A stretch of DNA of 32,238 nt from a virus. Its lineage: Duplodnaviria; Caudoviricetes. The notes under the pieces were generated by a model. It did not search any database. It was given only the letters and a program-made list of their open reading frames with translations, and was not told the DNA's origin. The position numbers were made by a program, and so were the translations under genes. Location of the stretch: positions 1 to 32,238 of IMG/VR virus record IMGVR_UViG_3300005611_000129, one strand, 5' to 3'. Shown piece after piece: positions 1-32,238 of this stretch. The first letter of the stretch is position 1, and the number at the start of each line of letters is the position of its first letter.

Positions 1-41
1 AGATTCGATTTGTCTTGTGTCAATCCAATTTTTTATTCGAC

Positions 42-254
42 TCATTTTTTCCTCCCGAGATACCATACTCGCCAGCCTTCTCTTGTCTTGCGAGTAACGT
101 AATTCATTTTGCGATAGCGCATTGCGTCACGCACCCGATAGGCTTCTTGTTCTGTGCCTACCAATACACTTTGTCCTCGTCTCATTTCATCGAGAAATGA
201 ATACGGACTTTGTTTTCGCATTGGAATTGGAATGTCTGATTCAATTTGCATCAT
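42..254 (-). CDS. small basic hypothetical protein, possible DNA-binding protein (IESDIPIP...YSF...RVW family common in phages)
   Basis: 70-aa ORF with strong SD (AAAGGAGG) just upstream of ATG and its own promoter; motif pattern recalled from small phage proteins. Confidence 0.75.
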   Translation of the reverse strand: MMQIESDIPIPMRKQSPYSFLDEMRRGQSVLVGTEQEAYRVRDAMRYRKMNYVTRKTREGWRVWYLGRKK

Positions 255-269
255 GTCCTCCTTTGTTTC

Positions 270-297
270 ATTCTGGCAAAATAATTTATTTTGTCAA
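270..297 (-). promoter_or_regulatory. sigma70-type promoter for 42..254 with a palindromic operator-like spacer
   Basis: Minus strand TTGACA(297-292)-N16-CAGAAT(275-270) with extended -10 TG; palindrome CAAAATAA-T-TTATTTTG at 277-293. Confidence 0.65.
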
Positions 298-370
298 CGA
301 TTATGTCCATAAAGCTGTTAATTAATTGACTGTGGGTGTGTCCCCCCTTGGGGAAGTTACGCATGTTGGG

Positions 371-397
371 AAAAGCCCCAGCGCGGTGCGCTGGGGC
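371..397 (-). terminator. intrinsic terminator of ORF 406..795
   Basis: Minus strand GCCCCAGCGC-acc-GCGCTGGGGC followed by TTTT, 9 nt after the stop codon. Confidence 0.75.
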
Positions 398-405
398 GGC
401 GTCTG

Positions 406-795
406 TTAGGACGCCTTACGAAGTTTGGCGAAGAACGCCTGGCTGTCAGCTTGTGACTTTGCCTTGGCGTTAACCTCTGGGAAGAGCTGGTCACAGGCTT
501 CCGCGAAGTAATCACGCAACGTCTGCGTGATCTCCTGCTGGGTGTTGTGCCATTCGTAATCACGCTCTAGCTTGGTCCAATCGACTTGTTCTTGTGAACC
601 TTCGAGTGCGTGAGCTTCGACATCTGCTTGAGCGAGAATGTCTGCCTTGGTGAGTTCCTTCCTCTCGATAGTTTTATCGAGATACTGGACGAAACCTGTC
701 AAGAGCCAATTCAGTTGGTTGTATGTGGTCCTATCATCTAGGATGTGATCGCGCTTGATGTCGGATACGAGGTTGTTGGTTACTTTCTTAGACAT
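406..795 (-). CDS. orphan hypothetical protein, 129 aa, probably helical with an acidic middle and basic ends
   Basis: SD AAGGAG-aacaca-ATG; own terminator; no family recognised. Confidence 0.8.
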   Translation of the reverse strand: MSKKVTNNLVSDIKRDHILDDRTTYNQLNWLLTGFVQYLDKTIERKELTKADILAQADVEAHALEGSQEQVDWTKLERDYEWHNTQQEITQTLRDYFAEACDQLFPEVNAKAKSQADSQAFFAKLRKAS

Positions 796-1103
796 TGTGT
801 TCTCCTTACGTTATGATCGGAGGGGAATTCCTCCGACATGCCCCGAATGCCACTGGTTGCTATCAGGCAGGGAAGGGTAGGTGTAGGTCGGCTTGCCAGT
901 TTCCCCTAGCCCGTTGCGCCGGAGGCGCACAATGGTCGGGCTGGCTAGGGAAACTGAGCAAGGGCGGCCCTTCCCTGCATAGCAACTTGTGGCAACGGTT
1001 GGCATGACGAGAGGAAATACCATCCGAACATGGCGTTAGGAGAACCGTCTAAGACAGTGACCTACATCCTCCCGACAGCAAGGGCGATTACAGACTAGGT
1101 GAT
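733..1103 (+). repeat. 371-nt imperfect inverted repeat forming a rod-like hairpin (structured RNA or ssDNA element)
   Basis: Hand pairing gives about 140 bp, e.g. 733-741/1095-1103, 786-793/1047-1054, 799-806/1038-1045, 856-863/979-986, 867-877/968-978, 897-905/948-956; apical stem 915-929. Confidence 0.92.
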
Positions 1104-1132
1104 CTTTTTGTGTAATTGTGCTGTATTGTGAG

Positions 1133-1162
1133 TTGACAAAGGTTTTCTGGTCGTGACATAAA
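1133..1162 (+). promoter_or_regulatory. candidate promoter for terS and the late operon
   Basis: Perfect TTGACA at 1133-1138, then 18 nt, then a weak -10 (CATAAA); about 40 nt upstream of terS. Confidence 0.4.
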
Positions 1163-1201
1163 AGGGGGGGAACACAAGGGGGGGTTCAAGCATGGTTTCG
1201 A

Positions 1202-1573
1202 ATGAGTGATCTAGTAAAGTTAACATCCAAACAGACTGCTCTGGTGGATACGCTTGTAGCTACGGGCTGTACGATTCGTGAAGCCGCTGGCCTTGCTGGT
1301 TATGCAAGTGGGGAAAGCGGAAGAGTGAGTGCTAGCAAGGCTTTGCGGCTTCCTCACGTCCAGCAATATATGATGCAAAGGATTGGAGAGAGTCTCGGAC
1401 TCAATGCTACCGTAGCGGCGGCCAAGCTTCTGACACTAGCGCAGGGTGCTAAGTCCGAGTACGTTCAGCTAGAGGCGAGTAAGGATATACTTGACAGAGC
1501 TGGCTTCAAAGCCCCGGACAAGCATATGCACTTACACGCTGGCGAAATATCAGTTAAGATTGACCTGTCGTAG
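1202..1573 (+). CDS. terS: terminase small subunit
   Basis: LTSKQ...EAAGLAGY HTH pattern and C-terminal VQLEASKDILDRAG typical of TerS; first gene of the morphogenesis strand. Confidence 0.8.
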   Translation: MSDLVKLTSKQTALVDTLVATGCTIREAAGLAGYASGESGRVSASKALRLPHVQQYMMQRIGESLGLNATVAAAKLLTLAQGAKSEYVQLEASKDILDRAGFKAPDKHMHLHAGEISVKIDLS

Positions 1574-1799
1574 GGCAGGGGGGTTGAAAAAGTGTAGTTG
1601 GCTTGCCAGTAGTAGTCCAACCCACACATTAGACCTCGCCAAAGCTCGCAAAATACTGATAGTACCGAACGGTGTGAAATGTTAATCTTTGGCTAATATA
1701 TTGCTAGAAAAGTCCTGATCGGGTAGATTATACAAATATACATTCCCTTAGGTGTTTGCATATTGGTATAAATATTTTTTTTGCTGAGAGGTTCGTCTT

Positions 1800-2045
1800 A
1801 TGTGTTTGTCAATGGGTTCAAGCCCCACACCATCGAAGATCAAACAGCCTGATACTGGGCCAATTAAAACTGCATATGAAATTCCCCCAGAGTTAACTGA
1901 GCAGGAAGCCCTTAAGAAAAAGAAAGGGCCGAAGAGTTTGGTTAAGTTTGGCGGCTCTAAAGGCCCTCAACCTTCTGGCACTTCATTTGGTCTTGGGTCG
2001 TCTTATGGTGGCACTCAAGGCGTTAGTGGTAATCCTAATGCGTAA
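1800..2045 (+). CDS. small Met-Cys-start low-complexity protein, possible virion protein
   Basis: GAGAGG SD; MCLS start; rich in P/K/G/S. Confidence 0.6.
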   Translation: MCLSMGSSPTPSKIKQPDTGPIKTAYEIPPELTEQEALKKKKGPKSLVKFGGSKGPQPSGTSFGLGSSYGGTQGVSGNPNA

Positions 2046-2379
2046 GACTCCGGCATGGCAACGCAAAGAGGGACAAGATCCCAGGGGTGGGCTAAATCCC
2101 AAAGGTCGCGCATCCTATCGCACAGCGAAGGGCAAGAAGGGGAACTTGAAAGCCCCAGTGAAGGGTGCGGCAGACACACCAGAGAAGATTCGCCGCAAGG
2201 GAAGTTTCTTGGTGAGGATGGGTTCTGCGGCAGGACCACTGAAGGATGAGAAGGGGCGTCCTACAAGATTGAAGTTATCACTAGTCGCATGGGGTCACTC
2301 TGGTGACAAGGCCTCTGCGGTTGCCAAGGGTCGGCGTTTGCTGGCAAGATACAAGAAGATGAAAGAAAGGAAAGCCTAA
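2038..2379 (+). CDS. basic hypothetical protein (DUF6321-like)
   Basis: TPAWQRKEGQDPRGGLNPKGRASY...RRKGSFLVRM...LSLVAW; likely start is ATG 2038, not 1948. Confidence 0.75.
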   Translation: MRKTPAWQRKEGQDPRGGLNPKGRASYRTAKGKKGNLKAPVKGAADTPEKIRRKGSFLVRMGSAAGPLKDEKGRPTRLKLSLVAWGHSGDKASAVAKGRRLLARYKKMKERKA

Positions 2380-2531
2380 TGCCAAAAGTAGCAGGAAAGA
2401 CTTTTCCGTATACTGCGGAGGGGATGAAAGCGGCGAAAGCACACGCCAAGAAAACTGGCAAACCAATACAGGGTGCAGTTAAGAAATCGCTTCTGAAGAA
2501 AGATGGAAGTGGAATAAAGGGGGGTTATTAA
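2379..2531 (+). CDS. 50-aa Lys-rich protein MPKVAGKTFPYTAEGMKAAK..., missed by the ORF track
   Basis: Translated by hand; TAATG stop/start coupling at both ends; exactly fills the gap. Confidence 0.8.
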   Translation: MPKVAGKTFPYTAEGMKAAKAHAKKTGKPIQGAVKKSLLKKDGSGIKGGY

Positions 2532-2791
2532 TGGCTTATGCATTTAGAGACGGTACGCCGTATGATGGCCCAGTTATTACCCTGCCAGATGGACGCATTC
2601 TTTCTGGTGAAACTTTCACAGCGAACTCCCAGCGACTAATGGAGGTTGAAGATGGCGGTCAACGAAGCCGGGAATTACACGAAGCCAGCCCTAAGGAAGA
2701 GGTTGTTCAACAAAGTAAAGGCCGAAGCAAAGGGCGGCAAAGCGGGTCAATGGTCAGCAAGAAAGGCGCAAAGGCTAGCCCTTCTGTATAA
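2531..2791 (+). CDS. hypothetical protein
   Basis: TAATG coupling to the previous gene; YDGP...DG..LSG.T.T.NS motif; 3' half overlaps the next gene. Confidence 0.6.
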   Translation: MAYAFRDGTPYDGPVITLPDGRILSGETFTANSQRLMEVEDGGQRSRELHEASPKEEVVQQSKGRSKGRQSGSMVSKKGAKASPSV

Positions 2792-2819
2792 GAAGGCTGG
2801 TGGCGGTTATACAAACTAA
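2652..2819 (+). CDS. 55-aa basic protein, N-terminal half of a DUF5872-like family, missed by the ORF track
   Basis: GGAGGT SD at 2641-2646; MAVNEAGNYTKPALRKRLF...GGKAGQWSARKAQRLALLYKKAGGGYTN; TAATG-coupled to the next gene. Confidence 0.8.
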   Translation: MAVNEAGNYTKPALRKRLFNKVKAEAKGGKAGQWSARKAQRLALLYKKAGGGYTN

Positions 2820-3073
2820 TGGCACTAGCACCTTCACAGAAATCCCTTCGTGCTTGGACAAAGCAGAAGTGGCGCACTAAGTCAGGAAAGCCCAGCACCC
2901 AAGGTAGTGAGGCAACTGGCGAGAGATACTTGCCCGAAAAGGCAATAAAAAATCTTTCGGCTGAAGAGTATCAGAGAACAACCAAGGCCAAGCGTACCGC
3001 CATACGCAAGGGCAAACAGTTTGCTAAGCAACCTGATTCTATAGCAGAGAAAACAAAGAAGTATAGGACATGA
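2819..3073 (+). CDS. basic protein, C-terminal half of a DUF5872-like family
   Basis: QKSLRAWTKQKWRTKSGKPS...ERYLPEKA motif. Confidence 0.75.
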   Translation: MALAPSQKSLRAWTKQKWRTKSGKPSTQGSEATGERYLPEKAIKNLSAEEYQRTTKAKRTAIRKGKQFAKQPDSIAEKTKKYRT

Positions 3074-3264
3074 CATTCGTTCACATGCTTAAACCTGAGG
3101 AGAGGGAGATCCTCCGCAGGGTTGTAAAGAAAGTTCATCTAGCCTATCATCCCGAAGAATTTGTCACTGACCGCGAAGCCGATAAGGTAATTGCAGTTAT
3201 TGGCCCAGAGATTGTAGAACGCATGATCCGCTTTGGGAAAGATAAACAGGTTGACCAACTTTAA
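3070..3264 (+). CDS. hypothetical protein upstream of terL
   Basis: ATGA overlap; AGGA SD; 64 aa. Confidence 0.7.
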   Translation: MTFVHMLKPEEREILRRVVKKVHLAYHPEEFVTDREADKVIAVIGPEIVERMIRFGKDKQVDQL

Positions 3265-4771
3265 GTACAAGCCAGATGGCGATACTCTAAAGGCCTTTAT
3301 GAAGGATGACACCTTCTTTCGTGGCATAAGAGGCCCAGTTGGTTCTGGCAAATCGGTTGCTTGTTGTGTTGAAGTATTTCGCCGCGCATTGATGCAGGAG
3401 AAAAACAAAGATGGTATTCGGCGTTCTCGTTGGGCGATTATACGAAACACCAATCCCCAACTCAAAACGACAACGATCAAGACTTGGTTGGATTGGTTTC
3501 CAGAAGATCAGTGGGGTAAGTTTCACTGGTCTGTACCTTTTACGCACCATATTAAGCAAGCTGATCTTGATGCGGAGATTATCTTTCTGGCGTTGGATAG
3601 GCCGGAAGATGTCAAGAAGTTGCTCTCGCTTGAACTTACTGGCATTTGGATCAACGAAGCAAGGGAAGTGCCTAAGTCTATTATTGATGCTTGCACTATG
3701 CGTGTTGGGCGTTTCCCTTCTATGCGTGAAGGTGGGCCAAGCTGGTCTGGTGTGATTGCTGACACTAACGCACCAGAAGAAGATCACTGGTGGCCTATCA
3801 TGTCTGGGGAAGTTCCGATTCCAGATCATATCCCAAGAGAGCAAGCCAAGATGCTTGTCAAGCCTGATAACTGGAACTTCTACACCCAACCATCTGGAAT
3901 GGTGGAGAAGCTTGATGAAGAAGGTGCGGTACAGGATTATGAGCCTAATACAAGTGCTGAGAATCAAAAGCATATGCTCAAGTCTTATTACCCCAATCTT
4001 ATTAGAGGTAAGACTAAAAGCTGGATCGATGTCTATGTGATGAATCGTCTTGGTTCTGTGCAAGAGGGCAAGCCAGTCTATCCCAGCTTTGTTTCTGAGA
4101 CTCACATTGCCAAAGAAGAGATTCCTATTGCGGCTGGTATTCCGCTTTACATTGGTATTGACTTTGGGCTTACCCCTGCGGCGGTCTTTGGGCAGAAGGT
4201 GAGAGGGCGTTGGCTGATACAGTCTGAGATTGTTGCTATCGATATGGGCATTGTTAGGTTTGCAGAGATGCTTCGGCAAGAGATTGCAACAAGGTTTAGT
4301 GAATTAGAGGTCCACATTTATGGCGACCCTGCTGGTGACTTTCGTGCGCAAACTGATGAGACTACCCCTTTTCAGATTCTTCGTGGGGCTGGCCTTCGTG
4401 CTTTTCCTGCACCTTCTAACTCTGTTGATCTTCGCTTGGAATCTGTCACTTCTGCTTTGAATAAGATGGTTGATGGGAAGCCAGCTTTTCTGGTAGATAG
4501 ACGTTGCCCAAGTTTGATAAAAGGCTTTGAGGGTGGATACCAATATAAGAGGGTGGAAGTGTCTGGTGAAAGATATGCTGACAAACCAGATAAAAATATG
4601 TATTCTCACATACATGACGCTCTTCAGTATTTAATGTTGGGTGCTGGCGAGGGTAGACAGTTGATGTCTAACCACAAGCCAATCCAAGCGTTCAATGCAA
4701 AAAGAGAGTATGATGTGTTCGCAAGAAAACCAAAGAGCAAGCAACGTCAAGGTCTTTGGGCAAGGATGTAG
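3251..4771 (+). CDS. terL: terminase large subunit
   Basis: Walker A GPVGSGKS, Walker B IWINE, coupling motif DTN, RNase H-like nuclease GIDFG...SHIHDALQY; TTG start at 3251 preferred over 3233. Confidence 0.95.
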   Translation: MTNFKYKPDGDTLKAFMKDDTFFRGIRGPVGSGKSVACCVEVFRRALMQEKNKDGIRRSRWAIIRNTNPQLKTTTIKTWLDWFPEDQWGKFHWSVPFTHHIKQADLDAEIIFLALDRPEDVKKLLSLELTGIWINEAREVPKSIIDACTMRVGRFPSMREGGPSWSGVIADTNAPEEDHWWPIMSGEVPIPDHIPREQAKMLVKPDNWNFYTQPSGMVEKLDEEGAVQDYEPNTSAENQKHMLKSYYPNLIRGKTKSWIDVYVMNRLGSVQEGKPVYPSFVSETHIAKEEIPIAAGIPLYIGIDFGLTPAAVFGQKVRGRWLIQSEIVAIDMGIVRFAEMLRQEIATRFSELEVHIYGDPAGDFRAQTDETTPFQILRGAGLRAFPAPSNSVDLRLESVTSALNKMVDGKPAFLVDRRCPSLIKGFEGGYQYKRVEVSGERYADKPDKNMYSHIHDALQYLMLGAGEGRQLMSNHKPIQAFNAKREYDVFARKPKSKQRQGLWARM

Positions 4772-4783
4772 AAAGGATTAGCT

Positions 4784-4999
4784 ATGTGTATTGGCGGCGG
4801 CGGTGGCGGTGGCGGTGGCACTCCACAACCAGACACTTCTCAACAAGAGTCTCAGATCGAGCAAGAGCAAACTAAAAAGAAAAAAGCAAAGCAAGAGGCT
4901 CTCTCTGAAACAATTGCAATGAAAAAAGGCGGAAAAGGTCGGCGTTCTCTTATTAGCGGAACTGGCGGCGGTATGGGCTATTATAGCGAGTATTTGTAA
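4784..4999 (+). CDS. small Met-Cys-start virion/assembly protein upstream of the portal (position of T7 gp6.7/7.3)
   Basis: AAGGA SD; MCIG(9) start; C-terminal GRRSLI motif; synteny. Confidence 0.7.
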   Translation: MCIGGGGGGGGGTPQPDTSQQESQIEQEQTKKKKAKQEALSETIAMKKGGKGRRSLISGTGGGMGYYSEYL

Positions 5000-6597
5000 T
5001 GATCAACACTCAAACAATTGAATCGGGGTATAGCGATGACAAAGTTGCTATGCAGTATCTCAAAAAGTATGAGAAGGCAAAGTCTCTTCGTGAGAACTTC
5101 GTTGACTTGTTTGAGGAATGTTATGAATATGCTCTGCCGCAAAGGGAGTCTTTTTATTATGAAGCTATTGGACAGCGCAGGGATGATAAGATATTTGACG
5201 AAACTGCGGTTGTCGGTGTGCAAGAATTTGCTTCGCGCCTACAACAGGGTCTTGTTCCGAATTTCGCTCGATGGGCCGATCTTATGGCTGGATCTGAAGT
5301 TCCTATGGAGGAGCGTGACCAGATCGATAATCAATTGGATGAAGTCACTGAATATGTATTTGAAGTAATTCAGAACTCAAACTTCGGGCAAGAGGTTCAC
5401 GAATCATTTATGGATCTGGCAGTTGGCACTGGTGTATTATGTGTCAATGAAGGAAACGCAATCAACCCAGTTAACTTCAGCGCAATACCTTTGCCTCATG
5501 TGGTTTTGGATACTGGTCCTGATGATCGCATTGATCATGTGTATCGGGAGCGTTCTGTACGCTATTCAGATATTCCCTATATGTATAAGAAGGCGAATAT
5601 CTCTTCTAAGCTACAAAATAAAATTAAGAATAGCCCAGATGAAAAGACAAAGATTCTGGAAGTTGTTTGCAGAGATTACACTGTAAGCAATGAAGAAGCC
5701 TACATGTTCTATGCCATTGAGACTGGCATAAGGGAAGTTATAGCGCAAGATAAGTATCGAGGCATTGGGTCTAACCCATTTATCTGCTTCCGTTGGTCGA
5801 AGTGCAGTGGCGAGGTTTATGGGCGTGGCCCACTTATCAATGCTCTTAGTGCTATCAAGACCACCAACCTTACCATCGAATTGATCCTCGAAAATGCACA
5901 GATGGCTATCTCTGGTATCTACCAGATGGATGATGATGGTGTGGTAAACCCAGATACTATAAGCCTAGTGCCGGGTACTGTTATTCCCAAAGCCCCGGGA
6001 TCAATGGGGCTTCAACCTATTCGCGCCGCAGGATCATTTGATGTTGCCAATCTTATTCTTAGTGATATGCGCTTGAATATTAAACGTGCGCTTTACAATG
6101 ATATGCTTGGTAACCCTGACAGGACTCCGGCTTCTGCGACAGAGGTTGCGGAAAGAATGGCTGACCTTTCACGCAGAATCGGTTCTGCATTTGGTCGCCT
6201 TCAAGCAGAACTTGTTCAGCCAGTATTGCAAAGGGTAGTATACATTCTCAAGAAGCAGGGCAGGATTGAGTTGCCATCAATCAATGGTAGGGAGGTAAAG
6301 GTAAGATCAGTTTCCCCACTCGCTCAAGCGCAAGCAAACCAAGACATCACTTCGGTGGCTAGGTTCTTGGAGCTTGTGCAGGGTAGGTTTGGTCCTGAGA
6401 TTACCAATATCCTAATCAACTCTGAAGAGACTGCCGCTTACTTGGCTAAGAAGTTTGGCGTTCCTGATAAGCTTGTAAGAGATCTTGAGGAACGCAAACA
6501 ACTTGTTGCAATGGCACAGCAATATGCCGCGCAACAGCAAATGTCTCAACAGACTCAGGAGCAACTAATTGGTGGACAAAATACACCTGGGGGTTGA
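4999..6597 (+). CDS. portal protein (T7 gp8-like head-tail connector)
   Basis: 532 aa; FRWSKCSGEVYGRGP, SATEVAER, RLQAELVQP, VSPLAQAQ motifs. Confidence 0.95.
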   Translation: MINTQTIESGYSDDKVAMQYLKKYEKAKSLRENFVDLFEECYEYALPQRESFYYEAIGQRRDDKIFDETAVVGVQEFASRLQQGLVPNFARWADLMAGSEVPMEERDQIDNQLDEVTEYVFEVIQNSNFGQEVHESFMDLAVGTGVLCVNEGNAINPVNFSAIPLPHVVLDTGPDDRIDHVYRERSVRYSDIPYMYKKANISSKLQNKIKNSPDEKTKILEVVCRDYTVSNEEAYMFYAIETGIREVIAQDKYRGIGSNPFICFRWSKCSGEVYGRGPLINALSAIKTTNLTIELILENAQMAISGIYQMDDDGVVNPDTISLVPGTVIPKAPGSMGLQPIRAAGSFDVANLILSDMRLNIKRALYNDMLGNPDRTPASATEVAERMADLSRRIGSAFGRLQAELVQPVLQRVVYILKKQGRIELPSINGREVKVRSVSPLAQAQANQDITSVARFLELVQGRFGPEITNILINSEETAAYLAKKFGVPDKLVRDLEERKQLVAMAQQYAAQQQMSQQTQEQLIGGQNTPGG

Positions 6598-6832
6598 TGG
6601 TCATCAAAGGCCACCAGCCACCGACCAACAAATATCCTTAAATGTAGCCAGTGTGTTTTCCAGCGAAGCTGGTAAAGAAGTGCTACGATATCTAAGATCA
6701 ATCACTATCGAATCTGTACATGGCGCGGCTGTATCTGATGCGGAGTTGCGCCATATGGAAGGTCAGCGATATATTGTTGGCATTATTGAACAGCGCATCA
6801 AACATGCACATAAGGTGAAACAGAATGACTGA
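6569..6832 (+). CDS. Bbp19-like small protein
   Basis: VFSSEAGKEVLRYL...EGQRYIV motif; lies between portal and scaffold. Confidence 0.75.
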   Translation: MVDKIHLGVDGHQRPPATDQQISLNVASVFSSEAGKEVLRYLRSITIESVHGAAVSDAELRHMEGQRYIVGIIEQRIKHAHKVKQND

Positions 6833-7547
6833 AGAAACACAAGTTGATTCTGCCGCCAGTGCTGAACCAACAGAGGCAGTCCAAACTGAGACTGCGGTTG
6901 AGCGTCCTGAGTGGCTTCCAGAGAAATTTAAGAGTGCAGAGGATTTGGCTACCGCCTACTCCTCTCTTGAGGGAAAGCTTGGACAAAAGGAAGAGGACTT
7001 CCGCAAATCCTTTATGGAGGAAATTGAGAAAGAGGCTTATGCTAATCGTCCTGCTTCTTCTGGTGATTATGAATTGCCAGAGGGTATCGATGATCAATTA
7101 GCTACTGACAATGAACTTCTTCAGTGGTGGGCTAGTCATTCTTTTGAGAATGGGTATAATCAGGAAGAATTTGCAGAGGGCATCAAGATGTATATGGATG
7201 CTGTCAACGCAAATGTTCCAGACTATGACCAAGAATTTGCTAAACTTGGCGATAATGCAAATGCCAGAACAGAAGCAGTATCTTTGTTCGCAAGCAAGTT
7301 CTTCCCAGAAAGTCAACTTACTGCTGTGGAAAGAATGTGCGAAACAGCAGAGGGCGTGATGGCTCTTGAGACTATTATGGAAGCAATGCAAGGCAATGCT
7401 CCAAGTCAAGAGGCAACTCCGACAAGCAAGTTAAGCGAAGATGAGCTTAAATCTATGATGAAAGACCCACGCTACTTTGATCCTGCAAGGAGAGATCCAG
7501 CGTATGTGCGTCAGGTAGAGTCTGGATTTAAGAAACTCTATGGCTAA
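6825..7547 (+). CDS. capsid scaffolding protein
   Basis: Acidic; RPEWLPEKFKSAEDLATAYSSLE and MMKDPRY...DPAYVRQVE motifs of T7 gp9-like scaffolds. Confidence 0.9.
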   Translation: MTEETQVDSAASAEPTEAVQTETAVERPEWLPEKFKSAEDLATAYSSLEGKLGQKEEDFRKSFMEEIEKEAYANRPASSGDYELPEGIDDQLATDNELLQWWASHSFENGYNQEEFAEGIKMYMDAVNANVPDYDQEFAKLGDNANARTEAVSLFASKFFPESQLTAVERMCETAEGVMALETIMEAMQGNAPSQEATPTSKLSEDELKSMMKDPRYFDPARRDPAYVRQVESGFKKLYG

Positions 7548-8061
7548 AGAGCTTGAACGAGTTGGTAAGTTATCTCTTGTAGATGCCAAGATTAAGCATG
7601 TTGATGAGATAAAGGATCGGTTAAGATTTCCAGATGTAAGAGAGTGCCTTATTCATGGGGTGTCTCCCACTCAAGCCTTGACCGATCCTTTCTATGTTCT
7701 TGGTGCTAGAAACTTTTCCATTAGGTTTGATGAAAAGATTATTGGGATGTGTGGCACAGTTCCAATTGATAATTCACACGCTAGAGTGTGGATGCTGGGA
7801 ACAGAGGACATTGACGAAAACTGGATTTCATTCTTAAAGGGGTCTAGGAAAGTGGTTGATATACTACAAGGTGCATATCAAAAGATAGAAAACTTCATAC
7901 CAATAGATCACGAACACACAATTATGTGGTTGCAGTGGTGTGGTTTTGAACTTGACGAGAATATGTACGAGGTCAGCAGTCACAGCATGGTTAGATTTAT
8001 TCGTTGCAAAAAAACTAAAAATAATGTTTACTATCTTCCAACACGGCCTGTAATGCACTGA
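7540..8061 (+). CDS. GNAT-fold protein, T7 gp13 (internal virion protein A)/DUF2833-like
   Basis: LRFPDVREC...VWMLGT...ENFIP..HEHTIMWLQWCGF. Confidence 0.75.
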   Translation: MAKELERVGKLSLVDAKIKHVDEIKDRLRFPDVRECLIHGVSPTQALTDPFYVLGARNFSIRFDEKIIGMCGTVPIDNSHARVWMLGTEDIDENWISFLKGSRKVVDILQGAYQKIENFIPIDHEHTIMWLQWCGFELDENMYEVSSHSMVRFIRCKKTKNNVYYLPTRPVMH

Positions 8062-8141
8062 GCGACCCTACTTGGACAATCGCGTTGACGATGCGGAGCA
8101 GACAACCGCAGAAACCGTAAACTCCAAGAAAGGACTGTAAA

Positions 8142-8954
8142 ATGGCTAACACTATTGATGTAGCATTTATTAAGCAGTTCGAGTCTGAAGTTCACATGGC
8201 TTATCAGCGTATGGGTTCAAAACTGCGGAACACTGTGCGCATGTCAAACAATGTGACTGGGACGACAACTCGCTTTCAGAAAATCGGTGCTGGCTCTGCC
8301 TCCACCAAATCTCGTAACGGCAATGTTACTGCTATGGAACTGGTTCACACTCAAGTTGAAGCAACCATGGCTGACTATTATGCCGCAGAATACATCGACA
8401 AGCTCGATGAACTGAAGATCAACATCAACGAGCGTCAGGCTGTAGCAACTTCTGCCGCCGCCGCCCTTGGTCGTAAGACTGATGAACTGATCTATGCCGC
8501 AATGGACTCAGGCGCAAACGGAACTGCAATTGCAGACACTGGTGGCGCACTGGTCAAGGCTGACATTCTGACTCTGTTTGAAACCTTTGGTTCGGCAGAT
8601 ATTCCAGAAGACGGACAGCGGTATCTTGCAATGCACCCATCGGGGTATGCCGATCTCTTCAACATCACTGAATTTGCTTCCAGTGACTTTGTTGGCGATC
8701 AGAATCTTCCCTATGCTGGCGGCATGACAATGAAAGAGTTCCTTGGATTCAAGGTATTCTCCACATCCGCTATCACTGCTGGTAAGAACATGGCATACCA
8801 CACCTCTGCTGTAGGTCTGGGCGTTAATGCTGATGTCACCACCGAGATCAACTATGTGCCTGAGAAAGTCGCACACCTCGCAACCTCGATGATGTCGATG
8901 GGTGCAGTTGTTATCGACTCCAACGGCGTATACGAAGTTCTCGACAACAACTAA
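8142..8954 (+). CDS. major capsid protein
   Basis: 270 aa; AFIKQFESEVHMAYQ, IDKLDELK, AALGRKTD motifs; AAGGA SD; follows the scaffold. Confidence 0.92.
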   Translation: MANTIDVAFIKQFESEVHMAYQRMGSKLRNTVRMSNNVTGTTTRFQKIGAGSASTKSRNGNVTAMELVHTQVEATMADYYAAEYIDKLDELKININERQAVATSAAAALGRKTDELIYAAMDSGANGTAIADTGGALVKADILTLFETFGSADIPEDGQRYLAMHPSGYADLFNITEFASSDFVGDQNLPYAGGMTMKEFLGFKVFSTSAITAGKNMAYHTSAVGLGVNADVTTEINYVPEKVAHLATSMMSMGAVVIDSNGVYEVLDNN

Positions 8955-8968
8955 CAGGAGGCTGATTA

Positions 8969-9232
8969 ATGGCTTATTCTGCATCTGGTCTTACCCGCAT
9001 GGCTAGCGGTGGTGGTCATAGCATTTGGTTCTATGATTCCACTGAGGCTATTACTGCGGTTCGTGTCTCTGGTTACTTTAATAACGCCGCATCAATGTTG
9101 AATGTTGGTGACGTTATTTTTGTGCTGGATAGCGATGCACCTGCTATGAGCATCTCGGTAGTTCTGTCAAATGATGGTTCAACTGTAGACATTGCTGATG
9201 GCACTGCATTGACAGTGACTGACACAGACTAA
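8969..9232 (+). CDS. small structural protein (possible capsid decoration)
   Basis: AGGAGG SD; GYFNNA..MLNVGDVI; sits between the capsid gene and its hairpin. Confidence 0.65.
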   Translation: MAYSASGLTRMASGGGHSIWFYDSTEAITAVRVSGYFNNAASMLNVGDVIFVLDSDAPAMSISVVLSNDGSTVDIADGTALTVTDTD

Positions 9233-9238
9233 TAGGGA

Positions 9239-9258
9239 GAGGGGGCTTCGGCCCCCTC
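9239..9258 (+). terminator. capsid-distal hairpin, probably a leaky terminator or stabiliser
   Basis: GAGGGGGC-TTCG-GCCCCCTC (cUUCGg tetraloop) with almost no U-tail; position analogous to T7 Tphi. Confidence 0.65.
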
Positions 9259-9265
9259 ACTTGAA

Positions 9266-9856
9266 ATGGCAACAAGCACAACAGCGGACTCTGGTATTGA
9301 TATTTGCTCGCGAGCATTGATTCTTATTGGGGCTGATCCAATTACTTCATTTGAAGATGGAACAACAGAGGCACTTGTCTCTGTTAATATGTATGAGGAT
9401 GTTGCTAGAGCATCATTGGTAAATACTCGCTGGAGGTTTGCCACCAATCAAGCTGTGCTTAACAGATTGTCTGATGCTCCTACTGGGCGTTATGATAAGG
9501 CCTATCAATTGCCAGCAAATCAGTTGATGGTTCACGCTGTAACTATCAATGACAACCTTATTGATTATCAGATTTACGGCAACAAGGTGTTTGCGAATAC
9601 TAACGATGCTGATGTTGTAATTGCTGATTATACTTACAGGGCTGGAGAAGAAAACTGGCCTTCCTACTTTACAATTGCTGTTGAATACGCAATGGCAGTT
9701 GTCTTTGCCACCTCTATTGCTAGAGATGCAAACTTGGCGGCACTCATGTTGAAGTCTGCGCAGGAAGCAATGGCAAAGGCAAGAAGCCTAGACTCACAAC
9801 AGCAAACTACACGCAAACTTTCTACTTCAAGGTTTATCACCAATAGGCGCAGTTAA
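9266..9856 (+). CDS. tail tubular protein A (adaptor, T7 gp11-like)
   Basis: IDICSRALILIGA.PITSF...WRFA...YQLP; size and synteny. Confidence 0.88.
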   Translation: MATSTTADSGIDICSRALILIGADPITSFEDGTTEALVSVNMYEDVARASLVNTRWRFATNQAVLNRLSDAPTGRYDKAYQLPANQLMVHAVTINDNLIDYQIYGNKVFANTNDADVVIADYTYRAGEENWPSYFTIAVEYAMAVVFATSIARDANLAALMLKSAQEAMAKARSLDSQQQTTRKLSTSRFITNRRS

Positions 9857-12117
9857 TGGCACGGATCAGAGTTCCTCTATCTAACTTTCAATTTGGGGAA
9901 GTCAGTCCGTCAATGTTGTCTCGGACCGATACTAGGGTCTATGGGAATGCCGCAAAGAAGGTAGAGAATTTCTTCCTTAGAAATGAAGGTGGCCTTCTGC
10001 GCAGATATGGCACACGCAAAGTCTATGAGTTTGATACCACAGTAGATACTACCAAGCGGCAACAGATTCGCTTGTTACCTTTTATTTTCTCAGATGATGA
10101 GCGTTATATTATCTCGCTTGAGAATGCCAAGATTCGTTGCTTTCTTATTGATCCTTCTACTGGGGATATTAGTCTTGCCGCAACAATAACCCAAGATGTT
10201 AATAGTGCGGCACTTCCATTCACTGATTCAATCTTGGATGAGATTACTTTTGCTCAGTCTGGTGACTTTATGTATCTCTGCCATCAGACATTTATGGTAA
10301 GAGAGTTGGTTAGAACTGGCCTTACTTCTTTTGAGGTAAGGACATACAACTTTGATACTAGTGCTGATGATGAATACATTCACCAGCCTTACTATTCTTT
10401 TCAAGGTTTGAATGTCACACTTGATCCATCAGCGACCACTGGCACTGTGACCCTTACCACATCTTCGCCATACTTTGATATTACTGGCACACAATCTGGG
10501 GGTAATTATCCTGACTCAAAGCATGTTGGCCTGACTCTTCGCTATCATGGCGAGGAGATTGAAATTACTTCTGTACAATCTACTACACAGGCAACTGGCG
10601 ATGTGCGTGATAAATTAGAAGTTCATCTTGATACTGATGCTATTGAGACTACTGATGGACTTGCTGATATTGCAATAACAATGGTTGACCACGGCCTTTC
10701 AACTGGTGATTCAATTGTGATTTCTCATGCTGGTGCTGTTGGTGGAATTAGCGCAAACCAGATTAATGGCACTCGCACTGTTCAAGATGTAGTTGATGAA
10801 AATGTTTTTATTGTAACGGCTGGTGCTAATGCCAATGATTCTGTTGTTGGTGGTGGCAGTCCGAAGATAGAAACTCATGCCGCAACAACTGAGTGGGAAG
10901 AACAATCATACAGTTCTTTGAGAGGGTATCCTGGGGCTGTCGCGTTTCACGAGAATCGTCTTTGGTTCGGCGGTACTCTTGGGCAACCAGATGGTATATG
11001 GGCTAGCCGTTCTGGTTTGTATTACAACTTTGATGTTGGTAATGCTGAAGATGACGATGCTCTGGATTTAATTGCTAGTATTGGTGAGATCAATACTATT
11101 CGTCACATAGTATCAAACCGCGATTTGCAGATGTTTACCAGTACATCTGAGATGTATATTCCGGCATTTGCTGACAAGCCAATCACGCCAACTAATGCGC
11201 AGATCAAAAGGCAGACACCGTATGGTTCTTCTTTTGTGCGTCCACAATCGCTTGATGGCGCGACATTGTTTGTGCAGAAGACTGGCTCAGTGGTTCGAGA
11301 GTATATTTATTCTGATGCAGAAGCGGCCTATGTTGCCAATGGTATTTCGACAATATCATCTCATTTAATTAATGACCCAGTGCAGATGGCAATTCTTAGA
11401 GGTGCTATTAACAGGCCTGAGTCATATGCTTTTGTTTTGAATGTTGATGGAACACTTGCAATCTTCACATCAAACAGAGCAGAAGAAAGGGCAGGGTGGT
11501 CGCAGTTTACTACAAGTGGTAAGTTTCATAGTGTCTGTGCCATTGATGATAGGGTTTTTCTTGTCGGGCAATACGACAAGGGGGATGGAACTCAGAAGTT
11601 TATTCTGACTGAGTTTGATGCTGATTTGTATATGGACTTCTCAGCAACATTCTCTGGTACTGCTGGGGTCTTTGATGTCTCTTCTCACTTTGCTAATGGT
11701 GCTGTGGTTTCAGTTAGGGATGGGGATAACTATCTTGGCGACTATACTGTTGCTAGTGGCAATGTTGATGTTTCTGCCGTTCAAGAAATTACCTCTGCTG
11801 AGATTGGCTATAACTTTACTGTTCAAGCAGAGACACTTCCCATTGATGCTTCCTTGTCTAATGGTCCACTTACAGGGAATCCAAGATCAATAAATCGTGT
11901 TATATTGGATTTGGTAAGTACGCTATCAGTATCTGTTAATGGTAAGCGTCTTGTGATAAGACAAGTTGGAGATGACTTTAGTTTGGGGCGTAATGCTGTG
12001 ACTGGGAAAAGAGAGTTTAGATTGCTGGGTTACTCCAAAGATCCAACAGTAATTATTACGCAAACAGCTCCGCTGTCGTTGCAAATTAATGGTATTATTG
12101 CGGAGGTATCGTTCTAA
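9856..12117 (+). CDS. tail tubular protein B (nozzle, T7 gp12-like)
   Basis: NFQFGEVSP start, GGLLRRYGT, GYPGAVAFHENRLWFGG; small inserted beta domain HGLSTGD. Confidence 0.9.
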   Translation: MARIRVPLSNFQFGEVSPSMLSRTDTRVYGNAAKKVENFFLRNEGGLLRRYGTRKVYEFDTTVDTTKRQQIRLLPFIFSDDERYIISLENAKIRCFLIDPSTGDISLAATITQDVNSAALPFTDSILDEITFAQSGDFMYLCHQTFMVRELVRTGLTSFEVRTYNFDTSADDEYIHQPYYSFQGLNVTLDPSATTGTVTLTTSSPYFDITGTQSGGNYPDSKHVGLTLRYHGEEIEITSVQSTTQATGDVRDKLEVHLDTDAIETTDGLADIAITMVDHGLSTGDSIVISHAGAVGGISANQINGTRTVQDVVDENVFIVTAGANANDSVVGGGSPKIETHAATTEWEEQSYSSLRGYPGAVAFHENRLWFGGTLGQPDGIWASRSGLYYNFDVGNAEDDDALDLIASIGEINTIRHIVSNRDLQMFTSTSEMYIPAFADKPITPTNAQIKRQTPYGSSFVRPQSLDGATLFVQKTGSVVREYIYSDAEAAYVANGISTISSHLINDPVQMAILRGAINRPESYAFVLNVDGTLAIFTSNRAEERAGWSQFTTSGKFHSVCAIDDRVFLVGQYDKGDGTQKFILTEFDADLYMDFSATFSGTAGVFDVSSHFANGAVVSVRDGDNYLGDYTVASGNVDVSAVQEITSAEIGYNFTVQAETLPIDASLSNGPLTGNPRSINRVILDLVSTLSVSVNGKRLVIRQVGDDFSLGRNAVTGKREFRLLGYSKDPTVIITQTAPLSLQINGIIAEVSF

Positions 12118-12563
12118 TGCTTGCTGGGCTTCAATTATTTGGGACTGCTATTTCAGCATTTTCTTCTATACAACAGGGTAGGGCGGCTCGTGCTGATGCG
12201 CAACGTCAAGCGGCAATGTATGAAGCAGAGCGAGTGAATAACAAGCTCGAAGCTTTACAACGTCATAATGATAGAATTGCCGCTTATGATTCTGCAAGGG
12301 CAACAAACAATGCTTGGTTTGCTTTTATTGGCAGAGACGCATCAGACAGATCAGTAAAGGCTTTCTTGGAGAAGCAGAAAGAAGTCGCTTATACCGATGT
12401 TGCTAGATCTGATCTTCAAGGATTTATGGATGATGACAAACTAAGAATGCAAGCTGGCTTTGCTAGAGCAAGAGGAAGGGCGGCATATCAAGCTGGATTG
12501 CTTGGTGCGGCATCGAGCATTACCAGTGGTCTATTCAAGTACCAGCAGATTAAGGGCGTATAA
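12117..12563 (+). CDS. internal virion (ejection) protein, gp14-like
   Basis: Ala/Gly-rich hydrophobic ends; synteny after the nozzle. Confidence 0.7.
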   Translation: MLAGLQLFGTAISAFSSIQQGRAARADAQRQAAMYEAERVNNKLEALQRHNDRIAAYDSARATNNAWFAFIGRDASDRSVKAFLEKQKEVAYTDVARSDLQGFMDDDKLRMQAGFARARGRAAYQAGLLGAASSITSGLFKYQQIKGV

Positions 12564-14785
12564 TGGCTGTTATAAGAGAAAGGCAACAGTTTAGAAACCA
12601 GAGGATTGGCGTTGTTCGCGCCGATACTGGTCAAACAGAATTGTGGCGGCAAGTAGGCGCAACTGCTGACAATCTTGTTGCTAATGTGTTTGAAGTTGCC
12701 AAGGCTAAAGCAGAGCAAAAAGGCATAGAACTTGCTGAACAATTCAAGCAGGAAGATCTTCTGCGCACTATTGACCCTGCTACTGGTAGGGCAGAAGCAT
12801 TCACTGTGCCTACTAATCTTGGTACTATAGCGCAAACCTCTTACAACAATACTATGCGGCGCAGATATATTCGCACCGCAGAAGATGAGATCAAGACCAA
12901 GGCGGCTGAGCTTTCAATCAAGCATCAATACGATCCGCATGGTCCAGAAAACTATGCAGTCTCAATGCAAGATTACATTGAGAATATGGTTAAGGTTACT
13001 GACCCCAACTTCTCTGAGGTTATTAAAGAACTTGGGTCTTCTTATCTTGCTAGCACAAAATTAAACCTGATGAGCAAACGTGCGGCGGCAATAGCGAATG
13101 TTGAGGCAATGGGTCTTCAGCAAGATGCGCACGATTTCGCTAGCAACATTAATGATTTTGGCAGTGACACAGATAGCATGATGCTGGCTTTTGAGATGGA
13201 AAGCATGGCACAAGACGATGCTGTTCAAGCTGGTATACTTTCTCCATCTCAAGCTAATGAGAATAAAAGGAATATGCGCAGGGCTATTCAGCAAGCCCCA
13301 CTTGCAAATATTTTAGTCCCGGGGTCTATGATTGAAGATGTAGATGCATCTGGTAATACTATTACAAGAGAGATTACTCCTGCTGATGCTGTCATGCTTG
13401 AGAATGCCTATAGGTCTAAGGGCAATCCAGAGGTAGTAAACAGACTGCCAAAGGGTGTGCGCAAGGTTTATGACCAGTCAATTGTAACTCTTATGAAAGA
13501 GGGCGAAGATCTTGACTGGGAAAAACTTAAAGAAAGAACTAATGAATATGGAGTAGATCTTAAGGGGGCTTATACCGCAACAGCTAAGGCTCTGAAGACT
13601 GAATCTCTTATTGTTGATATTGCAAATATGGCTGGCGATAACAGCGATAAGAAATATCGTGAAGCGGCAGATGAGATGGTGTTTAGATCGAGCCAACTTG
13701 CTAACCGCCAGCAATACAGTGTCTATTATAGAACAGAAGAATCTCTTGCCAATGTTGCGGTAAAAAGCAGTATTGCAAAAGGTGTTATCCCTGATCGCCT
13801 ATTGACTGATCTTGAAAATCTTTCAAATGGTATGGACTTCCCACCAGAGCAAACTCAGATTCTACTGCAACATTATCTGCGTTATGCCAACTACACTAAG
13901 AGAATTGGTGCGCCTATCAACATGCTGGTGATTGATGGGGGTCTTAGCGGCGAAGAAGATGCTATACTGAACTCTGTAGCTAGAATAGCGCAGATTCGTG
14001 GAAGTCAAGACTTTCCAACAATTATGGCTGAAGTAACTGCAAACAGCAGAAACAAGGAAGTTATTGGCGATAGGATAAATAAGTTATTTGCTGGCAACAA
14101 CGAAGTTAATAGTGTTGAGGATTATGTTCTTAGCAAGTTTGACAATGATGTTGCCACAGCGCAAAGGCTTGAGCCTTATGCTAGAAATCTAATTGCTAAT
14201 GGCATTACGCTCAAAGAACTCGATGCTGAGATGGAGCGTATTTATAATGGCGTGTATGTTGAGACTGCTGGATTTGTTATTGATCCGCTTGCTAGCGTGA
14301 ATGCCAATCGCTCGTTGTATGCTCTTGATAGAGTTATCCCCAATCAGGAACTGCAAGATATGTTCTTGATGGATGTGCAGGAAGCATTGCCGGAAGGATA
14401 TCACTTGGGTAAATCTCACGGCGACAAGAAGAGAGTGTATCTTGTTCCGCAAGATCTTTCTGGTACTGGCCTCAGTGATGAGTTGGGAAGCATTGGCGTG
14501 GTGTATCACGCAATGTATAAGAATGAGATTGGCGAGTTAGTGCCTGTCCCCAATCAATCAGATGGCGAGTTTCAATATATGTCCTTCTCAATTCGCGGTT
14601 ATAGAGAAGAGGCAAAGCGTATTGCAGAAGAGATGCGCAAAGCAGAGATTGAAGCTGGTCAGCCAAGCAGTCTTCAAATTATGCGCAGAGAACTTGAGAG
14701 TCGCACTGGCAAGATTGAGCAACCTCTCCCTGCGGATCTTATGGAAACTGAGGCCGCAACCGAAATGGACATTACAACCCCATAG
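12563..14785 (+). CDS. internal virion (ejection) protein, gp15-like
   Basis: 740 aa, helical composition; synteny. Confidence 0.65.
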   Translation: MAVIRERQQFRNQRIGVVRADTGQTELWRQVGATADNLVANVFEVAKAKAEQKGIELAEQFKQEDLLRTIDPATGRAEAFTVPTNLGTIAQTSYNNTMRRRYIRTAEDEIKTKAAELSIKHQYDPHGPENYAVSMQDYIENMVKVTDPNFSEVIKELGSSYLASTKLNLMSKRAAAIANVEAMGLQQDAHDFASNINDFGSDTDSMMLAFEMESMAQDDAVQAGILSPSQANENKRNMRRAIQQAPLANILVPGSMIEDVDASGNTITREITPADAVMLENAYRSKGNPEVVNRLPKGVRKVYDQSIVTLMKEGEDLDWEKLKERTNEYGVDLKGAYTATAKALKTESLIVDIANMAGDNSDKKYREAADEMVFRSSQLANRQQYSVYYRTEESLANVAVKSSIAKGVIPDRLLTDLENLSNGMDFPPEQTQILLQHYLRYANYTKRIGAPINMLVIDGGLSGEEDAILNSVARIAQIRGSQDFPTIMAEVTANSRNKEVIGDRINKLFAGNNEVNSVEDYVLSKFDNDVATAQRLEPYARNLIANGITLKELDAEMERIYNGVYVETAGFVIDPLASVNANRSLYALDRVIPNQELQDMFLMDVQEALPEGYHLGKSHGDKKRVYLVPQDLSGTGLSDELGSIGVVYHAMYKNEIGELVPVPNQSDGEFQYMSFSIRGYREEAKRIAEEMRKAEIEAGQPSSLQIMRRELESRTGKIEQPLPADLMETEAATEMDITTP

Positions 14786-14796
14786 GGTAATTTAGT

Positions 14797-17700
14797 ATGA
14801 GCAATATTGATTGGGATTTTATTCTTGATAAAGAAGGCGGCATCAAGACTCGCGGCTATGTACCTGACGCTGAAGGCTCACAGAGTGGCGTTACCATCGG
14901 TGGAGGTGTAGATCTTGGTGCAAGAAGCCTTAAAGATCTTGCTGGCTTACCTCAGGCTATTATTGACAAACTTGCTCCCTTCATTGGAGTCAGGGGTGCT
15001 GAAGCAGAAGCTATTGCCAATCAATTAGAATTAACAAACCCAGAAGCAAAAACAGTCACTGAATTTGCTAAAAATGAATCTCTGGAAGGTCTGCGTAAAC
15101 AATGGAAAAAGGCAACAGGTACAGATTTTAATAACCTTGACAGAGGCAAGGCAACTGTAATTGCTTCTGTTTCCTTCCAGCATGGCAGTTTGCCAATAGC
15201 AACACCAAATTTTTGGCGTTTAACAACGACAGGAGATTGGGAAGGTGCTATTCAAGAATTGCGCAACTTTAAAGATAGATACCCAACACGCCGCAATTCA
15301 GAGGCTGATTATTTAATTGAACACAGTTCTGATGAAATAATAAAAAAAAAATCTAAATCAGAAGTAGCCTTGGCAATGCCAAGTGAAGATGATGCCTTTG
15401 TATCTGAGCCAGCAAAGGATGTTACCCCTGTTGCTGAACCTCAAGACATTGATGCTACTTCTGTCGAGACTGTCTCTATTCCAGAAGCGCAAGTAGATGA
15501 AGGCTATGACGATAGTGAGATTGACTCTCCTGCCGATAGGATTGTCAAAGATATAGTCCAAGCCCCTCCGCGCAAACCACAACTGCAAATGGAAGCCCCT
15601 CCTAGCAAACCACAGTTGCAGATGGATGCTCCCCCTATGAGGCCTTCTGTAACGCCTTCTAAGCCAGCCCCAGGGCTTCTTACGACTGCGCCAGACTCAG
15701 AGGCTGTAGAAGACTTAGATCAAGCCCCTGACGCTCCTAGCCGTGTTAACAGGGCTTTGATAAATCCAAACAACTTTGAGCCTAGAATATTTACTAAGCC
15801 TGAGTTCAAAGCAGATCCAACTCTGCTTGAGACTATTGGTGCTTTGAATGCTTATACCTATGCCCCAATATTTAATTATTTGGGTAACGCCTTTGCGTAT
15901 CGAGATAGAGTTCAGAAGGGATATAACCCAATGGATGATATGCAAGGGTATGAGGCTTATGCTTCTAGCCTTATCCGCGCACAGAACTCAGAGCATATGG
16001 CTGAGATGAAGCGTGAGATAGATGCCTCAATTAAAAACAGAGAAATTCTTTATGGGGCTAGCATTGGTAAGCAATTTGTAGCTGGAATATTTGATCCCAT
16101 TAATATCGTTGCTCTTCCGTTTGGGCCTACTGTTGGTTTTGCAAGATCAGCGTTAAGAACAGGAACATCACTTGCCATTTTGCAAGCTGGTCAAGAAGCT
16201 ATTCGTGCGCCGTTTGATCCAGTTGGCACTAAAGAGGAGGTTGCACTTAACATTGGTTCTGCCTTTGTTTCTGGCATGGCTCTTGGTGGGTTGGTATCCA
16301 TTCCTCTTGGCATCCGTTCTCGCGCTATCAAGAATACTGCAAATGAATTAGATCAGATGGTAAAGGTCTTGGATGAGGCCGAAGTAGATGTTAGCCAGTT
16401 TGGTGTCCCAACTAAAGAGCGTCCATTTGCCAATATAAGACAAGATGCTTTAGAGGCTAGAGTAAAGCGTCTACCGAATAGAATAGATTTTCTTATTAAG
16501 CAACTGGATGAGATCCAATCTAATTTAGATTCTGCAATTGGTAAGGTTGCCAAAGAGCAGGGTGTAAGGATGGACATTGCCCAGAATATAGTTAATGGAC
16601 AGGTTCGGGGCATTGCTAGGGCAATTGATGAATATAAAATTGAACTTTCATCTTTGTCTAAGGAAGCTGATATAAGAAGAAAAGAGTTTGCCGCAATACA
16701 AGAAGCTGAATTGAAAGTTCCAGATCCTGCTGGGATTGCTGAGAATGCCTTTACTTCTTCTTGGCTATATCGCGGTATTACTACACCAATGAAGAGATTT
16801 CTTCAAAGCAAGAAACTTCCAACATCAGTCAAACTTGACATGCTTCGCCTTGCCGGAGATAGCGGCATACTTCTTAATATGCACAAGGCAGGTCTAAACT
16901 CAGGCTCTAGCGTTTATCAAGCGGCACAAGTATGGAATGGTAATTGGGCAAGATCTAATAGAAAACTGCAAGACTTGTGGGCAAGGGATACTGATACTGC
17001 AAACCTTCGCCTTCTTGACTACAACACAACTGCAATTGCTAGAGGGATAAAGTCTAAGTTTGTTCCCGAAGCTAATACTTATGAGCAGTGGTTGGACAAT
17101 ATTGGCGAGTTGTATGTTAAAGGAGAGAAGAATCTTACTGATCTTCAGCAAGAGGCAGTTGCTGAAATTAGAACCTTTTATAAAGATTGGGAAGAAAAGC
17201 TGTCTTCTGTCGGGCTGATTGGTAGCAGAAGAGAGATGGAATCTCGTGCCTTCAATATTGAAGCTGATATCGAGGTCATCAAGGGCAGGATTCAGAAATC
17301 AAGAAACAAACAACAGATAGAATATAACCAAGCAAGATTGGCTCGTCTTGAAAATGAACTTGAAGAAATTCAAGGCAACATTGAGACAATGAAGGAGTAC
17401 AAGATACTTCCTGCCAATGAAGAGGATATGTTCCCACGATATTGGAATAAGGAATACATCAAGCAGAACAGAGCCAGATTAGAGGCTGTTCTCTATGATT
17501 GGTATTATAAGAATCCATATATCTTTGAGAAGAATCTTTCTACTGGCAAGTACGAAAAGAAGATGCTTTCAAGAGATCCAGAAATGGTGAGAGGAAGAGC
17601 AAGAAAGAGTGTGGATGAGATTCTTGGTATTACTGATGTTGCTGATGATGCCAATGCTTTCTATGGGCACGGTAAATCAAAGCACTTTAGGCATCGCTCA

Positions 17701-19593
17701 ATTGATATTCCAAACAAGTTAGTGACTGAGTTTATCGTTAAGAACCCAGTCAAAGTGATGAAGGCTTACACTCATCGTGTTGCGCCTAAGTATGAGTTTG
17801 CTTTGAAGTTTGGCGGCAGGAATATTGAAGATGTTCTCGATGAAATGACTGAAAATATGTTTGATGCTGGCATGACTGCAAGGCAGGTTTATGCGGCAAG
17901 GAAAGATTTCCGTCATATGTATGATCGAGTTGTTGGCTCTGTTCTCAGAGATCCGACAGCAATGAATCAGCGCATTTCTAATATTATGCGCTTTGCCGCC
18001 GAGACTAATTATCTTGGTTCTGCTGGTTTCTCTACTCTGCCAGATGCCGCAAAAATAATTATGGAGCATGAGTTAGGCACAGTAACCAAAACATTATTGT
18101 CTATAGTTGAAAGTAAAGGTCTTCTTCTTGAAGGCAAAGAAGGCAAGCTAGCCGGAGAGATCTTGGAAATTGAGATGGGCAGTGCGCATATGCGTATGGT
18201 TGAAGATCTTAATAACAATCCTCTTGAGCAAGGTATTTTGGATAAGGGAAGAAATGTTGCCTATGCATTAAACCTTCTTGCTCCAATGACTAATGTAATG
18301 AAGCGTATCGAATCACTTGCTCGTGGGCATACTATTATTGATTATTCAATTAAGTATTCTCAAGGAAAGGCTAGCAAGTTTGAGGTTGAGTATCTTAATC
18401 GTTATAACATTGATAAGAACAAAGCTATTGAGATTGCTAATGCACCTTGGGAGAAAACCAAAGTTGGACTTTATTTGCCTAATACAGATGCTTGGGCTGA
18501 TGCTATTCAGTTTCCAAGCACTACAGCTAATGTAATGCGTGGTCCAACTGGCAAGTTTGTTGGCAACAGATATGTTCCAGCTTTCTTCAGAAGGAAAGAC
18601 AATACTATTCACATTGATGAAGATTATATTAGAAATACCGCATTCCCAGCAAAAGTTTGGACTCAACCAAAAGTAAAGGATGTTGAGCCTTTAGATGCAG
18701 ACGCATTTAGAACTCCTCAGGAATATATTAACTTTGTAATGATGCATGAAATTATGCACACCAAAGTAAGTGCTGGTCAACTTGGCATAGATCTTACTCA
18801 AAAAGGCGGCAAAGCGGCCTATGAAAACAAGATCAATGAGATGGCAATGTTGGAGATGAAACGCCAGAAAAGCATACAGGGCGATACTATTGCTTCGTTT
18901 AGAGAGGCAATGAACAGTGGGATTATGAACACGGTTATTATGGGGACTCCTGCTGACAAGCCAATTATTACTGATGGTGTTGTTTATTTGCCAATGTCAG
19001 TCGCCAAAAAGTTGGGCATAAAAAAAGAAGATGCGCAATATACTGGTTATGCGAGAGTAGAGAACTCTCTTATTGGGTTACCGTTCCAGTTTATGTCTTA
19101 CAGCCTTGGCGCGGCAAACAAGATAACTGCCGCCTATGCCCAGAATCAAATTAGGAATAAGACTGCTGGTGTTCTTACCTCTCTTGCTCTTGGTTATGCA
19201 GTTGTAAAATTCAAGACACCAGATTTTGTTTGGGATGAAATGAGTGCGCAAGATAAACTTGCCAGATCCATTGATGCTTCTGGTCTTGCCGCATTGTGGT
19301 CTGATTTGATGTATGAGTCTATGGCAATGTCTTCTGCTTTTGGAACGCCAGATGTTAGTATGGGCTTACTTCAACCTAAATATCCAGAGGATGATCCGTA
19401 TGCCGCAGTAATCGGTGGGGTGGGTGGTGCTGGCCCATCAATTACTTATGATCTTGCAACTGGCGTTGGACAGTTTATAAATGGCGAGTATGGCGATGGC
19501 GCAAAGAATGTAGTAAGGAATCTGCCATTTATGAGATTGTGGTTCTTAAAAGACCAGATGAATGAAATCACTCGTGGATGGGCAAGGTATTAA
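14797..19593 (+). CDS. large internal virion (ejection) protein, gp16-like, with N-terminal pesticin-type muramidase domain
   Basis: IDWDFILDKEGG..GYVP....SGVTIGGGVDLG...YPTRRNSEADYL in about the first 175 aa; 1598 aa; directly before the tail fibre. Confidence 0.85.
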   Translation: MSNIDWDFILDKEGGIKTRGYVPDAEGSQSGVTIGGGVDLGARSLKDLAGLPQAIIDKLAPFIGVRGAEAEAIANQLELTNPEAKTVTEFAKNESLEGLRKQWKKATGTDFNNLDRGKATVIASVSFQHGSLPIATPNFWRLTTTGDWEGAIQELRNFKDRYPTRRNSEADYLIEHSSDEIIKKKSKSEVALAMPSEDDAFVSEPAKDVTPVAEPQDIDATSVETVSIPEAQVDEGYDDSEIDSPADRIVKDIVQAPPRKPQLQMEAPPSKPQLQMDAPPMRPSVTPSKPAPGLLTTAPDSEAVEDLDQAPDAPSRVNRALINPNNFEPRIFTKPEFKADPTLLETIGALNAYTYAPIFNYLGNAFAYRDRVQKGYNPMDDMQGYEAYASSLIRAQNSEHMAEMKREIDASIKNREILYGASIGKQFVAGIFDPINIVALPFGPTVGFARSALRTGTSLAILQAGQEAIRAPFDPVGTKEEVALNIGSAFVSGMALGGLVSIPLGIRSRAIKNTANELDQMVKVLDEAEVDVSQFGVPTKERPFANIRQDALEARVKRLPNRIDFLIKQLDEIQSNLDSAIGKVAKEQGVRMDIAQNIVNGQVRGIARAIDEYKIELSSLSKEADIRRKEFAAIQEAELKVPDPAGIAENAFTSSWLYRGITTPMKRFLQSKKLPTSVKLDMLRLAGDSGILLNMHKAGLNSGSSVYQAAQVWNGNWARSNRKLQDLWARDTDTANLRLLDYNTTAIARGIKSKFVPEANTYEQWLDNIGELYVKGEKNLTDLQQEAVAEIRTFYKDWEEKLSSVGLIGSRREMESRAFNIEADIEVIKGRIQKSRNKQQIEYNQARLARLENELEEIQGNIETMKEYKILPANEEDMFPRYWNKEYIKQNRARLEAVLYDWYYKNPYIFEKNLSTGKYEKKMLSRDPEMVRGRARKSVDEILGITDVADDANAFYGHGKSKHFRHRSIDIPNKLVTEFIVKNPVKVMKAYTHRVAPKYEFALKFGGRNIEDVLDEMTENMFDAGMTARQVYAARKDFRHMYDRVVGSVLRDPTAMNQRISNIMRFAAETNYLGSAGFSTLPDAAKIIMEHELGTVTKTLLSIVESKGLLLEGKEGKLAGEILEIEMGSAHMRMVEDLNNNPLEQGILDKGRNVAYALNLLAPMTNVMKRIESLARGHTIIDYSIKYSQGKASKFEVEYLNRYNIDKNKAIEIANAPWEKTKVGLYLPNTDAWADAIQFPSTTANVMRGPTGKFVGNRYVPAFFRRKDNTIHIDEDYIRNTAFPAKVWTQPKVKDVEPLDADAFRTPQEYINFVMMHEIMHTKVSAGQLGIDLTQKGGKAAYENKINEMAMLEMKRQKSIQGDTIASFREAMNSGIMNTVIMGTPADKPIITDGVVYLPMSVAKKLGIKKEDAQYTGYARVENSLIGLPFQFMSYSLGAANKITAAYAQNQIRNKTAGVLTSLALGYAVVKFKTPDFVWDEMSAQDKLARSIDASGLAALWSDLMYESMAMSSAFGTPDVSMGLLQPKYPEDDPYAAVIGGVGGAGPSITYDLATGVGQFINGEYGDGAKNVVRNLPFMRLWFLKDQMNEITRGWARY
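15562..15636 (+). repeat. 33-nt tandem repeat (about 2.3 copies) encoding APPxKPQLQM(E/D)
   Basis: 15562-15594 vs 15595-15627, partial third copy to 15636; in the Pro-rich linker. Confidence 0.85.
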
Positions 19594-19600
19594 TTGTGCG

Positions 19601-19629
19601 TTGTCCAAAAACATTAATTGATGTAGGAT
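19601..19629 (+). promoter_or_regulatory. candidate internal sigma70 promoter for the tail fibre
   Basis: TTGTCC-N17-TAGGAT, 6 nt before ATG 19636. Confidence 0.45.
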
Positions 19630-19635
19630 GCTGAC

Positions 19636-22600
19636 ATGACTATCAACATTGCCGATAACACGCCTCGCGTATCATACTCAGTGGCTGAAGGAGTTACTCA
19701 AACTTCCTTCACAGTTTCTTTTGAGTTCTTCGATGATGAAGATCTTAATGTATATGTAGATGGAACGCTCAAAACGCTTACTACAGATTATACTGTTTCT
19801 GGTGGTAGTGGCACTACTGGCACTGTCACCATATCTGTTACTGGCGGCACTGGTGGTAGCACTGTTGTTATCACACGCGACATAGAACTGGAACGCACTA
19901 CTGACTTCCCTGCTTCTGGCGCATTCCAGATTAATTCTCTTAATACTGAACTTGATCGAATTACTGCTATTGCCGCAGATCTAAATGATCTTGCTGATCG
20001 CGGCCTTCGCCTTAAAGACCAAGATGATGCTGTTTCTACTGAACTGCCATTGAAAGCAGATCGTGTTGGGCGTGTCCTTGGCTTCAATGCAACAACAGGT
20101 GTGCCGGAAGCTGGCCCACTTTTGACTGATGTTTCATCTCTTGCTAGCATTACTGCTGACATAGCCACTCTTGCGGATATTGAAGATGGCACAGATGCTA
20201 CTGATGCTATTCAAACAGTTGCTGGGATATCATCTAATGTCACCACGGTTGCTGGCATTTCTAGCAATGTTACTACTGTGGCTGGTATTAGCGCAGATGT
20301 TACTTCTGTTGCGGCTGATGCAACAGACATTGGGACTGTAGCTACAAACATTGCTTCAGTTAATACTGTGGCTGGGAACATCTCTGAGGTTATTGCTGTT
20401 GCCAATGACCTTAACGAAGCTGTTTCTGAGGTTGAGACTGTAGCCAATGACCTTAATGAGGCTGTGTCAGAGATTGAAACAGTTGCCGCATCCATTACTA
20501 ATGTCGATACAGTTGGAACAAATATATCCAATGTAAATACTGTTGCTGGCAATAGCACTAATATTAATACTGTTGCAGGGATCTCATCCAATGTGACAAC
20601 AGTAGCTGGTATCTCAGGTAATGTGACCACGGTTGCTGGTATCTCAGGCGATGTTACTGCTGTGGCGGCTGATGCCACTGACATCGGCACTGTGTCATCG
20701 AATATTGCTAACGTAAATACGGTTGCTGGCAATACAACGAATATTAACACCGTGGCTGGCATTTCAGCGAATGTCACTACTGTTGCTGGCATTTCCGCTA
20801 ACGTCACTACTGTCGCTGGGATTTCAAGTGACGTTATTGCCGTTGCCGCAGATGCAACAGATATTGGCACTGTCGCTACCAATATCGCAAACGTAAACTC
20901 TGTTGGCGGCTCGATCTCTAACGTCAACACCGTTGCAAGTAATCTTTCATCGGTCAACGACTTTGCTGACAAATATCGTATTGGTGCATCTGATCCGACA
21001 ACTGACAACGATGAAGGTGATTTATTCTACAACACCACAACGGACACGTTGAAGGTCTACACTGGCTCTGCTTGGGAGCAAGGCGTAACGGCTGGCTCTG
21101 GCTTCTTGCCTACAACTGGCGGTTCAATAACAGGCAATATTGATGTCACAGGCACAGTCACGGCTGATGGGTTGGATTTAGGAGCAACCACAGATGCGTC
21201 AACGGTATCAACAATACCGTCAGATTATCAAATACAATTAGGTTCTGCAAATAGCACAACTGGTGACATTGGAAGGAATATATCTTTTGAAACAGGCGGT
21301 GTTGTTACGGCGGCTATTAACAGTTATGACGCAGGCGCATCTTCAAGCACTGGGTTAGCGTTCTTTACTGGAACTGCCTCAACTTTGCGAAGATTTTTAG
21401 ACATAAAAAGCAACGGCGATGTGTCGCTGTATGACAGCAGTGGGGTTTCACAAGGCTTTTTCTGGGACGCCGACCAACAGCGATTGGGGCTGGGCAGTAC
21501 GGGGCCAACGCAAACATTAGATGTCAACGGCAACGCTAGGGTTGATGGCGCAATCTATCTTACTGACCGCATCTATCACGATGGCGACACAAACACATCA
21601 ATTCGCTTCCCTGCCGCAGATACAATCTCGTTAAACACTGCGGGTCAGGAGCGTGTTTACATCACATCGGGCGGCTCGGTCGGCATTGGGACTACAGGGC
21701 CGTCAAACACTTTACACATTAATGATGCCTCAAACTCAACCCCATTGCGTGTTGAGTCTGGGCAAATTGGAAGTTACATCCAGTTTGAAAATTCTACAGC
21801 AAGCGATGGTTACATTGGTTATGTAAATTCTGAACTGCGATTCTGGACAAACAACTCTCAAAAAGCTGTCATCACATCGGGCGGCGATGTCGGCATCGGG
21901 ACGAGTTCGCCGTCTGCAAACCTCCACGCCAAAAACGCCAGCGCAAACTTAGAAATCCGGCTTGACAGTGATAGTGCAAGAAATATTGTGTTTGCTGATA
22001 ATGACGGCACTTACGATGCACAGATTGAAGCACAAGCTAACGGCACACTTTTCATTGCGACACGCCAAGCACAGCCAATGCTGTTCGCTATTAACAACAG
22101 CGAAAAGATGCGGATTGATTCGTCAGGCAATGTCGGCATTGGGACAAGCAGCCCGTCTACATTCCTGCACATCGACAACGGCGGTGCAAGTGGCTCTGGT
22201 CAGGTAGATGCGGTTAGGCTTCACAATCCAGGCACAACGGCGGGTGACGGAGCTGGCATTAAGTTTTCAGCAGGAACAAGCACAACAGGTGCAGGTATCT
22301 TTGGCATAGGCCAAGCCTTAAACAGTTGTAATCTCGTGTTCCGTACTGGTGGTGATACGGAGAGGATGCGCATCGACAGCAGTGGCGTGATGACTGTCAA
22401 CAACTACGATATGACCGACACGACACCGTGGGACAACAGCGGAGCAAACTCTCAGGGCATTTCTTTCGGCGCAATTGGCGGTCTAATTGCTTCTGCTCGT
22501 CCGGGCGGTGACCCAGCCGCTTTCAACAGAACTGTAAATGACGGCACTATCGTGTTTTTCTACCAAGATGGCACTATCGAAGGCAGTATCTCTGTTGCTG

Positions 22601-23166
22601 GCACGACAGTTAGTTATAACGGTGGACACCTATCGAGATACTCGCAAACAAGCAACAGCTCAAGAGACACAAGCATCGTCAAAGGTACGGTTTTGACAAA
22701 CCTGAACACGATGTGTGAGTGGAAACAAGCGACCTTCACAACAGCCAGTGGTCAAGACAAAAAAGTTAGTTACGATGGAAATTCGGCGGCGGGGGAAACT
22801 GTGATTATTCAGTATAACGACCAAGATGTCTCCGCAACTGTTGAAATAGAAGATAACGAACAGCTTAACCGTATGGCTGTATCGTTAGTTGAAGGTGACG
22901 CAAATGTGGCTGGCGTGTTTGTAAATTGGGATGAGGATACCAACGACATGAATGTTGCAATGACTGGTGATTTTGTTATCCGCATTGCTAGCGGCACAAC
23001 AGTGGCACAAGGCAACTTGCTTATGAGTGCTGGCGATGGTACTGCTAAACCTCAGGATGATGACATCGTGCGTAGCAAGACGATTGCGAAAGTGACCAGC
23101 ACACACGTTTCACACACATATGACGATGGCTCATATCTTGTGCCTTGCGTTTTAATGGCTTGCTAA
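19636..23166 (+). CDS. tail fibre: T7 gp17-like N-terminal anchor, 10-aa repeat stalk, GNVGIGT repeats, C-terminal autocleaved chaperone-like domain
   Basis: FTVSFEFF...DYTV...LNTELD anchor; VTTVAGISSN repeats (about 20200-20960); SSGNVGIGT repeats; C-terminal GDFVIRI..GNLLMSAGDGTAKPQ..VPCVL. Confidence 0.9.
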   Translation: MTINIADNTPRVSYSVAEGVTQTSFTVSFEFFDDEDLNVYVDGTLKTLTTDYTVSGGSGTTGTVTISVTGGTGGSTVVITRDIELERTTDFPASGAFQINSLNTELDRITAIAADLNDLADRGLRLKDQDDAVSTELPLKADRVGRVLGFNATTGVPEAGPLLTDVSSLASITADIATLADIEDGTDATDAIQTVAGISSNVTTVAGISSNVTTVAGISADVTSVAADATDIGTVATNIASVNTVAGNISEVIAVANDLNEAVSEVETVANDLNEAVSEIETVAASITNVDTVGTNISNVNTVAGNSTNINTVAGISSNVTTVAGISGNVTTVAGISGDVTAVAADATDIGTVSSNIANVNTVAGNTTNINTVAGISANVTTVAGISANVTTVAGISSDVIAVAADATDIGTVATNIANVNSVGGSISNVNTVASNLSSVNDFADKYRIGASDPTTDNDEGDLFYNTTTDTLKVYTGSAWEQGVTAGSGFLPTTGGSITGNIDVTGTVTADGLDLGATTDASTVSTIPSDYQIQLGSANSTTGDIGRNISFETGGVVTAAINSYDAGASSSTGLAFFTGTASTLRRFLDIKSNGDVSLYDSSGVSQGFFWDADQQRLGLGSTGPTQTLDVNGNARVDGAIYLTDRIYHDGDTNTSIRFPAADTISLNTAGQERVYITSGGSVGIGTTGPSNTLHINDASNSTPLRVESGQIGSYIQFENSTASDGYIGYVNSELRFWTNNSQKAVITSGGDVGIGTSSPSANLHAKNASANLEIRLDSDSARNIVFADNDGTYDAQIEAQANGTLFIATRQAQPMLFAINNSEKMRIDSSGNVGIGTSSPSTFLHIDNGGASGSGQVDAVRLHNPGTTAGDGAGIKFSAGTSTTGAGIFGIGQALNSCNLVFRTGGDTERMRIDSSGVMTVNNYDMTDTTPWDNSGANSQGISFGAIGGLIASARPGGDPAAFNRTVNDGTIVFFYQDGTIEGSISVAGTTVSYNGGHLSRYSQTSNSSRDTSIVKGTVLTNLNTMCEWKQATFTTASGQDKKVSYDGNSAAGETVIIQYNDQDVSATVEIEDNEQLNRMAVSLVEGDANVAGVFVNWDEDTNDMNVAMTGDFVIRIASGTTVAQGNLLMSAGDGTAKPQDDDIVRSKTIAKVTSTHVSHTYDDGSYLVPCVLMAC

Positions 23167-23182
23167 CTAAGGAGTAAACAAA

Positions 23183-23530
23183 ATGGCAAACACATACAAC
23201 TGGGACTTTCCCCAACTGGACACCGCCCCATCCGAAGGTGGCCTGTCTGATGTCGTAAAGACAATTCACTGGCGGTTCACTGCTGTCAGCGATACAGAAA
23301 CAAATGAAAAAGGCCAGCCACTGTCAGTCAGCGCATATGGCACAGCCAGTGCTGGTGAGGCAAATGCCGATAGCTTCATTGCCTTCGACAGCATCACTAA
23401 GGACTGGTGCAAGGCCCTTGTTCTGGCATCGCTCGATAAGACTGAAGTGGAGCTTGAGGCTATGCTCAGTGAGCAAATCGAGAAGCTGGTCAATCCGCCC
23501 ATCGTGGGTAAAGTTCCAGCTGGGTGGTAG
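23183..23530 (+). CDS. tail-fibre-associated small protein (possible chaperone)
   Basis: AAGGAG SD; DVVKTIHWR...FIAFDSITKDWC..W; usually follows fibres in marine phages. Confidence 0.65.
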   Translation: MANTYNWDFPQLDTAPSEGGLSDVVKTIHWRFTAVSDTETNEKGQPLSVSAYGTASAGEANADSFIAFDSITKDWCKALVLASLDKTEVELEAMLSEQIEKLVNPPIVGKVPAGW

Positions 23531-23532
23531 CA

Positions 23533-23754
23533 ATGGAAATATCCGGCCTCATAGATATCCTCATCGGCATACTGGTCACTGGCTGTGGCTGGTGGATTAA
23601 CAATATGGCGAGTGAGCAGAAGAGGCTGGAGATTTTGCTGAACAGAACACGCGAGGATTACGCAACGAAGATGGAGTTGCGTGACGATATCAATCGCGTG
23701 ATGGAAGTCCTCCACAGGCTTGAGGACAAGATGGATAAGGTGCTGGGCAGGTGA
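23533..23754 (+). CDS. small membrane protein (N-terminal TM plus coiled coil), possibly lysis-related
   Basis: LIDILIGILVTGCGWWI then REDYATK...LHRLEDKMD. Confidence 0.7.
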   Translation: MEISGLIDILIGILVTGCGWWINNMASEQKRLEILLNRTREDYATKMELRDDINRVMEVLHRLEDKMDKVLGR

Positions 23755-23942
23755 AGGTGCTGGTCTTTATGATGGTGGTCATCCTGCCCAACGGCGATGT
23801 CTCTATCGATGCAAGACCAGTGCAATCCTGCCCAGACAAGGCTGAAGTTAATCGAGTGATGGACGCGCAGATATACAGCGGCGATATCCTTAGCTGGCAA
23901 GCGGCTTGCGACACAATGATATTGCCACTTACAGCGTCATAG
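23751..23942 (+). CDS. small hypothetical protein with hydrophobic N-terminus and a Cys pair
   Basis: GTGA overlap; 63 aa. Confidence 0.6.
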   Translation: MKVLVFMMVVILPNGDVSIDARPVQSCPDKAEVNRVMDAQIYSGDILSWQAACDTMILPLTAS

Positions 23943-23951
23943 CGTTATGAT
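23922..23951 (+). promoter_or_regulatory. sigma70-type promoter
   Basis: TTGCCA-N18-TATGAT; predicted +1 at about 23958, the base of a hairpin. Confidence 0.55.
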
Positions 23952-23957
23952 GCTATT

Positions 23958-24110
23958 GCAGGATGCCCCGCTATTGGCCATAGGGGTTTCCTGCTTCAGT
24001 TTGACAGACCCGACAGGGTTGATTAGTTGATTTTAGCTTTGGTTAATCCGTGAATAGTCCCGATAGGGCTGAATAAGCGATGTGGGTGGAAGCCCTACAA
24101 GTGCATCGCA
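23958..24110 (+). ncRNA. candidate structured small RNA (about 150 nt)
   Basis: ORF-free gap with consecutive stems (GCAGGA/TCCTGC; two CCC-GAYA-GGG; GCGATG/CATCGC), G-U pairs on the + strand, promoter upstream. Confidence 0.5.
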
Positions 24111-24124
24111 GATTGTTTCTATTG

Positions 24125-24133
24125 TGGTACAAT
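24125..24133 (+). promoter_or_regulatory. extended -10 promoter candidate for the 24182-26233 genes
   Basis: TG-g-TACAAT. Confidence 0.45.
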
Positions 24134-24181
24134 GCCCTATAAACGAGGCGTTAATAACATTGTCGTATTAGTTGTGGGACA

Positions 24182-24409
24182 TTGATTACTGTATTCATAT
24201 TGGTGATGTTTCTAGGGACAGGTGATGAACGGAGAGAGCTTAAAACGCATCTCCGTTTTTATTCTGTTACTGAGTGTAACTTCTACGCTAAGGAACTAGC
24301 GAGGCGGTTTGGGAACTACCAAGACTATGACTGGCTAGACAGGCGTGATAGAGTGACCTTGTATTGTGTGCCTGAGGAGGTAGACCCTGAGACTGTAAGA
24401 GTATACTGA
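24182..24409 (+). CDS. small hypothetical protein with hydrophobic N-terminus and a Cys pair
   Basis: TTG start; F.S..EC...A...YCVP pattern; TGATG-coupled to the next gene. Confidence 0.65.
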   Translation: MITVFILVMFLGTGDERRELKTHLRFYSVTECNFYAKELARRFGNYQDYDWLDRRDRVTLYCVPEEVDPETVRVY

Positions 24410-24855
24410 TGCTTGCTGAACTTGCCGCCGCTAATGCCGCCTTTGCCGTTATCAAGCAAGCTGTTGCCAATGGCAGGGACATATCTGCCGTAGGGTCGCA
24501 TATTGCCACCTTTATCACCAATCAGGATAATCTGCGCCGGAAGGCTGAGAAGAAGAAGCGTTCCGCCTTTCATCAGGGCAATGACTTCGAGGAGTTTATG
24601 GCCCTTGAAGCTATCCGTGAGAAAGAGGAAGAGCTAAAGCAGTACATGATATACGCCGGAAGACCCGGGCTGTGGAACGACTGGTTAAAGTTTAGCGCAC
24701 AAGCTAGGAAAGACAGGCAAGCGGCAGAAGAGAAGCGAAAAAGGGACATCAAGAAAGCCATTGAAGTCTCTGTTATAGCTTTCTTTTGCATTATCGGGTT
24801 GGGTGTGGTAGCAATATTAATCTATATTGGAATGAAGAACAGGGGGCTGTTATGA
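24409..24855 (+). CDS. membrane protein with C-terminal TM helix
   Basis: MLAELAAANAAF...EEFMALE..REKEEELK; TM near the C-terminus. Confidence 0.75.
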   Translation: MLAELAAANAAFAVIKQAVANGRDISAVGSHIATFITNQDNLRRKAEKKKRSAFHQGNDFEEFMALEAIREKEEELKQYMIYAGRPGLWNDWLKFSAQARKDRQAAEEKRKRDIKKAIEVSVIAFFCIIGLGVVAILIYIGMKNRGLL

Positions 24856-25214
24856 TTCCTATTTTAGCTAAGATCCTTGGAAGCGGTGATATTGTCAAAA
24901 AAGGAATGGACCTTATTGATGATATGGTTGTTACTTCTGAAGAAGAGATAGCCGCAAAGACTAAAGCCAAGATAGACCTGATGGGTGCTTATGCCCCATT
25001 CAAACTTGCTCAGAGATATTTAGCCTTGATGTTTACATTTACATTTTTGCTGTGCTTTGCCATTACTCTGGGCATGACTATTCTTGGTCATGGCGATACA
25101 GAATCTATTAAAGATATTCTTGACGAATATTACATTGGTGAGATTATGCTTACTATTGTGGCGTTTTACTTTGGGGGTGGCCTTGCTGAAAGCATTGGGT
25201 CAAGGAAAAAATGA
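24852..25214 (+). CDS. holin-like protein (GTA 3TM-holin type)
   Basis: ATG 24852 (ATGA overlap); two strong TM segments; ends TIVAFYFGG. Confidence 0.65.
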   Translation: MIPILAKILGSGDIVKKGMDLIDDMVVTSEEEIAAKTKAKIDLMGAYAPFKLAQRYLALMFTFTFLLCFAITLGMTILGHGDTESIKDILDEYYIGEIMLTIVAFYFGGGLAESIGSRKK

Positions 25215-26233
25215 ACAAAGACGAAGAAGCATACGAACTTCTGCAACAATACGGCACATTAGATCTAGCATCAGAGGCAAGCGGCATTGCTCGAAGCACT
25301 TTGCACGATAGAGCTAGGCGTTATGAATTGATTTTGTTGGGAGAGAAATCTGCCGAGAATATGAATTATAGTATTGAAGATAGTATTGCTGATGATATCC
25401 CAATAGAGGATGTGATTGAGCATCTTCATGCTAGGTTTAAGCAAAAGAAAAAGAATAAAGAATCTAAAAAGTGGATCAAGATAAAGATGAAATCGAACGA
25501 TCCTATTGGATTGCTTTGGCTTGGAGATCCGCACATTGATGACAAGCATTGTGACTGGGACAACTTAAAGAGTCACCTTCAGATAATACAATCTAACGAT
25601 AACATCTATGGCTGTTCACTAGGCGATCAACACAATAACTGGGTGGGTCGCCTTTCTCGTTTATACGGTGAGCAAGAGACATCCGCTAAAACTGCTTGGC
25701 GTTTGGTCGAGTGGTTGATTAAAGAAATGAATCCAATGATTCTTATCGGCGGCAACCACGACATGTGGTCTGGTGCAGGAGACCCATTGCGCTGGATTTC
25801 AGAGCCGCACACGGTCTTTGAGGACTGGGAAGCTAGAATCCAACTAGACTTTCCTAATGGGCGTCAGTGCCGCATACACGCCGCTCATGATATGCCGGGG
25901 CATTCTCAGTTTAATGCGCTTCATGGCCAAGGAAAGATGGCAAAGCTGAAGGGGACTGCTGATCTTTATATTAGTGGGCATAGACACAACTGGGGTTTGT
26001 CCCATATTGAATTAGTAGAGCAGGAAAAGACTGCTTGGCTGGCAAGAGCAAGGGGTTATAAATACTTTGACAACTTTGCTTTTACCAAAGGCTTTGAACA
26101 ACAGAAATTTGGTCAAGCTATTATGCAGATCATCGATCCTAATAACGACTCACCTGTCTCATGGGTGCAGTGCTTTGCTGAGCCGGAGGAGGGAGCGGAA
26201 TATCTGAGGTATAGGCAATCGCTTCGGCGGTAA
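25211..26233 (+). CDS. calcineurin-like metallophosphoesterase with N-terminal HTH
   Basis: GDPH, GDQHNN, GNHD, AAHD, SGHRH motifs; ASEASGIARSTLHDR helix-turn-helix. Confidence 0.85.
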   Translation: MNKDEEAYELLQQYGTLDLASEASGIARSTLHDRARRYELILLGEKSAENMNYSIEDSIADDIPIEDVIEHLHARFKQKKKNKESKKWIKIKMKSNDPIGLLWLGDPHIDDKHCDWDNLKSHLQIIQSNDNIYGCSLGDQHNNWVGRLSRLYGEQETSAKTAWRLVEWLIKEMNPMILIGGNHDMWSGAGDPLRWISEPHTVFEDWEARIQLDFPNGRQCRIHAAHDMPGHSQFNALHGQGKMAKLKGTADLYISGHRHNWGLSHIELVEQEKTAWLARARGYKYFDNFAFTKGFEQQKFGQAIMQIIDPNNDSPVSWVQCFAEPEEGAEYLRYRQSLRR

Positions 26234-26468
26234 CTGCGCTGTATCCTGCCAGATCTACCCAAGAGTCTTCATGCGTTGGTGATTCCATCAGGCGTGAGAT
26301 CTTTACCAGCATCATCATCAGCCCTACATCGGCAACTGTATATTTGTTTCCAGTGTAGGCCTCCCATAGGGTTGCTATTCTTTCGAAGTTCTCTGATGGC
26401 TTGCCATAGTCTTCGCCTCGATCCTTGGTGGCTTTGAGTGCGTCATTGAGTATTGTTGTTCTGTTCAT
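26139..26468 (-). CDS. DUF6378-like protein (dNTP diphosphohydrolase-related)
   Basis: DRGEDYG...NFERIATLW...MMMLVKISR...HEDSWVDLAGY. Confidence 0.85.
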   Translation of the reverse strand: MNRTTILNDALKATKDRGEDYGKPSENFERIATLWEAYTGNKYTVADVGLMMMLVKISRLMESPTHEDSWVDLAGYSAVTAEAIAYTSDIPLPPPAQQSTAPMRQVSRY

Positions 26469-26489
26469 AGCTTTACTCTTGGGATGCTT

Positions 26490-26552
26490 GCGGCCCAGCG
26501 TAGGGGAGGAAACCGCTGGGCCGCGCCGTGCAAGGGGGAGAACAGCCCTTGC
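26490..26552. other. twin GC-rich hairpins with SD/anti-SD-like loops
   Basis: GCGGCCCAGCG/CGCTGGGCCGC (26490-26524) and GCAAGGG/CCCTTGC (26530-26552). Confidence 0.8.
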
Positions 26553-26555
26553 CGC

Positions 26556-26969
26556 TTAGAATGGAATGTCGTCCTTCAGATCGTTAAGAACAACATCTTG
26601 TTTTGTGATAGGATAACCATCTTCTTGTGGCTTGTCCATCTTTGGTGACACTCTAAACGACAAATAGGCATTGTCTCCTTTCATCTCTTTCCAAGCCGCT
26701 ATGCGCAGATCTTCAGAGATTCCGTCCAGTGGCCCAGAATAGTCTGGGGCATTGTCGTTGCCCTTCTTATCGTTATCAAATAGAACACCAACTTTCTGAT
26801 AAACTTCGATGCGCTTCTTGCCATCTTTGTTTTCAGCCATGATCAGGGCGATGCCTGATTCTTGATTGATGTCGTTGTGTGTGATCTGAACCTTACCCTG
26901 TAGGATAAACTTCTGTTCTGGGAACGGCTTGAATGCCGCCCCTTTGTTTGTGTTGTCATAGTCGTTCAT
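26556..26969 (-). CDS. single-stranded DNA-binding-like protein (DUF736-like)
   Basis: GVLFDNDKK..NAPDYSG..IAAW..YLS motif; C-terminal DDIPF tail. Confidence 0.75.
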   Translation of the reverse strand: MNDYDNTNKGAAFKPFPEQKFILQGKVQITHNDINQESGIALIMAENKDGKKRIEVYQKVGVLFDNDKKGNDNAPDYSGPLDGISEDLRIAAWKEMKGDNAYLSFRVSPKMDKPQEDGYPITKQDVVLNDLKDDIPF

Positions 26970-27148
26970 TGAACGGCCTCCATTTTTTTGAGGTTGTCGG
27001 CAAGTTCATTTTCAAACTTTGCAGTATCAATGCCTTGCTCTTTGTATCTGCCGATAAGTTTTTCTAGGAAGTTAATCCGGCTTTCAACATATCGCTTATT
27101 AATTGATGGCTCGTCTTCAATAAGCTCTTTCGATGTTACGCTTTTCAT
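26966..27148 (-). CDS. hypothetical protein
   Basis: Coupled by stop/start overlaps on both sides. Confidence 0.7.
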   Translation of the reverse strand: MKSVTSKELIEDEPSINKRYVESRINFLEKLIGRYKEQGIDTAKFENELADNLKKMEAVQ

Positions 27149-27591
27149 TACCAGTCTCCTTTGTTGTCATTGCCAGCGTACTTGTTGCCATCCATCTTCC
27201 CAAGGAAGACATCAGCATTGAAGCCCAGATGTGATAGGGCTTTGGTCAGGCCATCAGTGATAGCCATCTTCGGTGCGTCTTCTGCCATGCGTCCCTTGGC
27301 GGCATCAAAGAACTTGCGGCATCCAGTGAACGGTCCGAAGTAGTTTCCTTGACTGCCGTGCCAGACAGTGACATCAGCCACAACTGCGGTATCGCCATTG
27401 GCGAGGTTGATGAATCTGGTTTCGTTGGTCCAGCCCCATCCCTCGCCTACTGGCCCAAAGGATTCGGTGGCTTTCATTACCTGATATTGAGGATCAATAG
27501 CGGTGAATGATCTAGCACCGAAGGAAACTTTCTTGAGGTATTGCGGATCGGATGTTGATACTGCATTCCACAGTTTCATTTTGTCAGTCAT
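27148..27591 (-). CDS. Sak/Rad52-like single-strand annealing protein
   Basis: FGPVGEGWGW and EDAPKMAITDGLTKALSHLGFNADVF; adjacent to the exonuclease. Confidence 0.75.
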   Translation of the reverse strand: MTDKMKLWNAVSTSDPQYLKKVSFGARSFTAIDPQYQVMKATESFGPVGEGWGWTNETRFINLANGDTAVVADVTVWHGSQGNYFGPFTGCRKFFDAAKGRMAEDAPKMAITDGLTKALSHLGFNADVFLGKMDGNKYAGNDNKGDW

Positions 27592-28378
27592 TGTGTTCTC
27601 CTTTGACTGTTATGCGCAACGAGCCTCGCTTGTCACGCTTGATGGTGAGAAGGTCGCAGTATACTTCCCTCTCGGTATCGTCAACCATTGCTTTGAGATC
27701 TGCCTTGGCTGACTCGAATGATTTGGCATTGGCCTCTTGCTCGATGTAATCATGGCAACGACTGATAAACTCATTGTCACCACTCGCATCCCTGCGTGTC
27801 ATGTTGTCTACTAGGATGTGATCTGTAGATAATGTTGCGATTGGTTTGCTGGTAACTGGTTCAATATCGAACTCAACCATTTCCCAGAACTGCTTGATGT
27901 TAACCATCATGTCATCGATGTAACTTTTGTCTGGTGAAATATAGACGCATTCCCAGCGGCGGTTGCCAAAGATTATAGATAGATAACATCCATCTGCGGC
28001 AGACAACATCAGGTAGAATTGTATCTGCGGCATGTACTGTTTGATGCAAGACTCTATTGTATTGCGATCATAGGTATGCTTGCACTCAAGTATAGCCGTC
28101 TTGTCAAAGATGAATCCGTCAACAGTTCCTTTGCATGGGATTCCATTATAGTCCTGTTGATAGGTAGACTGCTCTTCGATGTGACACTTATTGTCTAGCT
28201 GGTGCTTGTTAAACCAAGCAATGTTGAATGACTCAGTGTGAACACCGAGTTGCACCGCAAGATTATCTGATAGGTCGGTAGGTTCAGCGCGACCAGTCTT
28301 CTCCATCCAGAGACTGTGCCAGTCGCCTTCCATAATGCGGCGTGCATCACTGCCGCCAATAAATCCAAGTCTGTTCAT
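27584..28378 (-). CDS. YqaJ/lambda-exonuclease family protein
   Basis: RLGFIGGSD, GTVDG, LECK, YMPQIQFYL. Confidence 0.92.
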   Translation of the reverse strand: MNRLGFIGGSDARRIMEGDWHSLWMEKTGRAEPTDLSDNLAVQLGVHTESFNIAWFNKHQLDNKCHIEEQSTYQQDYNGIPCKGTVDGFIFDKTAILECKHTYDRNTIESCIKQYMPQIQFYLMLSAADGCYLSIIFGNRRWECVYISPDKSYIDDMMVNIKQFWEMVEFDIEPVTSKPIATLSTDHILVDNMTRRDASGDNEFISRCHDYIEQEANAKSFESAKADLKAMVDDTEREVYCDLLTIKRDKRGSLRITVKGEHND

Positions 28379-28399
28379 GATTGTTCTCCTTTGATTATC

Positions 28400-29038
28400 C
28401 TACTGATTTTGCATGATAAGTGCAAGTTTTTTATTGGTAATCTCCTCCAATAAACGCTGACGTTTACTTAGCCGCCAAGCAATGTGCTTATAGAACTCAG
28501 CAAATGCGGGCCAGAAAGTAGTTGTTTTAGCTACATTGGCTATTGCTGTCTGGACAATATCTGCTGGGTATTCTGATAGTTGATTGGCTATGGCTTTGAT
28601 GCGTATCGCTACATCAGTTCCATTCTCTCCTGCTGGTTTGACCACCAGCGTTGTAAGCAATGTCAACTGCTCTTTGATTTGTGACATTGGCATTGGCAAG
28701 AGAGAAGACTGCACTGCTTCGAGGCAACGATTGCAAGTTTCAAGATCATCAATCTTTATCTTGAAACCTGTTGTGATGATGTCGCAGTCTGATTGACCGA
28801 TAAACTTTACCTTGGTTTTCTCAATCACTGGATACCCTGTTATGGACTCCAGCGAAGAAACTAGGTTTTTGTCTATGGTATTGGGGTTTCCCACTTCCAG
28901 CAGACGAGCTACTGCTCTCTCTTTCTTTGCGGTACTTAATTGAATTGCGACACCAGTTTCTGTAGGCGGTATCGATGTTGGCAAAGAGCGATCCTTTGCT
29001 GATGTGGTGATCACAGAACCGATGTGTTTCATCGTCAT
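28400..29038 (-). CDS. replication protein, helicase loader-like (lambda P/G39P position)
   Basis: LSEYPADIVQTAI...FWPAFAEF; AGGAG SD; follows a DnaT-like domain; start uncertain. Confidence 0.6.
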   Translation of the reverse strand: MTMKHIGSVITTSAKDRSLPTSIPPTETGVAIQLSTAKKERAVARLLEVGNPNTIDKNLVSSLESITGYPVIEKTKVKFIGQSDCDIITTGFKIKIDDLETCNRCLEAVQSSLLPMPMSQIKEQLTLLTTLVVKPAGENGTDVAIRIKAIANQLSEYPADIVQTAIANVAKTTTFWPAFAEFYKHIAWRLSKRQRLLEEITNKKLALIMQNQ

Positions 29039-29468
29039 GATTAATGCTCTCCTGTAGTTTGGTGTTGATGTCTTGGATCAGATCTTGGCTTGGTTGCCAA
29101 TTCTCTGGTACACGTTTCCTCCTTTTCTTTTTAGACTTAACTTCCCCTCGAAGCAATGGCGCAAAACATTTCTCGAATATATCTCCATCGATTATAACTA
29201 ATGTTTTGGTATCGCCAGACTTGCGTTTGTAAAAAGCAGCATCCCTTTCGGCTAAGACTGCGAATGCAGATGGGAACGATGATGAGTCTCGATACTTTAC
29301 TTCGACCACCAGTTCGTGTTCTCCGACTTGCCAGAGGATGTCTCCTCTATACTCTCCTCCCAGTTGCCCACTGAGCGGTTGCCTTTTCGCTTTAAAGCCG
29401 AGCCTTTCGAGCCATGAGATGAACCACTTTTCGTGGTAGTTTCCTTTGTTGCGATTCTTGTTTGCCAA
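28821..29468 (-). CDS. PD-(D/E)xK Holliday-junction-resolvase-like nuclease fused to a DnaT-like/initiator C-terminal domain
   Basis: KGNYHE...RQPLSG...GDI...EVK in the N-half; VPENWQP...FCDHH..KG...AYRNWCRN in the C-half. Confidence 0.7.
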   Translation of the reverse strand: MANKNRNKGNYHEKWFISWLERLGFKAKRQPLSGQLGGEYRGDILWQVGEHELVVEVKYRDSSSFPSAFAVLAERDAAFYKRKSGDTKTLVIIDGDIFEKCFAPLLRGEVKSKKKRRKRVPENWQPSQDLIQDINTKLQESINHDDETHRFCDHHISKGSLFANIDTAYRNWCRNSIKYRKERESSSSSAGSGKPQYHRQKPSFFAGVHNRVSSD

Positions 29469-29635
29469 TAGTCATCCCCTTTGTAATAACAATCTACGCA
29501 TATCACCCAGTAATATGCTGGTTGGATTTGTTTGAGAATAGTCACAAACCATTCCGAATAGACATCGCATGACTCACATTTCTGCGGCTGTCCGCTCTGA
29601 AGTTTCTTTTTCGTGGACCGTGATCTGTAAGCCAA
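29297..29635 (-). CDS. small zinc-finger protein (start uncertain; tail overlaps the next gene)
   Basis: CESC...CVDC falls in the otherwise empty gap 29469-29573. Confidence 0.5.
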   Translation of the reverse strand: MAYRSRSTKKKLQSGQPQKCESCDVYSEWFVTILKQIQPAYYWVICVDCYYKGDDYWQTRIATKETTTKSGSSHGSKGSALKRKGNRSVGNWEESIEETSSGKSENTNWWSK

Positions 29636-29810
29636 GTGCGTCTACCCAACAGCCAAGCATGAAACCAGATGGTACTCGCTTGTACTGCTCCCATTTGTGA
29701 ATTAAAGATTTGGTGCATCCAATTCTATGCGCCAGTTCTTCCTGTGACCAGTTTAAACTGTGCCTTCGATTGATTAATTGATGCACCATAAACTCATACC
29801 CATTGTTCAT
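29574..29810 (-). CDS. XRE/Cro-family HTH regulator
   Basis: WSQEELAHRIGCTKSLIHKWE..KRVPS. Confidence 0.9.
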   Translation of the reverse strand: MNNGYEFMVHQLINRRHSLNWSQEELAHRIGCTKSLIHKWEQYKRVPSGFMLGCWVDALGLQITVHEKETSERTAAEM

Positions 29811-30046
29811 GACACCAAGAGTTCATTGATCTTCTGTATCATTTCTCTTTTGGTAGAGAACTCATACTTCACAATCTTAGCACTCCTCCAATCTTTATTG
29901 GTTGCATCTCTGTAGTATTTCTTTGCATCTTCTTTTGTTGCAAAGATACGACCTTTAAACTCTCCAATTGCATAGATTTCATTGCGATCATCGAAGAGCA
30001 TCCAGAAGCTAGGCGTTATTCTGGCTGGGATTTTATACTTGCTCAT
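29807..30046 (-). CDS. hypothetical protein
   Basis: AAGGAG SD; ATGA overlap. Confidence 0.7.
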   Translation of the reverse strand: MSKYKIPARITPSFWMLFDDRNEIYAIGEFKGRIFATKEDAKKYYRDATNKDWRSAKIVKYEFSTKREMIQKINELLVS

Positions 30047-30365
30047 CGTGATTCTCCTTGTAGTGATCTTTAGCCCACATTACTAATTGGTTGCGTCCAC
30101 TCTTGCCTTTGCGTTTTGTGCCATCGACAATGACAAGACCTTTTTCTTTGAGTTGTTTGTATCTGGCAGTGACTGTGCTGTATCCATAATACTCAAGCAC
30201 AAAGAGTACTTGATCTGAGATTGCTCCTTCTTCTCCATAGCGTTTGATTACTTCGTATACTTTACGCTCCATTCTTCCGGCATCAATTGATTTTCCAGCC
30301 TCGTGACTGGTAGATGGATCGTATTTGCGTGACAGTTTATAAGCTGGTGTTGGTTCAATTTGCAT
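30033..30365 (-). CDS. winged-helix DNA-binding protein
   Basis: DPSTSHEA...STVTARYKQLKEKGLV...GRNQ; ATG 30365 has AAGGAGAAC SD. Confidence 0.75.
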   Translation of the reverse strand: MQIEPTPAYKLSRKYDPSTSHEAGKSIDAGRMERKVYEVIKRYGEEGAISDQVLFVLEYYGYSTVTARYKQLKEKGLVIVDGTKRKGKSGRNQLVMWAKDHYKENHDEQV

Positions 30366-30564
30366 GGTCGTTCTCCTTGTTTCTTTCGCCAACTTCGATC
30401 ATTAGATCAATCAGTTCGCAAAGCATTCTGTGCTGAACCTTTGCTATTGTTGAGGGCATCCCAACCCCAAAAGGGCAAGGGCTTTGGCTTCGCTTTGAGA
30501 TTTCTTCATTCTTCTCATCGATCCAATTCATTATTGCATCGACAGTTTCATTATACGGATTCAT
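30355..30564 (-). CDS. hypothetical protein
   Basis: ATG 30564 with AAGGAG SD. Confidence 0.65.
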   Translation of the reverse strand: MNPYNETVDAIMNWIDEKNEEISKRSQSPCPFGVGMPSTIAKVQHRMLCELIDLMIEVGERNKENDHAN

Positions 30565-30853
30565 CTTTAATCTCCTTTTCCAAGATAACTCTTCCCAAGA
30601 TTGAAAGCATCTCTCCATTATCAAGCACAGTTTCTATTGCTTCCCCTGCACTTCTTGCATAAGTGTTTGCAAAGACAGTGTGCAATTGATAGAGATCTAC
30701 ATCATCTGATTTGCAGTGAGGGCAAAAGCCCCCACTGTCTTCTGTTGGATGGTAAAGAGCATGATAATCTTCAGTCTCTTCACCGCAAGTTCTGCATCTA
30801 TAGAACTCCTCTTCGATGAACTTTGCTTTATACTTAGTATGGTATTTCGTCAT
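30551..30853 (-). CDS. zinc-ribbon protein
   Basis: CRTC...CPHC; GGAGG SD. Confidence 0.75.
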   Translation of the reverse strand: MTKYHTKYKAKFIEEEFYRCRTCGEETEDYHALYHPTEDSGGFCPHCKSDDVDLYQLHTVFANTYARSAGEAIETVLDNGEMLSILGRVILEKEIKDESV

Positions 30854-31043
30854 CGATCTCCTCCACTGGATGCTTCAACTCCCATTGGGCAACTGCTCGC
30901 TCAATGAATTTTTCTTTGTTGAAGTTTGGATTGGTGCTGGCAAGTTTGTCTGCCATTAGATAGATGGTACTAGGCCAGCCCATCAATGGCGCGACTTCAT
31001 CCGCCAAGAACTCATAGTGTCGGCGTTGCATTAGAGATGGCAT
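30834..31043 (-). CDS. small conserved-looking phage protein
   Basis: RRHYEFLA...NPNFNKEKF motif; TAATG coupling. Confidence 0.75.
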   Translation of the reverse strand: MPSLMQRRHYEFLADEVAPLMGWPSTIYLMADKLASTNPNFNKEKFIERAVAQWELKHPVEEIDDEIPY

Positions 31044-31258
31044 TATTCAACCCCCTTCAATGGTGGAATGTACACATCAGAATCAGATGAATCACGCTGT
31101 AATACTTCGTGATATGTTTCGTAGACTCGATGAATAGCAGACTGAGCATTCAGTATCTGCCATTGGAACTCAGAGTTTTCTTTCTTTGCTCTGGTTGCAA
31201 GTTCATCAATGCCATACTTGACATTGTAAACTTGTTTGATGAATGGGATTTGAGTCAT
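31043..31258 (-). CDS. hypothetical protein
   Basis: AGGAGAAACACAATG start context. Confidence 0.7.
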   Translation of the reverse strand: MTQIPFIKQVYNVKYGIDELATRAKKENSEFQWQILNAQSAIHRVYETYHEVLQRDSSDSDVYIPPLKGVE

Positions 31259-31278
31259 TGTGTTTCTCCTGTTGAATG

Positions 31279-31330
31279 AACGGCAAGGACCGCCGCCCTC
31301 ACCTGACCGGGGGGCGGCGGCATTGCCGTT
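31279..31330. other. GC-rich intergenic hairpin with internal loop (processing site or terminator)
   Basis: AACGGCAA/TTGCCGTT plus CCGCCGCCCTC/GGGGGCGGCGG. Confidence 0.7.
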
Positions 31331-32178
31331 TATTGGTGTGTCCAGATTGGATCTTTGAACAGCTTTACTAGCTGGTTTTCTCTCTGGCGGCGAGTGTTTG
31401 CTGGGGAACTTGATTCATTAGTGTGAGTTGCCCAAGCTGTGAGGCCATTGTACAAGGCCCACTTATTATGCCCTAGATTATGTACTTCCTTTATATAGGA
31501 GCTTGTTATTAGATCCATTTGCTTTTCATTGTACCTAGATCTTTTGCTTGGTCTTGGCAAGCGAGACAATTCCTTTGCAATGGTTTGAGCATAATCCCAA
31601 GTTACTTCTGTACTCATGTAATCAATGTAGAGATCACGATTGAGAAGGAAGACTTCCAATCCTTGAGTGATCTTATGCGATGATGATTCTACATTGACAT
31701 TGGAAGTATGCTTGGCCCAAGTTCTTGCCACACTGTCTGCTGTGGTGCATCCATTAAGACACCATAAACGTAAACCATCGGTTGACTGTTGGAATGCCCA
31801 AGATCCGTCATAGCTATTGAAGAATTGAATACGAAACTTAATATAATCTCCCACTGCTGGCTCAATGATGTGATCGTGGAATAGAATTTCTCCACGCATT
31901 TTGCGTCCGTCTTCAAAGACATCAACAGTCATCTCAAAATCTTGACTGATGTTTGATTTCTTCACTGCGTCATGCACTGAGTTAACGCAGTCATCATGTC
32001 TAATGATTTTGTATTTTGATCCGTGAACACCAAGCACTTTGTTGGTATCGGTGCGCACTACTGCTCTTGCCATATTCTTTGGCACTTCAATATCTGGAAC
32101 GCCTTCTAATTCTGATGTTGCCCAGAGATTGTAGGTATCAACTGGGAAATCCCAATTGTAATTTGTCATACCATCCAT
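31330..32178 (-). CDS. DUF932 family protein
   Basis: VVRTDT..VLG..GSKY, NSYDGS, RLWCLNG, KHT, WALYNGLT...H; ATG 32178 with AAGGAGAAC SD. Confidence 0.85.
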   Translation of the reverse strand: MDGMTNYNWDFPVDTYNLWATSELEGVPDIEVPKNMARAVVRTDTNKVLGVHGSKYKIIRHDDCVNSVHDAVKKSNISQDFEMTVDVFEDGRKMRGEILFHDHIIEPAVGDYIKFRIQFFNSYDGSWAFQQSTDGLRLWCLNGCTTADSVARTWAKHTSNVNVESSSHKITQGLEVFLLNRDLYIDYMSTEVTWDYAQTIAKELSRLPRPSKRSRYNEKQMDLITSSYIKEVHNLGHNKWALYNGLTAWATHTNESSSPANTRRQRENQLVKLFKDPIWTHQ

Positions 32179-32238
32179 TGTCGTTCTCCTTTCAATAGTA
32201 ATGGTTTGATGTTGCAACAAGGAACAACCACATGCATC

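What the first reader, a model, noticed from the sequence alone, without database searches (positions are those of the whole stretch)
733..1103. 371-nt rod-like fold-back element that swallows the start of an orphan gene at the early/late divergence point
Seen in sequence: 733-913 pairs colinearly with 937-1103, about 140 bp by hand. Helices are at most about 11 bp and are broken by regular mismatches and bulges. The left arm is the SD, start codon and first 21 codons of ORF 406..795; the right arm is non-coding. Six internal G.T pairs occur on the + strand (737/1099, 747/1089, 781/1059, 811/1033, 812/1032, 855/987), with a tandem GA/AG (742-743/1093-1094) and no internal A.C appositions. The rod ends right before TTTTT (1105-1109). 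Inference: this bias points to selection for single-strand folding of the + strand rather than decay of a duplication. The + strand is the template/antisense strand of the orphan gene, which has its own terminator but no clear dsDNA promoter. Models: (a) an ssDNA or cruciform promoter or priming signal, like Frpo/ssi of plasmid leading regions; a -10-like TACCAT (1018-1023) sits in the most mismatched segment and would place +1 about 20 nt before the ATG, although the nearest TTGGCA is only 13 nt away; (b) a long structured antisense or regulatory RNA, or a fold-back leader that silences a toxic gene as in type I toxin mRNAs; (c) a packaging or terminus-processing structure next to terS. I know of no described element like this in such phages.
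Basis: partly seen in the sequence, partly recalled or inferred. Interest (0 to 1): 0.9.

Follow-up and report, generated by a model that had tools for sequence, protein, structure and literature searches.

The report
Single-stranded DNA promoter rod in phage
In a widespread group of marine tailed phages, one DNA strand carries a degenerate mirror copy of the start, or the whole, of a neighbouring gene and is predicted to fold back into a long DNA rod that likely lets host RNA polymerase read that gene only while the strand is single, as in conjugative plasmids.

Summary
The rod is real (z about -15; strongest inverted repeat in the genome; spanned by contigs from two studies). It is conserved upstream of terS: 42 of 52 related loci with enough flank have it, 41 beside a member of one coiled-coil gene family, so the gene is no orphan. 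The right arm tracks its own phage's gene. It usually covers the RBS and about 21 codons, in six phages the whole gene with terminator, and in Pelagibacter phage Hodr it runs into terS. The + strand appears to fold as DNA, not RNA: DNA-specific C[GNA]G mini-hairpins (14 of 45 apexes, 1 on the other strand), mismatch choice fitting DNA energies far better than RNA, no conserved + strand promoter or terminator. Geometry, a wobble-made TRTG motif and the neighbours (DUF932 or ArdC) match plasmid Frpo-type single-strand promoters and leading regions. Best reading: a single-strand promoter and primer site, with the copy arm as surrogate non-template strand (0.6). Not shown: transcription, the source of ssDNA, genome ends, protein function. 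Canonical -35/-10 boxes were not found, but the test also misses F Frpo.

The parts
733..1103 (+). Fold-back rod, predicted to form on the + strand as single-stranded DNA
   Evidence: conserved upstream of terS
733..877 (+). Left arm: template strand of the 5' leader, RBS, ATG and first 21 codons of ORF 406-795
968..1103 (+). Right arm: degenerate sense-like copy of leader, RBS and gene start; start codon lost here; inferred surrogate non-template strand
   Evidence: the copy matches its own gene best in 17 of 17 short and 6 of 6 long rods
908..942 (+). Apex module: stem, 1-nt/7-nt asymmetric loop, 6-bp stem capped by C[GGA]G DNA mini-hairpin (loop 921-923)
   Evidence: module in 18 of 45 apexes on +, 2 of 45 on -
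975..1005 (+). Inferred promoter segment of the copy arm, with TTGTGG at 987-992 (T987 held by a G.T wobble) followed by a mismatch and a bulge; no canonical -10 in this phage
   Evidence: scorer result
816..837 (-). Leader hairpin upstream of the RBS, likely the 5' stem-loop of the mRNA; its counterpart in the copy arm is weaker in 37 of 37
801..808 (-). Shine-Dalgarno sequence of ORF 406-795
   Evidence: sequence
406..795 (-). 129-aa coiled-coil hairpin protein of a clade-wide family of unknown function; no consensus dsDNA promoter upstream
   Evidence: no family or specific fold match
371..397 (-). Intrinsic-terminator-like hairpin after the gene
   Evidence: sequence; not called by the scanner
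1133..1162 (+). terS promoter-like site TTGACA-18-CATAAA, conserved
   Evidence: (41 representatives)
1164..1184 (+). G7-AACACAA-G7 motif; the only four-G-tract motif in the genome; role unknown
   Evidence: double G-run within 150 nt of terS in 72 of 73 loci
1202..1573 (+). Terminase small subunit
270..297 (-). Ordinary dsDNA promoter-like site (TTGACA-16-CAGAAT) of the leftward operon, downstream of the rod gene
31330..32178 (-). DUF932 gene; same Pfam family as the F leading-region gene downstream of Frpo1; this slot holds ArdC in other relatives

Best explanation
The + strand of 733-1103 is predicted to fold back as single-stranded DNA into a rod whose right arm, a degenerate copy of the gene's leader and start, would stand in for the missing non-template strand, so that host RNA polymerase likely transcribes the coiled-coil gene (and could lay a primer) only while this strand is single. 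SHOWN: the rod, its conservation, its coupling to one gene family, lineage-specific tracking of the gene by the copy, the + strand bias, DNA-type loops and mismatches, the lack of a consensus dsDNA promoter for this gene, and DUF932 or ArdC next door. INFERRED: (1) RNA polymerase starts in the mismatched segment about 45-60 nt upstream of the ATG. (2) The duplex continues over the RBS and about 21 codons, or the whole gene and terminator, so that re-pairing behind the polymerase frees the mRNA from an RNA:DNA hybrid for ribosome loading. (3) Frequent mismatches keep the repeat from recombining or extruding in dsDNA. (4) The + strand becomes single either as a 3' tail by resection of the genome end that enters first (my preferred source, about 0.45 within this model), as a displaced strand in replication (about 0.35), or as a single-stranded end in the virion (about 0.2).
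For: DNA not RNA: C[GNA]G hairpins with stem of 4 bp or more, 14 in 5,416 nt of + strand apex against 1 on the - strand and 6 in 118,553 nt downstream; RNA-type GNRA/UNCG loops favour the mRNA strand upstream (43 vs 11). Such mini-hairpins are much less stable as RNA (stated for the GAAA form) and occur in G4, ssiA and N4 ssDNA signals (PMC13037366 passages). 478 isolated mismatches: negative log-likelihood 454.3 with DNA energies, 499.8 with RNA, 525.1 null; DNA better in 30 of 30 bootstraps; the opposite strand gives a negative slope. Polarity as in F Frpo1/2: gene 5', copy arm 3' on the template strand, same GCCGTGG/GTTGTGG tandem wobble. TRTG in the copy arm in 25 of 42, in the gene's own upstream in 5 of 42; 8 tandem wobbles at 52-65 nt upstream of the ATG; Frpo1/2 also have TRTG in the copy only. 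Own-strand promoter score 6.35 against 8.29 for terS. Rod ends 47-86 nt into the ORF in 30 of 43, past the terminator in 6. DUF932 in 21 and ArdC in 8 of 40 loci examined. Four-fold sites are T-rich on + in both gene directions.
Against: No transcript or activity data. A -35/-10 scorer finds no gain in the copy arm (6.51 vs 6.35, 23 vs 20, p 0.43; this phage 5.9 vs 6.2), though F Frpo1/2 score only 6.2-6.3 on it. The TRTG motif was chosen after viewing the alignments and is partly a by-product of the wobble bias. No strand bias in Hodr (G.T 8, A.C 6; -178 vs -180 kcal/mol), L098 (11:13) or L099 (13:16). No known step gives a tailed dsDNA phage a long-lived single strand, and the genome has lambda O/P-like replication genes (the P-like call is my inference), so a primer site may not be needed. 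Representatives are relatives clustered at 85%, so p-values overstate independence. This phage alone has only 12 isolated mismatches.
Confidence: 0.6

Rival explanations
1. A single-stranded DNA structure with no promoter role: it caps or self-primes a 3' genome end, or is a signal for packaging or terminal-repeat processing next to terS.
For: All DNA-fold evidence fits. It lies beside terS and a conserved double G-run. Contig ends are more frequent upstream of terS than downstream (28 vs 9 of 80 within 1.5 kb).
Against: A cap or primer needs no RBS. The arm is anchored on leader, RBS and start of one gene family in 41 of 42 loci and ends just past the terminator in six long rods. In Hodr and L062/L063 it runs 147-229 nt into terS, so an end between rod and terS is not general. 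Contig breaks may come from the repeat itself.
Confidence: 0.17
2. A single-strand replication origin first: primer synthesis or nicking at the apex module, with the gene only a passenger.
For: The apex has a GNA hairpin followed by a G[T/C]GCGG-type motif, reminiscent of the RSF1010 nic layout (PMC4814116 passages) and of ssiA. Strand skew. Frpo transcripts also prime.
Against: No HUH nuclease or primase was recognised among the window's proteins (about 1 kb may be missing). The motif is partly just the 3' strand of a stem. Covering a whole gene with its terminator is not needed for priming.
Confidence: 0.11
3. A long antisense or fold-back RNA from the + strand, or a silencing mRNA leader as in type I toxin-antitoxin systems.
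For: The + strand RNA fold is very stable. This phage has a + strand TAGACA-17-TATGAT at 789-817 and a T-tract after the rod.
Against: Loops and mismatches are DNA-type. T-tract in 3 of 45; strong + promoter before the rod in 4 of 44 (background 11 of 205); the 789-817 site scores 8 or more in 1 of 43. The mRNA strand folds worse and carries the A.C appositions. No Rfam match.
Confidence: 0.07
4. A supercoil-driven cruciform in dsDNA between divergent promoters, N4-like.
For: For this 371-nt rod the cost (297 kcal/mol) is near the gain (248-340). Hodr, L098 and L099 lack strand bias. N4 promoters use the same mini-hairpins.
Against: A cruciform folds both strands, so G.T over A.C would not be selected, yet favourable exceed unfavourable mismatches in 42 of 45. 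Long rods cost about 1,010-1,020 against 610-900. No virion RNA polymerase was recognised.
Confidence: 0.05

Closest known systems
Frpo1/Frpo2 and ssp2 of plasmid F, ssi1-3 of ColIb-P9 (single-stranded DNA promoters of conjugative leading regions; PMC9849209, PMC11541004, PMC12672017, bioRxiv 10.64898/2026.01.09.698686)
   Same: 240-370-nt imperfect stem on the template strand with the gene 5' of it; tandem-wobble GTTGTGG and copy-only TRTG (Frpo1/2); TTATC/A internal loop like many phage rods (ssp2, by eye); DUF932 downstream; weak consensus boxes.
   Different: Tailed dsDNA phage with no relaxase or transfer system recognised. No sequence homology (best BLAST hits 21 and 14 nt, outside Frpo). 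F stems stop 37-47 nt before the ATG; these cover RBS and codons, a whole gene, or reach into terS. One rod per genome scanned, tied to one gene family.
Single-strand origins of rolling-circle plasmids and filamentous phages (ssoA/ssoU, M13 minus-strand origin; recalled)
   Same: Imperfect fold-back read by host RNA polymerase on one strand only.
   Different: No HUH Rep found; lambda-type initiator-like gene instead; the rod contains a gene start.
Phage N4 virion-RNAP hairpin promoters (PMC13037366 passages)
   Same: C[GGA]G and C[GAA]G mini-hairpins on the template strand of a dsDNA phage.
   Different: N4 uses a 5-bp stem and its own 3,500-aa polymerase; none is recognised here, and the stem is 110-480 bp.
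MOBQ oriT/nic of RSF1010 (PMC4814116, PMC3832669 passages)
   Same: GAA-loop inverted repeat followed a few nt later by a TAAG[T/C]GCG-like stretch in some apexes.
   Different: Consensus not matched exactly, many apexes differ, no relaxase.
Rod-like RNAs (viroids, HDV, Obelisks, 6S RNA) and type I toxin mRNA leaders (recalled)
   Same: Long imperfect rod with an ORF on one side.
   Different: DNA-type loops and mismatches, no conserved transcription unit, no Rfam hit.

Membership tests
Frpo/ssi ssDNA promoters | Long imperfect stem-loop on the template strand, gene on its 5' side | tested here: met
   F control
Frpo/ssi ssDNA promoters | Folds on one strand, as DNA | tested here: met
   not seen in Hodr, L098, L099
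Frpo/ssi ssDNA promoters | -35 and -10 boxes reconstituted in the fold | tested here: inconclusive
   No gain in the copy arm, but F Frpo1/2 score equally low; TRTG copy-only 22 vs sense-only 2
Frpo/ssi ssDNA promoters | Sequence homology to Frpo1/2 or ssp2 of F | tested here: not met
   61 rods against the F leading region; ColIb-P9 and pESBL elements not compared
Frpo/ssi ssDNA promoters | [quoted passage not shown] | tested here: not met
   Podophage genome with no relaxase or T4SS hit; neighbours are leading-region-like
Frpo/ssi ssDNA promoters | Transcribed from ssDNA, silent in dsDNA | not testable with these tools
   needs in vitro transcription and 5' end mapping
Rolling-circle single-strand origin | HUH Rep gene and double-strand origin | tested here: inconclusive
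   No HUH hit; the window may lack about 1 kb; DUF932 model unusable (pLDDT 33)
N4-type hairpin promoter | Virion-packaged RNA polymerase | tested here: not met
   Largest ORFs (1598 and 1176 aa) hit internal virion and tail fibre families
N4-type hairpin promoter | C[GNA]G mini-hairpin on the template strand | tested here: met
Structured ncRNA or type I TA leader | Rfam family match | tested here: not met
   window 1-3000, 5 weak hits far below gathering; 0 hits in 20 loci
Structured ncRNA or type I TA leader | Conserved promoter and terminator bounding the fold | tested here: not met
MOBQ nic site | Inverted repeat plus the MOBQ consensus and a cognate relaxase | tested here: inconclusive
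   Partial likeness only; no relaxase recognised
Packaging or terminus signal | Coincides with virion DNA ends | not testable with these tools
   Only contigs were available

The most novel reading that the evidence does not exclude
These abundant marine podophages have a plasmid-style leading region. The end that enters first is made single-stranded, folds a whole gene or its start into a self-made duplex, and expresses an establishment protein as a direct read-out of end resection, next to ArdC or DUF932. This would be a host-polymerase ssDNA promoter in a tailed dsDNA phage, testable in the cultured phage Hodr.
Probability: 0.3. Interest if true: 0.93.

Novelty: new variant of a known kind. 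Interest (0 to 1): 0.82.

Why it matters
Host-polymerase ssDNA promoters are described from conjugative plasmids and ssDNA replicons; tailed phages are thought to stay double-stranded. A clade with about 1,500 stretches in IMG/VR (estimate) keeps a non-coding mirror copy of up to about 600 nt in step with a gene, and in Hodr constrains two coding sequences at once. That points to an unrecognised single-stranded stage and to a gene whose expression reports DNA state. The loop and mismatch tests also give a general way to tell DNA folds from RNA folds by sequence alone.

Tried and rejected
Rfam: nothing near gathering score. RNA evidence: no RNA holder listed, which is no evidence either way; only contigs could be laid, so ends were not mapped. 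My first fold-back scoring was too permissive and was replaced (then 20). A first anchor on the leader hairpin was noisy and was redone. The bipartite promoter scorer is uninformative. Protein function: no Pfam, PHROG or PDB family; Foldseek, VIA and Atlas give only generic helical hairpins; DksA2 at E 1.5 and a Rha hit at E 0.005 were not accepted; mean net charge -2 gives no support for a DNA mimic. DUF932 fold failed. HTVC010P: a repeat at 34563-31 over the gp64 start beat 100 shuffles narrowly (57.5 vs max 54) but its fold z was only -1.8 and -2.6 and gp64 is not in the family, so it is not counted. MEP301 and Vibrio phage 1.138.O have no rod (top scores 34 and 31.5), and the part of DvV-SI2 scanned has nothing convincing (39). 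Neutral decay of a duplication was rejected: it predicts G.T equal to A.C and cannot give lineage-specific tracking. Rows dropped: loci with under 400 nt upstream, L002/L005/L006 (rod scores and extents matching L001 or L019), and 2-3 representatives without an assignable gene or paired anchor in promoter tests. RSF1010 was not in the plasmid collection. Searches that showed no description of such an element in tailed phages: (only the listed top hits were seen; 91 and 122 matched 553 and 793 papers; the library lacks most subscription papers).

Full report
Context. The window is the whole held assembly, 32,238 nt: a podophage with terS, terL, head-tail adaptor and T7-like tail genes to the right, and a leftward operon with DUF932, an HTH protein, initiator- and RusA-like genes, a YqaJ exonuclease and an SSB-like gene. 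The closest cultured relative is Pelagibacter phage Hodr (terS 64%, terL 63%). The host of this phage is unknown.

Observation. The rod is as described. It is the strongest inverted repeat of 46 genome windows, 111.5 against 43.5, and single contigs from two studies span it. Of 15 strain differences at stem or mismatch positions, 6 restore Watson-Crick pairs, 2 make G.T, 1 swaps a mismatch and 6 open a pair (two of these are one pair beside a 1-nt deletion, one is terminal).

Conservation. I took the best 80 of 589 confirmed terS loci, 6 loci of the gene and Hodr. With strand-neutral scoring, 61 of 74 regions scored 40 or more, forming 45 clusters at 85%. The threshold is not clean: background was 32 or less in 15 windows but 43.5 once. 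Of 52 loci with 1.5 kb or more upstream, 42 have a rod, 43 a family gene and 41 both; 8 have neither, and the ones I folded show shorter rods or hairpin arrays there. All 5 MAG-derived loci have rods. The left arm nearly always holds leader, RBS and start of one protein family (83 and 107 homologues), predicted to be a coiled-coil hairpin (pLDDT 89) of no known family. The rod ends 47-86 nt into the ORF in 30 of 43 representatives, 135-222 nt in 5, before the ATG in 2, and 32-64 nt past the stop, taking in the terminator, in 6. In Hodr and L062/L063 the right arm continues through the terS promoter into 147-229 nt of terS (Hodr terS against its gene 63.0, maximum of 200 shuffles 35.5). Each copy matches its own phage's gene: long rods score 290-412 against their own gene and at most 49 against another's, although two of those genes score 242 against each other; 17 of 17 short rods match their own best. 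The copy is therefore maintained or remade in each lineage.

Which strand, which polymer. Appositions favour the + strand: G.T:A.C 497:88, G.G:C.C 135:21, A.G:C.T 473:112; 42 of 45 representatives agree. Opposite a left-arm G, isolated mismatches are T 61, A 44, G 41; opposite A they are G 62, A 23, C 8. A conditional-logit fit of 478 isolated mismatches gives 454.3 with DNA energies, 499.8 with RNA and 525.1 for the null; DNA wins 30 of 30 bootstraps, in long and short rods separately, and the slope is negative for the other strand. Apexes carry C[GNA]G mini-hairpins on + (14 of 45; 2.58 per kb), hardly on - (1) or downstream (0.05 per kb), while GNRA/UNCG loops favour the mRNA strand. Unsupervised motif search also returned a GCGAAGC-like motif. 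PMC13037366 (passages) describes these as DNA-stable motifs found in G4, ssiA and N4 signals. No conserved + strand promoter or T-tract bounds the rod. Cruciform energetics are borderline here and prohibitive for the two 1.2-kb rods computed. Exceptions: Hodr, L098 and L099 are bulge-rich with no strand bias.

Promoter. The terS promoter is TTGACA-17/18-[C/G/T]A(T)AA in 41 representatives. The rod gene has nothing comparable on its own strand (6.35 vs 8.29), but the copy arm scores no better (6.51). F Frpo1/2, fetched as a control, score 6.2-6.3, so this test is blind. In favour: the polarity equals Frpo's; Frpo1/2 and several rods share a GCCGTG/GTTGTG tandem wobble followed by a mismatch and a bulge; TRTG is copy-only in 22 and sense-only in 2 of 42 (motif chosen post hoc); T and A are enriched 10-11 nt before the leader hairpin in the copy (20 and 17 of 37, against 9 and 4). 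In this phage that segment is about 975-1005 and is a poor match; TACCAT at 1018-1023 is not at the conserved position.

Neighbourhood. Downstream of the rod gene sits DUF932 in 21 or ArdC in 8 of 40 loci examined, never both in that listing; Hodr has ArdC. In F, Frpo1 lies upstream of ygeA and ygeB (PMC9849209 passages), and the second gene there is annotated DUF932. ArdC is an ssDNA-binding anti-restriction protein (PMC7213743, title and abstract start). The rod gene itself has its own terminator-like hairpin, so these neighbours are probably read from an ordinary promoter. At four-fold sites the + strand is T-rich in both gene directions and relatively G-rich, as expected if it is the strand more often single; codon usage could contribute.

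Mechanism. See Best explanation. The step I cannot support directly is how the + strand becomes single. If packaging starts near terS and runs rightwards with terminal redundancy (by analogy with P22, recalled), the rod lies near the end that enters first and whose 3' strand is +; resection would expose it. A replication intermediate is the alternative. PMC10504331 (passages) and PMC8024684 (passages) do not settle termini for relatives; no paper on Hodr was found.

Comparison and novelty. It works like an Frpo-type promoter but is not a member: no homology, no conjugative context, and it includes RBS and coding sequence. Papers seen: PMC11541004 (passages, Supplementary file 7; file 5 unreadable), PMC12672017 (passages, section 17; Fig. 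S3 with the mapped starts not seen, and it bears on where -10 lies), bioRxiv 10.64898/2026.01.09.698686 (passages; supplements closed), PMC4814116 and PMC3832669 (passages). Searches listed no report of such an element in tailed phages. Unchecked notes from this scan describe Frpo-like hairpins in other phages, a plasmid family whose stems include RBS and about 18 codons, and a hairpin-rich region in a relative of this phage; these are leads only, and they suggest that swallowing a start is not unique. Whole-gene and terS-overlapping rods were not among the notes shown.

Verdict. A real, conserved, very likely single-stranded DNA element (about 0.85); ssDNA promoter role 0.6; new variant of a known kind; interest 0.82.

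Noticed in passing
window 1164-1184: G7-N7-G7 right after the terS -10; can be read as four GGG tracts (G-quadruplex-type), the only such motif in the genome; a double G-run lies within 150 nt of terS in 72 of 73 loci. Candidate pac, R-loop or ssDNA signal.
   Followed up: partly
window 1123-1138 and relatives: TGTG(C/A)G directly upstream of the terS TTGACA in most of 41 representatives; the -10 lacks the -7 T. A consensus -35 is odd for a late operon.
   Followed up: no
L092 390-1197 (Hodr); L062/L063: The rod pairs two coding sequences: the terS 5' end and the rod gene resemble each other as DNA while encoding unrelated proteins.
   Followed up: partly
L025, L027, L029, L034, L047, L079, about 300-900 nt upstream of terS: Loci without the family gene; those folded (L025, L034, L047, L079) have dense branched hairpin arrays at this position, some with apex-like motifs.
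   Followed up: partly
L040, L067, L070, L073, about 450-900 nt upstream of terS: A shorter AT-rich rod type in front of a different gene.
   Followed up: partly
L030, L031, L032: Same terS upstream sequence but different rod lengths and gene subfamilies, which suggests the rod and gene move as a cassette.
   Followed up: no
window 1 and 32238: The ends do not overlap; relatives are about 33.5 kb, so roughly 1 kb between ORF 42-254 and DUF932 may be missing.
   Followed up: no
window 1654-1775: Contigs of three runs replace these 122 nt with 14 other letters: a variable insert after terS.
   Followed up: no
window 23943-24408: Largely ORF-poor stretch in the late region.
   Followed up: no
window 26453-26555: Two strong hairpins between the converging operons, probably a bidirectional terminator.
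   Followed up: no
window 19960-20950: 30-nt (10-aa) repeats in the tail fibre gene.
   Followed up: no
L091 34563-34892 plus 1-31 (HTVC010P): Marginal inverted repeat over the RBS and start of gp64 at the equivalent divergence; fold energy not significant.
   Followed up: yes
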